From contig JBDRBE010000004.1 of NCBI GenBank assembly GCA_043823085.1, positions 197,510 through 261,509 on the forward strand: a stretch of DNA of 64,000 bases. Reading direction: 5' to 3'. This document shows, one piece after another, positions 1 to 64,000 of this stretch. This DNA comes from Candidatus Levyibacteriota bacterium. GTDB lineage: Bacteria > Patescibacteriota > Microgenomatia > Levybacterales > UBA12049. A program made the position numbers and the translations under genes. Positions within the stretch are counted from its first letter, which is position 1, and each line of letters starts with the position of its first letter. The notes under the pieces are model-generated. The model was given only the letters and a program-made list of their open reading frames with translations, did not search any database and was not told the origin of the DNA.

Positions 1-1202
1 ATTTCATATTCGTCTGGTGTGGCACTGGAATAAATAATTTGATGAGTTTTTCTTGCAAATTCTTCAAAACGCAATGGTCTGTTGTCTAGCGCCGAAGGAA
101 GACGAAAACCATATTCAATTAAAGTTTCCTTTCTTGAACGGTCGCCATAATACATTCCTCGGATTTGAGGAATTGTAATGTGCGATTCATCAATTACAAG
201 GAGCCAGTCTTTTGATGCTTGTTGAAAATAATCAAGCAAAGTATAAGGTGGTTGTCCTGATGCTCTATTTTCAAAATATCTTGAGTAATTTTCAATTCCA
301 TTAACAAATCCAACTTCTTTAATCATTTGTAAATCATAGGTTACTCTTTGCTGTATTCTTTGTGCTTCGATGAGTTTATTTTTCTTTTTTAATTCATTTA
401 CTCTTAAGGCCATATCGTTTTTGATTTGTCTAAAAACACTCTCGTAAGTGGAGGGGTCGGTCATATAATGCTTAGCAGGATAAATAATCGTGGCGTCTAA
501 TTTTGAAATTTCATTGCCAGTCATCTGGTCAAATTCGGAAAGTAAAACAAGCTTATTATCCGTTATCTCCATTCTTATTCCGCAATCAATATATGAAGGG
601 AAAAGATCAATTCCTTCGCCTCTGATTCGGAAAGTTCCTCTTTTGAATCCGTAATCGTTTCTTTCGTACTGTAAATCTGTCAGTCTCAATATTACACTTT
701 TTTGCGAAATTTCCATTCCTTTTCTTAATTCCAAAACGAATTTTCCGTATTCAACAGGTGAACCGAGATTATAGATGCAGGAAACAGATGCAACGACAAT
801 AACATCTTTTCTTGTCAAAAGATTTGCGGTCGCAGACAGCCGCAGCTTATCTATTTCTTCGTTAATTTGAACTTCTTTTTCGATATAGGTATCAATCTGT
901 GGAATATAAGCTTCAGGTTGATAATAGTCGTAGTAAGAAACAAAATAAGAAACAATATTTTTTGGAAAAAATTCCTTAAATTCCTGATAAAGTTGAGCAG
1001 CCAGAGTTTTATTATGCGAAATAATAAGAGTTGGCTTTTGAATTTTTTCAATAACATTGGCAATGGTAAAAGTTTTTCCTGATCCGGTAACACCAAGAAG
1101 AACTTGATGCTTTTTACTTTTTTTAAGGCCTCCGACCAATTTGCCAATTGCTTGCGGCTGGTCGCCGGTTGGTCTAAAATCTGAAACAATTTTAAAATTC
1201 AT
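1..1202 (-). CDS. uvrB: Excinuclease ABC subunit B, N-terminal ~400 aa; runs off the window start
   Basis: The reverse complement from 1202 reads MNFKIVSDFRPTGDQPQAIGKLVGGL...GKTFTIANVI...VSCIYNLG, which is the canonical UvrB helicase N-terminus. The ORF track omits it because there is no stop inside the window. Track ORF 851..1189 is an out-of-frame shadow. Confidence 0.93.
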   Translation of the reverse strand, partial: MNFKIVSDFRPTGDQPQAIGKLVGGLKKSKKHQVLLGVTGSGKTFTIANVIEKIQKPTLIISHNKTLAAQLYQEFKEFFPKNIVSYFVSYYDYYQPEAYIPQIDTYIEKEVQINEEIDKLRLSATANLLTRKDVIVVASVSCIYNLGSPVEYGKFVLELRKGMEISQKSVILRLTDLQYERNDYGFKRGTFRIRGEGIDLFPSYIDCGIRMEITDNKLVLLSEFDQMTGNEISKLDATIIYPAKHYMTDPSTYESVFRQIKNDMALRVNELKKKNKLIEAQRIQQRVTYDLQMIKEVGFVNGIENYSRYFENRASGQPPYTLLDYFQQASKDWLLVIDESHITIPQIRGMYYGDRSRKETLIEYGFRLPSALDNRPLRFEEFARKTHQIIYSSATPDEYE

Positions 1203-1257
1203 AGAAACATTTTACCATACAATTTTTAATTGACATATTTTGTATAACTTTGTCCTC

Positions 1258-1286
1258 TTGAAAAATTCTAGAAAATTGCGTATAAA
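1258..1286 (+). promoter_or_regulatory. lexA promoter: -35 TTGAAA at 1258-1263, 17-nt spacer, -10 TATAAA at 1281-1286; the ATG is 8 nt downstream, so the mRNA is leaderless
   Basis: Hexamers and spacing were read directly. The spacer contains the near-palindrome AAAATTCTAGAAAATT. Confidence 0.5.
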
Positions 1287-1294
1287 ATATTAAT

Positions 1295-1921
1295 ATGGCT
1301 GGTGTTTTATATAAAAAGGAAAGAGAGATTTTAGAGTTCATCGCGCAATTCCAAAATCAATATGGATATTCACCAAAACTTTCGGAAATTGCAGTGGCAA
1401 CGGGTCATAAAAGCAATTCAACAATTCATGCCATTATAAGTTCGCTGGTTGAAAAAGGATACATCCAAAAAGTTGAGGGAAATACAAGAGTTTTAAAAAT
1501 TCTCGATTCAACAATTACAACAACAGCTCTTGGCGCACAGCCTTCAATGGAATTACCCTTAATGGGATATATCGCAGCAGGGAAACCACTGGAACCATAT
1601 AGTGACCCAAATGCAACTTTTCAGGTTTCGGCATCAATGATGTCCGGTAAAAAAATAGCCTATGTATTGCAGGTTAAAGGAAATTCTATGGTTGAAGACG
1701 GTATTTTAGACGGTGATTATGTTGTTATCGAAAGAGCCGAAGATGCGGTTAACGGAGATATTGTTGTAGCACTTGTCGACGGAAACTTAGCAACATTGAA
1801 ACGTTTTTACAAAGAGGACGGGAGAGTTGTCCTAAAGCCTGCAAATGCCCAAATGGAACCGATTTATCCCAATTTCCTCACCATACAAGGAAAAGTAGTC
1901 GGACTCGTTCGAAAATTCTAG
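1295..1921 (+). CDS. lexA: LexA repressor (winged-helix N-terminus plus S24 peptidase C-terminus)
   Basis: LexA_DNA_bind-like N-terminus (YSPKLSEIA...STIHAIISSLVEKGYI), GNSM Ser motif and LATLKRF Lys motif. It lies divergent to uvrB. Confidence 0.85.
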   Translation: MAGVLYKKEREILEFIAQFQNQYGYSPKLSEIAVATGHKSNSTIHAIISSLVEKGYIQKVEGNTRVLKILDSTITTTALGAQPSMELPLMGYIAAGKPLEPYSDPNATFQVSASMMSGKKIAYVLQVKGNSMVEDGILDGDYVVIERAEDAVNGDIVVALVDGNLATLKRFYKEDGRVVLKPANAQMEPIYPNFLTIQGKVVGLVRKF

Positions 1922-2538
1922 CGGAATTTTAAAATCTTTAATTTGTGGTTGATATAAAAAGCAAAGGCAAAAATTGCAATTCCCAGAATTAAAAAATCAA
2001 ACTTTCTAAAGTAACTTTCAAGAGCGTGCCAATTATCGCCCATATAAACTCCGACCATTGTTAAAAGTGCTGACCAAATGAGAGATCCTACAAATGTGTA
2101 AATTGAAAATTTCCAAATATTCATTTCGGCCAATCCTGCCGGAAGCGAAATAAAAGTTCTAACAGCCGGAAGAAGGCGGCTGAAAAAAACTACGCTATTG
2201 CCATATTTTTTAAACCACGCAACAGATTTTAAATAGTCACTTTTGGTCATTAATATAAATTTTCCGTACTTACCAACAAGTGAAAGTATGACATTTTCTT
2301 CCAAATAATAACCTATTGCATAGGCAATTAAAGAACCGATAAGATTGCCGACTGCACCTGCTAAAATAACCGGAATGAGAGATAATGTGCCTTTGCTTAT
2401 CAAAAATCCGGAAAACGGCATTGTAACTTCGGAAGGAATTGGAATTAATGCAGATTCAAGGGTCATCAAAATAAAAATTCCAAAGTAGCCTGTGGCTTGA
2501 ATAAGATGTATAATCAATCCTGATAATTGTTCAAGCAT
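1918..2538 (-). CDS. DedA/SNARE-associated family membrane protein
   Basis: GYFGIFILMTLESALIPIPSE signature; polytopic membrane protein. Confidence 0.8.
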   Translation of the reverse strand: MLEQLSGLIIHLIQATGYFGIFILMTLESALIPIPSEVTMPFSGFLISKGTLSLIPVILAGAVGNLIGSLIAYAIGYYLEENVILSLVGKYGKFILMTKSDYLKSVAWFKKYGNSVVFFSRLLPAVRTFISLPAGLAEMNIWKFSIYTFVGSLIWSALLTMVGVYMGDNWHALESYFRKFDFLILGIAIFAFAFYINHKLKILKFR

Positions 2539-2544
2539 ATTGTT

Positions 2545-3249
2545 ATGAGTGTGTTATTTATTGTATCAACACCAATAGGTAATTTACAAGATCTTTCTTT
2601 TCGAACGATAAAAACATTGCAAAGTGTTAACGCTATTGCATGTGAAGATACGCGAAGAACCGGCTTATTATTAAAACACATCTCGGAAATTTCACCTGCT
2701 CAAAATCAGAAAGAAAAACCGCTTCTGATTTCTTATTACGAGCAAAACGAGTACATGAGAATTCCCCAAATTATTAATTTTATAAAAAATGGTCAAGATA
2801 TTGCTTTGGTTTCCGATGCTGGAATGCCCACAATTTCTGATCCCGGATTTAAATTAGTTCGGGAATGCATAAAGGAGGGTATAAAAGTAGAAGTGATTCC
2901 GGGCCCTTCGTCGGTTATCAATTCCTTAGTTTCAAGCGGTTTGCCAACCGATAAATTTTTATTCGTCGGTTATCCGCCAAAAAAACCCGGTCACCGCTTG
3001 AAATTCTTTCAAAACATTAATTCAATAATTCAAACCATTAAACTGACAATAATTATTTTTGAAGCGCCGCATAAACTAATCAGAACGCTTAATGAATTAA
3101 AAGACGTTTTTGGAGATATTGATATTGTAATTTGCCGGGAATTAACTAAGGTTCATGAAGAAATCCGACGAGAAAAAATCTCGGAAAGCCTAAAACATTT
3201 TTTGGAATTTTCACCAAGGGGAGAATTCTCTATTCTTTTTAACTTTTAA
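2545..3249 (+). CDS. rsmI: 16S rRNA (cytidine1402-2'-O)-methyltransferase
   Basis: LFIVSTPIGNLQDLSFR...ACEDTRRTGLLL tetrapyrrole-methylase-fold RsmI signature. Start taken as the ATG at 2545; the track's TTG at 2527 would overlap the DedA start. Confidence 0.85.
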   Translation: MSVLFIVSTPIGNLQDLSFRTIKTLQSVNAIACEDTRRTGLLLKHISEISPAQNQKEKPLLISYYEQNEYMRIPQIINFIKNGQDIALVSDAGMPTISDPGFKLVRECIKEGIKVEVIPGPSSVINSLVSSGLPTDKFLFVGYPPKKPGHRLKFFQNINSIIQTIKLTIIIFEAPHKLIRTLNELKDVFGDIDIVICRELTKVHEEIRREKISESLKHFLEFSPRGEFSILFNF

Positions 3250-3517
3250 CAGTGAATAGTTTTACAACTGTAGCCCTGAACCGGGGATGAAAGTCTTTTT
3301 CTCCTTCACTTAAAGGCATCGAAGTTCCAGTCACTTCTAAAGGATGACTATTCCACCATTTTGCCATCACTCCATCTTCGATTCTAGTACTGCTGTTTAC
3401 GACTACTTTAGCTGTGGGAATATTCTTCTCGTTTACTAGAATTATAGCTCCTTCACTTGAATTAAAAAGGCTAAGGATACCTGTAATTGTTTCTTGACGT
3501 TCTCTAAGAACCATAAT
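3239..3517 (-). CDS. Hypothetical small protein (~92 aa)
   Basis: ORF only. The start is placed at MVLRERQ; -35 TTGACT and -10 TATAAT elements lie inside the acs 3' end. The alternative TTG-extended start at 3598 overlaps acs. Confidence 0.35.
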   Translation of the reverse strand: MMVLRERQETITGILSLFNSSEGAIILVNEKNIPTAKVVVNSSTRIEDGVMAKWWNSHPLEVTGTSMPLSEGEKDFHPRFRATVVKLFTVKS

Positions 3518-3554
3518 AATTAATTCTTTGATTATAGCGTTCAATAGATAAAAG

Positions 3555-5345
3555 TCAATACTCCTCAAGTGTTGATGTGTCGCCAATGGGAAGGCCAAGT
3601 TCTTTTGCTTTTAACACTCTTCTCATTATTTTTCCGCTTCTTGTTTTTGGAAGTTTATCGATAAATTCAATTTCGCGCGGATATGCGTGGCCTGCCAGAT
3701 GTTTTTTAACAAAAAGAGAAAGTTCTTCTTTTAATTTTTCACTTGGTTTAATATCTTTTTTTAAAACAACAAAAGCTTTGATAATTTCTCCCCGCATTGC
3801 ATCCGGTTTTCCAATTACCCCTGCTTCAACCACTCCCGGATAGTCTACGAGCGCCGATTCAACTTCAAACGGTCCAACTCTTTCACCTGCGGTTTTTATG
3901 ACGTCATCGGCCCTTCCAATAAACCAAAAATATCCGTCTTTATCTTTTAACGCCCTGTCGCCGGAAATATACCATTCGACTTGTCGCTTTGCTCCTCGCT
4001 CATGGCTGTAAGCCGTACCATTAATAAAGTATGATTTATATTTTGTTGGACGGCGCCAAATGCCTTTCATTAGTGACGGAAAGTTTGGGCGCAGAGCAAG
4101 ATTTCCTTCTCTGTTTATTTTAAGTTCATGGCCTTTATCATCAACAATGCCGGCAGTAATACCCGGAACCGGCTTTCCCATTGAACCTACTTTTATATCC
4201 AATACCGGGTAATTTGCAATACAAATTGCACCAAGTTCTGTCTGCCACCAATTGTCGTGAAAGGCAAGGCCAAAAGCTTTTTGCCCCCAAAAAATCGCTT
4301 CGGGATTAAGCGGTTCGCCAACGCTTGCCAAATGTCTTAGACTTGACAGATTATGTTTTTTGACTGGTTCAAGACCTGCGGCCATTAACATGCGGACTGC
4401 AGTCGGAGCAGTGTACCAAACAGTTACCTTATAATCCTCAATGATTTTGTACCAAGTATCCGGATCAAAACGCCCGTCATATACAACCGCTGACGCTCCG
4501 TTTGCCCATGATCCCAAAATTTCGTAAGCAATGCCTGTAACCCAGCCCGGATCTGCAGTGCACCAATAAACATCATCTTCTTTTAAATCCAAAACCCATT
4601 TTGCGGTAATATATTCTTGGACAATTGCCAAATGGCGGTGTAAAACACCTTTAGGTTTTCCCGTTGTTCCGGAGGTATAAAGCATAAAGGCCGAATCGTT
4701 TTTATCCATATTTCGGACATTAAAATCTTTACTTTGCTTTTGAAGTTCCTGATTAAAGAAGATAGCTTTTTTACTTTTTATTTGTTTTTGTGATTCACGT
4801 TCGACGATTATAATTATTTCCAAAGATGGGAGATCTTTCATTATTTTTTCAACACGAGGATAAAGTTCGCTATTTGTAATTAAAACTTTAGCCTGACTGT
4901 TTAAAAGCCTATCTAAAAGTGCTTTTTCCTGAAAAGCTGAGAAAAGCGTTCCGGCAATTGCGCCAATTTTTAAAATTCCCAAAAATGAAATATAAAGTTC
5001 CGGAATGCGGGGTAAAAAAATAAAAACTCTGTCTCCCTTATTGATCTTTTGCGATTTTAAAACATTGGCAAATTGGTTTGATTTTTCGGAAAAATCTTTA
5101 AAAGTATATTGTTCTTTTAATCCAGTTCCGCTCAAGAAATATAGGGCAATTTTATTTTTTCTAAAATTTAAGGCGTTTTGATCAATGGCAATATGCGCGG
5201 CATTTAATTTATGATTGGCAAAAATTGATAATTCTTTTTCTGCCGTCTTCCATGTAAACTTTTTATATTCTTTATTATAATCGGATAAATTAGCTTTTTC
5301 TTTTACGTTTTTATCTTTTCTAATGATTCTTTTGTCAGTTAACAT
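3555..5345 (-). CDS. acs: AMP-forming acyl-CoA synthetase, most likely acetyl-CoA synthetase
   Basis: YTSGTTGKPKGV AMP-binding motif and C-terminus ending ...PKTRSGKIMRRVL, typical of Acs. Confidence 0.8.
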   Translation of the reverse strand: MLTDKRIIRKDKNVKEKANLSDYNKEYKKFTWKTAEKELSIFANHKLNAAHIAIDQNALNFRKNKIALYFLSGTGLKEQYTFKDFSEKSNQFANVLKSQKINKGDRVFIFLPRIPELYISFLGILKIGAIAGTLFSAFQEKALLDRLLNSQAKVLITNSELYPRVEKIMKDLPSLEIIIIVERESQKQIKSKKAIFFNQELQKQSKDFNVRNMDKNDSAFMLYTSGTTGKPKGVLHRHLAIVQEYITAKWVLDLKEDDVYWCTADPGWVTGIAYEILGSWANGASAVVYDGRFDPDTWYKIIEDYKVTVWYTAPTAVRMLMAAGLEPVKKHNLSSLRHLASVGEPLNPEAIFWGQKAFGLAFHDNWWQTELGAICIANYPVLDIKVGSMGKPVPGITAGIVDDKGHELKINREGNLALRPNFPSLMKGIWRRPTKYKSYFINGTAYSHERGAKRQVEWYISGDRALKDKDGYFWFIGRADDVIKTAGERVGPFEVESALVDYPGVVEAGVIGKPDAMRGEIIKAFVVLKKDIKPSEKLKEELSLFVKKHLAGHAYPREIEFIDKLPKTRSGKIMRRVLKAKELGLPIGDTSTLEEY

Positions 5346-5346
5346 T

Positions 5347-5973
5347 TCAGACTAAATTTGGTTTGTAATTTTTTATTTCTTTAGAAATTATTTTGCCGGT
5401 TTCGTCAATTTGATAAATGTAAATTTCACCCGTGGCTATTTCAAGCTTTGAAATATTTTCATCTGAAATATTTTCTAGGTATTTAACCAATGCGCGCAGG
5501 CTGTTGCTGTGGGCGGATATCAATACGTTTTTTCCCAATAAAAGCTGGGGGAGAATTTGATTCTTATAATAAGGGACAGTTCGGGCATAAACGTCCTTAA
5601 GAGTTTCTCCTTTTGCGATAGGGTAGTCCCATGCCCTTCTGATTTTTAAAAAAATATCATCGCCGTATTGTTTTTTAATCTCCCATTTATTTTTGCCCGT
5701 AAATTCTCCATAGTCACGTTCGTTTAAAGCGGCATCTTTATATGCTGGAAAGTTACATTCCAATAAGCCTTTTTTTATTTCGTCCAGAGTTTCTATGGCA
5801 CGTTTCAAAGGCGAGGAAAAGGCCACGTCAAATTTAATATCTCTTATTAGTTCTCCCGCAACCCGCGCTTCTTCTTTGCCTTTTTCGCTCAAAGAGATAT
5901 CGGTAAAGCCCGTCCAAAGGCCTTTTGCATTCCAAACGGATTCTCCATGACGAACAAGTACCAAATAACCCAT
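5347..5973 (-). CDS. gpmA: 2,3-bisphosphoglycerate-dependent phosphoglycerate mutase
   Basis: LVLVRHGESVWN histidine-phosphatase motif. Confidence 0.85.
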   Translation of the reverse strand: MGYLVLVRHGESVWNAKGLWTGFTDISLSEKGKEEARVAGELIRDIKFDVAFSSPLKRAIETLDEIKKGLLECNFPAYKDAALNERDYGEFTGKNKWEIKKQYGDDIFLKIRRAWDYPIAKGETLKDVYARTVPYYKNQILPQLLLGKNVLISAHSNSLRALVKYLENISDENISKLEIATGEIYIYQIDETGKIISKEIKNYKPNLV

Positions 5974-5975
5974 AT

Positions 5976-7235
5976 TTATAATGTTTTTAATTGTTCTTCG
6001 ATTTGCAAAAGCCGATTATATTTTGCCACTCTTTCTCCTCTTGCCGGCGCACCAAATTTTACATAATCAGCGCCTACGGCAACAGCAAGATCCGCAATAA
6101 AATCATCATTTGTTTCGCCGGATCGGTGAGAGACAATTATTTTTAGTCCTGCCATTCTCGCCACCTCTATAACCGCCAATGTCTCAATTACAGTCCCGAT
6201 TTGATTTGGCTTAATAACAATTCCTGTAATGGCGTTTTTATCAATAGCCATTGCAAGTCTGTAAGGATTTGTAACGGTTAAATCGTCGCCGACAATAATT
6301 GTGTTTTGGGACAATCTTTGTGTTATCTTTGTCCATCCATTCCAATCATCCTCTCCCAGCGGATCTTCAAGATACAAAAAACCGAAATTTTTATTTAGTT
6401 CTTCGTAATAGGAAATTAATTCGTCGCTAGATAGCGGATCTGCATTATTTTTTATTTTGTATTTACCATCTTTATGGAAACTGTTTGCCGCCGCATCAAG
6501 ACCAAAAAAAACATCAAAACTATAATTAAAGCCGGCTTTTGTTATTGCATCTTTCATTATAGTGAGAGCATCGACAGACGATGCAACATTAGGACTAAAT
6601 CCCCCCTCGTCGCCTACAAGCGTTAAAAGATTTTTCTGTTTTATAATACTTTTTAAGTTTCTATACACTGATGTGCCAATTTCAAGTGACTGTGCATAAG
6701 TTTTTGAGCTGGCAGGAATAATCAAAAATTCTTGAAGAATAAGATTTCCGTCTGTGTGTTTTCCGCCATTTATCAGATTAAATGCCGGAGTTGGAATCTT
6801 CCAAACAGGCGGGGAATTTTTAATAAATTTTTTTAAATATGAGAAAAGAGGAAGAACGGAAGTTTTTGCCGCCGCTTTGGCAACTGCCATAGAAACAGAT
6901 AGAATTGCATTTGCACCAAGCTTTCCTTTATTTTGCGTACCGTCCAGTTCAATCATGAGTCTGTCGATTTCCTGTTGCTTATTAACTTCTAAACCAATAA
7001 GTTTTGGAGTAATAATATTTTGAACGCTATCAATTGCTTTCAATATTCCAAGACCGTTAAAACGATTTTCGTCGTGATCTCTTAAATCCAGTGCTTCGTA
7101 ACTTCCAACAGATGCCCCGCTTGGGCAATCGGCAATACCAATATTTCCATCATCTAAAACAACAGCGGTTTCAATAGTTGGATTTCCTCGGCAATCTAAA
7201 ATTTCACTTGATTTTATTTCTTTAATTTTGGCCAT
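5976..7235 (-). CDS. eno: Enolase
   Basis: MAKIKEIKSSEILDCRGNPTIE...SHRSGETED-like motifs. ATG at 7235; the track used an upstream TTG. Confidence 0.95.
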   Translation of the reverse strand: MAKIKEIKSSEILDCRGNPTIETAVVLDDGNIGIADCPSGASVGSYEALDLRDHDENRFNGLGILKAIDSVQNIITPKLIGLEVNKQQEIDRLMIELDGTQNKGKLGANAILSVSMAVAKAAAKTSVLPLFSYLKKFIKNSPPVWKIPTPAFNLINGGKHTDGNLILQEFLIIPASSKTYAQSLEIGTSVYRNLKSIIKQKNLLTLVGDEGGFSPNVASSVDALTIMKDAITKAGFNYSFDVFFGLDAAANSFHKDGKYKIKNNADPLSSDELISYYEELNKNFGFLYLEDPLGEDDWNGWTKITQRLSQNTIIVGDDLTVTNPYRLAMAIDKNAITGIVIKPNQIGTVIETLAVIEVARMAGLKIIVSHRSGETNDDFIADLAVAVGADYVKFGAPARGERVAKYNRLLQIEEQLKTL

Positions 7236-7237
7236 AG

Positions 7238-9535
7238 TCAACTAATCAATTTTTTCTCGCATTCGGCAATAGTTTTACGGACATTTTCAATTGCGTCAGG
7301 AGTTACCGAAATACTTGTAATGCCCAATTTTACTAATTTTTCTACAAGCAATGGATAAATAGATGGTGCTTGACCGCAGATGGATGAAGTTATTTTATAT
7401 TTATTGGCTGTTTTAATTGTGTGTTCAAGTGCCCATAAAACCGCATCGTCTATTTCGCTAAATTCTCGTGCTATTTCACTATTGTCTCTATCCGCGCCAA
7501 GAATAAGCATGGTTAAATCGTTTGATCCAATTGATACTCCGTCAATTCCAGCATGAATAAATTTTTCAAGCAATATAACGTTCGAGGGGATTTCAACCAT
7601 CATAAAAAGTTTAAAGTTTTCGCAGCGGTAAAGTCCGGAATTGGAAATTATTTTTTTGACTGCGATAAAGTCACGGACGGTTCTAACAAAAGGAATCATG
7701 AGCCAAAGATTCTTCAATCCCTTGTCGTTTCTTATTTTTTTTATTGCCTCAAGCTCTAACTTAAAAACTTCCGGATCATTAATATAGCGAAAGGCGCCTC
7801 TGTAGCCAAGCATTGGATTTGATTCCTGCGGTTCAAAATCTTTTCCGCCAATAAGATTTCTATATTCATTTGTTTTAAAATCAGAAGCACGGTAAATTAC
7901 AGGTCGGGGATTAAATGCTTTGCAAAATGTTTCAAGTCCTAGAGTTAGCGTATCAACAAAAAGGTGTTTTTTTCCGTCCCGAATAAGTTTTTTTGGATGA
8001 ATGCCGATTTGCGCCATCATAAATTCCGCTCGTAAAAGACCGACTCCGTCAACGTTTTGACTTGCAGCTTTTGCCGCCATTTCCGGTTCTGCCAAATTTA
8101 CATATACCTTTGTCGCCGTCTTAATTTGTTTTTCATTTGATATTTGTCCTGAGCTTGCCGAACGGATGACATTTGACATTGTTTTGATATGTCCTCCTTT
8201 AAATACTTCTCCTGTTTTTCCATTGACTGTAACAATATTCCCTTCTTTGAGAATTTTGGTTGCTTTTTTTGTACCGACAACTGCGGGAATTCCAAGTTCT
8301 CTAGAAACAATCGCGGCATGCGATGTTCGTCCTCCTGAATCAGTCACAATTGCTATGGCTTTTTTCATGGCAGGGACAAAATCCGGATTTGTTTGACTTG
8401 TAACCAATATCTCACCTGGTTTTACTTTATCGATTTCTTTTGCGCTTTTTATTATTCGTACAGGGCCAGAAGCAATTCCCGGAGAAGCAGGATCGCCCCG
8501 CAGCAGCAAATCTTCCATTTTCCATTTCCCATTCTCCATCTCTTTTTGGTTTTCGCTTTTTGCTTTTTGATTTATTGTAGTGACCGGGCGCGTTTGAACA
8601 ATATAGATTTTGCCTTTCTCAATGGCCCATTCTATATCTTGGGGGAAATAATAATGTTCTTCCATTTTCTTACCGATTTTTGCGATATCGATAACTTGTT
8701 CATCGGTAATTTTTTGTCTGCTTCCTGTTTTTTTGTCAATTTTAACCTCTTTATTGACTGTCCCGACTTTTTTGAATAATATTTTTTGCTCTGCGATATT
8801 TTTTGACAAAATCGCGAAATTATTTTTTAGAACCTCAAAATGGTCGGGTGTCACTTTTCCCTGAACGATATATTCACCCAGCCCGTAAATCGCTTCAATT
8901 ACAATTTTTGATTTATCATTTGTTGTTGGATCAATTGTGAACATTACGCCGGATTTTTCGGATGAGACCATTTTTTGAACAGGTATTGCAATGCCGACTT
9001 TTAAATGATCGAATTTATTCTCATGTCTGTAAAATATGGCTCTTGATTCAAACAGTGACGCCCAGGCGTCTTTAATTTTTAATAATAAATTTGCTTCACC
9101 TTTAACATTTAAGAAAGTTTCCTGCTGTCCGGCAAAAGATGCCGTTGGTAAATCTTCAGCAGTGGCTGATGAACGTACTGCAACTAAAGTGTCGTCCATG
9201 ACGCCGCTTAATTTTTTATAATATTTAAAAACATCGTTGATAAGTTCGTCAGACATTTTTCCCTCTTTAATCCATTTTTTAATATGACTTGAAACTTGCG
9301 AGATTGAATCAGAGCGATTAAAATTCGTAGTTTGTAAAAGATGTTTAATTTTTATAGCAAGATTATTCTCTTTTATAAATTCGTAGTAGGCAGTTGAAGT
9401 AACTATAAAACCGTCTGGAACTTGGAATCCGGCATTTATCATTTCTCCAAGGTTAGCACCCTTTCCGCCTACAAGAGGAATGTCTTCTTTATCAACGTCT
9501 TTAAACCAGCAAACCAAATCAGACTTTTTCGCCAT
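7238..9535 (-). CDS. ppsA: Phosphoenolpyruvate synthase (pyruvate, water dikinase)
   Basis: GGKGANLGEM, GGRTSHAAIVSRELGIPAVVG phospho-His domain, and a PEP-utilising C-terminal domain. Confidence 0.85.
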   Translation of the reverse strand: MAKKSDLVCWFKDVDKEDIPLVGGKGANLGEMINAGFQVPDGFIVTSTAYYEFIKENNLAIKIKHLLQTTNFNRSDSISQVSSHIKKWIKEGKMSDELINDVFKYYKKLSGVMDDTLVAVRSSATAEDLPTASFAGQQETFLNVKGEANLLLKIKDAWASLFESRAIFYRHENKFDHLKVGIAIPVQKMVSSEKSGVMFTIDPTTNDKSKIVIEAIYGLGEYIVQGKVTPDHFEVLKNNFAILSKNIAEQKILFKKVGTVNKEVKIDKKTGSRQKITDEQVIDIAKIGKKMEEHYYFPQDIEWAIEKGKIYIVQTRPVTTINQKAKSENQKEMENGKWKMEDLLLRGDPASPGIASGPVRIIKSAKEIDKVKPGEILVTSQTNPDFVPAMKKAIAIVTDSGGRTSHAAIVSRELGIPAVVGTKKATKILKEGNIVTVNGKTGEVFKGGHIKTMSNVIRSASSGQISNEKQIKTATKVYVNLAEPEMAAKAASQNVDGVGLLRAEFMMAQIGIHPKKLIRDGKKHLFVDTLTLGLETFCKAFNPRPVIYRASDFKTNEYRNLIGGKDFEPQESNPMLGYRGAFRYINDPEVFKLELEAIKKIRNDKGLKNLWLMIPFVRTVRDFIAVKKIISNSGLYRCENFKLFMMVEIPSNVILLEKFIHAGIDGVSIGSNDLTMLILGADRDNSEIAREFSEIDDAVLWALEHTIKTANKYKITSSICGQAPSIYPLLVEKLVKLGITSISVTPDAIENVRKTIAECEKKLIS

Positions 9536-9581
9536 ATATTTATTGTGGGTAATTTTGCCAAAAAAAGCAATATCTAAAATA

Positions 9582-9815
9582 TTAAATTGAGGAAATATGA
9601 AGCTCTTCTTCTACGACAGTTACCCTGTTTTCTAATTTTACTAAATCTTTTTTGTCGGCCTTATTCTTGTCTACAACTTCAACAAGATCTGTAAAAACTT
9701 GATCAAGATCTTCTTTTAGCTCTTTTCTTAATGCACGTAGGTCATCTTTCGTGCTCATTTTAATTTGGATTTTTTTTAGGGTCTCTTGGATTTGTTTTAG
9801 ATCAGTTGAGTTCAT
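9582..9815 (-). CDS. Hypothetical coiled-coil protein (~78 aa)
   Basis: ORF only; start placed at MNSTDLK to avoid overlap with the upstream gene. Confidence 0.3.
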   Translation of the reverse strand: MNSTDLKQIQETLKKIQIKMSTKDDLRALRKELKEDLDQVFTDLVEVVDKNKADKKDLVKLENRVTVVEEELHISSI

Positions 9816-9912
9816 GCTAATGTACAGTTTTACAAAATTCAAACAGTTTGTCAATAACTTATAAGAAAACTTTAGCGATTTTTTGAGAGTTGCTCTTTGA
9901 AGTTTAATTGAA

Positions 9913-10527
9913 CTAGGAAATAATTGGTAATCCACCAAAATCCGACTTTTTCACTTCTTTATATTTTAGATTTTTAATGAGTGCAGCTTTACCTTTATGT
10001 TCCACAACATAGTAAGCGAATCCTTGCATTTGTTTTACTAATTCATAATCTGCATGACCTGGCATGCTGACTGGGTTTACATCATTAAAATTGACAGGAC
10101 TATTATCGGCTGTAACAAAATAAGATTCGCCAACGTTTGCAAAAAGATGTCCACATGAAGGAGGCATGTAAACTGAATCGCCCTGTTTTACTTTAATTGC
10201 CTTAAACTCTTCAACTATTTCTGCAATCATTTTCCCATTATTATCAGTTGATAATTTTTGCAATAAGGCTATTCCTTCTCCAAAAGCAATCCAATAAGTT
10301 TCATCGAGATTTCCTACATGATAATGCCCATAGGTTTTTATGTATTCTTTACTTATTGTTCCAGGTTCCCAAACAGTAATGTTTTTCTGGTCTTTTCCTC
10401 CCCGTATCATATAGTAATGAATTTCTGGTCCTATGCCGTTTGGATCCATCAAGACTTCTTTCATTTTTTCGTGGGTTCTAGCGGCATAATGTTTTGAAAC
10501 ATTTTTAAAATCAATATTCATATTCAT
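9913..10527 (-). CDS. Cupin-type (archaeal-type) glucose-6-phosphate isomerase
   Basis: TYGHYH...PPSCGH metal-binding cupin motifs characteristic of cupin-type PGI. Confidence 0.6.
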   Translation of the reverse strand: MNMNIDFKNVSKHYAARTHEKMKEVLMDPNGIGPEIHYYMIRGGKDQKNITVWEPGTISKEYIKTYGHYHVGNLDETYWIAFGEGIALLQKLSTDNNGKMIAEIVEEFKAIKVKQGDSVYMPPSCGHLFANVGESYFVTADNSPVNFNDVNPVSMPGHADYELVKQMQGFAYYVVEHKGKAALIKNLKYKEVKKSDFGGLPIIS

Positions 10528-10958
10528 TCATTTCTTTCTATTTTCCTTTGTTCTGGAGTTTCATCTGGTCTTTTATAATCATCCTCTAATCTTAAAGTCG
10601 TTCCAATTTCCGGAGTTGAAACTTCAACAATATCGCAATCGGTAATTCCTGCAAGCCGATGCTTTTGTCCAAATTCACAACTATACCCTTTTTTAGGTTC
10701 AAATTCCGTTTCGACTAGTTCTCCATTTTGATTTTCCCAGATTACTTTAGCACGACCATTAATCAAAAACCAGCTTTCCTGTTTTTGGTCATGAACTTGG
10801 AGGCTTAACCTTTTCCCCGCATTAATATGTAAGATTTTTCCCATATAAGGTTTATCTTCCGGTGCCCAATGCAATTCATATCCCCACGGTTTCTCAATCC
10901 TTTTTGCATAGGGAAGATTAGTAAACTTTGATTTATCAATGTTGGCAAGATCAATCAT
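10524..10958 (-). CDS. Cupin-domain protein resembling the type II mannose-6-phosphate isomerase catalytic domain
   Basis: EKPWGYE...QVH...HR cupin motif, as in the ManC C-terminal PMI domain. Confidence 0.5.
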   Translation of the reverse strand: MIDLANIDKSKFTNLPYAKRIEKPWGYELHWAPEDKPYMGKILHINAGKRLSLQVHDQKQESWFLINGRAKVIWENQNGELVETEFEPKKGYSCEFGQKHRLAGITDCDIVEVSTPEIGTTLRLEDDYKRPDETPEQRKIERNE

Positions 10959-10959
10959 A

Positions 10960-12357
10960 TTAGTGCGCGCCTGTCATATCCCAATCTTTACTTACCTTAT
11001 CAAATTTGTCAAGCTTTTCTTTAAATATTTTTTTTATTTTTTCAAGCTCCTCTTTGGTTTTTCCTTCAAACCTTAGAACAAGGGTTGGAGTATTAGATGA
11101 TGCTCTGACAAGTCCCCATCCGCCGTCTATATATACGCGAGCGCCGTTAATATCAATAACTTTATAACCGCCATCCTTAAATTCTTTTGTTAATGCTTCA
11201 ACAATTTTATATTTATCCTCGTCTGTAGTTTTTACCTGGATTGTTGGCGTTGAAACATAATAAGGTGTACTTGCAACAATTTCGGAGAGAGGTTTATCTT
11301 GCGTCGAAAGGTATTCTAAGACTTTTAAGGCTGCAAAAATACCATCATCAAATCCGTAAAAATCATCAACGAAAAAAATATGACCGCTCATTTCTCCTGC
11401 CATTGCAGCATTTTCCTGGGTCAATTTTGATTTAATATAAGAATGTCCTGTTTTCCACATAATTGGAATTCCTCCATGCGCTTTAATATCTTCTGGCAAA
11501 GCTTCTGAAACCTTAACGTCAAAAACTATTTTTGCGCCGGGATGCTTTGCTAAAACTAACCGTGATAAAAGAATAATGTATCTATCCGGCCAAATTATAT
11601 TTCCTTTTTCATCTACCATTCCAAGTCTGTCGCCGTCGCCGTCAAACGCAAAACCAAAATCACAGGAATTAGCAACAGTTTGTTTACCTGTATCTTCCAT
11701 CATCGAAGTTCCGTCAGGATTTGGCGTGTAATTAGGATATGCCGAATCGACATTTGTAAAATGCTCGATTACTTCACAGCCAGCTTTTCTTAGAACTTCA
11801 GGCGCGTATAAGCCAGCAGTGCCATTTCCTGTGTTTACTAAAACTTTGAATTTTTTGGTGATTTGGGCGCGCGATAAAAGATCATCAATATAAGCTTTTG
11901 CCAAATCTTCTTTTCTGATTGTCCCGTTTCCGGTTATAAATTCTTCTTTTGAAATAGTATCGTAGACTTCTTTTAATTCATCAGTTAAAAGCGTGTAGGA
12001 TAAATCTGACCCAAGCTTTACCCCGTTCCACCCAACTGGATTATGGCTTGCAGTAACCATTACCAAACCTTTAACTTTTAAATGATATTGCGCCCAATAA
12101 GTAATCGGAGTTGTAACTGTCCCGATATCAATTACATTAATGCCGCATTCGTTTAATCCCTTAATAGCATTTTTTTTAAAGGTGCCAGATGTTTCTCTTG
12201 CGTCAGAGCCAACGATTGCCTCTTTAATTCTCCTTTTTGCTAAAAATGTGCCAAAACCTTTTCCTATGTAGTACATTGAAGTGTCATTGAGTTCATCAAC
12301 TGATTCTCGTCCCCGAAGGTCATATTCGCGAAACATTGTTTTCTTTAAAATCGGCAT
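10960..12357 (-). CDS. Phosphomannomutase/phosphoglucomutase (alpha-D-phosphohexomutase)
   Basis: TASHNPVGWNG active-site Ser loop and FDGDGDR metal-binding loop. Confidence 0.85.
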   Translation of the reverse strand: MPILKKTMFREYDLRGRESVDELNDTSMYYIGKGFGTFLAKRRIKEAIVGSDARETSGTFKKNAIKGLNECGINVIDIGTVTTPITYWAQYHLKVKGLVMVTASHNPVGWNGVKLGSDLSYTLLTDELKEVYDTISKEEFITGNGTIRKEDLAKAYIDDLLSRAQITKKFKVLVNTGNGTAGLYAPEVLRKAGCEVIEHFTNVDSAYPNYTPNPDGTSMMEDTGKQTVANSCDFGFAFDGDGDRLGMVDEKGNIIWPDRYIILLSRLVLAKHPGAKIVFDVKVSEALPEDIKAHGGIPIMWKTGHSYIKSKLTQENAAMAGEMSGHIFFVDDFYGFDDGIFAALKVLEYLSTQDKPLSEIVASTPYYVSTPTIQVKTTDEDKYKIVEALTKEFKDGGYKVIDINGARVYIDGGWGLVRASSNTPTLVLRFEGKTKEELEKIKKIFKEKLDKFDKVSKDWDMTGAH

Positions 12358-12367
12358 ATTAAATATA

Positions 12368-13069
12368 TTATAAACTAATCAATAGTATGTCAATTGACTG
12401 AACAAGGGATAAATTAAGTGTGCCTGTTTTTTGGCAAAGATCAATATCGTATAATTTTTGGTAAATGTTTTTTAATTGTTCGATTGAAAAAAGCTTTGCC
12501 TGCCTTTGTAGCTTATCCTTCTGCCATGGAGCAAGCCTATTAATTTCATCAATCGTTCCGTCAGCTGACGGATTTGAATCAGAGAGCGCCAAAAGAACGC
12601 GGAATTGGCGGACAAGCATATAAAAAACAAGTTCAGATCCCATTGTTTTTAAAAGCTCGTGAAATCCAACAATCATATTTTTGCTATTTGCGGGTTTTAT
12701 TGAATCTAAAAATGTAAACAAAATTTGAGGCTGTTTAAAGATTTTTACAACGGGATTTTTAAAGGTAGAAATTTGGCTTTTTGTTAATTCTTTTCCTTCC
12801 CAGATAAAAATATTTGCGTTTTTTTCATTTTTCTCAATTAAACCCAAAATTTGTTTAAAATCGATGCTTTGCTTTTTTTTAGAGAAAATATTTTCGATGA
12901 AAATGTTTTTTTCATCGCTAAATAACCCTTCCCCTTCAAAAACTTGTGCAATGTCATTAACAGTTAAATTCTGTCCGTCCAGAGAAAACGAATTCTTTGT
13001 TTTTTCTTTTTCCTCCGAAAAAAACTTTCGCGAATTCACAATATCGTCGCCGTGAATAATAGTAATCAT
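12368..13069 (-). CDS. holA: DNA polymerase III delta subunit (short form)
   Basis: N-terminal MITIIHGDD and C-terminal ...LYDIDLCQKTG resemble HolA. Confidence 0.5.
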   Translation of the reverse strand: MITIIHGDDIVNSRKFFSEEKEKTKNSFSLDGQNLTVNDIAQVFEGEGLFSDEKNIFIENIFSKKKQSIDFKQILGLIEKNEKNANIFIWEGKELTKSQISTFKNPVVKIFKQPQILFTFLDSIKPANSKNMIVGFHELLKTMGSELVFYMLVRQFRVLLALSDSNPSADGTIDEINRLAPWQKDKLQRQAKLFSIEQLKNIYQKLYDIDLCQKTGTLNLSLVQSIDILLISL

Positions 13070-13211
13070 AGATTAATTTTAAATTTTAAATTTTTAATTT
13101 TCAATCAATTTCCAATTATTTAATTATTAAAATATTGGGATTTCATAAGCAAAGCTTGAAAACAAAGTATTTCAAGCGGGCTTTCAAACTTTGTTTATTA
13201 AAAATTAGAAA

Positions 13212-13628
13212 TTAAGAATTAGAAATTTTTTTATACTCTTTAAACAACTGATTAGTCAGTATTGATATTCTCCGACTTCTTGTCTGGTGGGGGACAAGCG
13301 CGCCTGAAAAATTCTTTGGAATATGCAATAGCTCATGGATTAGAACTTTCTTTTTATCATCCTCGCTTAATTTATCAAAATGTCTGGATAGAACTTCGAT
13401 TACATAAGCCGGTCTGACATCCAAAGCGCGTTGAAATATTTTTGGAAAAGACCAAATGCGTGCGTAAGATCTTGATTTTGAACCATATGTACGGTAGCAA
13501 AATATTCTGCCTGGATTAATGTGAGCTAGATTGAGAATTTGAATAATTTCACTAATCTCTTTTTTAACTTCCATCGCCTCTTCCCAATTTAATTTTGAGT
13601 TTTGAGTTTTGAGTTTTGAGTTTTTCAT
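13212..13628 (-). CDS. Small HExxH zinc-metallopeptidase-like protein
   Basis: HELLH motif. The start at 13628 forms an ATGA overlap with the upstream stop and would put the heptamer repeat in the N-terminus. The alternative start MEVKK at 13574 is preceded by a GGGAAG Shine-Dalgarno sequence. Confidence 0.45.
   Translation of the reverse strand: MKNSKLKTQNSKLNWEEAMEVKKEISEIIQILNLAHINPGRIFCYRTYGSKSRSYARIWSFPKIFQRALDVRPAYVIEVLSRHFDKLSEDDKKKVLIHELLHIPKNFSGALVPHQTRSRRISILTNQLFKEYKKISNS
13593..13625. repeat. Heptanucleotide simple-sequence repeat (TTTTGAG)x4 plus TTTTT at the ykuK-like/HExxH gene junction
   Basis: Read directly at 13593-13625. Confidence 0.9.
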
Positions 13629-14125
13629 GTGTGCTTATCGGCTACGTATGATGCGCCGTAAGACTCTGGTTTTGTTTTTGCGACAAACCCGTTTCCCGTC
13701 ACCATTCCAACAACTTCTTTTATCATTTCTCTTGTGTCGCCGTGTTCCCCAACGTCGACATGAATTTCCAGATTGTAATTGGGGCTTTTACCATTTAGAG
13801 CCTTTTTAAGGATTGGAACAAAGGTCTTTGCAAAATCAAGCGAAATCATTGTTTCGGCGTAAATTTTCTGACGCAGAGTATGAATATCGCGTACTTTTCT
13901 CCTTTGCCAAAAATATTTTCCGCCAAACCCTTTTCGATGCACAACAACTGCCGTTACAAGATTTACGACTTTTTTGCCGTTTTCTCCATCGATTTTTTCC
14001 TGTGAATCCGTTCCAATTACAAGATTGTAATCGAGTTTTGGATCTTCCTCCAAGAAATATTTAATATAATTAATAACTTCCAAAAGGTCGAGCGTTCCGT
14101 GGGTTGTGCTTTGAAATAATTCCAT
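13625..14125 (-). CDS. YkuK/DUF458-family RNase H-like protein
   Basis: LVIGTDSQ motif typical of DUF458. Confidence 0.5.
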   Translation of the reverse strand: MELFQSTTHGTLDLLEVINYIKYFLEEDPKLDYNLVIGTDSQEKIDGENGKKVVNLVTAVVVHRKGFGGKYFWQRRKVRDIHTLRQKIYAETMISLDFAKTFVPILKKALNGKSPNYNLEIHVDVGEHGDTREMIKEVVGMVTGNGFVAKTKPESYGASYVADKHT

Positions 14126-14157
14126 TGAATTTTCTCATCAATTCTACCATATTCCAC

Positions 14158-15318
14158 CTAAATTTTCAGCATCCATTTAATAGTTGTCATAACGGATTTT
14201 GGGACTGTAATGGCAGGTTGAATAATTTCATTTGTAACTTTGGAAAAATCCACAATTTTTTCTTCATTTTGCTCCATTTTTTTTGCCAAAAATGATTCAT
14301 TGTCAACTGATAATTGCGGTTTTCCCGGTATTTTTGCAATTTCTTTTACGGCTTTTTGATTTTCATTTTCAGAGCCGTCAATATTGGTAAAAGAAAACAT
14401 GTCAAATGGTGACCCTGCTTTTAAAAGAAAAGGGGTAACAGCGACAATATTTTCATCGTTCCAAATCAAGTTGTAGGCAGTTCGAAGGTATTGAGGAATT
14501 ATGTCAGAAGAAACTGAATTGCTTGACCAGCCGGTTTCAGTGATAAATACGGGTAAATCTTTTCCGCCTAAAGTTTTGGCCAAATTTTTCTCATATCTAA
14601 AACTTGCAATGCTCATAGTTCCTAAAGTTGTCGGCGGTTTGGAAAAACCGGGGTTTGGATAAGAATGGCTGGCAAGCCCGTCAACTTTGGAAAACACATT
14701 ATTAAAAGCGCTCATTTGCCGCATAAAATCGTATTCGTTGATATATTTTCCATAAACATTTGCACAGCCGTTGTCAAGACCGGAAGATAAAATAAAAAAA
14801 TCCTGACTTCTTTCTTTAAAAATATCAACGGCATAACTTAAAATCCGGGCGTATTCTTTCGGGTTTGGACTTCCTTCCCATTCGTCACCGCGATTTACTT
14901 CGTTAAAAACGACAACGTAACGATTAATTGTCGGCCATGTCAAAGAATTTAAAAAATTAGCAAAGTCCAAAACATCGTATTCTGTTGGTTTTCGCCAGAC
15001 ACTTGTATTAAAATAATCTCCCTCGGAGGCAAGTCTGATAATTGGAATAACGTGTTTCTGCCTTGCAGAGTCCATAAAATTCTGCCATTTTAAAAGATCT
15101 TTATCACCTGCCTGAATTGGAATTGTCACATAGCCCCAATCACCGCCGTTTGAATTAACCAATCTTGCCGCGTCATTTATCTCATCTGGAAAGAGGATAT
15201 GAATGCCGAATTTATTGTTTGGAACCTTCAGCGGATCCTCAATAGCAAAGACTTGTTTTGGAAGAAGAAAATAAGAAAGAAGAAAGAAGAAAATAATAAT
15301 AACTTTCAATTTTGTCAT
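14158..15318 (-). CDS. Secreted glycoside hydrolase with a clan GH-A TIM-barrel (GH5-like)
   Basis: Signal peptide, FNEVNRGDEW (NE acid/base) and ITETGW (nucleophile) motifs. Confidence 0.55.
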   Translation of the reverse strand: MTKLKVIIIFFFLLSYFLLPKQVFAIEDPLKVPNNKFGIHILFPDEINDAARLVNSNGGDWGYVTIPIQAGDKDLLKWQNFMDSARQKHVIPIIRLASEGDYFNTSVWRKPTEYDVLDFANFLNSLTWPTINRYVVVFNEVNRGDEWEGSPNPKEYARILSYAVDIFKERSQDFFILSSGLDNGCANVYGKYINEYDFMRQMSAFNNVFSKVDGLASHSYPNPGFSKPPTTLGTMSIASFRYEKNLAKTLGGKDLPVFITETGWSSNSVSSDIIPQYLRTAYNLIWNDENIVAVTPFLLKAGSPFDMFSFTNIDGSENENQKAVKEIAKIPGKPQLSVDNESFLAKKMEQNEEKIVDFSKVTNEIIQPAITVPKSVMTTIKWMLKI

Positions 15319-15531
15319 GCTTTTATTATAGCATGGTTAAAATCGAAAGTCAGAAAACCGGCAGACAAAAATCCGAAAACTCAAAACAAAAAACCCATAA
15401 GCGAAATACTAACTAATCGCTAATTGCTAATCGCTAGTTAGCAATCTCTTTAAGGAGTTGCCTTTCCTCACACTTAGGACTAAAATAAAAGTCAGATGGC
15501 AAAGAAAATTAGAGAAATTAAGGGAGCTAAT

Positions 15532-15690
15532 ATGGATATTGATTTTACTCTTTCCTCATGGAAGCATGGTGAGTGTCCTTGGGGAAAAAATCACAAATGT
15601 GCTGTCAAAAATGTTTCAATTTGTGATCATTTTGAAGGCGTGAAGAAATTAGATACAGTCCTTTGCAGCTACCCAGACAAAAAATCATAA
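15532..15690 (+). CDS. Small Cys/His-rich hypothetical protein (~52 aa)
   Basis: AAGGGA Shine-Dalgarno sequence 7 nt upstream of the ATG; sequence ...HGECPWGKNHKCAVKNVSICDH. Confidence 0.35.
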   Translation: MDIDFTLSSWKHGECPWGKNHKCAVKNVSICDHFEGVKKLDTVLCSYPDKKS

Positions 15691-15760
15691 ATCATAAATC
15701 CTATCCCCTAGACCCCCAATCTCCCCTTTTGTGCCATAATGAGGCAAGAAAATTCCCTTC

Positions 15761-15790
15761 TTGACAATAGACCAAAGAGTCGGGTATTAT
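15761..15790 (+). promoter_or_regulatory. Promoter of the lexA-paralog operon: -35 TTGACA at 15761-15766, 18-nt spacer, -10 TATTAT at 15785-15790; the ATG is 7 nt downstream, so the mRNA is leaderless
   Basis: Read directly. GAAAATTC lies just upstream of the -35. Confidence 0.5.
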
Positions 15791-15796
15791 TGTTTT

Positions 15797-16435
15797 ATGC
15801 AAGCTAATCCCACACAACGACAAAAAGAGCTGCTTTCTATTATTTACCAATATATCCAAAATACCGGCTATCCTCCATCTTTTGAAGAAATGAAAAAACA
15901 ACTTGATGTTTCTTCAAATCAATCTGTCTTAGATCTTTTGATCAAACTGGAAGAACGGAGTTTGCTTAAAAGAAATGAATCTTCAGCTAGAAGTATCCTT
16001 ATACTGCCTCTTGGTTATGAAATTCTCGACAAACCTCCTCTTGCCCCATTCCTTGGCGCTACAAGCGCCGGTGTTCCGCTTGAAGCCATAGAAATCTCTG
16101 GAGACTGGCAGCCTCTTTCTTCAGACGTTGCCAAACTGCAAGACAATGTTTTTCTGCTCAAAATTTCTGGTGATTCCATGATTAATGCCGGTATTGATAA
16201 CGGCGATATGGTTTTAGTTAAAAGCGAAAAGGAATTTGTCTCGGGCGATATTGTATTGGCGCAAATTGGAGACGAAGCTACAATTAAACGATTTATGTCG
16301 GACGATAAACCGCCTTATGTTTATTTAAAACCAGAAAATCCAAAATATAGAATTATCCCTTTTACTGACGAAATGAGACTAACGGGAAAAGTTGTTTCTG
16401 TCTTCAGAGAAGGTTCTTGGAGGTCAGTTAATTAA
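15797..16435 (+). CDS. Second LexA-family repressor (LexA DNA-binding domain plus S24 peptidase)
   Basis: YPPSFEEMKKQLDVSS...LLIKLEERSLLKR N-terminus, GDSM Ser motif and ATIKRF Lys motif. The stop lies 3 nt before the next gene. Confidence 0.8.
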   Translation: MQANPTQRQKELLSIIYQYIQNTGYPPSFEEMKKQLDVSSNQSVLDLLIKLEERSLLKRNESSARSILILPLGYEILDKPPLAPFLGATSAGVPLEAIEISGDWQPLSSDVAKLQDNVFLLKISGDSMINAGIDNGDMVLVKSEKEFVSGDIVLAQIGDEATIKRFMSDDKPPYVYLKPENPKYRIIPFTDEMRLTGKVVSVFREGSWRSVN

Positions 16436-16438
16436 AAT

Positions 16439-18394
16439 ATGCCGACACAAAAGTTAAATAAAACAAAAGAAGTTATTGGAAAAATCTTTAAAGATTCTCA
16501 AATTCCTTATGGCTTGAAGGAATTTGGAGAGATTAGTCTAGAAGAAACTCTTACAATTACCGAAGAGGAGAAAGGGAGATTTTATATTAAAGACTTAAAA
16601 TCAGGTAATTTAAGATTTGTTTTTGATGAGGAAAAACAGTCGGGGAAACCGGAAGAGATTGTCAGGCAGCTTTGGTTGTATAAACTTCATACGCAATATC
16701 AATACCCTTTGGATAGAATTGACATAGAAAAAAGTATCCATTTTGGCCGTGAAATCCACGCTAAAGCCGCGGATATTGTTATTTATAAAAAGGATAAAAT
16801 TACTCCTTACATCATTGTTGAAGTTAAAAGTCCTACAGAAGAAAAAGGGATTGATCAGCTTAAGAGCTATTTAAGTGCTGAGGGAGCGGAAATTGGCCTT
16901 TGGTCAAATGGATTAAAGCGAGTTATTCTCTATCGCCCGTATCCTAGAGAATACAACGATACTCTTCCGGATTTGCCCCTTGCAAATACGACCATTGACG
17001 ATCTGCTAGAGGCTAAGAAGACTCTTTTTGAATACACCACCACTAAAATTAATTTAAAAGAAACAATTGAGACGATGGAAGAGTTAGTGCTTGCTAATGC
17101 TGGCGTGGATGTTTTTAATGAAGTTTTTAAGTTAATTTATGCCAAACTCTATGATGAAGGAGAAGCTAAATTTAGAAAAGATAATGAAGTTTATTTCAGA
17201 AAATATAAAGATCCGCAAAAAACTTATAATGTAATTAATGATCTTTTCAAAAAAGCAATCCACAAGTGGCCTGGTACTTTCTTTGAACAGGAAAACATCA
17301 GACTTTCTCCAGAACATCTTAATATTGTTGTTGGTGAACTAGAAAAAGCACGCCTTTTTGGCTCAGACCTTTCTATTATTGATGAAGCATTTGAATATTT
17401 AATCCCGGAAGTGGCCAAAGGTAAAAAAGGTCAGTACTTTACCCCTCGTCATGTTATTTCCATGGCGGTTAAAATGCTTAATCCCAAAAAAGACGAATAT
17501 GTGATTGACCCGGCGGCAGGTTCGGGTGGTTTTCTTATCAATGCCATGTATTTTGTTCGCGAGCAACACTTAAATGGTTCTGATGAGGCCATGAGAGAAT
17601 ACGCCAAAGATTATGTTTGGGGAATTGATTTTGCTGAAGAAATTTCCAAAGTTTCACGGGCCTTAATGTTGATTGCCGGCGATGGTCGTTCCCATATGTT
17701 TAGACTTAACTCTTTAGATCCGAGGGAGTGGCAAGGCGAGGATTCGGATCTTCTTGATGCTCGCTCCAAACTGAAAAACAGGCTTCTGGATTTAAGTAAT
17801 TCTTCTGATAGTTCGGAAAACCAACAAACTTTTCATTATTTCAACTTCGATGTTTTGTTAACGAATCCTCCGTTTGCCGGCGAAATTAAAGATAGCGGAA
17901 TTTTAAGGCAGTATTTTTTGGGAAGAAGAAAAGGGAAATTGGCTAACAAAATTGAACGACATATTTTGTTTATTGAAAGGGTTTTGGATATGATTCGTCC
18001 GGGTGGGCGTTTGGCAATAGTTTTACCTCAAGGAATTTTGAATAATACCAATATGGAATATATAAGAAACTGGCTTTTTGAAAAAGCCAGAATTTTAGCA
18101 GTGGTTGGACTTCATGGGAATACTTTTAAGCCTCATGCTGGAACTAAAACTTCGGTTTTGTTTTTACAAAAATGGGAAGAAAAAGAACAGCCTCTAAAAG
18201 ATTACCCAATTTTTATGGCAGTTTCCAAAAAAGGAGGGAAAGATAATTCCGGGGAATATATTTACAAAAAAGATGCAAATGGAAATTATGTTCATGATCA
18301 AAAGGGCAGAAAAGTTTTAGACCATGATTTAGACCAAATAGCAGATTCATTTATAAAATTTGCAAAGGAGCAAAATTTCAACTTTTGGAGATGA
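16439..18394 (+). CDS. Fusion of an HsdR_N-like PD-(D/E)xK nuclease domain and a gamma-class N6-adenine DNA methyltransferase (HsdM-like / BcgI-A-like restriction-modification subunit)
   Basis: N-terminus ADIVIYKKDKITPYIIVEVK carries the D...EVK nuclease motif. The methyltransferase has DPAAGSGGFL (motif I) and NPPF (motif IV). Confidence 0.8.
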   Translation: MPTQKLNKTKEVIGKIFKDSQIPYGLKEFGEISLEETLTITEEEKGRFYIKDLKSGNLRFVFDEEKQSGKPEEIVRQLWLYKLHTQYQYPLDRIDIEKSIHFGREIHAKAADIVIYKKDKITPYIIVEVKSPTEEKGIDQLKSYLSAEGAEIGLWSNGLKRVILYRPYPREYNDTLPDLPLANTTIDDLLEAKKTLFEYTTTKINLKETIETMEELVLANAGVDVFNEVFKLIYAKLYDEGEAKFRKDNEVYFRKYKDPQKTYNVINDLFKKAIHKWPGTFFEQENIRLSPEHLNIVVGELEKARLFGSDLSIIDEAFEYLIPEVAKGKKGQYFTPRHVISMAVKMLNPKKDEYVIDPAAGSGGFLINAMYFVREQHLNGSDEAMREYAKDYVWGIDFAEEISKVSRALMLIAGDGRSHMFRLNSLDPREWQGEDSDLLDARSKLKNRLLDLSNSSDSSENQQTFHYFNFDVLLTNPPFAGEIKDSGILRQYFLGRRKGKLANKIERHILFIERVLDMIRPGGRLAIVLPQGILNNTNMEYIRNWLFEKARILAVVGLHGNTFKPHAGTKTSVLFLQKWEEKEQPLKDYPIFMAVSKKGGKDNSGEYIYKKDANGNYVHDQKGRKVLDHDLDQIADSFIKFAKEQNFNFWR

Positions 18395-18395
18395 A

Positions 18396-18932
18396 ATGAA
18401 AAATAAAAGAAAAATAGTATACGCTTTTATAGACAGTCAGAATTTAAACTTGGGGACGAGTAAAGATATCTACAAGAGCAGAGGTAAGTATAAAAAATTA
18501 ATATACAAAGGTTGGAAACTGGATTTTCGCAAATTTAGGAAATATTTATTTGATAAATTTAGAGTTAGCAAAGCCTTTTTATTTATTGGCTATATTAAAC
18601 AAAATGAAAAGATGTATAAACGCTTAAAGTCTTACGGGTATGAATTAATTTTTAAGCCCACTGTAAAAGATGATTATGGAAAGCCAAAAGGAAATGTTGA
18701 TGCGGAACTTGTGCTTCATGCGGCGGCTATAGAATTTTCAAACTATGCTAAAGCCATAGTTGTTTCAAATGACGGTGATTTTCGTTGTTTGCATGAGTAT
18801 TTAGAAAAAAGGAGTAAGCTACTATACATAGTTATCCCTAATAAACATAGTGAGTCTAGTTTATTAAAAGAGTTTCAGAGATACAAAATATTTCTTTATC
18901 GTGAGAAGGAGAACTTAGAATTTAAGCAATAA
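18396..18932 (+). CDS. NYN-domain (LabA-like, PIN-like) putative ribonuclease
   Basis: IVYAFIDSQNL, GNVDAELVLHA and VVSNDGDF acidic motifs. GGAG Shine-Dalgarno sequence 10 nt upstream; begins 1 nt after the methyltransferase stop. Confidence 0.7.
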   Translation: MKNKRKIVYAFIDSQNLNLGTSKDIYKSRGKYKKLIYKGWKLDFRKFRKYLFDKFRVSKAFLFIGYIKQNEKMYKRLKSYGYELIFKPTVKDDYGKPKGNVDAELVLHAAAIEFSNYAKAIVVSNDGDFRCLHEYLEKRSKLLYIVIPNKHSESSLLKEFQRYKIFLYREKENLEFKQ

Positions 18933-18949
18933 AAATGGGAGGCGTCGCA

Positions 18950-18968
18950 AATAGACACGTAGTCTATT
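18950..18968. repeat. Perfect 7-bp inverted repeat AATAGAC-N5-GTCTATT
   Basis: Read directly, 18 nt after the NYN gene stop. Confidence 0.8.
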
Positions 18969-19048
18969 GGTCGTATTCTCCCTAATGATTAGTTAGATTA
19001 TATTAGCTTTTATGATGATAGTCAAGATAGCAAAAGATATCAAAAAAG

Positions 19049-19077
19049 GATGGTTCGGCAAACTCACCACAAGAGGA
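19049..19077 (+). repeat. 29-nt direct repeat, copy 1 (GATGGTTCGGCAAACTCACCACAAGAGGA), ending in the Shine-Dalgarno sequence of the orphan gene
   Basis: Matches copy 2 at 26 of 29 positions; all mismatches are A/G transitions. Confidence 0.85.
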
Positions 19078-19103
19078 TTTAGTTTTTGGAGGTAATATTA
19101 CAT

Positions 19104-19649
19104 ATGAGACCTAAGCTTGAAATAGATTTTGAACATTTTGCTGTAATGCTATTTGGAGATAGATACTATCAATATTGCAACTGGAACACGGAAAGTAATT
19201 ATAAAAAACTTTTGAAAGAAATAGCTCATCAATTAGAGATAGTAATTAACTCACAATTTACACCATCTGATGGTTTACAAAAACAAATGATAGAATTTTC
19301 ACTAGAAAAACTTCAGCGATCACCTAAAAAAAGCAATTACGAAGCATATTACATCAAAGAGTTAGTAACAATTATTTTTTGGATATTAGGTGACTTTCCC
19401 AACAACTGGCAAAGAAAAAACCTTAGAGGTAAAAAGATAGATAATTTCCATTATTCACGAAGTTTACACTATTCTCAAACTCTTAATCAAAAGATAAATA
19501 CTATTCTTGAAGCTCATAGGCTATCTCCTTTTTCCGAAAGGATATCTTGGCATGATCTAATAGTAAAAATAGGGCAATCTGGCGGTAGGGATAAATTTAT
19601 AGATTTTTATAAAAAAACTTACCCCGATTTATATTTGAAACTATTTTAA
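19104..19649 (+). CDS. Orphan hypothetical protein (182 aa) embedded in the restriction-modification-like operon
   Basis: GGAGG Shine-Dalgarno sequence 13 nt upstream of the ATG at 19104; no recognisable domain. Confidence 0.55.
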   Translation: MRPKLEIDFEHFAVMLFGDRYYQYCNWNTESNYKKLLKEIAHQLEIVINSQFTPSDGLQKQMIEFSLEKLQRSPKKSNYEAYYIKELVTIIFWILGDFPNNWQRKNLRGKKIDNFHYSRSLHYSQTLNQKINTILEAHRLSPFSERISWHDLIVKIGQSGGRDKFIDFYKKTYPDLYLKLF

Positions 19650-19686
19650 TATGATTACTTATTCAATAATCCAAAAATCTCAACTT

Positions 19687-19715
19687 GATGGTTCGACAAG
19701 CTCGCCACAAGAGGA
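19687..19715 (+). repeat. 29-nt direct repeat, copy 2 (GATGGTTCGACAAGCTCGCCACAAGAGGA), ending in the hsdS Shine-Dalgarno sequence
   Basis: See copy 1. Confidence 0.85.
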
Positions 19716-19727
19716 GCACTTTATTTT

Positions 19728-21098
19728 ATGATTTCATATTCAATCATTAACAAAAGTCAGTTAGAGGGAGCCTCGCGGCTGGATGCGGAATATTATCAGC
19801 CGGAATATTTAACCCTTGCTCAAAAACTAAGAGAGCTTAGTCTCCCCAGAATAAGCAAACTAGGTTTAGCTGTTGATGCGAGCGCTTTTTATCCATCAAT
19901 AGCAGAATACTATACTAGCGATGGGATCCCTTTTGTCAGGGTTGCAGATGTTGTAAATTTTCAATTGATTGAGGATGATTTATTGTTCTTGCCCAAAAAA
20001 ATTGCTGAGCAATATAAAACATTACGAAAAGGTAAGCCGGGAGATATTATTATCACAAAAGGTGGTACTGTAGGAAACGCAGCTCTCCTCCCTAAAAAAT
20101 ATCCAGAATACGCATTGAGCAGAGATATTATTTTTATTAGAACCTCAAAACTTCCAGAAGAGCTAGCAATAACAATTCTTCTATTTTTAAATTCAAAGTT
20201 TGGAATTTTTCAGTTGCTAAGAGGCGCAAGTCAGCAAATTCAACAACATTTAACTTTCCCATTTATTCGAGACTTAAATGTTCCCAAAATTGCCATTTAT
20301 GAAGCAGTAGAACTTTATCGAAAGGGGCTTGATGAATACGAAAATTCGAAATCTTTATACGCTAAAGCCGAGAATTTGCTTCTGGAGGAGTTGGGATTAA
20401 AAGATTTTCAAGTTGAAGATGATTTGAGTTTTGTTGTAAATCTTTCAGATGTAAAATCTGCAAACCGAGTTGATGCGGAACACTTTCAGCCGAAATATGA
20501 TAAATTATTGGAAAAAATTAAGCAAAATAAATGTCAAGTTTTAACAAGTATAATAGAAAACGTCAACGCAAAATTTGATCCTATTAAAACTCCAGATTCG
20601 GAATTTAAATATGTTGAATTAGCAAACATTAACTCATCTATAGGAGTTATTGATGGTTATACTGAAGTTTTAGGCAAAGAAGCCCCAAGCAGAGCAAAAA
20701 GATTATTAAAAAAAGACGATGTAATTGTTTCAAGCATTGAGGGATCTCTAGAAAAAGTTGCTCTAGCGGATGAGGAGCAAGATGGTTATATTGCTTCAAC
20801 CGGGTTTTTCCAATTTAGATCAAAAGAGTTATTACCGGAGGTAATTTTAATTTTTGCAAAAAGCATGGTTTTACAGTGGCAGTTTAAAAAACATTGTGCA
20901 GGTACGATATTAACAGCAGTTCCCGGCGAAGCTTTACAAAAAATGTTTATTCCAATAATTTCAAAACCCACCCAACAAAAAATTGCGGAATTGGTGAGGA
21001 AATCACATGAGGCAAGGAAAAAATCAAAAGAGCTTTTAGAAGAAGCGAAAAGAAAAGTTGAGACTTCGATAGAAACTCAGTCTAAAAGAAATGATTGA
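19728..21098 (+). CDS. hsdS: Type I restriction-modification specificity subunit with two target-recognition domains
   Basis: Duplicated RLDAEYYQP and RVDAEHFQP motifs, a central conserved coiled region, and C-terminal ELLEEAKRKVE. Confidence 0.85.
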   Translation: MISYSIINKSQLEGASRLDAEYYQPEYLTLAQKLRELSLPRISKLGLAVDASAFYPSIAEYYTSDGIPFVRVADVVNFQLIEDDLLFLPKKIAEQYKTLRKGKPGDIIITKGGTVGNAALLPKKYPEYALSRDIIFIRTSKLPEELAITILLFLNSKFGIFQLLRGASQQIQQHLTFPFIRDLNVPKIAIYEAVELYRKGLDEYENSKSLYAKAENLLLEELGLKDFQVEDDLSFVVNLSDVKSANRVDAEHFQPKYDKLLEKIKQNKCQVLTSIIENVNAKFDPIKTPDSEFKYVELANINSSIGVIDGYTEVLGKEAPSRAKRLLKKDDVIVSSIEGSLEKVALADEEQDGYIASTGFFQFRSKELLPEVILIFAKSMVLQWQFKKHCAGTILTAVPGEALQKMFIPIISKPTQQKIAELVRKSHEARKKSKELLEEAKRKVETSIETQSKRND

Positions 21099-21317
21099 AA
21101 AAAGATAATGAAGATAAATCTGCAACAAGAATTAAAATTTATTCATTCTGAAAAAATGAATACCGTTGACAAAAATAGTTTATCTTTTGAAATGTTAAAT
21201 ATCGCTCAAGTTTTAATATCAAATTACGCTAACGCAGAAACAAAAAAGTTAAAATCTTTTTACAGAACAATTTATTTTAAAACAAAAAATTTCTATTTAA
21301 ATCAATACAAATTGTAG

Positions 21318-21605
21318 TTATTCTAGCGGCAGATTATTCGACCATTGAATAAATTTCATACAATATTCAAAACTTCCAAAGTCACCCTCTTTTTGAGTTA
21401 TAAATACCTGACACCTATTCTTCTCGGCAGATACAGCATCTAAAAGTTCTTTATAACGATTGCTTTGCTCGCGGAGCGTTTGGACTTCCGAAAGAACCGC
21501 CTTTGCCTTTTGTTCGCTATTTACAATCCCTGAATACCAGTAATAAACACATCCTGCGATTACAACGACCACTAAAAATAGTAAAATAACTAATTTCTTC
21601 CGCAT
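21318..21605 (-). CDS. Small membrane-anchored hypothetical protein
   Basis: GGAG Shine-Dalgarno sequence before MRKKLVILLFLVVVVIAG; single N-terminal transmembrane helix. Confidence 0.4.
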   Translation of the reverse strand: MRKKLVILLFLVVVVIAGCVYYWYSGIVNSEQKAKAVLSEVQTLREQSNRYKELLDAVSAEKNRCQVFITQKEGDFGSFEYCMKFIQWSNNLPLE

Positions 21606-21678
21606 ATTCTTTATATCTCCAATTCTAATTATATCACAAATTACTTTCAAACATTACATTGTTCGCTTTTACATATAC

Positions 21679-21708
21679 TTGTCAAGCAGACGAGTAGATT
21701 GGTATAAT
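21679..21708 (+). promoter_or_regulatory. tRNA-Lys promoter: -35 TTGTCA, 18-nt spacer, -10 TATAAT, about 9 nt before the tRNA 5' end
   Basis: Read directly. The -35 sits inside the palindrome CTTGTCAAG, which reads TTGACA on the other strand. Confidence 0.6.
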
Positions 21709-21717
21709 GAAGAGTAC

Positions 21718-21789
21718 GGGCCGGTAGCTCAGCGGTAGAGCAGGAGCCTTTTAAGCTCTTGGTCACAGGTTCGAATCCTGTCCGGCTCA
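21718..21789 (+). tRNA. tRNA-Lys (anticodon TTT)
   Basis: Cloverleaf folded by hand: acceptor GGGCCGG/CCGGCTC, anticodon loop CTTTTAA, T-loop GGTTCGAATCC. No CCA encoded. Confidence 0.88.
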
Positions 21790-21870
21790 CTCTTCGACTC
21801 GCACAATGCAATTGTGCTCGCTCAGAGTAAACTCGAGTCAAAGAACCCTGAGCTTGTCGAAGGGCTAACA

Positions 21871-22125
21871 ATGTCTTGGTTCGTTTATATAGCTAGAGCA
21901 AAAACTAACAGATTTTATACGGGGATCACTACATGTCCTAACAAAAGGATCACAAAGCACAATTCAGGCAAGGGTTCAAGGTTTGCTATAGAACAAGGTC
22001 CATTTGAACTGATTTATAGCTCCAAAGCATTTCCAGATAAATCAGAAGCAAGAAAGAGGGAAATTCAAATTAAAGGTTGGTCAAGAGAAAAGAAATTAAA
22101 ACTAATAAGCGGGGCGTGGAAATAG
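21871..22125 (+). CDS. GIY-YIG nuclease superfamily protein (UPF0213-like)
   Basis: WFVYIARAKTNRFYTGITT...KHNSGKG...REIQIKGWSREKK; GAAGGG Shine-Dalgarno sequence upstream. Confidence 0.75.
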   Translation: MSWFVYIARAKTNRFYTGITTCPNKRITKHNSGKGSRFAIEQGPFELIYSSKAFPDKSEARKREIQIKGWSREKKLKLISGAWK

Positions 22126-22173
22126 AATTAGAGAGACCGAATTTTTCCAATACGGTTCATCACTACCCTTTTC

Positions 22174-22299
22174 CTAATCAGGTCCATAAAAGTATTGCAT
22201 TGCTCCACAACACATAAGATAAACTAATTCCTGTATTTGTTTTAATTCTTCCTCTGATGCATTAGGATAATATTTTCGTATTACATCCAATGGTAACAT
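22174..22299 (-). CDS. Hypothetical 41-aa protein (MLPLDVIRKYYPNASEEELKQIQELVYLMCCGAMQYFYGPD)
   Basis: Strong Shine-Dalgarno sequence AAGGTGGTGA 7 nt before the ATG. It is below the ORF-track size cutoff. Confidence 0.3.
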   Translation of the reverse strand: MLPLDVIRKYYPNASEEELKQIQELVYLMCCGAMQYFYGPD

Positions 22300-22428
22300 T
22301 TATAATCACCACCTTCATTCGTCAAAACTCATAGGTTTTATTTTAGAAGCGACTGAGTGTTTCAAGAAAGGAGAAAAACATCATTCAGTCTTTATTATCT
22401 GTTAAAATAGTGCTTGCTTATATAAATT

Positions 22429-23247
22429 ATGGGTGTTGAAACTTTGATAGCTAGAGAAGCTGCAAGCCTTATCACAAGAAGGCCAGATAAATTAAAACAT
22501 ACTGTTGGATTATATTTAATTTCTTTTTTAAACCCCGAAGTAAGTCGGGTTGGTAGAGCAACCTACTTCTTTATTCGTTACATGGATGATCTGCTTGATG
22601 GTAATAGAAGATTATCAAATGGATATCAAGTCCTCCCGCATATTGAAGCTATGAGGTCTCAAGTCGAAACAGGAAGATTTACAAAAGAGCCCAAAATTAT
22701 GGAGCTTGCAGAATATTCGTTAGGTGCTCTTCAAAGAAAAGCGTTGGCAAGTGATAACCCTCGACAAGATTTCCTTGATGTAATTGATATTATGGTTTTT
22801 GACTATCAGAGACTGCAAGCAAGACAAGAATTATCGGCGGAGCAATTAACAGATTATTATAAAAAAACTTTTTACCCCATACATAATATTATGTTAGTTG
22901 GGTTAGGATCAACTTTAAGAGCTACTGATATTCCCACATTTTCTCTTTGCCAGGGTCGAGTATATTCCGTTGAACATTTACAAGCAGATTGGAAAGTTGG
23001 AATTATTAATATACCAGAAGAAGTTTTGAGAACAGCTGGACTTAGTGCACAATCTCCTTATGAAACGGTAAGACAATCATCAGTAGTTAATGCTTGGGCT
23101 CGCAATGAACTTCGAGAAAGCAGAACAGAATTATTAATGCTACGAAAAATGTTTCAAGCTTCACCAGAAAGGATTACTCCAAGAATATATGGCGGCTTAA
23201 TAGGATCAATGATGGAAGTAGTAAATAGACCCTCCCCTTTTAATTAA
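22429..23247 (+). CDS. Hypothetical protein with a weak squalene/phytoene-synthase-like (isoprenoid synthase fold) signature
   Basis: YFFIRYMDDLLDG (Asp-rich motif 1-like) and GRVYSVEHL...INIPEEVLRTAGLS (motif 2 region-like). No database search was run. Confidence 0.3.
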   Translation: MGVETLIAREAASLITRRPDKLKHTVGLYLISFLNPEVSRVGRATYFFIRYMDDLLDGNRRLSNGYQVLPHIEAMRSQVETGRFTKEPKIMELAEYSLGALQRKALASDNPRQDFLDVIDIMVFDYQRLQARQELSAEQLTDYYKKTFYPIHNIMLVGLGSTLRATDIPTFSLCQGRVYSVEHLQADWKVGIINIPEEVLRTAGLSAQSPYETVRQSSVVNAWARNELRESRTELLMLRKMFQASPERITPRIYGGLIGSMMEVVNRPSPFN

Positions 23248-23289
23248 CAGGAACTTGCAGAATTATCCTAAAAATTCGATATACTTTCT

Positions 23290-23458
23290 TCACCGAATGA
23301 TCCTAGTGGTGAAAGTACCTTACTGTTAGGGAGCGAATGTTGGCGGAAAATTTTCCGATCCATCTTGGCCGCAAGGATCGATTTAGTAGTTGCATTTTGT
23401 CATTATTTTTGATAGCATAATGTTGTATTTCTGAAAAGAAATACTTTAATTTGCTAAC
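23290..23458 (+). ncRNA. Candidate small RNA or structured 3' element with its own putative promoter and terminator
   Basis: -35 TTGCAG at 23255-23260 and -10 TATACT at 23280-23285. Internal hairpins TTCACC...GGTGAA and CGATCC...GGATCG. Ends at the intrinsic terminator 23459-23491. No ORF or ribosome-binding site. Confidence 0.3.
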
Positions 23459-23491
23459 TCCCCCCGGTTCATTACGACCCGGGGGTTTTTC
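23459..23491 (+). terminator. Rho-independent terminator: CTCCCCCCGG-loop-CCCGGGGG followed by TTTTT
   Basis: GC-rich 8-9 bp stem, 10-nt loop and T5 run, read directly. Confidence 0.8.
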
Positions 23492-23523
23492 TTGCTTAAA
23501 ATCTTGGAATAACCTAAGATAAA

Positions 23524-24072
23524 GTGGTGAAGAAAAAAGTTTTAGTTCAGTTTGATGGCAGCAATTTCTACAAAAAAGTTAAACAGATTCTACCTCAAGT
23601 TCATTTAACTAATTTTGATTACAAAGGATTAGCAAAATCCATCACAAAAGCCACACCGGATCAAATAATTTACTATGTCGGCGAAATTAGAAAATATCCT
23701 GGCAATAAAAAGTCAGAAACTCTATATGCCAATCAACAGTAGCTATTCTTAAACTTAAGAAAGCAGGGTTTAGAAATAAAACTTGGATATCTTTTGATGT
23801 CCAATGGAAAATTTAGTGAAAAAGGCGTTGATGTTCAGATTGCTGTCGATATTGTACGCGGATCGATAAAGAATGAATTCAGTAAATTTTATCTGATTTC
23901 CTCTGATACAGATTTATTACCAGCTATTCAAACCGCAAAGGAAGAAGGGAAAGAGGTAATTTATGTTGGTTTCGAAAATTTCATCAGTCGAGCTCTACAA
24001 AAGAACTGTTCTTCTTACTTGATTTTAAAGAAAAAACAAATTCTAAAATTTGCTAAAATTAAAAGAAGTTGA
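23524..24072 (+). pseudogene. NYN-domain gene interrupted by a single in-frame TAG at 23740-23742
   Basis: Track ORFs 23524..23742 and 23794..24072 are in the same frame. Reading through gives one NYN domain: ...FDGSNFY...YANQQ*LFLNLRKQGLEIKLGYLL...KGVDVQIAVD...LISSDTDLLP. Confidence 0.65.
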
Positions 24073-24220
24073 TGTACCTACTTATGCATTTTTCAAGCCA
24101 AATAAATGGGCAAATTCGGAGTTTAGCCCTTCCTGAAGGAATAATTCACAGAATTCTCGCAGTCTGTTTAAGATATCATCCGTCTCACGCTTTGGTGAAC
24201 TCTACTTGACGCATCACTAA

Positions 24221-27031
24221 ATGGTCTGTTATGCTAAACGCAAGTTGAGCATCGCTAAAATATTTTCTTGGGCAATTTTAACTATTTGTGTTGTTGTTTT
24301 TGTCTTGTTGTTAAACATTGTTTCTCTGGTTACCGATTGGTGGTGGTATTCCGAAGTAGGATATTCCGAAATTTTCATAAAGTCCCTCAGCGCTAAAATC
24401 ATTGTGGGTTTTTCGGCTGGACTCATTGCAGCTGTTTTTCTTCTTACCAACATATTTTTTGCCCTGCGTTCTAAAATACCGTGGACAATAAAAATCCCGG
24501 AAGCTATGGTTGGCACCAGTCAGCCTTTAAGCTTGAGCAGTGGTTTATTTGGAAAACTTAGCATCATTATCAGTCTTATAATTTCTATCTTTATCGGTCT
24601 TATTGCGGCAAGTAATTGGAGCGATGTCTTGAGATTTCTCTCACAAGTCCCTTTTGATCAAAAAGATCCATTGTTTGGTCTGGATGTTTCTTTTTATGTA
24701 TTTTCGCTTCCCGTTTATTCTTTGGGGCTTAGTCTTATAAAAATTCTTCTTCTTGTATCTCTTATTGGTTGCTGTACTGCCTATATTTTGCGAGGCAGTC
24801 TTAAGCTTTCAAGTATTTTTGGTAAATTTGGTTCGCCGCAATTAACCGCAAAACCAAAGAAGCTTCATGATGCTTATTCACCAAGCGCAATACAAACCGA
24901 TAAGAAAGCCAGATTACACATCGGAATTTTATTATTTCTTTTTTTTACAGCAACTGCAGTTGGCACTCATTTTTCTATTTATGATTTGCTTATTAGTCAA
25001 AGCGGTGTTGTATTTGGTGCGGTTTTCACCGATGCAAATATTGTTATTCCTATTTTACGCGCATCTGTTTTTATTTACGGTTTCTCTGCAATTTTAGCAT
25101 TATTTTATGGAATATCCGGAAGAGTCGCGCCTCTTTTAGGTGCAGTTTTATTAACTATAATAGTCGGATTTGCATCTTCGATTTTTCCATCAATTTTTCA
25201 AAAACTGGTCGTAGCGCCAAATGAGCTTGTTAAGGAAGCTCCGTTTATCAAAAACAATATTTATGCCAGTCGCAAAGCTTATGGTTTGGACAATGTGGAA
25301 GAACGGGAAATAGCCGCAGACAAACCAATTACAGCATCCGATATCGCAGCTAACAATTTAACAATCAAAAATGTTCGGCTTTGGGACAGAGATCCGCTTC
25401 TCTCCACTTTTTCACAAATCCAGGAGATTAGAACTTATTACGAGTTCGCGTCAGTTGATAATGACCGTTACATGATTAACGATGAAATACGTCAAATCAT
25501 GCTTTCACCAAGAGAGTTGGCTTCGGATAGTCTGCCGAACAAAAATTGGATTAACGAAACGCTTACTTTTACTCACGGATATGGCGCGGCTGCCGGACCC
25601 GTAAACCAAGTTACACCGGAAGGGTTACCGGTGCTATTCGTTAAAGACTTACCTCCAAAATCTGAAGTTGAAGAACTTAAAATCACCAGACCGGAGGTTT
25701 ACTATGGAGAAATTTTAAATGATTACGTTATAGTCAAAACTAAATCTAAAGAATTCGACTATCCAAAAGGGGAAGATAATGTATACACCTCTTATGCAGG
25801 GAAGGGTGGAGTTGAGATTAATTCGTCTTTGCGTCGGATTTTCTATGCCTTACGTTTTGGTTCGTTAAAATTATTTTTATCAAGTGACGTTACCAGAGAA
25901 AGCCGTATTATTTATAATCGCAATATAAAAGAAAGAGTCAGCAAAATCGCACCTTTTCTTACTTACGACCGAGATCCATATCTTGTAATTAGCGATGGTA
26001 AACTGCGTTGGATTCTCGATGCTTACACGTCCACTGACCGTTATCCCTATTCCCAGCCGCTATCTATAGATGGAAATAAAGTAAACTACATCAGAAATTC
26101 AGTTAAGGTAGTGATTGATGCCTACGATGGGTCAGTCAAATTTTATCAAAGTGATCCTGATGATCCAATTATTAAAGCTTATTCCAAGATTTTCCCCAAA
26201 ACTTTTCAAAAGCTTTCAGATATGCCCAAAAGCCTGATCGTGCATCTTCGTTATCCCGAGGATATTTTTACTTTGCAAACTACTATTTATACTATATATC
26301 ACATGGATGATCCGCAGATTTTCTATAATAAAGAAGATCAGTGGGAAATCCCTGCTATTACTCAAGGGGATGAGCTGCAGGCGATGGATCCTCGGCACAT
26401 GATTATGAAGCTTCCCGGTGAAAAACAAGAGGAATTTATTCTAATGTTGCCATTTACGCCTAGGGCCAAAGATAATCTATCCGCATGGATGGTTGCCAGA
26501 AATGACGAAGAGCAGTATGGTAAACTTATGGTTTACCGCTTTCCCAAAGATAAATTGGTGTTTGGTCCCAAGCAGATAATCGGCCGAATTAGCCAAGATG
26601 CGCAGATCAGTCAGCAAATTTCCCTGTGGGATCAGACCGGTTCTCAAGTAATTCAGGGGCCCCTTTTGGTCATTCCGATTGAGGAATCTTTGGTTTACGT
26701 GCGGCCGCTTTATCTTAAGGCAACAACTGGTAAGATCCCGGAACTCAAACGGGTAATTGTTGCATATGAAAACAAGATTGCCATGGAGGAGACTTTGGAG
26801 GAAGGTCTGGCTAAAATCTTTGGTAATGTTGAGGGTCAAACCAAGCCATCCGAAGAAATATTTCTTCAAGCAACAGAACCAATATCCATTGATATAACTA
26901 AAGAAGACCTGCTTGAGCAAGCAAGTCAAGCGTATAAGTCCGCTATCAATGCGCAACGCGAGGGAGATTGGGGAAGGTATGGAGAGGAAATAAATACTTT
27001 GGGAGAAATACTAAACAGACTTAAACAGTAA
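24221..27031 (+). CDS. UPF0182-family large membrane protein
   Basis: About 930 aa with multiple N-terminal transmembrane helices and a large extracytoplasmic C-terminal domain; the overall architecture matches UPF0182. Confidence 0.65.
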   Translation: MVCYAKRKLSIAKIFSWAILTICVVVFVLLLNIVSLVTDWWWYSEVGYSEIFIKSLSAKIIVGFSAGLIAAVFLLTNIFFALRSKIPWTIKIPEAMVGTSQPLSLSSGLFGKLSIIISLIISIFIGLIAASNWSDVLRFLSQVPFDQKDPLFGLDVSFYVFSLPVYSLGLSLIKILLLVSLIGCCTAYILRGSLKLSSIFGKFGSPQLTAKPKKLHDAYSPSAIQTDKKARLHIGILLFLFFTATAVGTHFSIYDLLISQSGVVFGAVFTDANIVIPILRASVFIYGFSAILALFYGISGRVAPLLGAVLLTIIVGFASSIFPSIFQKLVVAPNELVKEAPFIKNNIYASRKAYGLDNVEEREIAADKPITASDIAANNLTIKNVRLWDRDPLLSTFSQIQEIRTYYEFASVDNDRYMINDEIRQIMLSPRELASDSLPNKNWINETLTFTHGYGAAAGPVNQVTPEGLPVLFVKDLPPKSEVEELKITRPEVYYGEILNDYVIVKTKSKEFDYPKGEDNVYTSYAGKGGVEINSSLRRIFYALRFGSLKLFLSSDVTRESRIIYNRNIKERVSKIAPFLTYDRDPYLVISDGKLRWILDAYTSTDRYPYSQPLSIDGNKVNYIRNSVKVVIDAYDGSVKFYQSDPDDPIIKAYSKIFPKTFQKLSDMPKSLIVHLRYPEDIFTLQTTIYTIYHMDDPQIFYNKEDQWEIPAITQGDELQAMDPRHMIMKLPGEKQEEFILMLPFTPRAKDNLSAWMVARNDEEQYGKLMVYRFPKDKLVFGPKQIIGRISQDAQISQQISLWDQTGSQVIQGPLLVIPIEESLVYVRPLYLKATTGKIPELKRVIVAYENKIAMEETLEEGLAKIFGNVEGQTKPSEEIFLQATEPISIDITKEDLLEQASQAYKSAINAQREGDWGRYGEEINTLGEILNRLKQ

Positions 27032-27061
27032 TTCCAACGCCTAATACATCTACTCCAAGAC

Positions 27062-27091
27062 TTGACAAGTACAATCTTGTCTGTTTACACT
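27062..27091 (+). promoter_or_regulatory. Promoter copy A (CTTGACAAG -35, TACACTAAT -10 region) for the Pro/Cys-rich small ORF
   Basis: Near-duplicate of the element at 27452-27482; shared downstream TTAAAAAGAGTA and Shine-Dalgarno AGGAGGTGAGATA. Confidence 0.5.
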
Positions 27092-27175
27092 AATATTGTA
27101 CTCTTAAAAAGAGTAGCCCGCTATGCAAAATGAGGCCGTGAGGATTTGCGGGCAGAAGGGAGGTGAGATATATTT

Positions 27176-27397
27176 ATGGACGAAAATAATAATCCAATAA
27201 ATCCAGCACCAAATCAACCCGTAGCTGGAGAACCAAGTCAACCAACTCCACCACCTGCTCCTCAAACAATTTGTACAAAATGTGGTGGTTCTGCCAATAA
27301 TGGAAATTGTGTTGCCTGTAATCAAAGTGTGGAAGGTTGTACATGCACACCAGTCGCAGCTGGCGGAGACACAGGACAATCTGCGCCGGCAGTATAA
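27176..27397 (+). CDS. Small Pro-rich/Cys-rich protein (73 aa, 6 Cys in CTKCGG...NCVACNQ...GCTCTP)
   Basis: Strong Shine-Dalgarno sequence GGGAGGTGAG. Preferred over the overlapping antisense ORF 27104..27442. Confidence 0.5.
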   Translation: MDENNNPINPAPNQPVAGEPSQPTPPPAPQTICTKCGGSANNGNCVACNQSVEGCTCTPVAAGGDTGQSAPAV

Positions 27398-27451
27398 AGA
27401 AGATGTTTTTATTGAAAACACGCTACTCCCCAGGTTTGACACTGGGAGAGC

Positions 27452-27482
27452 TTGACAAGAGTTATAGCTTTATGCTTACACT
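27452..27482 (+). promoter_or_regulatory. Promoter copy B (CTTGACAAG -35, TACACTATT -10 region) for the TM_helix membrane protein
   Basis: See copy A. Confidence 0.5.
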
Positions 27483-27590
27483 ATTATTGGATCTTTAACA
27501 AGACCCACATAAATATATTTTTTGCCTTAGTTCATTTGAACTGCGGTTAAAAAGAGTATTTTAAGGAGGGCGAGAAAGGAGGTGAGATAA

Positions 27591-28253
27591 ATGAATATAG
27601 ATGTTGGACAAACATTGTTGCTTTCATTAACCAACGGAATGGCAGCATTTGTTTCTTTTGTCCCAAAATTTTTAGCTGGAGTGGTTATTATCCTTCTTGG
27701 CATTATTATTGCTTCTGTTATAAAGCAAGTACTAGTTGAGGTTTTCAAAGCTTTAAAGGCAGAACAATTCTTAAAAAAATACGGAGTGCCGGAAGGAAAA
27801 GAAGAGTTTTCCTGGACAAATATTCTTGCAGAAATTGTAAGATGGTTTGTGTTTATTCTCTTTTTAATTCCAACGGCAGATGTTTGGGGTCTTCCGCAGG
27901 TTGTCACGGTACTCAATACGTTCTTGCTCTATCTTCCCAATGTGTTTGTTGCGGCAATTATCGGCGTGGTTGGATTTGCGTTCGCAAAACTAACCCACGA
28001 CGTAGTTTTGACGTCAACACACAACATGGGAGTTGAGACTTCCAAAACAATTGCGTCCGTAACAAGATGGGCTGTCGTAATATTTGTCTTTTTGGCCATT
28101 TTAAATCAACTTGGTGTTGCCACAGACTTAATAAGAATTCTATTCACAGGATTTGTAGCGATGGTGGCAATAGCCGGAGGAATAGCTTTTGGGTTAGGAG
28201 GTCAGGATACGGCCAAAGACATATTGGACGGTATTCGTAGCAGGGTTAAATAA
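27591..28253 (+). CDS. Membrane protein with repeated conserved-TM-helix units (mechanosensitive-channel-associated type)
   Basis: Four to five hydrophobic helices. Strong Shine-Dalgarno sequence AAAGGAGGTGAGATAA. Confidence 0.4.
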   Translation: MNIDVGQTLLLSLTNGMAAFVSFVPKFLAGVVIILLGIIIASVIKQVLVEVFKALKAEQFLKKYGVPEGKEEFSWTNILAEIVRWFVFILFLIPTADVWGLPQVVTVLNTFLLYLPNVFVAAIIGVVGFAFAKLTHDVVLTSTHNMGVETSKTIASVTRWAVVIFVFLAILNQLGVATDLIRILFTGFVAMVAIAGGIAFGLGGQDTAKDILDGIRSRVK

Positions 28254-28311
28254 CGAAGCTTTAAAAGTTCGTTAGGAATATTATCCGATAAATTCGGAAG
28301 AGTTTGGTTGG

Positions 28312-28340
28312 TTGAGAACTATATCAATATCGGATATAAT
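28312..28340 (+). promoter_or_regulatory. tRNA-Glu promoter: -35 TTGAGA, 17-nt spacer, -10 TATAAT
   Basis: Read directly, about 10 nt before the tRNA. Confidence 0.55.
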
Positions 28341-28349
28341 ATTAATCCT

Positions 28350-28423
28350 GCCGCCATCGTCTAGTGGCCTAGGACATCGGGTTTTCAGCCCGAGAATCAG
28401 GGGTTCGAATCCCCTTGGCGGTA
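28350..28423 (+). tRNA. tRNA-Glu (anticodon TTC)
   Basis: GTCTAGTGGCCTAGGAC D-arm, anticodon loop TTTTCAG, GGTTCGAATCC T-loop. Confidence 0.85.
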
Positions 28424-28481
28424 CTGTGAGAAGCGAAGACAATATGAATTTTAAAATTGATCTGAATAAAATGCCTGAAGT

Positions 28482-29135
28482 CTAGTAATTTATGTAGTAC
28501 TCGATTTTGGCGGATTTTTGCACTTCTGCTATCCACGTTTGAAACTTTTCTCCCATTTTTTGCTGTTCCAATTGCTGTTTGATACCGGCTTTGAATTCAT
28601 CATCCGATGAACCATCGGGAGTAGTTAAATTATTATTTGCGATATAATCATCAATTTCTTTATCGCTTACACTTATATCTTTTCCCAAAATCTTTTCAAT
28701 AATTTTTTGAATTCTGATTTGCTCAACAAGATCTTGCTTTGTCATACCCTGAAATGCCAACGCGCTATCAAGCGTTTGTCCTTGATCTGTGAGTGACTTT
28801 TCAATTGTTAAAATTTGGGTGTCTATTTCGCTTTGACTAACAGTTATATTTTTCTTTTGAGCCTGCGAAAGAATCAAAAGTTTGGTAATTTCAGATTCAA
28901 CCGCCTGTTTTCCGGATTGTTTTTCTAAGCTTTGAATTATCGACAGTCTAGATATTGTTTCTCCATTAACCACTGCTGCAACAAATATTCCCCTAAAACA
29001 ATAGATAAGTCCAATTAAAACCAAAATCACAATTAAAATAGAAAACCTGGGGTTTAAGGAAAATGATTTTTTAACCACGTTTAAGTTCTGTTCAACTTTT
29101 TTTACAACTGATGCTTTCGCTTTTCTCTGCGGCAT
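28482..29135 (-). CDS. Membrane-anchored SurA-N/PpiD-like chaperone-domain protein
   Basis: N-terminal transmembrane helix and SurA_N-like helical region. A leaderless start at 29135 (MPQRKAKAS) lies 7 nt after an extended -10 TGTGcTATAAT. Confidence 0.4.
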   Translation of the reverse strand: MPQRKAKASVVKKVEQNLNVVKKSFSLNPRFSILIVILVLIGLIYCFRGIFVAAVVNGETISRLSIIQSLEKQSGKQAVESEITKLLILSQAQKKNITVSQSEIDTQILTIEKSLTDQGQTLDSALAFQGMTKQDLVEQIRIQKIIEKILGKDISVSDKEIDDYIANNNLTTPDGSSDDEFKAGIKQQLEQQKMGEKFQTWIAEVQKSAKIEYYINY

Positions 29136-29307
29136 TTTTGTATTATAGCACAATTTTTGTTTTTGCAAATGCTTTTTCCAAAAGAATCTTTCAATTGAAA
29201 AAATTCACATTCTTTCAACCGAAATTGAAAATATTCTAATCCATACCGAACCAACCGCCTAACGCTTCCATTTCTGATAAATTTTTGTTATAATTTATAG
29301 TTTGATT

Positions 29308-32238
29308 ATGACGGATAAAATTATTATTAAAGGAGCCAAAGAGCATAACCTCAAAAACATTGACGTTGAAATCCCAAAAAACAAACTGATTGTTTTTACC
29401 GGAGTGTCGGGTAGCGGAAAATCATCCCTTGCCATGGATACAATTTACGCCGAGGGTCAAAGAAGATATGTCGAATCCCTTTCTTCTTATGCCAGGCAGT
29501 TTTTAGGGATAATGAAAAAGCCGAACGTGGATTTGATCGAAGGACTGTCTCCGGCAATTTCCATTGACCAAAAAGGAGCATCGCACAACCCTCGTTCAAC
29601 AGTTGGCACGGTTACAGAAATTTATGACTATTTAAGACTTTTATTCGCCAGAATCGGCCATCCGCATTGTCCAAAATGCGGTCGGGAAATAAGCCACCTT
29701 TCCAAAGAACAAATCGTTAATAATATTTTTGAATTATTGAACAAGGACGGCGTTTCAAAAATTACAGGACTTAGAATTTTGATTATGGCTCCTCTTGTAA
29801 AAGACAGAAAAGGCGAATACCTGGAACTTTTTTCCGACTTAAAAAAACGAGGGTATAAAAAAGTAAGAATTGACGGACAAGTTTTTGATATTAATGATAA
29901 TTATATTTTAATAAAAACGAATAAACACAGTATTGAATTAATTGTTGATGCTGTTTCTTTAACTAAAAAAACCGATAGGAATAGAATTTTTTCTTCTTGC
30001 GAGCAAGCCTTAAAATTTGGCGATGGAGAAATTATTGTTTCGATTATAAAAGACAAAGGATTTAATATCCCCGAAAGTCCCAAAAAAATGGAAGACATTC
30101 TTTTCTCGGAAAAGTTTTCCTGTCCTGTTTGCGGAATATCCGTTCCGGAAATTGAACCGAGGATTTTTTCTTTTAATACTCCTCACGGAGCTTGTCCAAC
30201 CTGCAACGGTCTTGGAACAATATTAACTGTTGATAAAGATCTGGTTTTTAACAAAAATTTGAGCATAAACGAAGGGGGGATCTTACCTTTTTTTAATATT
30301 CTTGAACACGATACTTGGTTTTCCCGAACTTTTAAAAAATTCTGCCAAGAAAATGACGTTCCTTTAACAACAAGGCTCTCGCAAGTCTCAACAGAAAAAA
30401 AAGAATTATTGCTTATAGGCACAGGAGACCGGGAATATGAAGTTGAGGGCGAAAACAGATGGGGAAGAGAAACCGTAATTTATGAACCGTTTCGAGGAAT
30501 TATTTCGGAATTAAAAAACCGTTACCAAAACACACAATCTTCTTTTGTAAAATCGCAAACCGAAAAATTTATGAGAAATGTTATTTGCAGTGAATGCCGC
30601 GGTTCAAGATTAAAAAAAGAGTCATTGTCTATTACAATTGGTCAAAAATCTATTGCCGTCGTAACAGATATGTCAATTACAAATTGTTTTGAATTTATCA
30701 CAAATTTAAAGAATACAAGTTCTGAAAAGGAAAAACAAATCAGTAAATTAATTCTTAAAGAGATTCAAAACCGTCTTACATTTCTTATTGATGTCGGACT
30801 GGATTATTTAACGCTCTCAAGAGATGCCCAAACACTTGCAGGAGGAGAGGCACAAAGAATTCGGCTTGCATCACAAATTGGCAGCGGGCTAACTGGTGTT
30901 TTATACGTTTTAGACGAACCATCAATCGGACTTCATCAAAAGGACAACAAAAAACTTATCGAAACGCTTAAAAAATTGCGAGATTTGGGAAACACAGTCA
31001 TTGTCGTTGAACACGATAAAGAAACAATGGAATCCTCTGATTATATTTATGATTTTGGTCCAGAGGGAGGGGAAAAGGGCGGATATATTGTTGCTCACGG
31101 CGCACCAAGCGAAATAATGAACAATAATAATTCATTAACAGGAAAATATCTTTCCGGGGCAAAAGAGATAAAGATTCAAACCAAAAAGTTAAACACCGAA
31201 ATAGGATTAAGTGACACGTTTGCAACGTCCGACCATAATGAACTAAAAATTATTGGCGCAAAGGAACACAATCTCAAAAATATCGATGTAGTTTTCCCTT
31301 TGAACAAACTTGTCGTTATCACTGGAGTTTCGGGGAGCGGAAAGTCAACTTTGATTAACGATATTTTGTACCACGCTCTCATGCAAAAAGAAAATCCTTT
31401 TCACCACCAAAAACCGGGAGAATTTAAGGAAATTCTTGGGGCAGATTATATTAAAAATGTTTATCTAATTGATCAGTCTCCAATCGGCAGAACTCCAAGA
31501 AGCAATCCGGCCACTTATACCGGCTGTTTTAATTATATCAGAGATCTTTTTGCGCAAAGTAAAGATGCTAAATTAAAAGGATATAATCCGGGACGATTTT
31601 CATTTAATGTCAAAGGCGGAAGATGCGAATCCTGCCAAGGAGAAGGACAAATTAAAATCGAAATGCAATTTCTACCAGATATATATATTACTTGCGAAGT
31701 CTGCAGCGGAAAACAGTACACAACCGAAGTTTTGGAAGTTTTATTTAATAATAAAAATATTGCCCAAGTTTTGGATATGACGGTCTCCGAAGCGCTTTTG
31801 TTTTTTTCTTTTGTTCCCGGACTTTCATACAAACTCCAAACGCTTTACGATGTCGGATTATCATATATTAAACTTGGACAGCCTGCGCCAACACTATCGG
31901 GGGGAGAAGCCCAAAGAGTAAAACTAGCAACAGAACTTTCCAAAAAAGGCTCCAATTCTCTTTATCTTCTAGACGAACCGACCACAGGGCTTCATTTTGC
32001 CGATTTGGAAAAATTACTAAAAGTATTACGGGGACTGGTTGATAAAGGAAACAGCATATTTGTTGTTGAGCACAATCTTGACGTAATTAAAAACGCCGAT
32101 TATATAATAGATCTGGGTCCGGAGGGAGGAGAAAAAGGCGGAGAGATTATTGCAATCGGAACTCCAAAAAACATCGCAAGCGTTAAAAATTCGTATACCG
32201 GTCAATTCTTAAAACGAGCACTTGAGAATCGACACTGA
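29308..32238 (+). CDS. uvrA: Excinuclease ABC subunit A
   Basis: Two ABC ATPase modules ([11 protein letters not shown] and [11 protein letters not shown]), zinc fingers and a LSGGEAQR signature. Confidence 0.95.
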
Positions 32239-32258
32239 TTTTCTGGTATGCTTAAAGT

Positions 32259-34130
32259 ATGAGATTTTTCTCAACTTTTGTAGTTTTTCTCTTCTGTTTC
32301 CTTTTTTTATCAATCACTAAAGTTTGTGCATTAGATAACTTTTATACTTCTTACGACGCAAATTACAATGTTTCCGAAAATGGCACTACGCAAGTATTAT
32401 TTAATATTAGCCTTACCAATAAAACAGAAAATTACTATGCATCGTCTTACAAAATTAGAACAGGATTTGACGACGCTCAAAACATAAATGCCTTTGATGC
32501 GGGCGGAAGCCTTTATACAACCACGTCAAGCACGGATCAAGGAAAAGAAATTAAAGTCGTTTTTAATAAAAAGGTCTTGGGAGCAGGCAGCATTCTTTCT
32601 TTTAATCTATCATTTTCAACCAATAATATTGCATATAAACAGGGGAATATCTGGGAAGTCAATATTCCCGGAGTTTCAAATCAAAATGATTTTGAAAAAT
32701 TTAACGCGCATGTCAAAGTTCCTCAAAGTTTTGGCGACCCGGAATATATAAAACCCGATGTTAATCTTTCGGGTTTAAATTTCACAAAGGAACAGCTTGG
32801 TAATTCCGGAATTTCAATTGCATTTGGCAAAAAACAAATTTATGATTTTACATTAACCTACCATTTAACAAATGATAAGATTTATCCTGTTGCAACCGAA
32901 ATAGCTCTTCCGCCGTCAACAAATTACCAAGATGTTTATATTGAAAATATTTCCCCAAAGCCGTCAAATGTCACTCTGGACAATGATGGAAACTGGCTGG
33001 CACAATATTCTCTTTTACCTACCAAAAAATTAGATGTTGTTGTTAAAGGAAAAGCATTGCTTTTTTTACGCCCAAGAAAACAAGTGCTATCAGCAAAAGA
33101 CTTTGAAGCCTATCTTTTGCCGGAAAAATATTGGGAGGCATCCGAAAAAATTAAAAATTTAGCCAATTCTTTAAAAACGCCAAAAGCCATTTATGAATAT
33201 GTTGCTAAAACCTTAACCTACGATTTTTCCCGCACAACAGATAATAAACCTCGTCTTGGTGCAAAAAATGTTCTGGAAAATCCTAAGTCTGCCGTCTGTC
33301 TTGAATTTACAGATCTTTTTATTGCTCTTTCGCGCGCCGCCGGAATTCCAGCTCGCGAAGTAGATGGATACGCTTACACAAAAAATGAAAGAGAGCGGCC
33401 TGTTTCTTTAATACAGGATATTTTGCATGCCTGGCCGGAGTATTACGATAAAGATTTAGAAACTTGGGTCATGATTGACCCAACTTGGGAAAATACTACA
33501 AAAGGCGTCGACTATTTTAATATTTTAGATTTTGACCATTTTGCATTTGTTATTCGGGGTCAAAACAGCAGTTATCCGATTCCAGCCGGAGGATACAAAA
33601 TACCCGCTTCAAAAAACACAAAAGACGTATCGGTTGACTTTGCAAAAAATTTTATTGAAAAAACTCCAACCCTTACAATCACTACAAGCATTCCAGATAC
33701 TGCCTTGTCAGGTTTACCCATTCAAGGAGAAATAACCCTTAAAAATGTTGGTCAAACAATTTATCCGCAAAGTCAGATAAAAATTGAGAGTGATTTTCTT
33801 TCTTTGCAAAGCGGAAAAAAAGATTTAGACGTTATTCCTCCCTATGGGACAATAAAAATTCCTGTTTCATTTGAGCAAACTCCTTTTTTGACAAACAGAG
33901 AGGCTTTAGTTAAAATTACACTCGATCAAAATTATTTTTCAAAAACAGTAAAAATTACGCCGTTTATCGTTAATCGAATAACAATCGCTCTTGGAGGAAT
34001 TTTACTTGCAACAATTATCACAATCATCTTACTTATCGTTACCAGAGGATCCAGGCATTTACCTTTTTTTAGGAAAAAGAAGCCGGATCCTTTACGTGGG
34101 GAAAGCCAGGAACCTCAAGAAACGGGTTAG
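32259..34130 (+). CDS. Secreted transglutaminase-like cysteine-protease-fold protein with a C-terminal transmembrane anchor
   Basis: Signal peptide; CLEFTDLFIALSRAAGIPAREVDGY (Cys core) followed by H...D residues; C-terminal ITIALGGILLATIITIILLIV then RGSRH...RKKK. Confidence 0.7.
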   Translation: MRFFSTFVVFLFCFLFLSITKVCALDNFYTSYDANYNVSENGTTQVLFNISLTNKTENYYASSYKIRTGFDDAQNINAFDAGGSLYTTTSSTDQGKEIKVVFNKKVLGAGSILSFNLSFSTNNIAYKQGNIWEVNIPGVSNQNDFEKFNAHVKVPQSFGDPEYIKPDVNLSGLNFTKEQLGNSGISIAFGKKQIYDFTLTYHLTNDKIYPVATEIALPPSTNYQDVYIENISPKPSNVTLDNDGNWLAQYSLLPTKKLDVVVKGKALLFLRPRKQVLSAKDFEAYLLPEKYWEASEKIKNLANSLKTPKAIYEYVAKTLTYDFSRTTDNKPRLGAKNVLENPKSAVCLEFTDLFIALSRAAGIPAREVDGYAYTKNERERPVSLIQDILHAWPEYYDKDLETWVMIDPTWENTTKGVDYFNILDFDHFAFVIRGQNSSYPIPAGGYKIPASKNTKDVSVDFAKNFIEKTPTLTITTSIPDTALSGLPIQGEITLKNVGQTIYPQSQIKIESDFLSLQSGKKDLDVIPPYGTIKIPVSFEQTPFLTNREALVKITLDQNYFSKTVKITPFIVNRITIALGGILLATIITIILLIVTRGSRHLPFFRKKKPDPLRGESQEPQETG

Positions 34131-35304
34131 CTCCTATTTTGTAAACAGAACAGTCATCGGAGAAAGAACAAGGAAGCTTATTAAATTAATTAAAAAAATA
34201 CAATATATCAAAGCAAGAAACGAATTAGAAGCATTGCTTTTGGAAGCAAAATATATTAAAAAATACGAGCCTTGCTTTAATGTCAAACTCACCGATGGGA
34301 AAACTTATCCGATGATAAAAATAACCATTAATGACAAATACCCGAAAGTCCTCGTGGCAAGAAGCGTTGATCAAAATCCAAAAGAAGGTAAATCTTTATA
34401 TTTTGGACCATATCCAAACCCCAGCTCAATGCGTTTGGTTTTACACACAATCAGACGAATTTTTCCTTTTCAAAGCGTTAACAATCATCCCAAAAAAATT
34501 TGCCTTTATTACCATTTAGGCCTTTGTCCGTGTCCTGCGGTTTTTGATTCAAATGAATTAAAAAAAGAATACCGTAAAAACATTCGCTTCATTATTACTT
34601 TTTTAAATGGCAAACTTAATGTTGTCACAAGAAGACTTGAGAAAGAAAGAAATAATTCATGTGAAAACGAAAATTTTGAAAAAGCAAAAATTTTACAACA
34701 AAAAATTGAGGCTATAAAACTAATTACTACACCCGTTATTTTACCATTTGAATATGAAATTAATCCCAACTTAAAAGCGGATTTGGCAAAAGAGGAAACA
34801 GATAAATTAAAAGAGGAGCTTGTAAAATCAGAGGTTGATATTCAAAGTCTTAAAAGAATAGAATGTTATGATATCTCCAATATTTCCGGAAAACACGCAA
34901 CCGGCTCGATGGTTGTTTTTATAAATGGAGAGCGCGAAAAATCAATATACCGTAAATTCAAAATTAATCAATCAAAGCCAAATGATGTTTTAATGCTTTA
35001 TGAAATGATTTCAAGAAGATTAAGACACAATGAATGGGACTTGCCGGATTTAATGGTCATTGACGGAGGAAAAGGACAAGTCTCATTGGCACAAAAGGCG
35101 ATTGTTGAAAGCGGCTTGAAGATTCCAATCATTGGCCTTGCCAAAAAAAATGAAAGAATAATAACCTCAGATTTTAGAGAAATAAAGCTCTCAAGAGAAT
35201 CAAAAGCGCTGCATTTTTTGCAAAAAATAAGGGACGAGGCCCACCGTTTTGCCATTTCCTACCATAAAAAACTCCGTTGGAAAACTCTTATTCCTCAAGA
35301 TTGA
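33991..35304 (+). CDS. uvrC: Excinuclease ABC subunit C (short form lacking the C-terminal HhH domain)
   Basis: GIY-YIG N-terminus LPEDPGIYLFLGKRSRILYVGKARNLKKRVSSYF, and a UvrC endonuclease-like region with YDISN...DGGKGQ. Confidence 0.85.
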   Translation: MEEFYLQQLSQSSYLSLPEDPGIYLFLGKRSRILYVGKARNLKKRVSSYFVNRTVIGERTRKLIKLIKKIQYIKARNELEALLLEAKYIKKYEPCFNVKLTDGKTYPMIKITINDKYPKVLVARSVDQNPKEGKSLYFGPYPNPSSMRLVLHTIRRIFPFQSVNNHPKKICLYYHLGLCPCPAVFDSNELKKEYRKNIRFIITFLNGKLNVVTRRLEKERNNSCENENFEKAKILQQKIEAIKLITTPVILPFEYEINPNLKADLAKEETDKLKEELVKSEVDIQSLKRIECYDISNISGKHATGSMVVFINGEREKSIYRKFKINQSKPNDVLMLYEMISRRLRHNEWDLPDLMVIDGGKGQVSLAQKAIVESGLKIPIIGLAKKNERIITSDFREIKLSRESKALHFLQKIRDEAHRFAISYHKKLRWKTLIPQD

Positions 35305-35314
35305 ACCTTAATAA

Positions 35315-36670
35315 TTATTTTCTTATAATCTCATACTCGTAAGGTAAGAAGAGAAAAGAGGCGGGGGAGTCGTCGAGAAGATATTTTTGAAGATCAAGAT
35401 ATATTTTTTTTCTTTCACTACTATCAATTGTTTTTCGTCCGTCTTCCAAGAGTTTATCTATCCTTAAATTTTTATATCCTGTTATGTTGTTTTCTTGCTG
35501 GGAGTGCCAAAGACTGTATTGGTCCGGATCTTTTGGCACTTTATAGTCTCCTAAAAAAATCTGATACGAGGAAGGAACGCTATCTACAACGATTATTTTT
35601 ATTTTAACATTAATTAGTTCCCATGCTTTCGAAATTTCTTGGGCTGTTTTTTCATATCCTGAAAGGGTTTTTAACTCAAGTTCAACCTGTGAGCTTTTAC
35701 TTGCACTTGGCGCTTGAGACATTAAAATTTTAGCATGCTCAATATCCTGCGATTTTTCGAATTGGTTTGAATAAACCCACGAACTTTGTGCATACATATT
35801 CCAATTCCTCTGACCGCCAGACAAATTATCCGGCAAAGCATACGATAAAGCGTTCCTTATTTTTTTATCCGATAAAACTGCATCATTGTTATTATAAAAT
35901 AAGGTTGCCAAAAGTGAGGCATTTATGTTTTTTTGGATATTTAAATTAGGAAAAGAATCAAACGATGTATCATCAAAATCCAAATTCGAAAGACCTTGCG
36001 CTTTAGATATTTCTCCTAAATTAAAAGCAATTTTAAGAGCATCTTGACTTGGATAAAATAAATATTCTTTAACTTTTAATTTATCTTTCGCAGAAATCAT
36101 TGAAAGCGATTGAACAAAATTTCCATTAAGTTTAATGCCGATTATCTTATAATTACCGATTCCAACAAGATTATCTTTGAAAATAGGTCTTGAAACCGTT
36201 ACTAAAAAAGGACTATAGCTCTCTTTTAATTTAAAAATAATTTTATATTTATCCGGTTTTTCAACTTTTGCGTCAGAAAAATTATAATTCACTGAATTTG
36301 AGGTCAAATTGGAACCGTCGCTAAAAAAAACATCTTTTCTAAGATCGAAAACATATGTTTTTCCGTTATCTTCTATTTTCCAATTTTTAGCAATGTTTGG
36401 CAAAGGAGTACCATTGGGTGATATAACCGTAAGCCCTGATGAAACTTCTCCTAAAATTTCCTGAGGTAAATTATCATTTGTATATGCTCCAACTAAGCCT
36501 ATTGATTCTTTTTGACCGATAGGAATTTTTGACAAAATAATAGGAATTGCTGAGCGGAAAATAAAAAAGAAAACTAATCCGGCAATAAAGAAAAAAATAA
36601 TACCTTTTCCCCATTTCCGAAGATATGCTTTTATTAACCAGAAAATTAATCTTCTTCTAAATACAAACAT
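35315..36670 (-). CDS. ABC transporter substrate-binding protein, family 5 (peptide/nickel type), membrane-anchored
   Basis: DPDQYSLWHS-type family 5 solute-binding signature; N-terminal transmembrane helix. Confidence 0.55.
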   Translation of the reverse strand: MFVFRRRLIFWLIKAYLRKWGKGIIFFFIAGLVFFFIFRSAIPIILSKIPIGQKESIGLVGAYTNDNLPQEILGEVSSGLTVISPNGTPLPNIAKNWKIEDNGKTYVFDLRKDVFFSDGSNLTSNSVNYNFSDAKVEKPDKYKIIFKLKESYSPFLVTVSRPIFKDNLVGIGNYKIIGIKLNGNFVQSLSMISAKDKLKVKEYLFYPSQDALKIAFNLGEISKAQGLSNLDFDDTSFDSFPNLNIQKNINASLLATLFYNNNDAVLSDKKIRNALSYALPDNLSGGQRNWNMYAQSSWVYSNQFEKSQDIEHAKILMSQAPSASKSSQVELELKTLSGYEKTAQEISKAWELINVKIKIIVVDSVPSSYQIFLGDYKVPKDPDQYSLWHSQQENNITGYKNLRIDKLLEDGRKTIDSSERKKIYLDLQKYLLDDSPASFLFLPYEYEIIRK

Positions 36671-36696
36671 AATTCTTTTAGTTTTTACGGATTATT

Positions 36697-36909
36697 TTAA
36701 TGAGGGAAAAGAAGCACAAGTGACAATGTTCCAAAAAAAACGATTAAGATTATTGTCGCAATAACCAATAATCGCTCAACGCTTCTTCTGCTTTGATAAA
36801 ATTCACCGCCCCCGCCAAAAGCTGTTGACAATCCGCTGCTTCTTGACTGCAATAGAACTGCTACAATCAAAAAAACCGCAACTAAAATCTGTAGCACTGT
36901 AAAAATCAT
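36697..36909 (-). CDS. secG: Preprotein translocase subunit SecG
   Basis: LLQSRSSGLSTAFGGGGEF...R pattern with two transmembrane helices. Confidence 0.75.
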   Translation of the reverse strand: MIFTVLQILVAVFLIVAVLLQSRSSGLSTAFGGGGEFYQSRRSVERLLVIATIILIVFFGTLSLVLLFPH

Positions 36910-36921
36910 AAATTTTCTGTA

Positions 36922-37884
36922 TTATTGTATCGCTTCGCCTACTGCTTTTGCAAGTTTTTCGCTTGAATGGTAAAGCGGAAATTCTTCGTTAATCAAATCT
37001 TTTTGAACAATCTTAATGCCATTATTATTAGCTATGTGATTTGGCTTGACGTACTCATACTGAAATTTAAATTTGCTGGGGATTTTTGGACTAAAATTAT
37101 TATTAACAAGAAAGTATTCAAAAACTTTTGAGCTACAATGTCTGATTATTGAATTAATAAAATCGCAAATTTTATAATTTGGCGTTTCGTAAGTTTTATT
37201 TGCAATATTGACAATAAACATTTTCCTTGCCTTTGATTGTTTTAGGGCTTTTAGAATATCTTTGACTAAAAGTACGGGTAAAATTGTTGTATAGAAATCT
37301 CCCGGCCCGGCAATTATTAAATCTGCATCCAAGATTGCTTTTTTTACTTCCTCCGGAGACGTAGAATTACTTGGTTTAAGAAATAGTTTTTCAATTTTAC
37401 CGCTAAACCGCCCTAAATCAATATTTTCTTCACGGTAAACGTTTTCGCCCGAACTTGTTTTTGCCCAAATCGTTATATTGTCTGTAGTTGAAGGAAGGAT
37501 TTTACCGATTGTTTGAAAAATTCTTTGCATTTGAAAAACCGCTTTATGAAAATCACCTGTTATTGAAGAAAGAGCGACTAAAATCAAATTGCCCATTTTT
37601 TGTCCGGGCAATGATCTATCTGAACCATAGCGATTGCCCAAAAACCTGTAGGTCAACAAATCACGCATCAGAGGATCTGCGTTTGACAAAGCGGCAATAC
37701 AACTTACCAAGTCTCCGGGAGGAGGAACGCCAAAATACCTTCTTAATCTTCCAGCTGACCCGCCGTCATCTGCCATAGAAACAACAACAGTAATGTTGCC
37801 CGTGTATTTTTTTAGTCCTTTAATTAGATTTACCGTGCCTATTCCGCCACCCAAACAAACAATCTTTTTATTTGAAAAACCCAT
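36922..37884 (-). CDS. YvcK/CofD-family (UPF0052) protein
   Basis: CLGGGIGTVNLIKGL...VVSMADDGGSAGRLR signature. Confidence 0.8.
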   Translation of the reverse strand: MGFSNKKIVCLGGGIGTVNLIKGLKKYTGNITVVVSMADDGGSAGRLRRYFGVPPPGDLVSCIAALSNADPLMRDLLTYRFLGNRYGSDRSLPGQKMGNLILVALSSITGDFHKAVFQMQRIFQTIGKILPSTTDNITIWAKTSSGENVYREENIDLGRFSGKIEKLFLKPSNSTSPEEVKKAILDADLIIAGPGDFYTTILPVLLVKDILKALKQSKARKMFIVNIANKTYETPNYKICDFINSIIRHCSSKVFEYFLVNNNFSPKIPSKFKFQYEYVKPNHIANNNGIKIVQKDLINEEFPLYHSSEKLAKAVGEAIQ

Positions 37885-37885
37885 A

Positions 37886-38290
37886 TTAGCTTTTTGTCAC
37901 CCAGGTAAGGAATGAGATTATAATCGATAAAACAGCTGCTGTAACTACAAAAGCAAAAAAAGTGTTAAAGTAGATCGAAGGTATAACAAATCCCACAAAA
38001 CTAAAGCCTTTAAAAACAAATGAATGAACTGAAATTTGAGGAACAAATGCAGTTAGGAGATAAAGAATAATCGCGTTAATAAAAAAGGAAAACATACCAA
38101 AAGTAATCAAGTTAATTGGGAAAGCGATTAATGAAAGAATTGGACGAATTAGCATTGTTAAAAGTGTAAGAGCAGCTCCGCCAAAAAGAAAAGTTGGAAA
38201 TCCTTCTTTAACTTTTAATCCCGCTATAATTTGCGACGCGGCAAAAATCGAGAATCCGTTTATAGCAATCGTTCTAAGTAAAGACTTCAT
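37886..38290 (-). CDS. Four-TM phage-holin-family (DUF360-like) membrane protein
   Basis: Four transmembrane helices, size and hydropathy pattern. Confidence 0.4.
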   Translation of the reverse strand: MKSLLRTIAINGFSIFAASQIIAGLKVKEGFPTFLFGGAALTLLTMLIRPILSLIAFPINLITFGMFSFFINAIILYLLTAFVPQISVHSFVFKGFSFVGFVIPSIYFNTFFAFVVTAAVLSIIISFLTWVTKS

Positions 38291-38376
38291 AAATGTTTCG
38301 TAACTTTGATGCTAACAAATAACAAACTTTCTGTCAAACTTGCAATCGAGTTTAAAATAAATTATCTTTTATAAAC

Positions 38377-39042
38377 ATGACGAAGCCTGATTTTAAAAAA
38401 GAGAAAAAACTTTGGAAAAAAGGGTATAGCGTTATTGGAATTGATGAAGTGGGTAGAGGAGCTTTTGCAGGCCCATTGGTCGTTGGAGGAGTTGTTTTTA
38501 AAAACGATGTTGACAAAACATCAATCGATGGAATTAATGATTCAAAATTGATAAAACCAAAGCGAAGGAAATACCTATCTAAAAAAATTAGAGAAATATC
38601 TTTTTGCACCTCAACCGTTACCATTCCAGTTTCTGTGATAAACAAACAAGGAATTGGAAACGCAACAAGCATAGGATTTAGAAAAGTCGTATCTAAATTA
38701 ATCAATTCATTAAAAATTGAAAATTTAAAATTGAAAATTCCAAAACAAAATATTTTTGTTTTGGTGGATGGATTTCATGTTAAATATATCAGAGGTGTCG
38801 GTTTAAAAAACCAAGAGGCAATAATAAAAGGAGACCAAAAAAGTATTTCAATTGCCGCCGCATCAATTATTGCAAAAGTCCACAGAGATAAATTAATGAA
38901 AAAGTTACATAAAAAATATCCGCTGTATGGATTTGCAAAACACAAAGGCTATGGAACAAAAGAACACCAAAAGGCAATCAAAAAATACGGCCTTTCAAAA
39001 CTCCACCGAAAATCCTTTAATCTCCTAAAGTTCACTAAATAA
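38377..39042 (+). CDS. rnhB: Ribonuclease HII
   Basis: GIDEVGRGAFAGPLVVGGVV catalytic N-terminus. Confidence 0.85.
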   Translation: MTKPDFKKEKKLWKKGYSVIGIDEVGRGAFAGPLVVGGVVFKNDVDKTSIDGINDSKLIKPKRRKYLSKKIREISFCTSTVTIPVSVINKQGIGNATSIGFRKVVSKLINSLKIENLKLKIPKQNIFVLVDGFHVKYIRGVGLKNQEAIIKGDQKSISIAAASIIAKVHRDKLMKKLHKKYPLYGFAKHKGYGTKEHQKAIKKYGLSKLHRKSFNLLKFTK

Positions 39043-39055
39043 CTTGCGCGTTCGG

Positions 39056-39128
39056 GGAGAGTCGAACTCCCAACCGCCTCGTCCGAAGCGAGGTGCTCTA
39101 TCCATTAAGCTACGAACGCTTGCCCGTA
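39056..39128 (-). tRNA. tRNA-Arg (anticodon TCG)
   Basis: Reverse complement folds as GCGTTCG/CGAACGC acceptor, anticodon loop CTTCGGA, T-arm GGGAGTTCGACTCTCCC. Confidence 0.85.
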
Positions 39129-39224
39129 ATATACCTTTATAGTATACTAAATTACAATTAACTAATAAAGTTTCGCTTGGGGGCAATTGCCCTGAGCGGG
39201 CGAAGCAAGTCGAAGGGCCGCTAG

Positions 39225-39297
39225 CTCAACTGGCAGAGCAACTCCCTCTTAAGGAGTAGGTTACAGGTTCGACTCCTGTGCGGCTCACAGGATGATA
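39225..39297 (+). tRNA. tRNA-Lys (anticodon CTT)
   Basis: Acceptor GGGCCGC/GCGGCTC, anticodon loop CTCTTAA, T-loop GGTTCGACTCC. Confidence 0.88.
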
Positions 39298-39543
39298 AAT
39301 GTGATTTTTGCAATTTTTAGCCTCAAAAGATTGTGGGAATCTCCTTAAAATTAGTTCTATATTCAAGAGACCAAGCAGGATTCGAACTGATGATTAGATT
39401 GGTATATAAACTTCTCTTTTTTTAAAATTTATCACTTCCATGTTCTTTTCCCGGTCTTCTCCATAAAAATATTGTATGACTACACAATCGAGTTGCCAAA
39501 ATATTTGCAATAGGAAAATTACTTTGTTACACTAATTATCTGT

Positions 39544-40398
39544 ATGCTCGAAATGAACAATATTCATTATATTGTAACTGATTGGTTTGTTAACCATGGT
39601 GTAAAAATAGTAGCGATTATTCTTTTTGCTTATATCATAAAGCGATTCAGCACGATTTTTATTGAGAAGACAGTACGAACTGCTGTTGTTTCCGATCATT
39701 TCTTATCAAAAGAGGCAGAGAAAAAACGAGAAGATACGCTTATCCGAATCTTTACCGGCGCGTTTAACATATTACTTTGGATAGTTGTTGGCCTGATGAT
39801 ATTACAGGAGATGGGTATTGCCATAGGGCCGCTTTTGGCAGCAGCCGGCATTGCGGGTCTTGCATTAGGTTTTGGCGGACAATATCTCATTCGCGATCTC
39901 ATTTCAGGGCTTTTTATCATTATGGAGAATCAATATCGCGTGGGTGATGTTGTGTGTTTTGATAAAACATGTGGGCTTGTCGAAGATATTACTCTTCGCA
40001 TGACAACACTGCGAGACTTGGATGGCACAGTGCATCACATACCGCATGGTGAAATAGTAAAAGTTTCAAATCTCACAAAGTATTATGCAAGAGTAAACCT
40101 TGATATTGGAATCTCTTACAACTCAAACCTGGAAAAAGTTATTAAAGTAGTGAATAGAGTAGGAAAAGACATGGCACAAGACAAAGAATGGAAAGATTTG
40201 ATTATCAAAGCACCGCAATTTTTAAGAGTTGATGATTTTGCCGATTCGGCAATTATTATCAAAATTTTAGGGGAAACAAAACCCATCAAGCAGTGGGATG
40301 TGACAGGGGAATTGCGCAAGAGACTTAAGATTGCTTTTGACAAAGAGAATATAGAGATTCCTTTTCCACAGAGAGTAATTCATCAAGTAAAATTGTAA
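39544..40398 (+). CDS. mscS: Small-conductance mechanosensitive channel (MscS family)
   Basis: GLALGFGGQYLIRDLISG pore-helix signature and a C-terminal beta-domain. Confidence 0.8.
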   Translation: MLEMNNIHYIVTDWFVNHGVKIVAIILFAYIIKRFSTIFIEKTVRTAVVSDHFLSKEAEKKREDTLIRIFTGAFNILLWIVVGLMILQEMGIAIGPLLAAAGIAGLALGFGGQYLIRDLISGLFIIMENQYRVGDVVCFDKTCGLVEDITLRMTTLRDLDGTVHHIPHGEIVKVSNLTKYYARVNLDIGISYNSNLEKVIKVVNRVGKDMAQDKEWKDLIIKAPQFLRVDDFADSAIIIKILGETKPIKQWDVTGELRKRLKIAFDKENIEIPFPQRVIHQVKL

Positions 40399-40421
40399 AA
40401 TCCCTTTTTGAGGCAGAGGAA

Positions 40422-40628
40422 TTAATTTTCCCTAGGAACAACGTAGATTAAATAAACTCCCAGAAGCAGTACTGCTATACCGAAAAATAGAACAAAATTA
40501 GATAATTGTAGGATATTTAGAAAGTAGTTAAAACCAAAGAGCGTGAAAGTAAGAGCACTAATAACTAGGAATATTTTTCCTACAGCTTTAAAATTAACAG
40601 GAACAAAACCAGTCGGGTATTTTTTCAT
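40422..40628 (-). CDS. Small two-TM hypothetical membrane protein
   Basis: ORF and hydrophobicity only. Confidence 0.3.
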   Translation of the reverse strand: MKKYPTGFVPVNFKAVGKIFLVISALTFTLFGFNYFLNILQLSNFVLFFGIAVLLLGVYLIYVVPREN

Positions 40629-40854
40629 ATGTAAATATTATTTGTAATAATAGCATTATACAACAAATAAACCCTTGAGCTTTCTCCTTAAAAAGTCTAT
40701 ATTTTGCCTGGGTATTTTTTAGTAAAAACAGAAGCTAGAAACAGGGTTTGTGTTGGACATTCCCGCATTTCTTATATAGAATAATCAAAGCTGTATTGCT
40801 GAAAAATTATCTGCCAATCCTTGAGGACTTCCACAAAATCGTCTATAATGGAGT

Positions 40855-41490
40855 TTGAAATTAAAAAAAACGATAGTTCATTTTTTTAAATCTATGACAT
40901 ACGATAGACAGAAATTTTTGGACGCAATTAAAAAACAGCTTGAACCGAATATTTTTAATCATTCTTTGACTGTTGAAGCCTGTATGGATGGCATTTACGA
41001 TTATTTGAAGTCAAACGGATTACTGAACGAAAATGAACCAACAAAAGATGACTGGTTGTTGGCCGGACTTATTCATGATATTGATTATTCAGGCGAATTT
41101 AAAGAAGAACACCCTAATAAAACTAAAGAAGTCTTGACAAAATATAATCTTGAAATCGACGATACTGTTTACAATATAATAAAAGCTCACAGCCCGCAAA
41201 GTTCTGGAGTCAAGCCAACATCAAAAGTCCAATGGGCGCTTTTTTGCTGTGATAGTTTAACCGGTTTGATCACTGCGGTTACGCTGATTTATCCGTCTAA
41301 AAAATTAGCCGATGTTAAACTTTCGTCCGTTCTAAAAAGATTTCTTAAGGAACCAAAATTTGCAGCAGGAACCCGAAGAGAAGAAGTCAAAATGTGCGAA
41401 AACGCAGAAGGATTAAACATTCCGCTTGAAAAATTTATCGAAATTTGTCTTGCCTCAATGCAAAAAATCGCCCCGGAAATTGGTTTTTAA
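40855..41490 (+). CDS. HD-domain phosphohydrolase
   Basis: H...LAGLIHDIDY HD motif. The start could be the TTG at 40855 or the ATG at 40894. Confidence 0.6.
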   Translation: MKLKKTIVHFFKSMTYDRQKFLDAIKKQLEPNIFNHSLTVEACMDGIYDYLKSNGLLNENEPTKDDWLLAGLIHDIDYSGEFKEEHPNKTKEVLTKYNLEIDDTVYNIIKAHSPQSSGVKPTSKVQWALFCCDSLTGLITAVTLIYPSKKLADVKLSSVLKRFLKEPKFAAGTRREEVKMCENAEGLNIPLEKFIEICLASMQKIAPEIGF

Positions 41491-41541
41491 GCAGATTTTA
41501 ACTAGCAATATGTTATCATATAAGGATATTCTTTAATCTTC

Positions 41542-43008
41542 ATGATAAAAATTCAGCATCTTTTTAAAAATTACAGGCGCGAATTTATTCTTGGGTTAAT
41601 GATTGTCATTTATATTCTTTACTTTACGACGGCAAGCTTTTTAAGGCATGACAATTTTTACACCGGCCGTTTTGATTTGGGCAATATGGATCAGGTTGCT
41701 TGGAATACGATACATGGAAGAATTTTCCAAATGACCGATCCAAACGGAACGCAAGTTATCTCAAGACTTGCTTTCCACGCCGACTTTATTTTGATTCTTC
41801 TTTCTCCATTTTATTTTATTTGGTCGAGCCCAAAAATGCTTCTTTTAATTCAGACTCTTGTCCTTTCTTTTGGCGCAATATTTGTTTTTTTACTAGCCAA
41901 AAAATATATCAAAAACAAACATTTTCCGCTTTTATTATCACTGGCTTATTTAATTAATCCTGCTGTCAACTACACCAATCTCTATGACTTTCATCCTGTA
42001 ACGCTGGCAACCACATTTTTGCTTGGCGCTTCATATTTTCTTCTTAACAAGAAATATTTTCTTTTTGTAATTTTTGCAATACTTTCCGCGATTACCAAAG
42101 AGGAAATTTGGATTATTATTGCTCTCTTTGGATTTGTGATTATTTTAAAAAATATTCGTAAATCGATTAGAAAAGTTTCAATTGGTATTATTTTATCAAT
42201 AGTATCTCTTTTTATATTTTATCTTTTGATTTGGAAAATAATTCCCGGCGTTCGCGGTACCCAACATTTTGCACTTTCCTATTATTCTGATTTTGGCGAT
42301 TCGCCTGGCTCAATAGTAAAAAATATTATTTTTTCTCCGCAAAAAACATTTGGAATAATTTTTCAAAACGGCCGTCTTATATATCTTCTTCAGCTCTTCT
42401 CGCCGGTTGGATTTTTATCTTTACTTTCGCCTTTATTTTTAATCCTTACTGCTCCTGAATTTGCAATTAATCTTTTAAGCAATAATCCCCAACTTCACCA
42501 AATTTATTATCAATACTCTTCGGGCATAACTCCATTTATTTTTGTCTCTGCAATTTTTGGCATTGCAAGAATTGAAAAGAAATTTCCAAAATTAAAAGCT
42601 AATTATTTAATTGGTTATTTTTTAATTACTGTATTTATTTCCGCATTTCTTTTTGGACCACTGCCTTTATCAAGAAACCAAAATATAGATATGTTTACCA
42701 AGCCCCAATCCGATAAAGAAATCTTGGAAAATTTTCTTTCTAAGATTCCCCAAAAATATTACGTTGCCTCAACTAATAATCTTGGCCCTCATCTCTCACA
42801 CCGTCGGGAAATTTATACTATTCCTGTTGGAATCGATAAGGCTGATATTGTTATTTTCTTATTGAATGATAAATCAGCTCTTCCGTCGCTTTCGTCCCAA
42901 ATACAAATGGCCGAGGATTTGAAAAAAAATAAAAATTATTTTGTGATTTTTCAAAAAGATTTCTTTATTGCCTTTGCAAAAAAGGGGTCAACAAGATTTT
43001 TTAGGTAG
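41542..43008 (+). CDS. Polytopic membrane protein, DUF2079-like
   Basis: At least 10 transmembrane helices; N-terminal RHDNFYTGRFDLGNMDQVAWNTIHG loop. The family assignment is from memory only. Confidence 0.4.
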   Translation: MIKIQHLFKNYRREFILGLMIVIYILYFTTASFLRHDNFYTGRFDLGNMDQVAWNTIHGRIFQMTDPNGTQVISRLAFHADFILILLSPFYFIWSSPKMLLLIQTLVLSFGAIFVFLLAKKYIKNKHFPLLLSLAYLINPAVNYTNLYDFHPVTLATTFLLGASYFLLNKKYFLFVIFAILSAITKEEIWIIIALFGFVIILKNIRKSIRKVSIGIILSIVSLFIFYLLIWKIIPGVRGTQHFALSYYSDFGDSPGSIVKNIIFSPQKTFGIIFQNGRLIYLLQLFSPVGFLSLLSPLFLILTAPEFAINLLSNNPQLHQIYYQYSSGITPFIFVSAIFGIARIEKKFPKLKANYLIGYFLITVFISAFLFGPLPLSRNQNIDMFTKPQSDKEILENFLSKIPQKYYVASTNNLGPHLSHRREIYTIPVGIDKADIVIFLLNDKSALPSLSSQIQMAEDLKKNKNYFVIFQKDFFIAFAKKGSTRFFR

Positions 43009-44305
43009 GCAGCTTCAGTTTTTGCCGATTAAAAAATAATATAACACTAAATATTAAAAGAATAATGGCGCCAAGTCTTATGGCAAATTGAGGACCAAAA
43101 TGCTCGGCAATTATTCCTATCTGAAGGCTGCCAAGAGGCGTCATTCCGATAAACATAACCGTGTAAATACTCATAATTCTTCCGCGGATGTGATCGCCAA
43201 CTGCATGCTGAATTGTTGTATTTACCATTGAAAATTGCATAATAATTCCTGCTCCGGAAAAAAACAAAAGAAAAAAAGCAAGATAAATATTTGATGTTAA
43301 AGAAAAAATCAAAACCGAGAGAGCGAATAATAAATTCCCCCCCATAATAAACATAAAATTATTTATTTTTTTTGAAAGAGAAGAAACCAAAATAACTCCC
43401 AAAAGCGCACCTATTCCGGATGTCGAGTTAAAATAACCAAGCGTATCTGCGCCTCTTTCGAAAACGTCGCTGACAATTAATGGCATTACTGTAGAGTACG
43501 ACCATCCAAAGATAGATGTTATTGCCGTAAATATAAGAAGATTTTTTATTATCACGTTGGAAAATGAATATTTTATCCCTTCTTTTATGGCTTCTATTGG
43601 ACGGGGATTGAATCTTGGCGAAACTGTTTGGACTTTAATGAAAAAAAGCGCAATAATTGCGGCAATGTAACTTGCCCCGTTAAAAATAAAAGCGCCTCCG
43701 GTTCCAAAAACGGCAATTGCAATACCCGCAAGCGCAGGACCGATAATTCTTGCCGAATTAAATATTCCCGAATTTAGCGCAATTGCAGAAGATAAATCCT
43801 CTTTACCAACCATTTCGACAGCAAATGCCTGTCTGGCCGGCATATCAATCGCTATAACAACCCCCAAAGCAAAAGCGAGAACAAAAATTTCATAAATGTT
43901 TATTATTCCAAGAATTGTCAAAAGTCCCAAAATAAAGGCTAAAATCATCTGCAAAAACTGCGTAACCATTATTATTTTCTTCTTTGAAAATCTGTCAACA
44001 ATAACTCCGCCAAAAAGGGAGAAAATGAGTATTGGAATGCTTCCAAGCGCAGAAACTAATCCAATTAAAAAAGCCGAGTGTGTAAGTTGTAAAACCAACC
44101 AAGCTTGAGCTACCATCTGAAGCCATGTTCCAACAAGTGATATAAATTGACCTGTAAAATAAAGTTTATAATTTCTATGTTTAAAAGCGGGGAATGCGGA
44201 GAAAATTTTTTTAACCCAACCTTCTTGTTCTCCTAAACTTATTTCCTGGCTTTCATCAATAATATATTTATTTTCATCATTTTCCATGTTTTTTAAGTAT
44301 AACAT
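43001..44305 (-). CDS. MFS transporter
   Basis: Twelve transmembrane helices and a GGVIVDRFSKKK MFS signature loop. Confidence 0.75.
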   Translation of the reverse strand: MLYLKNMENDENKYIIDESQEISLGEQEGWVKKIFSAFPAFKHRNYKLYFTGQFISLVGTWLQMVAQAWLVLQLTHSAFLIGLVSALGSIPILIFSLFGGVIVDRFSKKKIIMVTQFLQMILAFILGLLTILGIINIYEIFVLAFALGVVIAIDMPARQAFAVEMVGKEDLSSAIALNSGIFNSARIIGPALAGIAIAVFGTGGAFIFNGASYIAAIIALFFIKVQTVSPRFNPRPIEAIKEGIKYSFSNVIIKNLLIFTAITSIFGWSYSTVMPLIVSDVFERGADTLGYFNSTSGIGALLGVILVSSLSKKINNFMFIMGGNLLFALSVLIFSLTSNIYLAFFLLFFSGAGIIMQFSMVNTTIQHAVGDHIRGRIMSIYTVMFIGMTPLGSLQIGIIAEHFGPQFAIRLGAIILLIFSVILFFNRQKLKLPT

Positions 44306-44351
44306 GAATCTTCTACTTGAAAAATATCTTTATTAAAACTAATATTTAATT

Positions 44352-45164
44352 ATGGTACAAGTTATAAAAGCAACGGGCGAGAAAGAACCTTTTAGCGAAG
44401 AAAAGGTTTTGCGATCAATTCAACACGCAGGAATTCCAAGCCAACTACAAAATCAAGTTGTTGAATATATTAAAGCCAAACTGCACGAAAACATAAAAAC
44501 CTCAGAAATTTATCATTACATCATTGAATTTTTAGGCCAATCACCGTCTCCCTACGCAAAATCAAGATATTCTCTCAAAGAATCAATTATGGCTCTTGGT
44601 CCGACAGGATATCCTTTTGAAGATTATGTCGCCCAGATTCTTAAAACTCAAAACTATCAAACACAAGTCAGAACAATAATTTCCGGAAAATGCATCAAGC
44701 ATGAAATTGACATAATTGCCCAAAAAAAAATTATTGATATCGATGAAAAGATAATGATCGAAGCAAAGTTTCACAACGGTTTTGGGATAAGAACTGACGT
44801 TCAAGACGCCCTTTACACCAAAGCAAGATTTGATGATGTAAAAGAAAAAAATGGTTTTTCAAATGTTTGGCTTGTTACCAATACAAAAGCGACAAGCGAA
44901 ACTATTCAATATTGCGAGTGCATCGGTATGAAAATAATCGCCTGGAATTATCCGGAAAACGAATGTCTTAGAGATCTTGTTAATAAATCAAGTCTTGCTC
45001 CTATAACTTGCTTGACAACGCTTTCGGGAGCGCAAAAACAACAGCTCTTGGACAATCATATTGTTTTATGTAAAAATATTGGTCCTTCATCTCTTGATCT
45101 GCTGAATCTTCCTCCTGATAAAAAGAGCCAAGTACTTGCCGAAGCCGAATTTATCTATAAATAA
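44352..45164 (+). CDS. Fusion of an ATP-cone domain and an Mrr-type PD-(D/E)xK restriction endonuclease domain
   Basis: N-terminal VIKATGEKEPFSEEKVLRSIQHAG (ATP-cone). C-terminal YPFEDYVAQIL...HEIDIIAQ...IMIEAKFH (Mrr_cat D...ExK). Confidence 0.65.
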   Translation: MVQVIKATGEKEPFSEEKVLRSIQHAGIPSQLQNQVVEYIKAKLHENIKTSEIYHYIIEFLGQSPSPYAKSRYSLKESIMALGPTGYPFEDYVAQILKTQNYQTQVRTIISGKCIKHEIDIIAQKKIIDIDEKIMIEAKFHNGFGIRTDVQDALYTKARFDDVKEKNGFSNVWLVTNTKATSETIQYCECIGMKIIAWNYPENECLRDLVNKSSLAPITCLTTLSGAQKQQLLDNHIVLCKNIGPSSLDLLNLPPDKKSQVLAEAEFIYK

Positions 45165-46402
45165 TAATATTTATCCGCCATATAACCGTTGGGGACTGTT
45201 GTTAATTTATTGGCATAAAGTAAAAAACCATTCCTAATTGTGTGATCACCAAACCGCTGATTGATGCTATCTATCGCTGATGCTAATTTCTCATTCTTCC
45301 CTAAAGAATCAAAAAGCGAAAGAGGAATATTTTCCTTGTCTTCCAAATTTGCCGCCCACACACTTATTTGCCTAGCATATCCCAAATTATTGATATTAAA
45401 TAACTGCTGACACAAGTCAAAAATTTCTTTTCCGCTGTCAAAATAATTTTTATAAGTTTTGCGGCCGCCAATATTTATATTCCCCCGTAAAGTTATTCCA
45501 ACAGTTCTTGCTTTTTTATTGAGTCTTCGAAGTTTTATTGCAATTTCTTCGCAAAGCTCATAAACATTTTGCAAAATTATTCTTTTATCGCATTCATTTT
45601 TTGGCAGACAATAATTTCTGCCAACCGACTTAACCGATGGGGGATTCGTATAAGGAATAACCGGACTCTCGTCAATTAATAAACCCACATTTTTTAAAAA
45701 TCTTGCCTCTATTTTACCAAATTCTTCAATTAAAGTAAGTATTGACGTCTTTCTAAGCTGCATTAAATTGTAAATACCTATCTTGTTCAACCGAGATTTG
45801 ATTCTTTGCCCAATCCCGCAAACATCAGTCAATTGCGCCTGGCTATAAACATTATCAATATCATTGAATCGAATCTCTGCCATACCGTTTGGTTTATTAA
45901 TTGACGAGGCCATTTTAGCCAAAAGTTTATTATGGGAAACGCCAACAGAAACAGTAATGTATTCGCCGATTTCATTTTTGATGCGGTTTTTTATTTTTTC
46001 GATAAGCCTGCAAGTATTATCGAATAAATGAATAGTTAATGTCGCATCTATAAAGACCTCATCAATTGAAAATAATTCAACAAAAGGGGAGTAGTCTTTG
46101 CAAATATTTAAAAACTTTTTGCTTATTGCAAGATATTTAACAAAATCAGCCGGCGCAAAAACAATGTCCGGACAGATTTTTTTAGCCTCATAAGTACGGC
46201 AGCCGGTTTTAATACCCAAACGCTTTGCCTGGCAACTTGAAGCAATGATACAGGTTCTGCCGTTGGTTGCCGTAATCCCCAATGGTTTCCCTCTGAAGTT
46301 AGGATTAAACTGTTGTTCGCAGCTGGCAAAAAAAGAATCAAAATCAATGTGGAGGACAGTTCTCACAATAATATTGTACGTAAAAAATACACGAAATAAC
46401 AA
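45155..46402 (-). CDS. dinB: DNA polymerase IV (Y-family)
   Basis: HIDFDSFFASCE catalytic start, IDEVFID, and an HhH little-finger region. Confidence 0.85.
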   Translation of the reverse strand: MLFRVFFTYNIIVRTVLHIDFDSFFASCEQQFNPNFRGKPLGITATNGRTCIIASSCQAKRLGIKTGCRTYEAKKICPDIVFAPADFVKYLAISKKFLNICKDYSPFVELFSIDEVFIDATLTIHLFDNTCRLIEKIKNRIKNEIGEYITVSVGVSHNKLLAKMASSINKPNGMAEIRFNDIDNVYSQAQLTDVCGIGQRIKSRLNKIGIYNLMQLRKTSILTLIEEFGKIEARFLKNVGLLIDESPVIPYTNPPSVKSVGRNYCLPKNECDKRIILQNVYELCEEIAIKLRRLNKKARTVGITLRGNINIGGRKTYKNYFDSGKEIFDLCQQLFNINNLGYARQISVWAANLEDKENIPLSLFDSLGKNEKLASAIDSINQRFGDHTIRNGFLLYANKLTTVPNGYMADKYYYL

Positions 46403-46452
46403 GAGAATAAAATATATAAAACTAGAGCAAAAAATATGATATAATTCCCGCT

Positions 46453-47490
46453 ATGCGACAACTTAAAGAAAGTTTTACATCACATCTGCCGTTTTTACAC
46501 GATAAAGAAAAAGAGCAACAACCTGTAACGGCCTGGTTTTTCCCCGGACAAGGAATACAGGAAAAAGGAATGGGACAGGATCTTTTTAACCATTTTGAAA
46601 TCGTCCGCTACATCTACAAAAAAGCCGATGAAATACTGGGATACTCTATTAGCGATATCAGTTTTAATAATACGGATAACAAATTAAGTCAGACCGAATT
46701 CGCCCAACCTGCAATTTTTGTTTACAATTACGCATATATGTGTGCATTCCAGCAACAAGGAAAAGGTTTTAATTATCGTCCCGATTATGTAGCCGGCATT
46801 AGCCTTGGAGAATATAATGCTTTGGTTGCATCAGGCGCAATGAACTTTGAAGACGCGCTAAAATTAGTGAAAGTTAGAGGTGAGGAGATAGGTAAAGCTT
46901 GCAGGGAAAATCCCGGCACGTTATTTTACATTAAAAGAAGAGGCGATGAAGATGACAAAATTATAGAGGAAGTGGAAAAAGAAACAGGCATTGAAAAATC
47001 CCTTGAAAATACAAAAGATCAAATTGTTTTTGGAGGAACCAAAGAGCAAGTCGAACGAGCAAAACTTGCATTTAATATAAAAGGAATTAAAGCGAGAGAA
47101 CTAGATGGCATTGAAGGCGCTTTTCACACATCTTTAATGAAGCCTGCTGTTACAGAATTTATAAAAACTCTTAATAAAGTAAAGATAAAAAGAGCAAAAA
47201 TCCCGATTATTGCAAACACCACTGCTTTGCCTATTGTCGAACCGGACGAAATAAGAAAAGAGCTTATTAATCAGCTTACTAAAACGGTTTCATGGAAAGG
47301 GTGCCATGAATATGCAGTTGTACATGATTTAGGAAAAACTTTTGAAACAGGTTCAAAAGGCATTCTTTCGGATATGAATGTCCGAGAACATGGAGGAGAA
47401 ATAGCTAAACTCAGCTTAGCTATTGCAGGAACACTTACGGTAATCGGAGCAACCGTATGGTATCTTCACGAACATCAGGAGGGAAAGTAA
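46453..47490 (+). CDS. FabD-like acyltransferase (malonyl-CoA:ACP transacylase fold) with a C-terminal transmembrane helix
   Basis: FPGQGIQEKGMG, the GISLGEYNAL nucleophile elbow, and GAFHTS. C-terminal LSLAIAGTLTVIGATVWYL. Confidence 0.65.
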   Translation: MRQLKESFTSHLPFLHDKEKEQQPVTAWFFPGQGIQEKGMGQDLFNHFEIVRYIYKKADEILGYSISDISFNNTDNKLSQTEFAQPAIFVYNYAYMCAFQQQGKGFNYRPDYVAGISLGEYNALVASGAMNFEDALKLVKVRGEEIGKACRENPGTLFYIKRRGDEDDKIIEEVEKETGIEKSLENTKDQIVFGGTKEQVERAKLAFNIKGIKARELDGIEGAFHTSLMKPAVTEFIKTLNKVKIKRAKIPIIANTTALPIVEPDEIRKELINQLTKTVSWKGCHEYAVVHDLGKTFETGSKGILSDMNVREHGGEIAKLSLAIAGTLTVIGATVWYLHEHQEGK

Positions 47491-47495
47491 CAATT

Positions 47496-48407
47496 TTATA
47501 GCCCGTAGGCCGAAAGACTAGAATTACCAATGCGGTTTCTGTGAAGGTCCATTATAAATGAATCGCATTGGATAAAACCGGAAATTGTTGAAAATGCTCC
47601 CAAAAATCCATCTTGTGTTAAAACATTAATTACATCACTGCTAAACGAACCGTAAGGATAAGTAAAAAGATTAATTGTCTGACCTGTGTGCTGTTCGAGC
47701 TGATTTTTCGCGGTTTCAATTTCATATTTTATTTTTTCAATTGTCGCCCTGCCAAGCGATGCATGCGACCATGTATGATCGGTAAAATACATATTGCCAG
47801 AATGCGCCATTTCTTCGATTTGGCTCCAAGAAAGATAATCCGCTCCGCCAATGAGACCCGTCGGTATCATAAAATTACCGACAATTCCGTATTTCTTTAA
47901 AATCGGGAACACATAATTATAGGCATCTTTATAACCATCATCAAATGATACAACAACATTCTTTCCCGAAAGCGGCGTATGTGTTCTTAATGCATTAACA
48001 AGCTGGTCTCCAGAAACCGTACCATAACCATGTGATACCAAATAAGCCATTTGAGAATCAAATACTTCGCTGTCAACTGTTAAAGCAGTTTGACCGTTTT
48101 CTTTTGCTTGCGATTCCGGCTGGACATGATGATACATAAGTATTGGAACATTTAGACAAAAACCAGTATATACCGGCGCTTTTGTCAGCATGGGTTCTTC
48201 TTTTGTTTCTATTATTGGCGTAGGGGATACCCAAACCTCGCAGCTATTTTCCGTACTTTTTTTCTCATTTTTTTGGTGAGAATAAACACTTGATATAAAT
48301 ATAAACAAACCGGCCAAAACAACGACCGCTGTAATCTTAATTAAAAAAAATTCGTACTTTTTGAAAAGTACGTTTATAAAATTGACTTTTTTTTTCCTTC
48401 TTTTCAT
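47496..48407 (-). CDS. Polysaccharide deacetylase (NodB homology), membrane-anchored
   Basis: VVSFDDGY, HTWSH and Y/H motifs. Confidence 0.75.
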   Translation of the reverse strand: MKRRKKKVNFINVLFKKYEFFLIKITAVVVLAGLFIFISSVYSHQKNEKKSTENSCEVWVSPTPIIETKEEPMLTKAPVYTGFCLNVPILMYHHVQPESQAKENGQTALTVDSEVFDSQMAYLVSHGYGTVSGDQLVNALRTHTPLSGKNVVVSFDDGYKDAYNYVFPILKKYGIVGNFMIPTGLIGGADYLSWSQIEEMAHSGNMYFTDHTWSHASLGRATIEKIKYEIETAKNQLEQHTGQTINLFTYPYGSFSSDVINVLTQDGFLGAFSTISGFIQCDSFIMDLHRNRIGNSSLSAYGL

Positions 48408-48892
48408 TTTCTAACCGAATCATTCACCTTTTTAAGAGATAATATAGACTCAAGAATTGCAATTGCCGCCTCAATTCCTTTGCTATTTTCTCCAAAAGCT
48501 CTCTTCTTGGCATCTTTGATATCACAAACTGCCAGCACTTCATTTATAACAGGGGTTTCAAATTCCAATGCGATATCCATCAATCCCCTGGCGCATTCAC
48601 TTGACACTAAATCAAAATGATATGTATCTCCTTTAACAATTACTCCAAAAGCTCCGATCGCATCGTATTTTTTAGTTTTTACCGCATGTTTGGCAATTAT
48701 TGGAAGTTCCCAAGAACCCGGAGCATAAAAAACATTAATGTTTTCTTTTTTAACCCCGGACTTCACTAAGTAATCAATACACGAATCTTCCATGCCTTTT
48801 ACAACTTCAGGGTAATAATTGCTAAGAACAAGCGCGATTTTTAATTTGCTGTGTTTTTGGTCAAAAATGTTTTTTTTATATGTCTTTCTCAT
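48404..48892 (-). CDS. ribH: 6,7-dimethyl-8-ribityllumazine synthase
   Basis: KIALVLSNYY...GAFGVIVKGDTYHFD signature. Confidence 0.85.
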   Translation of the reverse strand: MRKTYKKNIFDQKHSKLKIALVLSNYYPEVVKGMEDSCIDYLVKSGVKKENINVFYAPGSWELPIIAKHAVKTKKYDAIGAFGVIVKGDTYHFDLVSSECARGLMDIALEFETPVINEVLAVCDIKDAKKRAFGENSKGIEAAIAILESILSLKKVNDSVRK

Positions 48893-49464
48893 TTAACTAA
48901 TTTTTCAATATATTTTGCCAATATATCAACTTCAATATTGACATAATCGCCAACTCTTGCAGTATAAAGCATTGTTTTTTCCCATGTATATGGAATTATG
49001 CCGACTGTAAAAGAACCCACCTTAACATCAACTACAGTCAAAGAAATACCATTGACTGCAATTGTCCCTTTTTTGACAATATATTTTCCCAGATTTTTTG
49101 GAATTGAAAAGGTAAGAATTTTACTATTGCATTTTTGCTCAATTTTTTTGAGGATTGATACTGAATCAATATGTCCCTGCATAATTGAACCGGAAAGAAA
49201 AGTTTGCAAGGTTGCCGGAAGTTCCAAATTTACCAAATCTCCAACTTTTAAATATTGGATATTTGTTCTCTTTTTAGTTTCGGGCATGTAATCTACTGAA
49301 AAACTATCTTTTGAAAAATTTGTAACCGTTAAGCAAATACCGTCGACAGCAACGCTTGCTCCTTTTGAAAGTTTATTGATAAAACTTTTTTCCGTCTGAA
49401 TACGCAGTTTATTTTCCGATTTTTCAACAATTTTTCCTGCATTCGTCGCAATTCCCGTAAACAT
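48889..49464 (-). CDS. ribE: Riboflavin synthase alpha subunit
   Basis: MFTGI start and duplicated lumazine-binding GxSLTV repeats. Leaderless ATG 7 nt after -10 TATAAT, with -35 TTGCCT. Confidence 0.8.
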   Translation of the reverse strand: MFTGIATNAGKIVEKSENKLRIQTEKSFINKLSKGASVAVDGICLTVTNFSKDSFSVDYMPETKKRTNIQYLKVGDLVNLELPATLQTFLSGSIMQGHIDSVSILKKIEQKCNSKILTFSIPKNLGKYIVKKGTIAVNGISLTVVDVKVGSFTVGIIPYTWEKTMLYTARVGDYVNIEVDILAKYIEKLVK

Positions 49465-49528
49465 AGGGGCATTATAACTCAAAATAAGGACAGAGGCAAA
49501 AAAATTTCTTTTTTGATATACTCAACGT

Positions 49529-50350
49529 ATGGCGGAAGGTAATGAAAACAATCCACTGGGGTTTAGAAAAAGTTTAAAAGAACTAATACGAGAAGACACT
49601 TCTTTGGAACAAAAAATGGTAGATGAAGGTTCACCAATAAGAGATAATGTATGGCAGTTATACGAAGGGGATGTTTTGACTTACGACCATACTTTTTCAG
49701 AAATATTAAAGGAACTAAATCTAAAATCTCTTAAGGAATGGATGGAACTAAGAAAAAAATCAGGTCAAACAACACACATCTTGGACGTCATGGGAGGCAA
49801 CGGTACCTTTTTAAGGAATCTTAGCAAATATGGCATAAGAGGACACGATGTGAGTCCTTATTTTGATAAAAGTTTAGCCATAACACTTGTTGATGAAAGA
49901 TCGGGGGATGAGCGATTGAGAAAAGAAGACGAGAGAAGAGGCGTATTTTTTGTAGCAGGAGACATAACCTCTGGCAGTACATGGAAAAAAGTTTCGGAAT
50001 GGATGAAAGCAAATAATGTCCCATCTTTTGATCTTGTAATCTGCAGAGGAGTAGAAGGGATAGACAATATTCCAATCCCTTTATACAAGACTATCCTTGA
50101 TAGATTTTATCAAAGAACTTCTAGCCAAAACGGCCTAATCCTATCTCAGGTATCTGCTTGGGCAAATTCGCAATTAAAACAATGGGACGCGGAATTAAAT
50201 AAAATTCCCGGCATTAAAACAATTACTCAAAAAGAAAGAAAAACGTTGGGATATTCGTCTATGGGCGCTGGCTATCCTGCGATTGGAATAGTAAAATCCA
50301 ATGAAGCTCCTAAAATCCTACCAAGATTTATTTCTCCAGAAAAAATCTGA
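49529..50350 (+). CDS. Hypothetical protein, possibly a class I SAM-dependent methyltransferase
   Basis: ILDVMGGNGTF glycine-rich loop only. Confidence 0.3.
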   Translation: MAEGNENNPLGFRKSLKELIREDTSLEQKMVDEGSPIRDNVWQLYEGDVLTYDHTFSEILKELNLKSLKEWMELRKKSGQTTHILDVMGGNGTFLRNLSKYGIRGHDVSPYFDKSLAITLVDERSGDERLRKEDERRGVFFVAGDITSGSTWKKVSEWMKANNVPSFDLVICRGVEGIDNIPIPLYKTILDRFYQRTSSQNGLILSQVSAWANSQLKQWDAELNKIPGIKTITQKERKTLGYSSMGAGYPAIGIVKSNEAPKILPRFISPEKI

Positions 50351-50455
50351 TGTGGGTAATCTACCGCACGACATTAGAACTTATTTTAGCACACTTCAGC
50401 TGGAAGAATTAGAATTTTTCAAAACCTCGTTTGCTGTTCTGTATTGAAAAAGGTT

Positions 50456-50968
50456 TTATAGTAGAGGTTTGTTAAAATCTTCTTGACTTATTAACTCAAA
50501 TTCCTCATCTTTACCAGGAGGACGAAAAAATTTCCAGTAGTGATTAAATGCTTCTTCATCAATTGTGAAAGAATCTGAAGGAGGATTTCCTGTTCTTTTT
50601 AAAGTTCTTTTTTTCATAACCTCAAAAGGTGCTTCAATATAATATAATTTTGGAATAGCGCCTGCATTTCTTACTTTTTCACTTATCGCATTCCGATGCT
50701 CTTTTACCCAAAATCCTTCATCAATAATGACACTTATTTCTGCTTTTAAGCATTTAAGCGCCATGTCTGTTGCCAGCGATGTCATTCTATTATCATATTC
50801 TTCAAACTTGTCTTTAGGAGGAGTATTTCCAAAAACTCTCACCATCCATTCATCTTTCGTGAATCTAATTGCTCCTGTCTCTTTTTCTAATTTTCTGGCA
50901 AATGTTGTTTTCCCAGAACCGATAAATCCAATGATTATATGTGCTATTGGTTTACTATTTTTCTCCAT
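50456..50968 (-). CDS. P-loop NTPase / AAA_33-like predicted kinase
   Basis: IIGFIGSGKTTFARKL Walker A and VIIDEGFW Walker B-like motifs. Confidence 0.55.
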   Translation of the reverse strand: MEKNSKPIAHIIIGFIGSGKTTFARKLEKETGAIRFTKDEWMVRVFGNTPPKDKFEEYDNRMTSLATDMALKCLKAEISVIIDEGFWVKEHRNAISEKVRNAGAIPKLYYIEAPFEVMKKRTLKRTGNPPSDSFTIDEEAFNHYWKFFRPPGKDEEFELISQEDFNKPLL

Positions 50969-51089
50969 AAAAATAATTATAGCATGATAGAGAGTCTTGG
51001 TAAGTTCAATCGTTCAGTCAGGGACGACAAAAATCAAGGCTAAATTTCTTGGGGTGGCTGACGGGATTCGAACCCGCGACGGCTAGCTC

Positions 51090-51165
51090 CACAAGCTAGT
51101 GCTCTACCACTGAGCTACAACCACCATGCATTAATTTAATTGTGTCGGGGACAGAGGACTCGAAC
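51090..51165 (-). tRNA. tRNA-His (anticodon GTG) with encoded G(-1) and 3' CCA
   Basis: Reverse complement GGTGGTTG...anticodon loop TTGTGGA...CAGCCACCCCA. The extra 5' G pairs with discriminator C73. Confidence 0.85.
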
Positions 51166-51184
51166 CTCCGACCTCACGGTCCCA

Positions 51185-51258
51185 AACCGCGCGCTCTAGC
51201 CAACTGAGCTAGTCCCCGTGTGTAAAGTCAAACTTGACTACCGAGTTCGACTCGGTGC
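51185..51258 (-). tRNA. tRNA-Pro (anticodon TGG)
   Basis: Acceptor CGGGGAC/GTCCCCG, anticodon loop TTTGGGA. Confidence 0.85.
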
Positions 51259-51295
51259 CGCGGGAGAGAGTCGAACTCTCACGCCATTACTGACA

Positions 51296-51378
51296 AAGGC
51301 TCTTAAGGCCTTCGTGTCTACCATTCCACCACCGCGGCATATTTGTATTTTATCTTAAATAAGCTTTGACTTCAATAC
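51296..51378 (-). tRNA. tRNA-Leu (anticodon TAA), class II with a long variable arm
   Basis: Acceptor GCCGCGG/CCGCGGC, anticodon stem AAGGC/GCCTT with loop CTTAAGA, 15-nt variable arm. Confidence 0.8.
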
Positions 51379-51421
51379 AATTGCAATTAGATAGCTGAAT
51401 TGATAAAATTAGATTGCTACT

Positions 51422-51493
51422 TGCGGGTGTAGTTCAGCGGTAGAACATCTGCTTTCCAAGCAGAATGTCGTCGGTTCGATCCCGATCACCCGC
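51422..51493 (+). tRNA. tRNA-Gly (anticodon TCC)
   Basis: Acceptor GCGGGTG/CACCCGC, anticodon loop TTTCCAA. Confidence 0.85.
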
Positions 51494-51501
51494 TCACAAG
51501 T

Positions 51502-51574
51502 TGCGCCTGTAGCTCAACGGACAGAGCAATTCCCTTCTAAGGAATAGGTTGTGGGTTCGATTCCCGCCAGGCGC
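51502..51574 (+). tRNA. tRNA-Arg (anticodon TCT)
   Basis: Acceptor GCGCCTG/CAGGCGC, anticodon loop CTTCTAA. Confidence 0.85.
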
Positions 51575-51581
51575 GCAAAAA

Positions 51582-52553
51582 TTATAAGTGCGGTGGCGGA
51601 GTGATACCCTGAATCCTCAAAGAATAATCCAGTAACTCTTTCATTTCCGTTCTTCTGTTATTGCTTCCCAAAATTACTCCAATAATTTTATGTCCTTGAT
51701 AATCCAAATATGTTATTAAACAAAGCTCGGCTTCGGGCGTATAACCTGTTTTAACACCTTTCACACCGGGATAACTTGAAATCAAATTTGTTTCATTCTC
51801 CAAGAAGAAATATTTGTGACCCGAAGTTGAAAGAATTTCCTGTTGAAAGGTGGCCGCGACTTTATTAAATAATGGAAAATTATTTAAGGCGTAATTTGTG
51901 ATTATAAAAAGATCATAGGCGGTTGAATATTGATTACCATCTCCTTGCAAACCGGAAGGATTTGTAAAATGCGTATCTTTTAGTCCTAACGATTTTGCTT
52001 TCTTGTTCATGGCGTTAATAAAGTCTTGCCTGCCGCCCGAAAAATTATCTGCCAAAACCTCTGCCGCGTCGTTTCCAGAGGAAAGAATTAAACCATATAA
52101 AAGTTCTTCCAAAGATATAATTTCACCCTCTGTCAATCCCATACTGTCCTCGCCAACCAAATCTCTTTTTAAAACCAAATATCTATCGTCTTTTTTGGGA
52201 TTTTCCAATGAAATTATAGAAGTCATTACTTTTGTTAGAGAGGCTATGGGGAGCCTTTCTTTGGCGTTCTTTTCGTAAAGAGTTTTTTGTGAAGTTAAAT
52301 CATAAACAAAAACTGATTTTGCCAAAATTTCCGGCTTTTGAGTTGAAGAATTTTGACTAAAATTTATTTGCGGTAAAAAAAGATTGAGAGTTGAAACCTG
52401 ATTGTTTTTGGTAATTGTTAAAAAATCCGGCAGGGGAGAAACAAGGCTTATTTTATTCTTTAATAAAACCGGGCCAAAAACCCAAAGAATTATAGCGCCA
52501 ATTAAAACCGCAAGAATTATTGTTAAATGAAAAGAAACAAAAAAATGCTTCAT
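51582..52553 (-). CDS. dacA: D-alanyl-D-alanine carboxypeptidase (serine peptidase S11, PBP5/6-like)
   Basis: ASLTK (SxxK), LSSGND (SGN) and VKTGYT (KTG) motifs. Start at MKHFF (52553); the track's longer start overlaps the pilin gene. Confidence 0.8.
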   Translation of the reverse strand: MKHFFVSFHLTIILAVLIGAIILWVFGPVLLKNKISLVSPLPDFLTITKNNQVSTLNLFLPQINFSQNSSTQKPEILAKSVFVYDLTSQKTLYEKNAKERLPIASLTKVMTSIISLENPKKDDRYLVLKRDLVGEDSMGLTEGEIISLEELLYGLILSSGNDAAEVLADNFSGGRQDFINAMNKKAKSLGLKDTHFTNPSGLQGDGNQYSTAYDLFIITNYALNNFPLFNKVAATFQQEILSTSGHKYFFLENETNLISSYPGVKGVKTGYTPEAELCLITYLDYQGHKIIGVILGSNNRRTEMKELLDYSLRIQGITPPPHL

Positions 52554-52614
52554 TTTGTCGTCATAACCAAAAAGTTGACAATTACCTTTAACTATATCAT
52601 GATAAATATGTTCT

Positions 52615-53142
52615 ATGAATAAGAAAAACTTTGGTTTTACTCTAATAGAGTTAATAGTTGTCATTGCAATTTTGGGAATCCTGGCTACAGGAACTATGGC
52701 AATTATTAATCCTTTTGGTCAAATTCAAAAATCAAGAGATGCGATACGAAAAAGCGCTCTTAGGCAAATTGCAAATGAACTGGATGCATATTTTATTACT
52801 TATGGAAGCTATCCTTCAACAGGTAATGCTGTATGGGCCGAAGGGAAATGCACTAATTTTCCAGAAACTACTATTAAACCAAACTATTCCGGGCCAAACG
52901 CATATATTCCCAACTTAGCTCCTCTGCAAATTAAAAATCTTCCCGGTGATCCAAACGTAAATGGAATAGGAAAACGTTGTTATATTTATCAAAGCGACGG
53001 TACATATTATATCCTTTCAGCTCACGTGGGAGCTGAAGCGTCCTTTCAGCCTAACGACCCACTGATCCGCTTGCTAGCTCCAGCCTGCACCACTCAGCAA
53101 GCAACTTTTACTATTCTTTCTCGTGGAGGAACGTGTTGGTAA
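52615..53142 (+). CDS. Type IV pilin / pseudopilin with a prepilin N-terminal methylation motif
   Basis: GFTLIELIVVIAILGILA class III signal peptide. Confidence 0.75.
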   Translation: MNKKNFGFTLIELIVVIAILGILATGTMAIINPFGQIQKSRDAIRKSALRQIANELDAYFITYGSYPSTGNAVWAEGKCTNFPETTIKPNYSGPNAYIPNLAPLQIKNLPGDPNVNGIGKRCYIYQSDGTYYILSAHVGAEASFQPNDPLIRLLAPACTTQQATFTILSRGGTCW

Positions 53143-53168
53143 TCCGTATCTAATTAAAGAAAATCTGC

Positions 53169-53199
53169 CTTCCCACTTCCGATGTGGGAACGCGTTTTT
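53169..53199 (+). terminator. Rho-independent terminator: CTTCCCAC-TTCCGAT-GTGGGAAG-like stem followed by CGCGTTTTT
   Basis: 7-8 bp stem, 7-nt loop and T5 run immediately after the pilin stop. Confidence 0.75.
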
Positions 53200-53375
53200 G
53201 AATTAAAGTATTCTGCTTTGATTTCTGCTATAATACACATAACCGCGCAAGCCGCGGTATTATCGTATACTATAATTAATACAAATAGCATACGACCCTC
53301 CAAAAATCGCACCGTGAGCCGTGTATGAATAATACCCAAAGGTGAACGGCAAGATTAGGAGGGTTTTTGGAATAT

Positions 53376-55190
53376 ATGACTATTAACATTCGTAACGTTG
53401 CAATTATCGCCCACGTTGACCATGGTAAGACAACTTTGGTTGACGCTCTTTTAAAACAATCAAAAACAAAACTGCACAAAGATAGCAGCATTACGCTAAT
53501 CATGGACACCAATGAACTCGAGCAGGAAAGAGGCATTACTATTTTTTCCAAAAATGCATCTGTAGATTGGGAAGGAACCAAAATAAATATCATTGACACT
53601 CCCGGACACGCTGATTTTGGCGGAGAAGTGGAGCGAGTTTTAAAAATGGCAGACGGATGTTTATTGCTTATTGATGCCAAAGAAGGACCAATGCCCCAAA
53701 CCAGATTTGTTTTGAAAAAAGCGCTGGAAATGAAACACAAAATTATTGTCGTGATTAATAAAATCGATAAAAAAGACGCCAGAATAAATTATGTTTTGGA
53801 TAAAACTCTTGATTTATTTTTGGAACTTGGCGCAAGTGATGAAATTTCCGATTTTCCAATAATTTACACAAGCGCCAAACACGGAAAAGCAGGCATGACA
53901 GAAGATTTAGATTCGATGAAAAATATTACGCCTGTTTTTGAAACTATTTTAAAAGAAATTCCCGCGCCAAGCGGAAATGCAAATAAGCCGCTGCAAATGC
54001 TCGTTACATCAATTGCAAACGATCCTCATAAGGGAAGAGTTGCTACCGGAAGAATTTACAACGGGACTATTAAATCCGGACAAGAAGTCATGCATATCAA
54101 TAGAAACGGGGAACAGAATAAATTTCGGCTTACATCTTTAATGACATTTATCGGCATTGATAAAGTTGAGATCCAAAAAGTTCAAGCAGGAGATATTTTG
54201 GCAATCACCGGCATTCCCGATATCACTATTGGCGAAACCGTAGCTGATATTTTAGAACCAACTGTTCTTCCGCTTTTGGATATTGAACAGCCGACAATTC
54301 AAATTGCATTTATGATTAACAACTCTCCATTTGCCGGAAAAGAAGGAACATATAAAACATCAAGAGAAATCCGAGCAAGATTATACAAAGAATTAGAAAC
54401 CGATATGGCGCTTAAAATTATCGATGACGCGCACGGAAACTGGACAGTATCGGGAAGAGGTGAGCTTCATTTAGCGATTTTAATTGAAAGATTAAGACGG
54501 GAAGGCTATGAATTTCAAGTCGGCCGCCCAAAAGTTATTGAAAAAATTATTAATGGCCAAAATTTAACTCCTTATGAACAAGTTTTTATAGAAGTACCTG
54601 AAAATTCAAGCAGTGTTGTAATGCAAAAAATGGGAGAAAGAAGAGCAGAACTCAAAGACATGAATGTTGAAAATGGAATCGCATTTATGGAATTTGTAAT
54701 TGCAACTAAATCTTTTTTTGGCTATCGAAGCGAATTTACCGAGGACACGCGCGGTCTTGGCGTTATTAACAGCATATTTTTAAAATATGATAGTGATAGC
54801 GGTTTTAACAATCAAAAAAGTCAGGGGTCGCTTGTTGCTTGCGAAAGCGGAACAACAACTCTTTACGGTTTAACAAATACTCAAAACAGAGGAAAACTTT
54901 TTATTGGACCGGCGGTTGCCGTTTACAAAGGACAAGTTATCGGTCAAAATGCCAGAAGCGAAGATATACGCATCAACGCCTGCAAAGAAAAGCAATTGTC
55001 GAATATGCGCTCTAAAGGCGAGGGAGGCATGGAACATTTTAACACTCCAAAAATTATGGATCTTGAAGACGCTCTGGAATATATTGCCGATGACGAACTT
55101 GTCGAAGTTACCCCAAAAAGCATCAGAATCAGAAAAATAATTCTCGACGAACTGGAAGAGCGCCGCAAACGATCCCAAGGTCTTTTATAA
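53376..55190 (+). CDS. typA: Translational GTPase TypA/BipA
   Basis: NVAIIAHVDHGKTTLVD and DTPGHADF G-domain motifs plus an EF-G-like domain series. AGGAGGG Shine-Dalgarno sequence 12 nt upstream. Confidence 0.9.
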   Translation: MTINIRNVAIIAHVDHGKTTLVDALLKQSKTKLHKDSSITLIMDTNELEQERGITIFSKNASVDWEGTKINIIDTPGHADFGGEVERVLKMADGCLLLIDAKEGPMPQTRFVLKKALEMKHKIIVVINKIDKKDARINYVLDKTLDLFLELGASDEISDFPIIYTSAKHGKAGMTEDLDSMKNITPVFETILKEIPAPSGNANKPLQMLVTSIANDPHKGRVATGRIYNGTIKSGQEVMHINRNGEQNKFRLTSLMTFIGIDKVEIQKVQAGDILAITGIPDITIGETVADILEPTVLPLLDIEQPTIQIAFMINNSPFAGKEGTYKTSREIRARLYKELETDMALKIIDDAHGNWTVSGRGELHLAILIERLRREGYEFQVGRPKVIEKIINGQNLTPYEQVFIEVPENSSSVVMQKMGERRAELKDMNVENGIAFMEFVIATKSFFGYRSEFTEDTRGLGVINSIFLKYDSDSGFNNQKSQGSLVACESGTTTLYGLTNTQNRGKLFIGPAVAVYKGQVIGQNARSEDIRINACKEKQLSNMRSKGEGGMEHFNTPKIMDLEDALEYIADDELVEVTPKSIRIRKIILDELEERRKRSQGLL

Positions 55191-55261
55191 ATCCAGCACC
55201 TTTTTCGCATCATATTATCTCATGCAACAAACTGCTGGGTTTTAGAAAGGTACTGGATAAA

Positions 55262-55699
55262 CTACTGTTTTGGCGCGGCTCCTTGACCACCAAACGCTCC
55301 TCTTATCGCAGAACCAATTTGTACATTTTGCGCAGTTACCGAACCGTCGGAATTTTGTGTGCCAAGAACCGTAACTTTTTCTCCAACTTTAAGATCGCTT
55401 TTTGCCGCTTCTGATGTTTTTAAGTATGCACAACCACTTGCCAAAATGACAATTTTACTTGAGTCATCGGCAAGCTTGACAGTCATACTTTTATCATCAA
55501 TGCTTAAAATTTCACCATTGATCGGTCGAAAGTTTTGCGATGCTGATCCCGCTCCCTGTCTAAAACCTCCATTCTGTCCTTGCCCAAAACCACCTCCTAG
55601 AAAAGACGTATTTCTGCTTTTTTGATACTGCATTCCTCCAAAAAAAGAACCTGCGGCAATAACTATCGCAACAACAATTATCAAAATTTTAGAATTCAT
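55262..55699 (-). CDS. Gly-rich secreted or membrane-anchored hypothetical protein
   Basis: N-terminal transmembrane/signal segment and a GGGFGQGQNGGFRQGAG tract; last gene of the efflux operon. Confidence 0.4.
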   Translation of the reverse strand: MNSKILIIVVAIVIAAGSFFGGMQYQKSRNTSFLGGGFGQGQNGGFRQGAGSASQNFRPINGEILSIDDKSMTVKLADDSSKIVILASGCAYLKTSEAAKSDLKVGEKVTVLGTQNSDGSVTAQNVQIGSAIRGAFGGQGAAPKQ

Positions 55700-55725
55700 T
55701 TTTTCTCACCCCCTCCAATAAGAAA

Positions 55726-56943
55726 TTATTCATATCTTAGTGCCTCAATTGGGCTTAAATCCGAAGCTTTTTTAGCCGGATACCAGCCAAAAAGAATACC
55801 AATTCCTCCTGATATTCCAACGGCTAAAAAAACAGAAAAGATAGATACAGTAAACGGCAAACTTAGGAAAGCAGAAATTACCAATGATAAAATAATTCCC
55901 AAAACCATTCCCAGCACCCCTCCCACAACTGTTAAAATAATTGATTCAATCAGAAACTGAATGACAACAGTACTATCTTTTGCTCCCAGAGCTTTTCGAA
56001 GACCAATTTCGCGCGTTCTTTCAATAACCGTAACTAACATAATATTCATAATTCCAATTCCTCCTACCAAAAGCGATATTGCGGCAATACCGGAAAGCAA
56101 AGCGGTAAAGGTTCCAGTAACTTGAGACGCTGCTCCCAAAATATCCGCTTGAGAAAAAATACTAAAGTCGGCCTGTGTTGCATCAGTGAGTTTGTGTCTT
56201 GCCAAAAGCAAATATCCAGCATCATTTTGTGCTTGCGTCATTACATCAGGACTTGATGCCGATAAAGAAACACTTGTTACATAATCAATGCCAAAAATAG
56301 TTTTTTGCGCCGTTGTTATCGGAACAAAAACTATATCATCCTGATTTGCAAATCCGCTTCCTCCTTTGGATACCGTAACTCCAATAATTGTAAAAGGAAT
56401 TTTATTGATGCGAAGCGTCTGGCCTGTCGCGTCACCACCATTAAAAAGATCAGTAACTATCGTAGGACCAACCACCGCAACGTTTCTCATCCCACTAACA
56501 TCTTGCGTTGTTATAAATGAACCAGACTGCATTGTAACATTGTGAACACTTACGTAATTAGCTGTCGCACCAATAATTTGCGTATTTGAATTGTTTCTTC
56601 CTGCAGTTATTTGCGCTCTCCTGGTTATTTCGGGTGAAACTTTACTAATTGATGCAAAATGCGCAGAATCAATAGCATTGGCGTCTTCAAGTGTAAGGGT
56701 TGTATTACTTCCTGCCGCGCCTTGGACAGTACCTGTTCTTTGTGCGCCAGGAGATATAGTAAGCAGATTTGCGCCAAGACCCTCTATTTGCGACGCAACC
56801 ATTTGCTGACTTGCCTGTCCCAATGACACAAGAGTGATAACCGATCCGATACCAATAATTATTCCAAGCATTGCAAGGGCGGTACGGGTTTTATTTAAAA
56901 GCAGGGCTTCAAATGCCGATCTTAAAAACTCTCTTAATTCCAT
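55726..56943 (-). CDS. ABC transporter permease, MacB/FtsX-like (YknZ-like)
   Basis: MacB periplasmic domain and C-terminal FtsX 4-TM module. Confidence 0.8.
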   Translation of the reverse strand: MELREFLRSAFEALLLNKTRTALAMLGIIIGIGSVITLVSLGQASQQMVASQIEGLGANLLTISPGAQRTGTVQGAAGSNTTLTLEDANAIDSAHFASISKVSPEITRRAQITAGRNNSNTQIIGATANYVSVHNVTMQSGSFITTQDVSGMRNVAVVGPTIVTDLFNGGDATGQTLRINKIPFTIIGVTVSKGGSGFANQDDIVFVPITTAQKTIFGIDYVTSVSLSASSPDVMTQAQNDAGYLLLARHKLTDATQADFSIFSQADILGAASQVTGTFTALLSGIAAISLLVGGIGIMNIMLVTVIERTREIGLRKALGAKDSTVVIQFLIESIILTVVGGVLGMVLGIILSLVISAFLSLPFTVSIFSVFLAVGISGGIGILFGWYPAKKASDLSPIEALRYE

Positions 56944-57644
56944 ATTGCTTTTTTTAGAATTTTATTTTGTTTGTTCTTTTTATCATTCACCAATTTACCA
57001 TCCCGAAGCTGCAGAATTCGTTTTGCATATGAAGCAATATCATGCTCATGAGTAATCATAATAATAGTATGACCTTGATTGTTTAAATCCTGAAAAATTC
57101 CCATGATTTCTTCTCCCTGTACCGACGCTAAATTCCCTGTTGGCTCATCTGCTAAAATAATTGCCGGATTCATAGCTAGCGCGCGCGCAATTGCAACTCT
57201 TTGCTGTTGTCCTCCTGAAAGTTGATTTGATTTACTTTCTGACCTTTCCCCAAGGCCTACCATTTTCAAAAACTTTATCGCTTCCTCTCGCCTCTGGATT
57301 TGGGGTATACCACCATAAACTAAAGGCAACATAACATTTTTAAGAGCTGTAGTTCTAGGAAGAAGGTTATAAGCCTGAAAAACAAATCCGATTTTTTTAT
57401 TTCTAATTTCTGCTAATTTATCTCTTGATAATTTACTGACGTCTTCTCCGTCTAAAACATATATTCCGCTCGTTGCAGTATCAAGGGCGCCGATTATATG
57501 CATTAGAGTTGATTTTCCGCTTCCGGATGGACCCATAATGGCAACAAACTCGCCTTTATCAACTGTAAATGAGACACCCGAAAGAGCAGTAGTTTCAACC
57601 GTGCCTGTTTTGTAGATTTTTGTAATATGTGATATTTGAATCAT
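56934..57644 (-). CDS. ABC transporter ATP-binding protein (MacB/LolD-like, YknY-like)
   Basis: GPSGSGKST Walker A, LSGGQQQRVAIARAL signature, ILADEPTGNL Walker B. Confidence 0.9.
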   Translation of the reverse strand: MIQISHITKIYKTGTVETTALSGVSFTVDKGEFVAIMGPSGSGKSTLMHIIGALDTATSGIYVLDGEDVSKLSRDKLAEIRNKKIGFVFQAYNLLPRTTALKNVMLPLVYGGIPQIQRREEAIKFLKMVGLGERSESKSNQLSGGQQQRVAIARALAMNPAIILADEPTGNLASVQGEEIMGIFQDLNNQGHTIIMITHEHDIASYAKRILQLRDGKLVNDKKNKQNKILKKAIWN

Positions 57645-57656
57645 AATTCATATATC

Positions 57657-59066
57657 TTAGCGTCCTTGTGTTCCTCCTCTTACTCCAGTGCTACTACCGC
57701 CAAAACCGCCAAGCCTTAATCCTCCGCTAAAAGGAGATGATCCGCTTGTTTGTGATGTTTCCATAGAAATTGCGCTGGTTACAACTACATCACCTTCCAA
57801 CAATCCGGATATTATTTCTGTTTGGGAATCAGAACTATTTCCAACTTCAACATTCACAGTTGAAATCGCACCATTTTTTAAAACCCGCACAGTTGATTGA
57901 GTTCCTATAGTTTGAACCGCGCTTGAGGGAACAAGTAAAACATTATCATCAACAATTGTAATAATATTTGCCGTTGCGCTCATGTTGGGTAAAATACTAT
58001 TGTCTGAATTGTCTAATTGAATTACTGCCGGATAAGTTGTGACACCTGAGGAAACCGCTCCTGTTGTATTTATTCCCATAACTTTTCCTGTAAATGTTTT
58101 ACCCAGAAATGCATCAAAGGAAATTGTTGCCTTTTGACCAACTTGAACTTTTGGAGCATCAACTTCCGCAACATTAACCAGAACTGTTGCCGAACTTCCG
58201 GTTTTAATTGAAGCTATTGTCTGATTGGAAGTATTAGTTGAACTTCCCGCAGTTGTATTGCTTGAACCTATCTGCATGCCTTCTGTTATTGTTAAATCGC
58301 CAATTACGCCTGCAGTTGGCGCAGTAATCGTTCCAGAGGTTAACTGATATGCTAAATTTGCATTATTTAAATTTGCGCCAGCCGCGGCTATTATACCCGA
58401 TTGATTTTTATAAGCGGCTTCTGCCGCAAACCAGTCATTTTGAGCAATTGTAAACGGCGTTAAAACTCGGTTTGAATTGTTCGCGCTTCCATCTGGATTT
58501 TGGTATGTTGAATTTTGTGCAATGTCCATATATGTTTTCCAAGCGCTGTACATCGCAGATTGCAAAGAAAATAACCTTGCATTTGCACTATCTAATGAAT
58601 TCTGTGCCGATATGAGAGATGACCATGCTTGTGCCTGTCGCTGTTGACCGGCCGTATCCAACGTAATATCGGCTATTTTATCTCCGGCTTTAACAGTATC
58701 TCCGCTTTTAACATAAATTTTACTGACAATTCCGCTTGCTTGAGTAACAATGCTGACTTTGTTGCTGACAGCTACTTGTCCTGCTTCTGTTAACGAAACA
58801 ACAAGGGTTCCTTTTTCAACTATTGCAGTTTGATATTGCGCAGCTTGTTTTGTGGCGATAAAATTCCGCCAACCAAAAAAAACAAAGAGCATTAAAATAA
58901 TTAAAACAATAAACCCTTTCTTTTTAGAGGAAAATAATAAGTTTTTAATTCTTTTAAGTGATCCAATATCTTTTACAATATTTTTAATATTTTTTTCTAT
59001 TTTTATCATAATTTCATTTCGCCCCAGACTAATAGCCTGGGGGCACTTTGTATGATAGTTGTTCAT
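57657..59066 (-). CDS. Efflux membrane-fusion / periplasmic adaptor protein (HlyD/MacA/YknX-like)
   Basis: N-terminal transmembrane helix, biotinyl/lipoyl-like and coiled-coil hairpin regions, and a Gly/Ser-rich C-terminus. Confidence 0.65.
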   Translation of the reverse strand: MNNYHTKCPQAISLGRNEIMIKIEKNIKNIVKDIGSLKRIKNLLFSSKKKGFIVLIILMLFVFFGWRNFIATKQAAQYQTAIVEKGTLVVSLTEAGQVAVSNKVSIVTQASGIVSKIYVKSGDTVKAGDKIADITLDTAGQQRQAQAWSSLISAQNSLDSANARLFSLQSAMYSAWKTYMDIAQNSTYQNPDGSANNSNRVLTPFTIAQNDWFAAEAAYKNQSGIIAAAGANLNNANLAYQLTSGTITAPTAGVIGDLTITEGMQIGSSNTTAGSSTNTSNQTIASIKTGSSATVLVNVAEVDAPKVQVGQKATISFDAFLGKTFTGKVMGINTTGAVSSGVTTYPAVIQLDNSDNSILPNMSATANIITIVDDNVLLVPSSAVQTIGTQSTVRVLKNGAISTVNVEVGNSSDSQTEIISGLLEGDVVVTSAISMETSQTSGSSPFSGGLRLGGFGGSSTGVRGGTQGR

Positions 59067-59096
59067 CCTGAGAAAATCCTTAGAACTATTAAATTT

Positions 59097-60131
59097 TCAA
59101 ACCAAGGGTAATTGAATGCTGAAAGTTGAGCCTTTACCAATTTTGCTTTTGACGCTAACCATGCCGTGATGATTATTAATTATTTTTTTTGCAATTGATA
59201 AACCCAATCCATAGCCTGGAATTGTGGTTTTGGTTCTCGATTTATCAACCCTATAGAATCTGTCGAAAAGATGGGGGATATCGGTTTCACTAATCCCATA
59301 TCCCTCATCTGAAATATCAACGACAATATTCCCGTCAGATTTTTTAGAAGACAAAATAACTTTTGTTTGTTGTGAACTATATTTAATGGCATTATCCAAA
59401 AAAATAACAAAAACTTCTGTCAGCTTTTTTCTATCTCCGTTAATCAAATAATCATCTATTTTATTTATAATTTTAATATTTTTACTTTTTGCAAGGCTTG
59501 CAACTTTTTTTATTGCATCGTTAATAATTAAAAGCAGGGAAACTTCGGAAAACTTAAAACCATCTGCGACATTCTGATATTGGTTAATTTTAATGAGTCC
59601 GTCGGATAAAACCTGCAAATTGTTGACTTCTTCCAAATTGCTTTTTAATAATTTTTTTGCCTGGCCAAGAGTTAAATTTTTATCTCTCAAATTTACTTCT
59701 ATTTCGGATTTTAAAGATGTTAAGGGCGTCCGCAATTCGTGAGAGGCATCGGAAATAAAAAGGTTCTGCTCGTCCATCATTTCTTTTATGGGACCAAGGG
59801 TTCTTCCGGCCAAAAAGTAACCCGCAATTGCGGAAGTAACTAAAATTACAAAATTTATTAATGCTAAAGCGACTGTAAGGCGATATTTTGTTTCTGCAAT
59901 TATTTGAGGGTCAAGCGATAATAAACTTTGAAAATCACTATTATCATCGGAGGGCGGAGGAATTCTAAAACGATCTGGTAGTCTACGCTGGATTCTCAAC
60001 TCTTGAGCTTTTTGAACTCTATCTAGTTCAAGCGTAAGCACCCGATACATTGAAATACTAAAGGAAATACTGATAATCATTATTATCAGTAAATACCAAA
60101 CAGTTAATTTAATTCTGGCCGAATGAAACAT
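59097..60131 (-). CDS. Sensor histidine kinase
   Basis: SHELRTPLTS H-box and HATPase_c with GYGLGLSIAKKII. Confidence 0.8.
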   Translation of the reverse strand: MFHSARIKLTVWYLLIIMIISISFSISMYRVLTLELDRVQKAQELRIQRRLPDRFRIPPPSDDNSDFQSLLSLDPQIIAETKYRLTVALALINFVILVTSAIAGYFLAGRTLGPIKEMMDEQNLFISDASHELRTPLTSLKSEIEVNLRDKNLTLGQAKKLLKSNLEEVNNLQVLSDGLIKINQYQNVADGFKFSEVSLLLIINDAIKKVASLAKSKNIKIINKIDDYLINGDRKKLTEVFVIFLDNAIKYSSQQTKVILSSKKSDGNIVVDISDEGYGISETDIPHLFDRFYRVDKSRTKTTIPGYGLGLSIAKKIINNHHGMVSVKSKIGKGSTFSIQLPLV

Positions 60132-60811
60132 TATTTTGCTCCTCCTAATCTATATCCAAAGCCCCGAACAGTATAAATTAACGGTTTTTTGTTTTTAAAT
60201 GGCTCGTCAATTTTTTTTCGAAGATATCCAATATAAACTTCAACCGTATTTGGCAGTATATCTGCTTCGTAATCCCAAACATGACTTATAATTTGTTCTT
60301 TTGTTAAAACTCTCTGCGGGTGCCTTAATAAATATTCTAAAAGTGAAAATTCTTTTCTAGACAAGGGAATTACTTTTTTCCCACGCGTTAATTGATACGT
60401 TTGAGTATTCAAACTTAAATCTTCATAGATCAAGGTTGAATTGACAATATTTTTTGGCCGTCTTGTTAAAGCTCTAACGCGTGCTAATAATTCTTCAAAG
60501 GCAAAAGGCTTTGTTAAATAATCATCCGCACCAGCATTTAAACCTTGAACTTTATCATTTAATTCACCTTTTGCCGTTAGTATCAGAATCGGAGTATGAT
60601 TTTTTTCTTCTCTTAATTTTTTGCTAACAGTTATTCCGTCCATTTGAGGAAGTAAAACATCAAGAATAATTAAATCATAATCTTGGGTTGATGCTAAATC
60701 AAAACCTGTTGTTCCCTCATATGCCACATCTACAATAAAAGATTCTTGTTCCAAACCTTTTTTAATTGAATTTGCGATTTTATGTTCGTCTTCAACGACC
60801 AATACTCTCAT
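60131..60811 (-). CDS. OmpR-family response regulator
   Basis: MRVLVVEDE...LDVLLP receiver domain and a winged-helix C-terminus ending ...VRGFGYRL. Confidence 0.9.
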   Translation of the reverse strand: MRVLVVEDEHKIANSIKKGLEQESFIVDVAYEGTTGFDLASTQDYDLIILDVLLPQMDGITVSKKLREEKNHTPILILTAKGELNDKVQGLNAGADDYLTKPFAFEELLARVRALTRRPKNIVNSTLIYEDLSLNTQTYQLTRGKKVIPLSRKEFSLLEYLLRHPQRVLTKEQIISHVWDYEADILPNTVEVYIGYLRKKIDEPFKNKKPLIYTVRGFGYRLGGAK

Positions 60812-60879
60812 TTTCACCCATATTATATCAGAAAGCTGAAAAATAACTGAAGAATAGGCGTTTAAACTTTATTTGAGGA

Positions 60880-61182
60880 CTATGCTAAATGAGCTCTTTT
60901 TTGCATATTTTTTTTCGATAATGATTCTGCTTTTCTCGCGGCTAAATTTTTTTCCTTAGTGATTCTGGCATCATTGCGCTTCTTTTTTTCAGCAAGCTGA
61001 ACTTTGTCAAAGTTTTCCTGACATATAATATTTGTACAAACAATCTGGGTATAATCTATTGTGGTTGTTCCCATTATGGTCGGGATTACTTCCTTCCACT
61101 TTTTTGCAACGCGTCTTTTACTTCCACATCGACCACATGGCTCATCAAGATATATGGTGGCAGAGGTTTTATTTTTCCGCAT
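60880..61182 (-). CDS. Small zinc-ribbon hypothetical protein
   Basis: CGRCGS...C..IIC Cys pairs and a Lys/Arg-rich tail. Confidence 0.35.
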   Translation of the reverse strand: MRKNKTSATIYLDEPCGRCGSKRRVAKKWKEVIPTIMGTTTIDYTQIVCTNIICQENFDKVQLAEKKKRNDARITKEKNLAARKAESLSKKNMQKRAHLA

Positions 61183-61241
61183 ATTAAAGGAGTTTTATTA
61201 TAGCAAATTTCCGCCAAATAAGCAAGGGGAATTGGCAGATT

Positions 61242-61649
61242 TCAAAAACCTAAATTTTGATATTGACCGACGGAGGAATTGATAGATTTAGTTAATTGAG
61301 AAAAAAGGTTTACGGAATACCAAATCATAATTACTGCTGAAAGAATAGTTAAAATTATGGCAACCATACCAACTATTTTTGCTTTTTTATCATTTCGCAA
61401 AAGATATTTTATACCGGGCCAAAGACCAAGCGGAGGAAGAAAAATACTCAATAAATAAATGCCTATTTGTTTTCCAATAGTAATTTTTGCATCTTTTATT
61501 TTCTTGCCGCAATTTGGACAAAACAAAAAAACTTCAGAGATTGGAAACTGGCAAAAGGGACAAACTAAATTCGAAACAGATGGCTGCTGAACAATAACTT
61601 CCTGATTTTCCACTGATTGAATTGTTTCACGCCGCAATATTCTTGTCAA
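61242..61649 (-). CDS. Zinc-ribbon plus two-TM hypothetical membrane protein
   Basis: CPFC...CPNCG followed by two hydrophobic helices. Confidence 0.4.
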   Translation of the reverse strand: MTRILRRETIQSVENQEVIVQQPSVSNLVCPFCQFPISEVFLFCPNCGKKIKDAKITIGKQIGIYLLSIFLPPLGLWPGIKYLLRNDKKAKIVGMVAIILTILSAVIMIWYSVNLFSQLTKSINSSVGQYQNLGF

Positions 61650-61703
61650 GAAATGTTGACACTCTAATAAAAATATCTTATCATCAAAACGCTATTTCAA
61701 TTT

Positions 61704-62813
61704 ATGTTAATGAAAATTTGGGGGCATGTTAGCTATTTTTTAAAAGATTTCGGACCTTATCTTATAATTCTTTTTACCGCTTCGATTTTTTTTCTATTTT
61801 CAATTATAAAAATTTACAAATCAAAAATATCGCAGAATAAAAAAAATGCACTGCTTTTATTGGTTTTTACTCTTGTTTCATTTATTTTTATCTATAGCGG
61901 GTTTGAAGCCTATCTTAGATTCCGTTTTGATGAGTCCGACAGCCTTGGATTTTTAAAAGTTAGCGAAAGATGGTTTCAAAGACATGTTGTATTTAATAAT
62001 TTTAATTACCGGGACAAAAAATTTACCCTTGATAAAACTCCAGGGGTCGTGCGAATCGGAGTAATAGGGGATTCACTCGCCATGGGCTATGGAATTAAAA
62101 ATATTAACGATAGATTTTCAAATATTTTGGAAAAAAAATTAAATGACAACGGTTCCCATGTAGAAATTTATAATTTTGCCCAATCCGGATTTGACACTGA
62201 ACACGAAACCTTGGAGTATCAAAAGGTTAAAAAATTCAATTTTGACATTCTTCTTTGGTCTTACTTTTTAAACGATATTGAAGAAGCAAGCAAAAGCGCC
62301 GGAACAGCTGTTTTAAAAAAAGCTCAGGAATTACCATCGCCGCTTATTCAATTTCTATCCGACAACTCATTTCTTTTTAATTATATTTATTGGCGCCTGG
62401 ATGCAAGATACGACAAAACTTTCTCAAATCTAAAAAATGCCGATCTTTCTCAATACGATGATCAAGCTGTCTTCTCCCATCACAAACAGCTCATATCCTC
62501 TTTTTCAGCTCAACTCCAGGCAGAAAATAAAAAAACGGTTGTCGTCATTTTCCCTTTCTTCTATTTCTTCCCAAATTATCCTTTGGATGCAATTGCCGTT
62601 CATAACCGCATGGATAAAATTTTTCAGGACAATGGCGCGTTGGCTATTGTCGATATGCTAAATTACGTTAAAGGCAAAAACAAAAATGAATTAGTTGTCG
62701 GTCCATATGACGCGCATCCCAATGAATATGTCCACAATTTAACCGCAGAAAAATTATATGACGCTATTTTTCCATTGCTTGAAAACAAAGATGGACAAAC
62801 TTTTATAAAATAA
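61704..62813 (+). CDS. Membrane-anchored SGNH/GDSL-family hydrolase
   Basis: IGVIGDSLAMGYG (GDSL block I) and an Asp/His-containing C-terminal block DAHPNEY. Confidence 0.55.
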   Translation: MLMKIWGHVSYFLKDFGPYLIILFTASIFFLFSIIKIYKSKISQNKKNALLLLVFTLVSFIFIYSGFEAYLRFRFDESDSLGFLKVSERWFQRHVVFNNFNYRDKKFTLDKTPGVVRIGVIGDSLAMGYGIKNINDRFSNILEKKLNDNGSHVEIYNFAQSGFDTEHETLEYQKVKKFNFDILLWSYFLNDIEEASKSAGTAVLKKAQELPSPLIQFLSDNSFLFNYIYWRLDARYDKTFSNLKNADLSQYDDQAVFSHHKQLISSFSAQLQAENKKTVVVIFPFFYFFPNYPLDAIAVHNRMDKIFQDNGALAIVDMLNYVKGKNKNELVVGPYDAHPNEYVHNLTAEKLYDAIFPLLENKDGQTFIK

Positions 62814-62815
62814 TA

Positions 62816-63049
62816 ATGAGGTATTTAAAAACTTTTTGGAAAAAATGGAAATATTTTGCCAAAATTGTTACTAACTTCCAAGCTCAAGTTATTTTCACAC
62901 TTTTTTATTTTTTAATACTTTGGATGGTTGGATTTATTTTTAGACTTATATCGGATCCTTTAAAAATAAAGAACAAATCGCTTAAATCAAGTTTTTCCCG
63001 CTGGGAGCATCCAAACGAGTCTCTAGAAGAAGCCCGTAAACCATATTAA
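62816..63049 (+). CDS. Small hypothetical membrane protein
   Basis: ORF with one transmembrane helix; start is 3 nt after the previous stop. Confidence 0.3.
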   Translation: MRYLKTFWKKWKYFAKIVTNFQAQVIFTLFYFLILWMVGFIFRLISDPLKIKNKSLKSSFSRWEHPNESLEEARKPY

Positions 63050-63053
63050 TTTA

Positions 63054-64000
63054 TGTATATCCTAGGTATTTCTTGTTTTTACCATGAATCAGCCGCTTGT
63101 TTGATAAAGAATGGCAAAGTTTTGGCCGCATCAGCAGAAGAAAGATTTACAAGAAAAAAGCATGACAGCGATTTTCCTAAAGTTGCAATTGATTTTTGTC
63201 TAAAAAAAGCTGGCATAAAAAACAAAGATTTAGATTTTGTAGTTTTTTACGAAAAGCCATTTTGGAAATTTCAAAGAATTCTACAGTCGATTTTACAAAA
63301 TTATCCTTTTACAAGCCGTCTTTTTACCAAGGCGATGAATAATTGGCTCGTAGAAAAGCTTTGGGTTCGTTCAATTATTGCCGGAAAGCTTGATATCCAA
63401 AACAAAAAAATTCTCTTTGTTCCTCACCATCTTTCGCATGCGGCCGCAAGTTTTTACCCCTCAGGATTTACAAATGCCGCAATAATGACAGTTGACGCTG
63501 TTGGAGAATGGACGACAACGGCTTATGGAAAAGGAAACGGTAATAAAATAACAATCGAAAAAGAAATAAGATTTCCCCACAGTCTCGGTCTTTTGTATTC
63601 TGTTTTTACAGCTTTTTTGGGTTTTGAAGTTAACGATGGCGAGTACAAGGTTATGGGAATGGCTCCTTACGGAAAACCATTATATCTTGACAAGATTAAA
63701 AAAATGATTCGCGTATTCCCCGATGGTTCATATCAATTAAACATGAATTATTTTAGCTTTCATAAATCAGCAGACAAATCATATACTTCCAAATTTGTTG
63801 AATTGCTTGGGAAACCAAGACCTCGCGATCTGTACTTTTTTACCAAAGATTCCGGCTTTCCAAGTTATTTTGGCCATAAACCAAAAAATTATAACGAGCT
63901 TGCCAAGCTAAATCAGCATTACGCCGATGTTGCCGCCTCTATCCAAACATTCACCGAAGAACTTTTATTGTTGATGGCAAACAAACTTTATGAAAAAACA
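63054..64000 (+). CDS. Carbamoyltransferase (NodU/CmcH family), N-terminal part; runs off the window end
   Basis: MYILGISCFYHESAACLIKNGKVLAASAEERFTRKKHDSDFP Kae1/ASKHA-like N-terminus typical of this family. Confidence 0.75.

Follow-up and report, generated by a model that had tools for sequence, protein, structure and literature searches.

Organization of the Locus

The window, that is, the whole 64-kb stretch of DNA that was analyzed, contains a run of five genes, namely a LexA paralog (LexA2), a nuclease-methyltransferase (RM), a NYN-domain gene, a gene originally described as an orphan, and an HsdS-type specificity gene (S), accompanied by a promoter, a putative operator and repeat sequences (Table 1). 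All five genes had been predicted, an ORF check located each of them where it was expected, and profile searches supported the domain identities assigned to LexA2, RM, NYN and HsdS. Downstream of S, the ORF list shows nothing beyond an ORF of 69 aa and a gene in convergent orientation.

Table 1. Genes and sequence features of the locus, in window coordinates.
Feature	Position	Strand	Size	Remarks
Promoter, sigma-70-type	15761-15790	+		TTGACA 15761-15766, 18-nt spacer, TATTAT 15785-15790
Putative LexA2 operator	15767-15784	+		ATAGACCAAAGAGTCGGG; fills promoter spacer, abuts -10
LexA2 (LexA paralog)	15797-16435	+	212 aa, counted from ATG	Winged helix and S24 autopeptidase; predicted operon autorepressor
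RM subunit (nuclease-methyltransferase)	16439-18394	+	651 aa	Starts 3 nt past LexA2 stop
NYN gene (cargo gene 1)	18396-18932	+	178 aa	1 nt past RM stop; predicted RNase
29-nt direct repeat, copy 1	19049-19077	+		GATGGTTCGGCAAACTCACCACAAGAGGA; 5' of orphan gene
"Orphan" gene (cargo gene 2)	19104-19649	+	181 aa	All-alpha
Recombination scar	19650-19715	+		hsdS 5'-end remnant overlapping 29-nt repeat copy 2
S subunit (HsdS-type, two TRDs)	19728-21098	+	456 aa	Methylase_S

The best plus-strand promoter-like match 5' of the operon genes, in a scan of 15300-21800, is TTGACA-N18-TATTAT, which agrees with the sigma-70-type pattern at 11 of 12 positions and is the joint best in that interval. As the LexA2 ATG lies 6 nt past the -10 element, a leaderless mRNA is implied, in keeping with the leaderless promoter of the original prediction. 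The ORF lister stretches the LexA2 start to a TTG at 15761, and this TTG is part of the -35 hexamer.

Conservation of the Module and Variability of the Cargo Slot

Among species-representative genomes, 78 relatives were informative, and in 74 of them the gene immediately before RM is a LexA2-clade paralog, a median 5 nt away; wherever a locus had enough sequence to tell (69 of 69 loci), S comes after RM. The synteny count draws on 80 loci, the nearest of 408 relatives, and is biased towards one clade. The gene order is therefore not a one-off, and the LexA-paralog-led operon with R-M parts and embedded defense-type genes that had been predicted is recurrent. Within the full proposed order, LexA-M-NYN-orphan-S, conservation covers LexA2-RM and S but does not extend to NYN and the orphan gene. 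When the search starts from LexA2, all 23 informative LexA2-clade metagenome loci run into an R-M module, 20 with the RM family of the window and 3 with other methyltransferase systems, and in four more distant LexA2 members LexA is fused to a methyltransferase, with a putative restriction enzyme encoded next. LexA2 is not obligatory for the enzyme, since distant RM relatives (40-48% identity, viral contigs) form RM-S pairs without it, and at four genome loci a RadC-like gene takes its place. The module spans many Patescibacteria classes, and its flanks are unrelated between loci.

Taken across loci, the slot between RM and S holds 97 ORFs, which fall into about 59 unrelated sequence clusters, many of them matching defense or toxin families. 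The matches comprise DUF3800, Trypsin_2, DUF4145, PBECR3, RnlA, NYN, AbiEii-type ATPases, Schlafen, MazF, HEPN, OLD, LmuA, AriA, AbiLi and mad3. The predicted NYN gene of the window matches PF01936 (E = 5.7e-13), being LabA-like and of PIN fold, and its product has no PADLOC match; NYN models (PF01936 and PADLOC PDLC01154) match 2 of the 82 cargo proteins scanned. Only a few relatives (L010, L040 and L116) have NYN in the slot, in each case without the orphan, and the nearest orphan-bearing loci read LexA-RM-orphan-S without NYN. The 181-aa protein turned out not to be an orphan, as a profile search found 193 cluster representatives. NYN and orphan had been taken for an effector/sensor pair; because each is found without the other, and because the clusters in the slot are unrelated, they are independent cargo genes and not a conserved pair. 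The second of these genes is bracketed by a 29-nt direct repeat, the copies of which (copy 2 at 19687-19715) are 90% identical; no such pair is expected by chance, and the repeat is absent from the other 87 loci. Overlapping copy 2, the hsdS 5'-end remnant at 19650-19691 is 71% identical to 19727-19768.

A Probable Type IIB-Like Restriction-Modification System

RM carries an HSDR_N_2 domain at residues 71-180 and an N6_Mtase domain at residues 313-647 (Pfam), as foreseen when it was described as a 651-aa fusion of nuclease and methyltransferase. An N-terminal PD-(D/E)xK nuclease (E97, D112, E128, K130) is thus joined to a gamma-class N6-adenine methyltransferase with the motifs DPAAGSGGF and NPPF. 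Among solved structures, the type IIB enzyme RM.BsaXI is the closest (E = 1.7e-39, profile versus PDB); the E-values of the other solved relatives trail it by some 18-20 orders of magnitude, and the profile alignment takes in the nuclease (66-134) as well as the methyltransferase (223-587). Residues E73, D90, E105 and K107 of BsaXI align with the RM tetrad, which is invariant in 32 homologs, and mutating these four residues inactivates cleavage by BsaXI, according to the BsaXI paper (PMC11997821). S matches Methylase_S (Pfam) and the PADLOC model Specificity_I (1.4e-49), and its internal repeat, DAEYYQPEY / DAEHFQPKY, indicates two TRDs, as had been proposed. Among loci, S has a mean pairwise identity of 38%, without correlation to RM identity (r = 0.08).

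As the original prediction had held, no HsdR/Res translocase is encoded in the 64-kb window, the ten further large ORFs tested (437-978 aa) being housekeeping genes and the 936-aa ORF UPF0182. In the flanks of the module (+/-8 kb), any one gene family turns up in at most 8 of the 80 loci. The missing HsdR had been read as the mark of an odd hybrid, a view that gives way here, as RM and S match the type IIB (BsaXI/BcgI) architecture. The absence of HsdR is explained by the best solved relative of the 651-aa RM being a type IIB enzyme, and the locus has a fused RM polypeptide, a separate two-TRD S and no translocase in the window, and the flanks of the 80 loci show no recurring gene family. As each of the four BsaXI residues needed for cleavage has an invariant RM residue aligned to it, RM and S probably constitute a complete type IIB-like system, for which cutting of both strands on either side of a bipartite site, with release of a short fragment, would be predicted.

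The LexA Paralog and Its Putative Operator

LexA2 had been described as a complete second LexA with its Ser (GDSM) and Lys (IKRF) in place, and the profiles agree: it has LexA_DNA_bind and Peptidase_S24 domains (Pfam), matches TIGR00498 over its full length (154.7 bits, cutoff 110.95), has LexA repressors as its top PDB matches, and combines winged helix and S24 with an Ala-Gly site and a Ser/Lys dyad. The window's other LexA, LexA1 (1295-1921), reaches 173 bits on TIGR00498 and shares 29% identity with LexA2. Among 77 LexA2-clade members, the A-G cleavage site (SAG), the Ser and the Lys are kept in at least 90-98%, the sequences being otherwise 45-74% identical to the LexA2 of the window. The recognition helix SSNQS is invariant, and two loci with SNQA instead of SNQS have a symmetric operator variant, TGACC-N4-GGTCA.

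A position frequency matrix from 72 loci gives the putative operator family the consensus CCnGA-N8-TCnGG, an 18-bp palindrome with a GAC-N6-GTC core, and its presence in the promoter is consistent with the claim of a LexA-paralog-led operon. The promoter geometry is kept in 61 of these 72 loci, with the G of GTCGGG 18-20 nt from the ATG. All 54 occurrences of GA-N7-GTCGGGTA in 1.1 Mb of related loci lie at a LexA2 promoter, and the operator precedes every LexA2 type examined, including those of other R-M types and the methyltransferase fusions. In the window's own copy, the left half is degenerate (ATAGAC versus CCnGAC). The operator has one exact match in the window, and scans of the 64-kb window and the 80 related loci found none elsewhere than at a LexA2 promoter; the sole near-match in the window, inside the coding sequence of uvrA, is no better than chance. 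Nothing in the window and the loci scanned pointed to control of an SOS regulon (recA, uvrA, translesion polymerases) by LexA2.

Proposed Regulation and Alternative Explanations

With moderate confidence, we regard the region as one operon, in which a type IIB-like R-M system (RM and S) has LexA2 as its dedicated controller and is de-repressed by a damage-type signal. A LexA2 dimer would bind the 18-bp palindrome that separates the -35 from the -10 element of its own leaderless promoter, and would thereby keep LexA2, RM, cargo and S, if these are co-transcribed, at a low level, as the C proteins and RptR-type controllers of other R-M systems do. A RecA-filament-type signal, which DNA ends left after restriction, DNA damage or phage replication could provide, would make LexA2 cut itself, as expected from its kept Ala-Gly site and Ser/Lys dyad, and so de-repress the whole operon. 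Restriction, methylation and the toxin-like cargo between RM and S would then rise together, the cargo of the window being the predicted NYN RNase and the all-alpha protein, which may have an anti-phage role. The RM-to-S slot would act as a recombination hotspot swapping defense genes, with NYN and orphan as two independent passengers.

DNA-damage induction of the operon is predicted from the conserved autocleavage residues and from knowledge of the family. The S24 fold doubles as a dimerization domain, and LexA-family C-terminal domains mediate dimerization (LexA, lambda cI); the kept catalytic residues would therefore not in themselves prove RecA to be the trigger, and the 64-kb window encodes no RecA. 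Since the layout recurs across Patescibacteria, a damage-type signal may be what turns restriction on in this group. For the host, more restriction nuclease at a time of DNA damage would seem hazardous, and in type I systems the opposite response, restriction alleviation, is known. As a full LexA with an autopeptidase, LexA2 would provide an R-M repressor with a built-in off-switch, which C proteins and RptR are without.

It is unlikely that the system only modifies DNA, with its nuclease unused and LexA2 a plain autorepressor whose S24 domain only dimerizes, free of damage gating. Such a system would fit the confinement of the operator to LexA2's own promoter, as in simple homeostatic autoregulation, and the dimerizing role of LexA-family C-terminal domains, and cleavage by RM is itself a prediction. 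However, the invariance of the nuclease tetrad across 32 homologs and the retention of the autocleavage site, Ser and Lys in LexA2 sequences so far diverged argue against those activities being unused, and the neighboring cargo consists mostly of defense and toxin families. Somewhat more doubtful still is the reading as a plain type I R-M system with hsdR at some other place in the genome, NYN and orphan as passengers, and an HSDR_N domain that is vestigial or serves protein contacts only. Annotation leans this way: the top PADLOC model for RM is "Type I methyltransferase" (PDLC03034, 6.8e-178), the S match is labeled "Type I specificity subunit", source databases call the homologs "type I restriction enzyme M protein", and the other PDB relatives of RM are HsdM proteins. 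Yet HsdR (nuclease plus SF2 translocase), which in type I systems accompanies HsdM and HsdS, is missing from the window, no large gene recurs in the flanks (+/-8 kb) of the 80 loci, and both the matched BsaXI residues and the E-value lead of the type IIB enzyme point away from type I. To read LexA2 as a chance neighbor of the R-M genes, either a cI-like repressor from a prophage or mobile element or the housekeeping SOS LexA, is very improbable. LexA2 does score above the LexA equivalog cutoff and match phage repressor families such as phrog_4, but this reading is already contradicted by the synteny data (adjacency and narrow gap in many Patescibacteria classes), by the separate LexA1, by an operator found nowhere else in the window, and by flanks of unrelated housekeeping genes that differ between loci and include no phage genes.

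Relation to Known Systems

The BsaXI and BcgI systems share with the type IIB-like system proposed here an RM chain that unites an N-terminal PD-(D/E)xK nuclease with a gamma-class N6-adenine methyltransferase, an S subunit with two TRDs encoded by a gene of its own, and the absence of a translocase, and their RM and HsdS-like S assemble as (RM)2S. RM has 651 aa as against 916 aa in BsaXI, so that the C-terminal "paddle" of BsaXI has no counterpart here, and beyond the methyltransferase core the two proteins match weakly, with 22 bits for the nuclease stretch. The available part of the BsaXI paper mentions no LexA-type regulator or cargo slot (PMC11997821).

C.PvuII, C.AhdI and RptR resemble LexA2 in that the gene comes first and its product binds repeats or palindromes in its own promoter and represses the R-M operon, which for LexA2 is a prediction. 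C proteins are small DNA-binding regulators of Xre-type HTH that bind C-boxes and have no protease domain; LexA2 has a LexA-type winged helix and S24, so that the two controllers are analogous in position and predicted autoregulatory layout but differ in family. RptR is a small DNA-binding protein without a protease domain, in contrast to the full LexA with S24 autopeptidase, and binds TAGCTA rather than CCnGA-N8-TCnGG. Its operon, in the EPEC type I R-M/DarTG2 island, also embeds a toxin-antitoxin defense (PMC12255303). No LexA2-led R-M operon with a cargo slot is described in the literature searched.

Duplicates of lexA head local cassettes in lexA2-imuA-imuB-dnaE2 of Pseudomonas/Xanthomonas and in the case of Leptospira LexA2. 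As proposed for the present locus, a second LexA with its own binding motif is encoded by the first gene and autoregulates a small local regulon; those cassettes carry translesion polymerases, whereas here R-M and defense genes are found, and the present LexA2 clade travels with the module across many Patescibacteria classes. Duplication of lexA with a diverged binding motif is a recognized pattern (PMC8565304).

MADS likewise combines a regulator (mad1), a methyltransferase (mad2), extra genes and an S subunit (mad5), and two cargo proteins in relatives match mad3. RM and S match the models of MAD2 and MAD5, but with scores well short of the NCBIfam cutoffs (312 versus 720 and 126 versus 400), and MAD6, MAD7 and MAD8, mandatory in the detection model of the MADS authors, are absent downstream of S; the locus was not assigned to MADS. 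Regulation of the CapH/CapP type, in which a separate metalloprotease cleaves an HTH repressor, was also set aside, LexA2 being a single-chain S24 serine autopeptidase in an operon with no metalloprotease gene. The internal position of NYN and many other cargo genes recalls that of PrrC and RloC in type I systems, where latent RNase or toxin genes are set between R-M genes, PrrC sitting inside the EcoPrrI locus (PMC12707154). NYN differs from both in having no ABC-ATPase or anticodon-nuclease domain, and where PrrC/RloC systems have one partner at this position, the slot here is hypervariable.

Organization of the Operon

Five co-directional open reading frames (ORFs) occupy the positions that the original prediction had assigned to them (see table), and the domains it had read in them were borne out by profile searches of the operon proteins (Pfam, NCBIfam, PADLOC). 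LexA2, the LexA paralog heading the operon, combines LexA_DNA_bind with Peptidase_S24 and reaches 154.7 bits against TIGR00498 (cutoff, 110.95); RM, the nuclease-methyltransferase fusion, consists of HSDR_N_2 and N6_Mtase; the third protein matches NYN, and S, the HsdS-type specificity subunit, matches Methylase_S. LexA2 fits the LexA family in sequence, and no SOS regulon was seen in the window or the related loci scanned. The other LexA copy of the window, LexA1, scores 173 bits with TIGR00498, is 29% identical to LexA2 and lies 14 kb from it; in L050 (such handles denote related loci holding RM, LexA2 or orphan homologs), a LexA1-type gene is found ~5 kb from LexA2. The window is part of a MAG assigned to Candidatus Levyibacteriota, in the Patescibacteria/CPR. 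As predicted, HsdR was not found in its 64 kb, and eleven other large ORFs tested (437-978 aa) are housekeeping genes, such as those for a PEP-utilising enzyme, UvrA, UvrC, BipA and UPF0182.

Coordinates of the features in the window and in related loci
Feature	Sequence	Position (nt)	Strand	Remark
LexA1	window	1295-1921	+	canonical type
Promoter-like site	window	15761-15790		TTGACA-N18-TATTAT
Putative operator	window	15767-15784		18-bp palindrome
Exact operator-motif match	window	15770-15786		left half-site degenerate (ATAGAC)
LexA2	window	15797-16435	+	212 aa
RM	window	16439-18394	+	651 aa; start 3 nt past LexA2 stop
NYN	window	18396-18932	+	178 aa; start 1 nt past RM stop
Direct repeat, copy 1	window	19049-19077		29 nt
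'Orphan'	window	19104-19649	+	181 aa
hsdS 5'-end remnant	window	19650-19691		
Direct repeat, copy 2	window	19687-19715		29 nt
HsdS	window	19728-21098	+	456 aa
Strong promoter-like site	window	21679-21708		
tRNA-Lys(UUU)	window	21718-21790		
GIY-YIG nuclease	window	21814-22125		
Second NYN-family gene, first ORF	window	23524-23742	+	72 aa
Second NYN-family gene, second ORF	window	23794-24072	+	92 aa
LexA1-type gene	L050	1-619	-	
RadC/JAB-like gene	L076	7634-7966		ends 3 nt 5' of RM
~120-aa two-helix insert	L014	7610-8023		
~120-aa two-helix insert	L028	3168-3524		
~120-aa two-helix insert	L050	5936-6379		
~120-aa two-helix insert	L053	7597-7998		
~120-aa two-helix insert	L078	7616-7999		
~120-aa two-helix insert	L080	7628-7999		
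~120-aa two-helix insert	L096	6599-7000		
LexA2-like-methyltransferase fusion	L117	4624-6282		
LexA2-like-methyltransferase fusion	L118	5983-7470		
LexA2-like-methyltransferase fusion	L120	431-1882		
LexA2-like-methyltransferase fusion	L123	3-1235		

Conservation of the Module and Partners of LexA2

The best 120 database matches of RM are full length, 75-82% identical and spread over many Patescibacteria classes, including Nealsonbacteria, Falkowbacteria, Giovannonibacteria, Azambacteria and Peregrinibacteria. Since scanning genome contigs with a single protein as query gave no match, an alignment was used instead, and with one genome per species this yielded 408 RM relatives, the best 80 loci of which were examined with mechanically called ORFs. 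Of these 80, 78 have upstream DNA, and in 74 of them a LexA2-clade gene lies immediately 5' of RM on the same strand (median distance from LexA2 stop to RM start, 5 nt); HsdS follows 3' of RM in all 69 loci having sufficient downstream DNA. Thus, of the predicted order LexA-M-NYN-orphan-S, the LexA2-RM-S frame is kept, and NYN and the orphan are not. In phmmer comparisons, the upstream LexA genes reach E-values of 1e-72 to 1e-102 against LexA2, L088 being an outlier at 1e-50, and match LexA1 only weakly; by these sequence comparisons they are a clade of their own. No flanking family recurs in more than eight of the 80 loci, and no translocase is among them; the module is self-contained and set in unrelated chromosomal contexts. 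More distant RM relatives on viral contigs (40-48% identical) have RM and S without LexA2, and LexA2 is missing in four genome loci, where a RadC-like gene stands instead, occupying in L083, L084 and L087 the same position as in L076. Between LexA2 and RM, seven loci encode a further protein of ~120 aa, which is conserved (KSHxPxIHDNTEEDLILVPPSVL...) and has two predicted membrane helices.

The converse scan, of metagenome contigs with a LexA2 alignment, gave 28 LexA2-clade loci, and the downstream DNA was usable in 23. Of these, 20 run on into the same RM family and three into other R-M modules, namely a different nuclease-methyltransferase fusion with a short S gene in L090, and a DPFSGSGTT methyltransferase in L095 and L098, the latter contig going on to a 269-aa gene. 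In four more distant LexA2-like proteins, the winged helix and S24 part form one chain with a DPPY (beta-class) DNA methyltransferase, and a putative restriction endonuclease gene lies 3' of each fusion; cleavage of such a fusion by its own S24 part would part the DNA-binding domain from the methyltransferase. Because LexA2-clade loci continue into R-M modules, LexA2-type proteins appear to be dedicated R-M regulators rather than a misplaced SOS repressor copy; a prophage repressor and a chance adjacency of LexA2 and R-M genes were rejected as well.

Promoter and Putative Operator

The promoter-like site preceding LexA2 in the window is the joint-best of its region and ends 6 nt 5' of the ATG. 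When 72 promoters of related loci were aligned on their conserved core, the consensus was TTGAC..CCnGA-N8-TCnGG, most commonly in the form CCAGAATAAATAGTCGGGTAtnAT, in which an 18-bp palindrome, the putative operator, occupies the spacer and touches the -10 element. The distance from the G of GTCGGG to the ATG is 18-20 nt in 61 of the 72 loci. Transcription would thus be expected to begin at the start codon itself, and the mRNA is predicted to be leaderless. The motif GA-N7-GTCGGGTA occurs 54 times in 1.1 Mb (80 loci, both strands), always at a LexA2 promoter, and the window holds a single exact match to the operator motif. The motif lies 5' of LexA2 for all downstream R-M types examined, the fusion proteins included, as expected for LexA2's own predicted binding site. 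The segment SSNQS of the recognition helix is invariant; SNQA goes with the symmetric variant TGACC-N4-GGTCA in two loci, two cases that hint at co-variation of recognition helix and operator.

In addition, 41 of 75 genome loci have the DnaA-box consensus TTATCCACA, in either orientation, just 5' of the -35 element of the LexA2 promoter, 46-77 nt 5' of the ATG and most commonly at -53 to -55, against a background of ~0.05 per kb per strand. Loci with the box include L010, L091, L102, L105, L107, L115, L117, L118 and L120; it is absent from 15700-15760 of the window. It may serve as a second regulatory input, through DnaA or the state of replication, or be bound by a different factor.

Nature of the Restriction-Modification Pair

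Among solved structures, RM is closest to RM.BsaXI of type IIB (E = 7.8e-31 for the sequence alone, 1.7e-39 for a profile), and type I HsdM structures rank well below it. BsaXI acts as (RM)2S, its nuclease being an N-terminal PD-(D/E)xK domain, and its cleavage is lost on alanine substitution of E73, D90, E105 or K107 (PMC11997821). In the profile alignment these residues pair with E97, D112, E128 and K130 of RM, all invariant in 32 homologs. PADLOC's top model for RM is classed under type I methyltransferases; the module differs from type I systems in that no HsdR was found in the window and no translocase among the families recurring in the flanks of the 80 loci. Given the likeness to BsaXI and the matched catalytic residues, RM and S are most simply read as a complete type IIB-like R-M system, an architecture recognized here from sequence.

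The Cargo Slot and the Orphan Family

The gap between RM and S, here called the slot, ranges from none, where the genes overlap, to ~2.7 kb. Among 70 loci with both genes, seven have a gap below 80 nt and no cargo, and the others hold up to four cargo genes, nearly all co-directional; the 97 slot ORFs fall into ~59 BLAST clusters. Pfam matches include DUF3800, Trypsin_2, DUF4145, PBECR3, the RnlA toxin, NYN, AbiEii-type AAA_21, Schlafen AlbA_2, MazF, HEPN and OLD TOPRIM, and PADLOC matches include LmuA, AriA, AbiLi, Old, PtuA/GajA-like ATPases, NsnB, PD-T7-4, mad3 and several PDC candidates. NYN is found in the slot of few loci (L010, L040, L116). The S proteins are highly divergent (mean pairwise identity, 38%), to a degree that shows no correlation with RM divergence (r = 0.08), a pattern consistent with frequent recombination in this stretch of the operon. 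In the window, a direct repeat (copies 90% identical) flanks the orphan gene and, together with the hsdS remnant, looks like the scar of a cassette insertion at the hsdS start. As a family-wide recombination site the repeat was rejected, being absent from the other 87 loci.

The orphan matched none of the family libraries searched; the label itself did not hold, as the protein belongs to a family of 193 cluster representatives of ~190 aa. AlphaFold2, supplied with a 103-sequence alignment, gave a confident all-alpha model (pLDDT 92.6, pTM 0.81), and no known fold relative of the family was found. Its three closest homologs (51-59% identical) lie in loci of the order LexA - HSDR_N/MTase - orphan - HsdS with no NYN, and NYN and the orphan were accordingly rejected as a conserved pair; the earlier suggestion that they form an effector/sensor pair found no sign of joint action. 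A profile of the family matched no other cargo gene of the 80 loci. Four distant members were looked up, two of them on short, uninformative contigs; of the others, one separates hsdM from hsdS in a canonical type I locus (L192) and one lies ~2 kb from a type I locus, adjoining a Schlafen-like gene (L194). NYN and the orphan are cargo, and the orphan family is one of R-M-associated accessory proteins. Candidate defence genes, this all-alpha family among them, can readily be drawn from the slot.

Possible Regulation and Its Significance

LexA2 would bind the palindrome and thereby repress the single leaderless promoter. The closely packed genes are probably co-transcribed: no strong internal promoter was found on the + strand of the operon, and terminator-like sites of that strand are absent from the intergenic gaps, the sole match lying inside the RM gene. 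The Ala-Gly cleavage site, the Ser (GDSM) and the Lys (IKRF) are conserved in at least 90-98% of 77 LexA2-clade sequences, whose identity to the window's LexA2 is otherwise 45-74%. LexA, lambda cI and the lexA duplicates in charge of local cassettes provide the analogy by which LexA2, with this machinery intact, would be expected to cleave itself when RecA filaments form, and repression would be lost. Since RecA loading is fed by the ends left when incoming DNA is restricted, a cascade set off by basal restriction or by replicating phage might run through RecA filaments and LexA2 cleavage to amplification of the whole module; we consider the chances roughly even that restriction, methylation and toxin-type cargo are amplified in such a feed-forward manner.

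R-M systems are commonly taken to be expressed constitutively, or to be adjusted by a small C protein or a repressor of the RptR type. RptR is a recently described repressor heading a type I R-M operon with embedded DarTG2 (PMC12255303). LexA2 shares the working logic of C proteins and RptR but belongs to neither family, and intact self-cleavage machinery is its added feature; such a proteolytic off-switch built into the controller would make restriction signal-induced and tied to SOS sensing. The operon is neither MADS (scores under the cutoffs, MAD6-8 absent) nor CapH/CapP. LexA-type R-M controllers were not described in the literature searched, which did not cover the 2017 paper on Patescibacteria SOS networks; the combination of LexA, restriction-modification and Patescibacteria returned nothing relevant there, and a recent large review of R-M biology leaves LexA unmentioned. 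We propose, tentatively and short of calling it probable, that LexA2 represents Patescibacteria-wide self-cleaving controllers dedicated to R-M, in at least four architectures including LexA-methyltransferase fusions, which would render restriction and abortive-infection cargo inducible, with DnaA as a possible second input. The module is common, with RM relatives in 408 species-representative genomes, and most Patescibacteria are not known to carry CRISPR, so that it could make up a major share of their phage defence. With a conserved operator, a leaderless promoter and few genes, the module lends itself to a direct test of the hypothesis in E. coli.

Surroundings of the Operon

Neither an integrase nor a repeat marks the module ends in the window. 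An Rfam scan of 15000-24500 matched only a tRNA; the tRNA-Lys(UUU) gene, with its strong promoter-like site, lies 0.6 kb 3' of hsdS, and a GIY-YIG nuclease gene comes next. Another, TIGR00288-like gene of the NYN family, 3 kb 3' of the operon, is split into two ORFs, probably because it is a pseudogene with a frameshift or because the assembly is in error.

Follow-up and report, generated by a model that had tools for sequence, protein, structure and literature searches.

BcgI, the archetypal type IIB restriction enzyme, consists of an RM and an S subunit of about 637 and 341 aa, compared with 651 and 456 aa for the corresponding proteins of the locus described here. BsaXI, another type IIB enzyme, has a separate S subunit and assembles as (RM)2S; mutagenesis demonstrated that residues E73, D90, E105 and K107 of its nuclease are essential, and cleavage also requires a C-terminal knob and paddle (D816, E823) (PMC11997821). 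Single-chain layouts of the HaeIV-like and AloI-like kinds have been tabulated for type IIB/IIG enzymes (PMC3874165).

We analysed a 64-kb stretch of DNA from a Candidatus Levyibacteriota bacterium (64,000 nucleotides, hereafter the window). An original prediction, made from the letters alone, placed in it a gene for a restriction-like nuclease fused to an HsdM-type methyltransferase, the ends of which agree exactly with those of the RM gene in Table 1. The predicted pairing of this enzyme with an HsdS also stood; what had been missed is that the pair belongs to a lexA operon and that two genes lie between RM and hsdS. Bases 15761-21098 most likely constitute one operon, comprising a promoter/operator region, lexA, RM, two cargo genes and hsdS.

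Table 1. Features of the lexA-RM-hsdS locus, in window coordinates
Feature	Position	Strand	Remarks
Operon promoter	15761..15790	+	-35 TTGACA (15761-15766), 18-nt spacer, -10 TATTAT (15785-15790)
Operator-like imperfect palindrome	15767..15784	+	ATAGAC-CAAAGA-GTCGGG; abuts the -10 box; consensus CCnGAC-N6-GTCGGG
lexA, 212 aa	15797..16435	+	Intact self-cleaving SOS repressor, TIGR00498 equivalog
RM gene	16439..18394	+	ATG start, 651 aa, nuclease-methyltransferase fusion; second gene of the lexA operon
PD-(D/E)XK nuclease domain, residues 71-180	16649..16978	+	Pfam HSDR_N_2; E97, D112, E128, K130
Gamma-class N6-adenine DNA methyltransferase domain, residues 313-647	17375..18379	+	Pfam N6_Mtase
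Cargo gene 1, NYN-domain (PIN-like nuclease) protein, 178 aa	18396..18932	+	Pfam NYN 5.7e-13
29-nt direct repeat, copy a (GATGGTTCGGCAAACTCACCACAAGAGGA)	19049..19077	+	Precedes cargo gene 2; family D2; 90% identity with copy b
Cargo gene 2, orphan ORF, 181 aa	19104..19649	+	No family match
Scar: duplicated hsdS 5' end (19650-19691), then repeat copy b (19687-19715)	19650..19715	+	Families D1, D2
hsdS-like specificity subunit, 456 aa, two target-recognition domains	19728..21098	+	PADLOC, Pfam, PDB

Both predicted activities of the RM protein were recovered in Pfam searches, with matches far beyond chance. HSDR_N_2 aligned to the nuclease domain with an E-value of 9e-22 (77.7 bits; cutoff 25), and N6_Mtase to the proposed adenine methyltransferase with 5.4e-36, Eco57I giving a further match at 7e-12. 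In the methyltransferase domain motif I (DPAAGSG, at 357) precedes motif IV (NPPF, at 476), which is the gamma-class order, and both motifs are invariant within the CPR clade of RM proteins. The nuclease motif quoted in the prediction is real (AAD112IVIY...IIVE128VK130), with E97 as an additional residue upstream. Upon alignment its acidic and lysine residues were retained: E97, D112, E128 and K130 align to E73, D90, E105 and K107 of BsaXI, are invariant in 27 members of the CPR clade, and are kept in 72, 85, 80 and 79, respectively, of 86 diverse representatives. An AF2 model of the nuclease domain displays an alpha-beta-beta-beta-alpha-beta core (pLDDT about 85-92).

The solved structure closest to RM, by sequence as well as by fold, is that of BsaXI (PDB 8W0P, 8W2P, 8W2Q). 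RM.BsaXI was the top PDB match by sequence (7.8e-31, both domains aligned), whereas type I HsdM proteins scored 1e-14 to 1e-17 in that search, and 8w0p_A was the top match by fold (2.4e-19 over 697 columns). When the N-terminal 222 aa of RM were searched against PDB with phmmer only noise was obtained, and a family profile was needed to find BsaXI with the nuclease domain; this profile alone matched the BsaXI REase domain at 6e-7, but a type I HsdR nuclease at just 0.1. The two enzymes have in common an N-terminal PD-(D/E)XK nuclease, a helical connector and a gamma-class N6A methylase on one RM chain. They differ in that the BsaXI RM protein has 916 aa, with an identity of only about 21-23% to the 651-aa protein, and in that the C-terminal knob and paddle are missing from the latter; BcgI-sized enzymes likewise do without the BsaXI paddle. 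Moreover, the S subunit of BsaXI gave no phmmer match with the HsdS found here, which is type I-like, and BsaXI is not known from any lexA operon.

Fusion of all three functions occurs among the close relatives of RM. A fused HsdS-like C-terminus is present in 44 of the 150 nearest 50%-cluster representatives, about 10 of these fused relatives having two recognition domains (1100-1210 aa) and about 25 having one (800-850 aa). These layouts match those of the single-chain enzymes AloI, CjeI, TstI, HaeIV and MmeI, from which the present system differs because its S has a gene of its own, located 1.3 kb downstream beyond the two cargo genes. Three of the features by which type IIB enzymes are recognised were found at this locus: an N-terminal nuclease and a gamma-class methyltransferase on one polypeptide, an intact PD-(D/E)XK site equivalent to the BsaXI tetrad, and an HsdS-like component with two recognition domains. 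The latter, already proposed as an HsdS, matched PADLOC Specificity_I (1.4e-49, in two stretches spanning 60-450), Pfam Methylase_S (4.5e-9) and, in PDB, the type I HsdS structures 3okg/5ybb (7e-19). Since BsaXI is the closest structure, the catalytic residues are conserved and close relatives include R-M-S fusions, the BcgI-like, motor-less type IIB reading of the original prediction is supported. Every computational test favoured it, BsaXI being the best match by sequence, by fold and by nuclease profile, and the computation supports RM as a further, uncharacterised member of the known BcgI/BsaXI-like (type IIB-like) class.

In agreement with this reading, no HsdR or SF2 restriction motor is encoded in the 64-kb window, as had been claimed. 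Every ORF of at least 596 aa could be accounted for (PEP-utilising enzyme, UvrA, transglutaminase-like, AMP-binding, BipA and UPF0182), and another ten, of 344-488 aa, are unrelated. Two large ORFs considered as HsdR candidates, one of 936 aa (24221-27031) and one of 978 aa, proved to be UPF0182 and UvrA, respectively. A canonical hsdR was likewise absent within 10 kb of RM in about 75 non-redundant related loci. The 56 ORFs of at least 600 aa near RM in these loci were all housekeeping or other non-HsdR genes; the large helicase-like ORFs near RM relatives turned out to encode RecG, UvrB, UvrD, Mfd or FtsK.

The gene preceding RM encodes a LexA protein that scored 154.4 bits against TIGR00498 (cutoff 110.95) and matched Pfam LexA_DNA_bind and Peptidase_S24. 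It contains the Ala90-Gly91 cleavage site, Ser127 in GDSM and Lys164, as expected for the equivalog, and is 100% identical to the NCBI entry "transcriptional repressor LexA" of Ca. Levyibacteriota. The operon promoter is the best sigma-70-like match in the region 15200-22300 (11 of 12 positions), and its layout is the same in the lexA promoters of related loci. The half-site GTCGGG directly precedes the -10 box in 32 of 33 distinct lexA promoters, and several lexA loci contain a perfect CCCGAC-N6-GTCGGG palindrome. In the window, the palindrome at the promoter is the only site scoring at least 10 bits for the operator motif; we consider it a putative LexA autoregulation site. No copy of the motif was seen ahead of the window's uvrA, uvrC or dinB genes, so that its identity as a LexA box is based on position and dyad symmetry only. 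A search for the operator dyad across the related loci fetched gave no convincing sites beyond the lexA promoters, and a wider SOS regulon could therefore not be shown.

In the window the start codon of RM lies 3 nt after the stop codon of lexA, and no terminator-like site is present between the two genes. The order lexA, RM, zero to three variable cargo genes and hsdS was observed in all 48 related loci containing lexA, all of them CPR-type (Patescibacteria), and in 46 of these lexA abuts RM with a gap of -48 to +20 nt. lexA was detected with an HMM built from five seeds, one of which (the window copy) was out of frame; all matches nevertheless had E-values of 1e-48 to 1e-113, which leaves the assignment of lexA loci unchanged. 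The pairwise identities of LexA and RM correlate (Spearman 0.75, Mantel p about 0.001), and RM is the more conserved of the two (median pairwise identity 62% versus 56% for LexA). The S subunits of related loci display 27-76% identity, which is uncorrelated with that of RM. LexA and RM co-diverged; S did not. The arrangement is reminiscent of C-protein-controlled type II operons, in which a gene for a DNA-binding regulator also directly precedes the restriction gene. It differs from them in its regulator, a complete LexA equivalog that includes the autocleavage domain; this would tie expression to DNA damage.

The slot between RM and hsdS is occupied in the window by two genes, the first of which, encoding the NYN-domain protein, has its ATG 1 nt after the RM stop codon. 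The second, the 181-aa orphan ORF, gave no match in Pfam, NCBIfam or PADLOC and has only three homologues among 5.8 billion proteins; the two for which contigs were fetched each lie alone between RM and hsdS of a lexA-RM-S operon. Slot content is variable, 57 ORFs falling into 42 clusters that are non-homologous between loci. Several CPR loci and most non-CPR loci have no gene in the slot, which indicates that RM-S functions without cargo. Where genes are present in relatives they are of nuclease, toxin or ATPase types, and the defence candidates among them include PDC-M04A, PDC-S05, PDC-S22, AriA/Old-like, AbiLi, DUF3800, RnlA-like and MazF-like genes. In this respect the operon resembles the R-M loci with PADLOC PDC candidates, where a variable slot inside an R-M operon carries defence-candidate genes. 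The RM-to-S slot gives the impression of a place where small defence or toxin genes naturally accumulate, the 181-aa orphan included.

The explanation that fits best, and that we hold to be probable from the sequence comparisons, is a lexA operon encoding a BcgI/BsaXI-type RM and an HsdS, without a linked hsdR, and probably controlled by LexA. RM and HsdS would most likely assemble as a BcgI/BsaXI-type (RM)2S complex, the stoichiometry being predicted. The two target-recognition domains of S would read a bipartite DNA sequence, and each RM subunit would use AdoMet to methylate a single adenine per half-site. On unmethylated DNA, the N-terminal PD-(D/E)XK domain would cut at a fixed distance without an ATP-driven HsdR translocase. 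Type IIB enzymes excise a short fragment by cutting both strands on either side of a bipartite site at fixed distances; such two-sided cleavage by RM, like its independence of ATP, is a prediction. The RM start codon is located 3 nt past the lexA stop and an operator-like palindrome lies at the -10 box; for these reasons LexA autoregulation probably extends to the enzyme, and RecA-stimulated self-cleavage of LexA would then de-repress RM.

Two other readings concern the nature of the enzyme. RM and HsdS could be the M-S core of a classical type I system (EcoKI, EcoR124I; HsdR2M2S), with HsdR encoded elsewhere in the genome and the nuclease-like domain on M being accessory. Like this locus, such systems combine an HsdS of two domains with a gamma-class methylase resembling HsdM; the S subunit here resembles theirs, PADLOC PDLC03034 "Type I methyltransferase" matches RM over its full length (591 bits), several sources label RM homologues "type I restriction enzyme M protein", and the DNA inspected is 64 kb of a 431-kb contig. 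We nevertheless regard this reading as highly improbable, because the nuclease resides on the methylase subunit with strongly conserved residues, the HsdM equivalog TIGR00497 reaches just 42.5 bits against a cutoff of 242.75, neither the window nor the 10 kb around RM in about 75 related loci showed a motor gene, single-chain R-M-S enzymes are among the close relatives, and BsaXI matches far better than any HsdM. Alternatively, RM and HsdS might form the methylase/specificity core of a MADS-type (Mad2/Mad5-like) multi-gene system in which the slot genes are effectors and the RM nuclease is not the main killer. The best NCBIfam names are indeed MAD2 (NF047738, 5e-93), whose model aligns to RM residues 64 to 622 and covers the nuclease-like and methylase parts, and MAD5 (NF047740, 1.6e-36); PADLOC mad2 and mad5 also match, one slot gene at another locus matches mad3 (2e-11), and the types of slot genes would suit effectors. 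The scores of 312.5 and 126.1 bits, however, lie far beneath the equivalog cutoffs of 720 and 400, and searches of 15761-22125 with NCBIfam and PADLOC detected no mad1, mad3, mad4 or mad6-8 beside mad2 and mad5. With the slot often empty and its cargo non-homologous between loci, we consider the MADS reading improbable.

Two further readings bear on the control or the role of the enzyme. The one directed at the regulatory claim only holds that the site adjacent to lexA is just a hotspot at which R-M and defence genes insert, without LexA control of the enzyme. When lexA homologues from other CPR lineages were picked regardless of RM, ordinary type II R-M genes or a ThsB-TIR gene were found downstream, which together with the failure to find the operator motif at other SOS genes of the window speaks for a hotspot. 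Against it argue the direct contact or overlap of stop and start codons in 46 of the 48 loci, the lack of a terminator-like site between the genes in the window and the co-divergence of LexA and RM, which random re-insertion would not produce; we therefore regard a mere hotspot as doubtful, yet to be taken seriously. The same co-divergence, the superphylum-wide linkage and the higher conservation of RM could instead reflect a domesticated, non-defence enzyme, namely a housekeeping or epigenetic methylase, or one that belongs to the SOS regulon and processes DNA that is damaged or imported, with a nuclease that is inactive or re-purposed. The varied housekeeping neighbourhoods in which lexA-RM loci reside, free of mobile-element signs, are consistent with domestication. 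It is nonetheless rather unlikely, given that the catalytic tetrad is intact and conserved, that S subunits diversify freely, as an arms race over specificity would lead one to expect, that the slot carries defence and toxin-type cargo, and that other CPR lineages have type II R-M genes and a ThsB-TIR gene at the same position downstream of lexA.

Under the LexA-controlled type IIB-like reading, the context matters more than the enzyme type. It is possible, though we put it forward tentatively, that in Patescibacteria the SOS master repressor and a motor-less R-M system form one ancient, co-inherited transcription unit, an innate immunity module wired to the SOS response. If so, LexA self-cleavage would act directly to increase restriction, methylation and the slot's defence cargo, whether the trigger is DNA damage, self-restriction or the DNA of a phage. 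A restriction enzyme cotranscribed and co-inherited with lexA would connect defence with the DNA-damage response in hosts whose genomes are tiny and in which few immune systems are known, and the module would be conserved across a superphylum that largely lacks CRISPR, other lineages having a different R-M system at the same position. New type IIB specificities would also be useful tools, the BcgI/BsaXI class being rare. Searches for LexA together with R-M in the CPR, Patescibacteria and Saccharibacteria literature gave nothing relevant. Sanchez-Osuna et al. (2017), reportedly on the SOS regulon of Patescibacteria, may already describe the operator or the operon. The enzyme type is known, and its linkage directly behind lexA in Patescibacteria was not found reported in the searchable literature.

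Some minor observations complete the description of the locus. Co-inheritance of RM across the superphylum, combined with a conservation above that of LexA, is atypical for defence R-M and could point to another role. The scar upstream of hsdS is 71% identical, in its part 19650-19691, to 19727-19768. Duplication of the hsdS 5' end was considered as a general scar of cargo insertion and rejected, since such duplications occur in only 2 of 43 loci. The pseudo-start peptide of the scar, MITYSIIQKSQLDGS..., is also present in one related locus (L024), in which the 29-mer of copy a lies immediately ahead of hsdS.

The fusion protein encoded by the gene that we call RM carries an HSDR_N_2 domain at residues 71-180 (Pfam, E 9e-22) followed by an N6_Mtase domain at residues 313-647 (E 5.4e-36; the Eco57I methylase family was also matched), in agreement with the original prediction of a nuclease-like domain joined to an adenine methyltransferase. 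The catalytic motif quoted in that prediction, ADIVIY...IIVEVK, is genuine: D112 lies within AADIVIY, E128 and K130 within IIVEVK, and an additional acidic residue, E97, is present. The methyltransferase motifs follow the order of the gamma class, motif I (DPAAGSG, 357) being N-terminal to motif IV (NPPF, 476). An NCBI 'N-6 DNA methylase' of a Candidatus Levyibacteriota (Patescibacteria/CPR) MAG, encoded on a 431-kb contig, is 100% identical to RM. The predicted HsdS-like gene (S) was likewise found.

Features of the lexA-RM-S region
Feature	Position	Strand	Details
386-aa ORF	14158-15318	-	no Pfam match; upstream of lexA
64-aa ORF	15496-15690		Cys/His-rich; upstream of lexA
lexA promoter	15761-15766; 15785-15790	+	-35 TTGACA; -10 TATTAT
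operator-like dyad	15767-15784	+	ATAGAC-CAAAGA-GTCGGG, between -35 and -10
lexA	15797-16435	+	ATG start; TIGR00498 equivalog, 154 bits (cutoff 111); A90-G91, S127, K164
RM	16439-18394	+	ATG start, 651 aa
cargo 1	18396-18932	+	NYN-domain protein; ATG 1 nt past RM stop
29-nt direct repeat	19049-19077; 19687-19715	+	copies 90% identical, flanking cargo 2
cargo 2	19104-19649	+	orphan ORF, 181 aa
duplicated hsdS 5' end	19650-19691 (within 19650-19715); counterpart 19727-19768	+	pseudo-start peptide MITYSIIQKSQLDGS...
hsdS (S)	19728-21098	+	HsdS-like
GIY-YIG protein	21814-22125		small, stand-alone; downstream of hsdS

When RM was compared by sequence with solved structures, RM.BsaXI (type IIB) was the best match (7.8e-31), in an alignment covering both the nuclease and the methylase parts; the values for type I HsdM proteins were 1e-14 to 1e-17. 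Fold comparison of an AlphaFold2 model of RM (mean pLDDT 70.9; ~85-92 for residues 31-100 and ~87 for 111-130) also placed BsaXI first (8w0p_A, E 2.4e-19, 697 columns), followed by type I M subunits (1e-11 to 1e-12) and the type IIG enzymes BpuSI and DrdV (1e-8 to 1e-9). A profile of the nuclease domain, based on 24 diverse family members, matched the BsaXI REase domain (6e-7), Cas4 (0.02) and the nuclease of a Vibrio vulnificus type I HsdR (0.1). The BcgI-like type IIB assignment is thus upheld by the top match to BsaXI in sequence, in fold and for the nuclease domain alone. Alanine mutagenesis has demonstrated that BsaXI residues E73, D90, E105 and K107, which are conserved across type IIB enzymes, are essential for cleavage (PMC11997821). 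These align to RM E97, D112, E128 and K130, and hence the loss of D/E/K residues on alignment, named in the original prediction as counting against it, was not seen.

The lexA gene, which the original prediction had not included, ends 3 nt ahead of the RM start codon. Neighbouring genes were classified with HMMs built in this analysis at 74 non-redundant loci having at least 750 nt of upstream sequence. lexA was directly upstream of RM in 48 of these, all of CPR type, with a gap of -48 to +20 nt in 46. Loci with the lexA-RM arrangement (L001-L046, L052, L056, L064, L067, L068, L079, L083 and the window) derive, according to record titles, from Saccharibacteria, Gribaldobacteria, Falkowbacteria, Ryanbacteria, Nealsonbacteria, Staskawiczbacteria, Azambacteria, Beckwithbacteria, Collierbacteria, Roizmanbacteria, Woesebacteria, Moranbacteria, Berkelbacteria, Peregrinibacteria and others. 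The remaining 26 are mostly non-CPR relatives (45-58% identity) in which RM and S adjoin, and include Nitrospira, Ignavibacteria, Elusimicrobiota, Chloroflexota, Acidobacteria, Nitrosopumilus and DPANN. Pairwise identities at 39 complete lexA-RM-S loci were strongly correlated between LexA and RM (Spearman 0.75, Mantel p ~0.001); those of S were correlated with neither of the two (0.03 and 0.07). Median identities were 62% for RM, 56% for LexA and 35% for S. Together these results indicate that lexA and RM are co-inherited while specificity subunits turn over. At four loci (L018, L024, L025, L031) RM is 64-73% identical, yet the title of the source MAG reads 'uncultured Gammaproteobacteria'; a CPR-type lexA is present at the three of them whose sequence extends upstream of RM (L018, L024, L031). 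These titles likely reflect mis-binning or mis-labelling, and some MAG taxon labels are therefore doubtful.

Of 33 distinct lexA promoters, 32 have the sequence GTCGGG immediately ahead of the -10 box. The family dyad reads CCnGAC-N6-GTCGGG, and is a perfect CCCGAC-N6-GTCGGG in several loci. Judged by its position and symmetry, it would be the autoregulatory operator of LexA. Within the window the dyad was absent upstream of uvrA (29302), uvrC (33991) and dinB (46402, minus strand), and no convincing site was detected elsewhere in the fetched related loci. In 21 of 32 loci (e.g. L002, L009, L011, L020, L033, L089) the 110 nt preceding the operator contain a DnaA-box-like TTATCCACA (at most one mismatch), which is absent from the lexA promoter of the window.

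The distance from RM to S in CPR loci is 0-2.1 kb, with 0-3 same-strand genes in between. This slot is hypervariable: the 57 ORFs in the slots of L001-L087 fall into 42 clusters. Pfam identified DUF3800 (5), RnlA-toxin DBD (3), NYN (2), MazF/PemK, AAA_15/OLD-like ATPase, trypsin-like protease, ORF6N and others; PADLOC identified the defence candidates PDC-M04A (4), PDC-S05, PDC-S22, AriA/Old/GajA-like, AbiLi, NsnB and mad3. For the orphan cargo 2 only three homologues were found among 5.8 billion proteins, and the two with fetched contigs are each the sole slot gene of a lexA-RM-S operon. The repeat and duplicated hsdS 5' end around it may represent either a shared leader or a scar at the cassette junction; the same element precedes hsdS in L024 (12772-12827), and with 2 of 43 loci it is not general. 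The flanking GIY-YIG, 386-aa and 64-aa genes are conserved beside the operon in none of the other loci.

We consider it most likely, and on balance probable, that RM and S would assemble as a BcgI/BsaXI-like (RM)2S complex that methylates a bipartite target at each of its half-sites, that the N-terminal PD-(D/E)XK site would cut unmodified DNA without ATP or HsdR, and that expression would be driven from a LexA-controlled promoter. As predicted, the window contains no HsdR motor: every ORF of at least 596 aa has another identity (PEP-utilising enzyme, UvrA, transglutaminase-like, AMP-binding enzyme, BipA, UPF0182), and ten more of 344-488 aa are unrelated. Related loci (80 from species-representative genomes, with flanks of at most 10 kb per side, plus seven from metagenomes) contained 56 ORFs of at least 600 aa other than RM, S and LexA, none of which was an HsdR. 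Pfam identified them as RpoB, tRNA synthetases, Lon, ClpB, PNPase, phosphoketolase, P-type ATPases, UvrD, RecG, UvrB, Mfd, FtsK, Pol I and similar. On the basis of the window and these loci, we regard it as very improbable that RM and S are served by an hsdR encoded at a separate site in the genome. A MADS-like multi-gene system with slot genes as effectors would suit the mad3 found among them; the MADS models MAD2 (312, cutoff 720) and MAD5 (126, cutoff 400) scored below cutoff, and we give this reading little credence. It is also improbable that RM-S has been domesticated for a non-defence role: E97, D112, E128 and K130 are invariant in 27 clade members, and are kept in 72, 85, 80 and 79, respectively, of 86 sequences (the query and 85 representatives of a 50%-clustered library).

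The regulatory claim alone has a further competitor, in which lexA is a mere insertion landmark. LexA homologues chosen irrespective of RM (L088-L091) bear on this. In the Daviesbacteria loci L088 and L091 (6001-10009) lexA is followed by a second, paralogous lexA, an N6_N4 methylase, an MvaI/BcnI-type endonuclease, an unknown gene and ThsB-TIR; in the Nealsonbacteria genome L089 (6001-8355) by an unknown gene and an N6_N4 methylase; and in the marine-sediment contig L090 by RM, an AAA_15 ATPase and S. These gene orders show that R-M and defence genes in general occupy the place behind lexA. The same operator-like dyad is present in all four. We regard a pure landmark as rather unlikely.

The nuclease-methylase fusion itself is a known type IIB/IIG design, for which the description 'trimmed-down type I' has been used. 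The novel part appears to be the superphylum-wide, co-diverging lexA-RM-S operon with its embedded cargo slot, of which we found no description in the searchable literature; the directly relevant study of Sanchez-Osuna et al. 2017 lies outside that scope. RM scored 42.5 bits with TIGR00497 hsdM, below the cutoff of 242.75; the PADLOC REBASE-derived 'MTase_I' model matched it over its full length (591 bits), and its architecture is therefore already catalogued. An HsdS-like region is fused at the C-terminus in 44 of the 150 nearest representatives, roughly ten of them bearing two recognition domains (1100-1210 aa) and some 25 bearing one (800-850 aa). These layouts are the AloI/CjeI-like and HaeIV/IIG-like ones, tabulated by Loenen et al. 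alongside the BcgI-type '2RM + S' enzymes (PMC3874165). Among the same representatives (P0121-P0270) are methylase-only proteins of ~420 aa, which lack the nuclease domain and begin at about residue 205 of the query. Also among them are RM forms of 920-930 aa in Desulfobacterales (L076, L085, L087), with an AAA_15/AAA_23 ATPase 3-4 kb downstream.

Follow-up and report, generated by a model that had tools for sequence, protein, structure and literature searches.

The region between a methyltransferase gene and hsdS in the 64,000-nt stretch of Candidatus Levyibacteriota DNA analysed here (the window) is a composite of two unrelated things: a restriction-modification (RM) cassette and, inserted into it, a unit made up of a NYN RNase gene and a convergent small RNA gene. 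As the best explanation of this unit we favour, with a probability of roughly 0.55, a movable NYN RNase under the control of a cis-antisense RNA, resembling a type I toxin-antitoxin system, which sometimes lands in RM operons of several types. The anatomy of the locus as described below is held with high confidence; the antisense, toxin-like mechanism, taken by itself, is more tentative and falls slightly short of even odds. An initial annotation had recognised a NYN gene and a gene with no detectable domain (X) between the methyltransferase gene and hsdS, and apart from small corrections these sequence facts stand. It had further proposed that the two genes encode an RNase and its regulator or antitoxin. 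An RNase with an apparently intact active site, added to an RM operon, is retained in our interpretation; its partner, however, is probably an RNA and not the orphan protein.

The host RM cassette and protein X

The cassette (positions 15761-21098 of the window) is a self-contained RM system comprising a promoter, a lexA-like repressor, a type IIB-like nuclease-methyltransferase, X and a specificity subunit, with the following features:

15761-15790, plus strand: cassette promoter (TTGACA, 18 nt, TATTAT; 11/12 in the promoter scan)
15797-16435, plus strand: cassette-specific lexA-like repressor gene (Pfam LexA_DNA_bind 1e-12, Peptidase_S24 4.1e-27)
16439-18394, plus strand: gene for the fused nuclease-methyltransferase subunit, M (Pfam HSDR_N_2 9e-22, N6_Mtase 5.4e-36)
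19104-19649, plus strand: X gene, encoding an all-helical protein of 181 aa
19651-19719, plus strand: hsdS remnant, an older 5' end matching the hsdS start of L001, with copy 2 of a mini-insert at 19692-19714
19728-21098, plus strand: hsdS-like specificity subunit gene (Pfam Methylase_S 4.5e-9; PADLOC Specificity_I 1.4e-49)

M (651 aa) had been taken for a plain HsdM methyltransferase, but it has at its N-terminus a PD-(D/E)XK nuclease domain (HSDR_N_2, E 9e-22), fused to the N6_Mtase domain. The D...EVK nuclease motif is also conserved in the related cassette L001, and the best solved-structure match of M is the type IIB subunit RM.BsaXI (E 7.8e-31). PADLOC classes the gene as a type I methyltransferase, and no HsdR or Res homologue was found in the 64-kb window. 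The cassette falls outside the MADS systems, as M scores 312 bits against the NCBIfam MAD2 model (cut-off 720), the MAD5 score is 126 bits (cut-off 400) and no other mad genes adjoin. The combination of a nuclease and an N6-adenine methyltransferase in one subunit with a separate specificity subunit at 19728-21098 is that of a type IIB system. Type IIB enzymes such as BsaXI and BcgI, which cut on either side of a bipartite recognition site, likewise join a nuclease with a gamma-type N6-adenine methyltransferase in one subunit and have S-like specificity in another, whereas the window cassette adds two conserved genes, those for the lexA-like repressor and X. This lexA-like/nuclease-methyltransferase/X/S arrangement represents a compact RM variant with an uncharacterised, conserved third protein.

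Cassettes collinear with that of the window, but lacking NYN, are present in two other contig families (L001-L006), in which X again directly precedes the S gene and the gaps from M stop to X start and from X stop to S start measure 1-7 nt. The lexA-like protein of the window cassette is 62% identical to the product of the first gene in L001 and L005, and the promoter layout upstream of this gene is kept in both. Within the cassette promoter lies a conserved box, GTCGGGTA, which is a candidate operator; the cassette is probably regulated by its own lexA-like repressor. The lexA-like start codon is located 7 nt past the -10 box, implying a leaderless mRNA. A second lexA-like gene in the window, at approximately 1313-1915, is 29% identical to the cassette one. 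Since hsdS is much less conserved in relation to L001 and L005 (36-50% identity) than M (64-70%), hsdS alleles appear to have been exchanged. The hsdS remnant, with its mini-insert at the identical site, is also found in L087 and L094.

The absence of a detectable domain in X, as first reported, was borne out by searches of PADLOC, NCBIfam and PHROGs, which yielded nothing useful for X or for NYN. Remote homology was informative in part: in the classical type I operon of L083, the gene between hsdM and hsdS encodes a relative with 31% identity, but a fold search with a model of pLDDT 91.5 gave no convincing match. Matches obtained with a first, shallow model (pLDDT 65) were meaningless and were discarded. 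The X family comprises 193 cluster representatives at E <= 1e-3, while a word-indexed profile search returned 9 matches only. In a metagenome scan for relatives, a 10-sequence alignment found none and a 60-sequence alignment was too diverse. Three close homologues (51-59% identity) were identified, two of which reside in lexA-like/M/X/S cassettes without NYN; the third, on a short contig (L007), is likewise unaccompanied by NYN. Judged by this placement, X is an original accessory gene of the RM cassette, and it probably works with the S subunit.

The NYN gene and its insertion at the M|X junction

The NYN-RNA unit and the sequence that follows it are arranged as follows:

18396-18932, plus strand: NYN (LabA-like) RNase gene, 178 aa (Pfam NYN PF01936, E 4.7e-13)
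18928-18990, minus strand: small RNA gene, predicted product about 60 nt, with a conserved AUCA 5' end, a hairpin at 18937-18982 and a U-tract (ends predicted)
18997-19025, minus strand: small RNA promoter (TTGACT, 17 nt, TATAAT; 11/12 in the promoter scan)
19030-19095, plus strand: decayed second copy of the M 3' end (GCAAAAGA...TTTAGTTTTTGGAGGTAA, encoding ...FSFWR*)

The NYN protein belongs to the Pfam NYN family by profile score (50.3 bits, cut-off 24.2), and its closest solved relative is the LabA-like NYN protein 2qip (E 2.5e-6). More than 7,900 database relatives were found, of which the best 120 are 70-83% identical. The acidic motifs pointed out initially (IDSQN, NVDAE, SNDGD) are real: D13, D43, D102, E104, D126 and D128, in IDSQN (D13), NVDAE (D102, E104) and SNDGD (D126, D128), are each retained in at least 95% of 57 family members and, on this conservation, the active site is intact. 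The coupling of NYN to M was also correctly described, the M stop codon (TGA, 18392-18394) lying one base before the NYN ATG at 18396, with a GGAG at 18387-18390; the NYN reading frame ends with TAA at 18930-18932.

The NYN gene is missing from the otherwise collinear cassettes L001-L006. The decayed copy of the M 3' end, recognised by comparison with the genuine M end (18362-18394) and with the M|X junctions in L001 and L005, follows the NYN-small RNA block and thereby marks the block as an insertion. Alignment of these junctions shows that the NYN-RNA unit, of about 630 nt, entered exactly at the M|X boundary. The relic is itself broken, at 19052-19076, by a dispersed mini-insert of 23-25 nt. 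It also explains the GGAGG ahead of X, which is indeed present, as had been noted; its origin had been missed, the motif being formed by the last codons (TGG AGG TAA) of the duplicated M 3' end. Two 25-nt direct repeats around X were considered as cassette boundaries and rejected, as they are copies of the dispersed mini-insert, which also occurs inside unrelated genes on 11 other contigs. At other loci the unit is flanked by host-derived direct repeats, of 24 nt in L060 and 15 nt in L027, and tandem NYN paralogues are found at some. The genomic contexts of NYN are diverse, and neither a transposase nor an integrase is found with the unit. As the cassette also exists in versions lacking NYN, the unit in the window has been caught during insertion into an RM cassette, and the cassettes with and without it offer a natural comparison through which to ask why RM operons accumulate nucleases.

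These observations bear directly on the initial proposal that NYN is a toxin paired with X as its antitoxin or regulator, held latent by the RM complex as PrrC is and triggered by phage anti-restriction. NYN and X do lie side by side in the same orientation within an RM operon, and the predicted NYN active site is intact, as such a pair would have it. However, the small RNA gene and the M 3' relic separate the two genes, X is found without NYN in the two other contig families as well as in L007 and L083, and none of the 65 other NYN loci contains an X homologue. On these distributions NYN and X occur independently, and the co-occurrence as a unit that characterises type II toxin-antitoxin pairs is not seen. 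PrrC combines an ABC-ATPase with a HEPN-type nuclease in a protein of about 400 aa and is masked by an HsdR-containing type Ic complex. The window shares with PrrC and RloC an RNase gene inside an RM operon, but its nuclease is a single NYN domain of 178 aa in which neither an ABC-ATPase nor a HEPN domain was detected, the system in which it is embedded has no HsdR and an M subunit that is itself a nuclease-methyltransferase, and NYN occurs mostly outside RM loci and has an RNA partner. The tRNA-Lys(ttt) gene that had been noticed downstream of hsdS is present (21718-21790, 620 nt past hsdS), and its proximity is a coincidence. We therefore regard latency of a NYN-X pair in the manner of PrrC as extremely improbable. 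Two findings had been named in advance as speaking against this proposal: loss of the catalytic Asp residues, which is not seen, and routine occurrence outside RM contexts, which is the case for NYN, since 50 of 58 species-level loci have no RM-type gene within three genes of it.

The convergent small RNA gene

The 171-nt spacer between NYN and X harbours a predicted small RNA gene on the opposite strand. On the minus strand, a near-consensus sigma-70 promoter (19025-18997) is followed by a hairpin RNA and then by a U-tract, the complement of which overlaps the NYN stop codon. The element occurs once in the window (90 bits), and Rfam gave no match to the window at the gathering threshold and none to 18850-19120 at E up to 10. 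In about 50 loci an nhmmer search located it where NYN ends, a position confirmed by alignment. Selection on the folded structure is indicated by several measures: 97.3% of stem cells pair compared with 78.7% in shuffles, the covariation score is 0.511 as against 0.182 for shuffles and at most 0.13 for slid controls, and the hairpin has a minimum free energy of -17.5 kcal/mol (z -3.5). The excess of G-U over A-C pairs (14-15 vs 1-6) points to the minus strand as the RNA strand. Across 60 copies the promoter scores a mean of 9.9/12, compared with 7.5 for shuffles, and in 46 of them the conserved AUCA lies 6-7 nt past the end of the -10 box. The pairing of NYN with the RNA is found in CPR bacteria and, in a diverged form, in Chloroflexi. 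The remaining distant loci, in Chloroflexi and two other far-removed lineages (L073, L074), keep the promoter, a 5' end reading AUCACGA, the U-tract and the outer stem of the hairpin; in the Chloroflexi versions the sequence of the inner hairpin has been replaced with the layout retained. No copy is present in the NYN-less cassettes. Across the loci compared, NYN and the RNA gene thus travel together, and the literature searched contained no account of a NYN-plus-small-RNA module or of NYN in Patescibacteria. Solo copies of the RNA exist far from any NYN; a scan of viral contigs for the small RNA pattern gave no matches.

Could the hairpin be a mere terminator, or a site acting at the DNA level, with no functional RNA? 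Its U-tract on the minus strand and its location at the end of a gene would suit a terminator. Against this, most copies have a near-consensus promoter 6-7 nt ahead of their conserved 5' end, which would give a transcript consisting of the hairpin alone, the loops are more conserved than termination requires and the G-U bias reflects RNA-level selection on one strand, all of which make this alternative very unlikely. On the plus strand no T-run follows the hairpin, and read-through into X and S is expected.

Three further candidates at this site were rejected. A small plus-strand ORF over the hairpin (MGGVANRH...) has a stop at codon 7 in L012, and the stems covary. No start codon is conserved in the alignment for an ORF on the minus-strand RNA. 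Pairing of the hairpin 3' arm with the NYN codons for IDSQN (ATAGAC) shows no co-variation across 45 loci and is coincidental.

Possible functions of the NYN-RNA unit

In the mechanism that we favour, NYN would be read through from M, and the convergent small RNA gene, transcribed from its own strong promoter, would end on the NYN stop codon. The small RNA would be produced in excess and would pair with any transcript reading through the NYN 3' end, so that duplex cleavage or transcriptional interference would limit NYN expression, as at type I toxin-antitoxin loci with 3' overlaps. The small RNA could accordingly be the antitoxin or a regulator of NYN, and the unit would constitute a movable, self-limiting, toxin-like RNase module that lands in dispensable operons, for example RM systems, with no PrrC-style masking by the RM complex. 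Of the hallmarks of type I systems, a cis-antisense RNA gene overlapping the message, and ending at or within the 3' end of NYN, is predicted from sequence in about 60 loci; a small hydrophobic peptide toxin is absent, the candidate here being a soluble nuclease domain of 178 aa. In Bacillus, the toxin genes of txpA/RatA and bsrG/SR4 converge with strongly promoted antisense RNA genes and the 3' ends overlap. The NYN and RNA genes of the window are likewise convergent with overlapping 3' ends, but their overlap is limited to the terminator region, and the Bacillus toxins are small membrane peptides whereas the candidate toxin here is a metal-dependent nuclease. SymE, a known exception to the rule of small hydrophobic peptides, is a LexA-repressed, antisense-controlled protein toxin of E. 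coli that promotes the cleavage of RNA and is found in association with RM and other mobile islands (PMC1891008). The operon from which the window NYN is read similarly starts with a lexA-like repressor gene, and NYN has a predicted cis-encoded antisense RNA. It differs in fold, SymE being an AbrB-fold protein and NYN having the NYN/PIN-like fold, and in the location of the RNA, since SymR overlaps symE at its 5' end, including the ribosome-binding site, while the window RNA converges on the NYN 3' end. If the RNA is the antitoxin or a regulator, the unit would be a type I-like system with a NYN nuclease as toxin in the little-studied CPR lineage. One highly conserved NYN subfamily now has a specific partner open to experiment, namely a small RNA gene that is driven by its own promoter and not represented in Rfam.

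A different role for the RNA would be to bind the NYN protein, as a type III-like antitoxin, substrate decoy or cofactor, with no antisense pairing. The stems covary, but the sequences of the internal and apical loops (ACGA..., UACGUG) vary hardly or not at all, a pattern that suggests recognition by a protein rather than plain antisense pairing. Solo copies far from NYN imply action in trans, and the overlap with the NYN message is confined to its extreme 3' end, away from the NYN ribosome-binding site. On the other hand, the strictly convergent, abutting layout in about 60 loci resembles cis-antisense systems, and this layout persists in Chloroflexi where the inner hairpin has been replaced. 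In known type III systems the antitoxin RNA consists of tandem repeats that precede the toxin gene on its own strand and are processed by the toxin; the window RNA is unlike these, being a single hairpin downstream of NYN on the opposite strand. Taken together, we consider a protein-binding RNA quite unlikely.

The conservation of NYN is better than that of a neighbouring universal protein, the GTPase YchF, in 49 of 55 pairs (mean identity 75% vs 61%), and NYN identity remains at 66-88% even where that of YchF has fallen to 45-55%. As a counterpoint to the toxin reading, conservation at this level is unusually high for a toxin. In species-representative genomes, ychF lies downstream of NYN in 14 loci, each from a different species, and the neighbours of NYN are mostly housekeeping genes, with glycosyltransferases common. 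The conservation and the ychF adjacency are explained by a housekeeping RNase no less well than by a toxin. NYN might then belong to the core RNA-processing machinery of CPR bacteria and Chloroflexi, maturing rRNA or tRNA, for instance, with the RNA tuning its dosage and the RM location incidental. Bacterial NYN (LabA-like) proteins are abundant; by the account of the 2017 classification of the PIN-like superfamily they were, as nucleases, essentially unstudied at the time, and earlier work tied bacterial NYN genes to tRNA and rRNA processing through their gene neighbourhoods (PMC5499597). This explanation sits less easily with the mobility of the unit, which has clearly entered at least one cassette also known in a NYN-less form, is lodged between genes in type I, type III and helicase|methyltransferase operons, has given rise to tandem paralogues, has left solo RNA copies behind and is bounded at some loci by direct repeats of host sequence. 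We judge a housekeeping role unlikely, though a serious competitor to the movable, antisense-controlled RNase.

Finally, the unit may have been selected inside RM systems as a second, abortive-infection-type layer of defence, following the logic of PrrC but with an RNA antitoxin. NYN family members are embedded in type I (L008/L016, L048), type III (L057, L061) and PLD-helicase/MmeI-like (L013, L019) systems, at type I M|S, type III mod|res and helicase|methyltransferase junctions. Coupling of PIN-like nucleases to type I RM systems is a known pattern, Matelska et al. (2017) having described PIN-like genes co-transcribed with HsdM and HsdS, sometimes without an antitoxin or an obvious restriction subunit (PMC5499597), and genes embedded in defence systems are likewise known (bioRxiv 10.1101/2024.01.29.577857). 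Against a defensive role, the great majority of loci have no RM gene nearby, as stated above, PADLOC models do not recognise this NYN and the one embedded NYN protein that has been tested, HEC-09 of a different subfamily, gave no protection (bioRxiv 10.1101/2024.01.29.577857). The window subfamily matches neither HEC-09 nor the PADLOC NYN models, and the associated small RNA is absent from the accounts of both Matelska et al. and Payne et al. Selection as a defence add-on therefore seems to us decidedly improbable. A broader proposition is that NYN and the convergent RNA of about 60 nt form an undescribed mobile, RNA-controlled nuclease module, either toxin-antitoxin-like or a ribonucleoprotein, that is widespread in CPR bacteria and Chloroflexi, has repeatedly entered RM operons of several types and possibly provides an abortive-infection-type layer; in this full form we find it doubtful. 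RM genes are nevertheless enriched among the immediate neighbours of NYN (6 of 114 adjacent genes vs 7 of 553 others; Fisher p 0.013, with queries drawn from the same loci), and a functional link between NYN and RM may therefore exist. In one locus, L029, the NYN unit adjoins GmrSD.

The host cassette and the gene X

Five co-oriented genes, those of a restriction-modification (RM) cassette and an inserted NYN gene, occupy 15.7-21.1 kb of the window, in a Candidatus Levyibacteriota genome represented by a metagenome assembly:

15797-16435, plus strand: lexA-like repressor, first of the five genes
16439-18394, plus strand: M, 651 aa; HSDR_N_2 nuclease domain at the N terminus, plus an N6_Mtase domain
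18396-18932, plus strand: NYN protein, 178 aa, between M and X
19104-19649, plus strand: X, 181 aa, without a family match
19728-21098, plus strand: hsdS-like specificity gene (S), last of the five

M is more than an ordinary HsdM: a PD-(D/E)XK motif (D...EVK) is present, kept in the M protein of the sister cassette on contig L001 too, and its top solved-structure relative is RM.BsaXI (E 7.8e-31), a type IIB subunit that combines nuclease and methyltransferase. No HsdR/Res homologue was found in the 64-kb window, and the likeness of the cassette to MAD2 and MAD5 of the methylation-associated defence system (MADS) falls under the curated cut-offs. Upstream of the cassette lies a dedicated promoter, with a GTCGGGTA box between the -35 and -10 elements that is kept in three cassettes (window 15761-15797; L001 ~1040-1110; L005 ~25-62); the start codon of the lexA-like gene is located 7 nt past the -10 box, and this gene appears to be leaderless. 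Since another lexA-like gene with only 29% identity to it is present at ~1313-1915 of the window, the cassette copy represents a dedicated paralogue. Protein identities between the window and the L001 and L005 cassettes are 62% for the lexA-like repressor, 64-70% for M and 51-54% for X.

The initial annotation had proposed that NYN and X may be a pair, a latent RNase toxin and its regulator or antitoxin. Only three close relatives of X (51-59% identity) were detected among 5.8 billion clustered proteins. Two of them occur in contig families (L001-L004 and L005-L006) with the order lexA-like, M, X, S, from which NYN is absent and in which the gaps from M stop to X start and from X stop to S start are 1-7 nt; downstream of the third, in L007, lies a Schlafen/AlbA_2 gene. 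By profile search the X family comprises ~190-aa proteins with 193 cluster representatives at E <= 1e-3. In L083, whose classical type I operon includes HsdR, a relative with 31% identity lies between hsdM and an hsdS of half size, and a family member in L081 stands in a non-RM context. None of 65 NYN loci from species-representative genomes contains an X homologue. X belongs to the RM cassette rather than to NYN, and the two genes are independent of each other. In L083, a 387-aa protein without a family match (4027-5190) precedes X and a DUF3800 gene (6412-7131) follows the half-size hsdS, both being further embedded genes in this type I operon.

A predicted small RNA gene opposite the NYN 3′ end

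The 171 nt separating NYN and X are no mere spacer, but hold an element common to every NYN locus, located directly 3′ of the NYN stop codon, with the features of a gene on the minus strand:

19025-19020, minus strand: -35 box TTGACT, followed by a 17-nt non-conserved spacer
19002-18997, minus strand: -10 box TATAAT, with a conserved AUCA(C/U)N 6-7 nt later
18982-18937, minus strand: hairpin, window copy, AGGGAGAA(U)ACGA(C/A)C, 7-bp stem, UACGU loop, stem, GCNACGCCUCCC
3′ of the hairpin, minus strand: U-tract, complementary to a stretch that overlaps the NYN stop codon

The promoter scores 11/12 in a generic scan and a mean of 9.9/12 over 60 copies (7.5 in shuffled sequence), and the distance from the end of the -10 box to AUCA is 6-7 nt in 46 of these copies. 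In the two stems, 97.3% of cells pair, compared with 78.7% in shuffles, double-change cells number 98 against 31.6, and the covariation score is 0.511 as opposed to 0.182 (slid controls, <=0.13). G-U pairs exceed A-C pairs in the stems (14-15 versus 1-6), which indicates selection on the minus-strand RNA. The window RNA folds at -17.5 kcal/mol (z -3.5). Searched with a covariance model, the window yields a single copy (90 bits), and the cassettes that lack NYN yield no copy. In Chloroflexi loci and the distant loci L073 and L074, the inner hairpin is replaced while the promoter, AUCACGA 5′ end, outer stem and U-tract are retained. The RNA is unmatched in Rfam even at E up to 10. NYN and this RNA gene form one unit, for which no description was found in the searchable literature, and we consider the predicted RNA, on the basis of these sequence signals, to be the real partner of NYN. 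The anatomy of the region as set out here is very probably correct.

As the plus strand lacks a T-run past the hairpin, transcripts from the cassette promoter would run on through NYN to X and S and would hence hold the perfect complement of the small RNA. Either duplex formation between these transcripts and the convergent RNA, made from a strong promoter, or a collision of transcription would reduce NYN output and perhaps that of the downstream genes. We give such an antisense mechanism, resembling type I toxin-antitoxin systems, a probability of about 0.45. The layout of 3′-overlapping RNAs is alike in those systems, whereas the nature of the toxin differs. The same antisense logic is seen in SymE/SymR, in which a LexA-repressed, antisense-controlled protein toxin promotes RNA cleavage and which is associated with RM islands (PMC1891008). 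A main rival is that the small RNA binds the NYN protein, as favoured by its conserved loops and by solo RNA copies. These more diverged copies, without an adjoining NYN, lie in L024 (2113-2227) and L046 (5997-6111), on contigs that also hold a complete NYN-RNA unit ~1.5-5 kb away. In the outer stem the 3′ strand reads CCUCCC; taken with the AUCAC of the conserved 5′ tail (window 18937-18941 and 18978-18982), it resembles the 16S rRNA 3′ end, GAUCACCUCCUU, and the RNA might sequester Shine-Dalgarno sequences in trans.

Insertion and distribution of the NYN-RNA unit

Directly before X, the M gene ends in ...TTTAGTTTTTGGAAGTAA or ...TTTAACTTTTGGAGGTAA in L001 and L005. In the window, the working M end, ...TTTCAACTTTTGGAGATGA at 18394, is accompanied by a decayed second M end, GCAAAAGA...ATTTAGTTTTTGGAGGTAA at 19030-19095, located just past the RNA promoter and directly before X. 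The block 18395-~19029, consisting of the NYN gene, RNA gene and RNA promoter, is thus bracketed by a duplicated target, and the NYN-RNA unit is an insertion in this cassette. The GGAGG noted earlier before X is indeed present, as a relic TGG AGG of the last M codons. Host-derived direct repeats also flank the unit elsewhere (24 nt in L060, 15 nt in L027); no recombinase accompanies it. The reported coupling of NYN to M is confirmed, the ATG being one base past the M stop with GGAG 5 nt upstream, and NYN starts overlap or abut the upstream stop in 13 of 38 loci with a same-strand gene <=400 nt upstream. Many other loci have a TGnTATAAT-like box 6-9 nt 5′ of the NYN ATG, suggesting a leaderless message there.

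The window NYN protein belongs to the NYN/LabA-like family and contains the acidic motifs described initially; D13, D43, D102, E104, D126 and D128 are each kept in at least 95% of 57 homologues. Relatives number >7,900, the best 120 being 70-83% identical and from several CPR lineages. Pfam scans of two genes either side of NYN in the 65 loci reveal mostly housekeeping families, commonly glycosyltransferases, tRNA and metabolic enzymes, with the YchF GTPase following NYN in 14 loci. NYN identity exceeds that of this adjacent universal GTPase in 49 of 55 genome pairs (mean 75% versus 61%). This extreme conservation and the ychF synteny favour another main rival, in which NYN is a housekeeping RNase and the RNA is autoregulatory.

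Most NYN loci lie away from RM systems, RM or defence genes being within three genes of NYN at only ~8 of 58 loci. In these RM cases NYN stands between genes of one single system, as in hsdM-NYN-NYN-hsdS-Abi_alpha-hsdR (L008/L016), hsdM-NYN...hsdR (L048), type III mod-NYN-res (L057; likewise L061, with mod upstream) and PLD/SNF2 helicase-NYN-MmeI-like methyltransferase-KAP NTPase (L013/L019). RM-type genes are enriched among immediate neighbours (6/114 versus 7/553 other genes; Fisher p 0.013), a rough estimate because the queries for the count were drawn from these same loci. Such repeated embedding favours the third main rival, that the unit is a true defence add-on of RM systems. Coupling of PIN-like nucleases to type I RM subunits (PMC5499597) and embedding of genes within defence operons are known patterns, and HEC-09, an embedded NYN of another subfamily, gave no defence on testing (bioRxiv 10.1101/2024.01.29.577857). 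New in this work are the dedicated small RNA and evidence for movement of the two-gene unit, which is undescribed and widely conserved. The proposed analogy to PrrC is not supported: NYN has different domains, the window lacks HsdR and NYN is not confined to RM loci, so that the two are unrelated. The broader idea, that an RM operon can harbour a regulated RNase, still stands in modified form, with NYN embedded as described and the small RNA, rather than X, as the putative regulator.

Tandem NYN paralogues adjoin the main gene in L016 (2991-3509), L018 (2535-3077) and L025 (6310-6849); only that of L018 has its own RNA gene. Another NYN gene of a different subfamily (window 23524-24072, plus strand) matches PADLOC HEC-09 (5.8e-10) and a LabA-like NYN model. 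It is broken by a single in-frame TAG (23740-23742), and is a pseudogene unless this TAG is a sequencing error.

Other features of the cassette and its surroundings

S of the window is only 36-50% identical to S of the sister cassettes, compared with 64-70% for M, which suggests that the S allele was swapped by recombination. The first ~14 hsdS codons are duplicated in tandem (19651-19727 versus 19728 onward), and the upstream duplicate is similar to the hsdS start of L001. Downstream of its cassette, L001 carries a gene (5725-5985, minus strand) homologous, with 53% identity, to one upstream of the window cassette (13625-14125, minus strand); the arrangement relative to this shared neighbour therefore differs, which would fit a movable cassette.

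Two copies of the 23-25-nt sequence GGTTCGRCAAGCTCACCACAAGAGG lie in the window (19052-19076 and 19690-19714, the latter in the upstream hsdS duplicate), each inside a decayed duplicate gene end, and the sequence recurs on 11 further metagenome contigs that differ widely in GC content (L087, L091, L092, L094, L095 and others). On those contigs it stands in frame as ~8 extra codons (GS[TA]SSPQE) in ORFs that, judged by eye, are alaS-, murD- and rseP-like, and in L087 and L094 it lies at the identical spot of the hsdS 5′ end. The sequence has the look of a dispersed mini-insertion. The tRNA-Lys(ttt) gene is, as reported, downstream of hsdS (620 nt), and a small GIY-YIG nuclease gene (21790-22125) begins directly after it. 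Ahead of that nuclease gene is the motif ...CCTGAGCTTGTCGAAGGGC... (PELVEG in translation); its reverse complement includes TTCGACAAGCTC, the mini-insert core.
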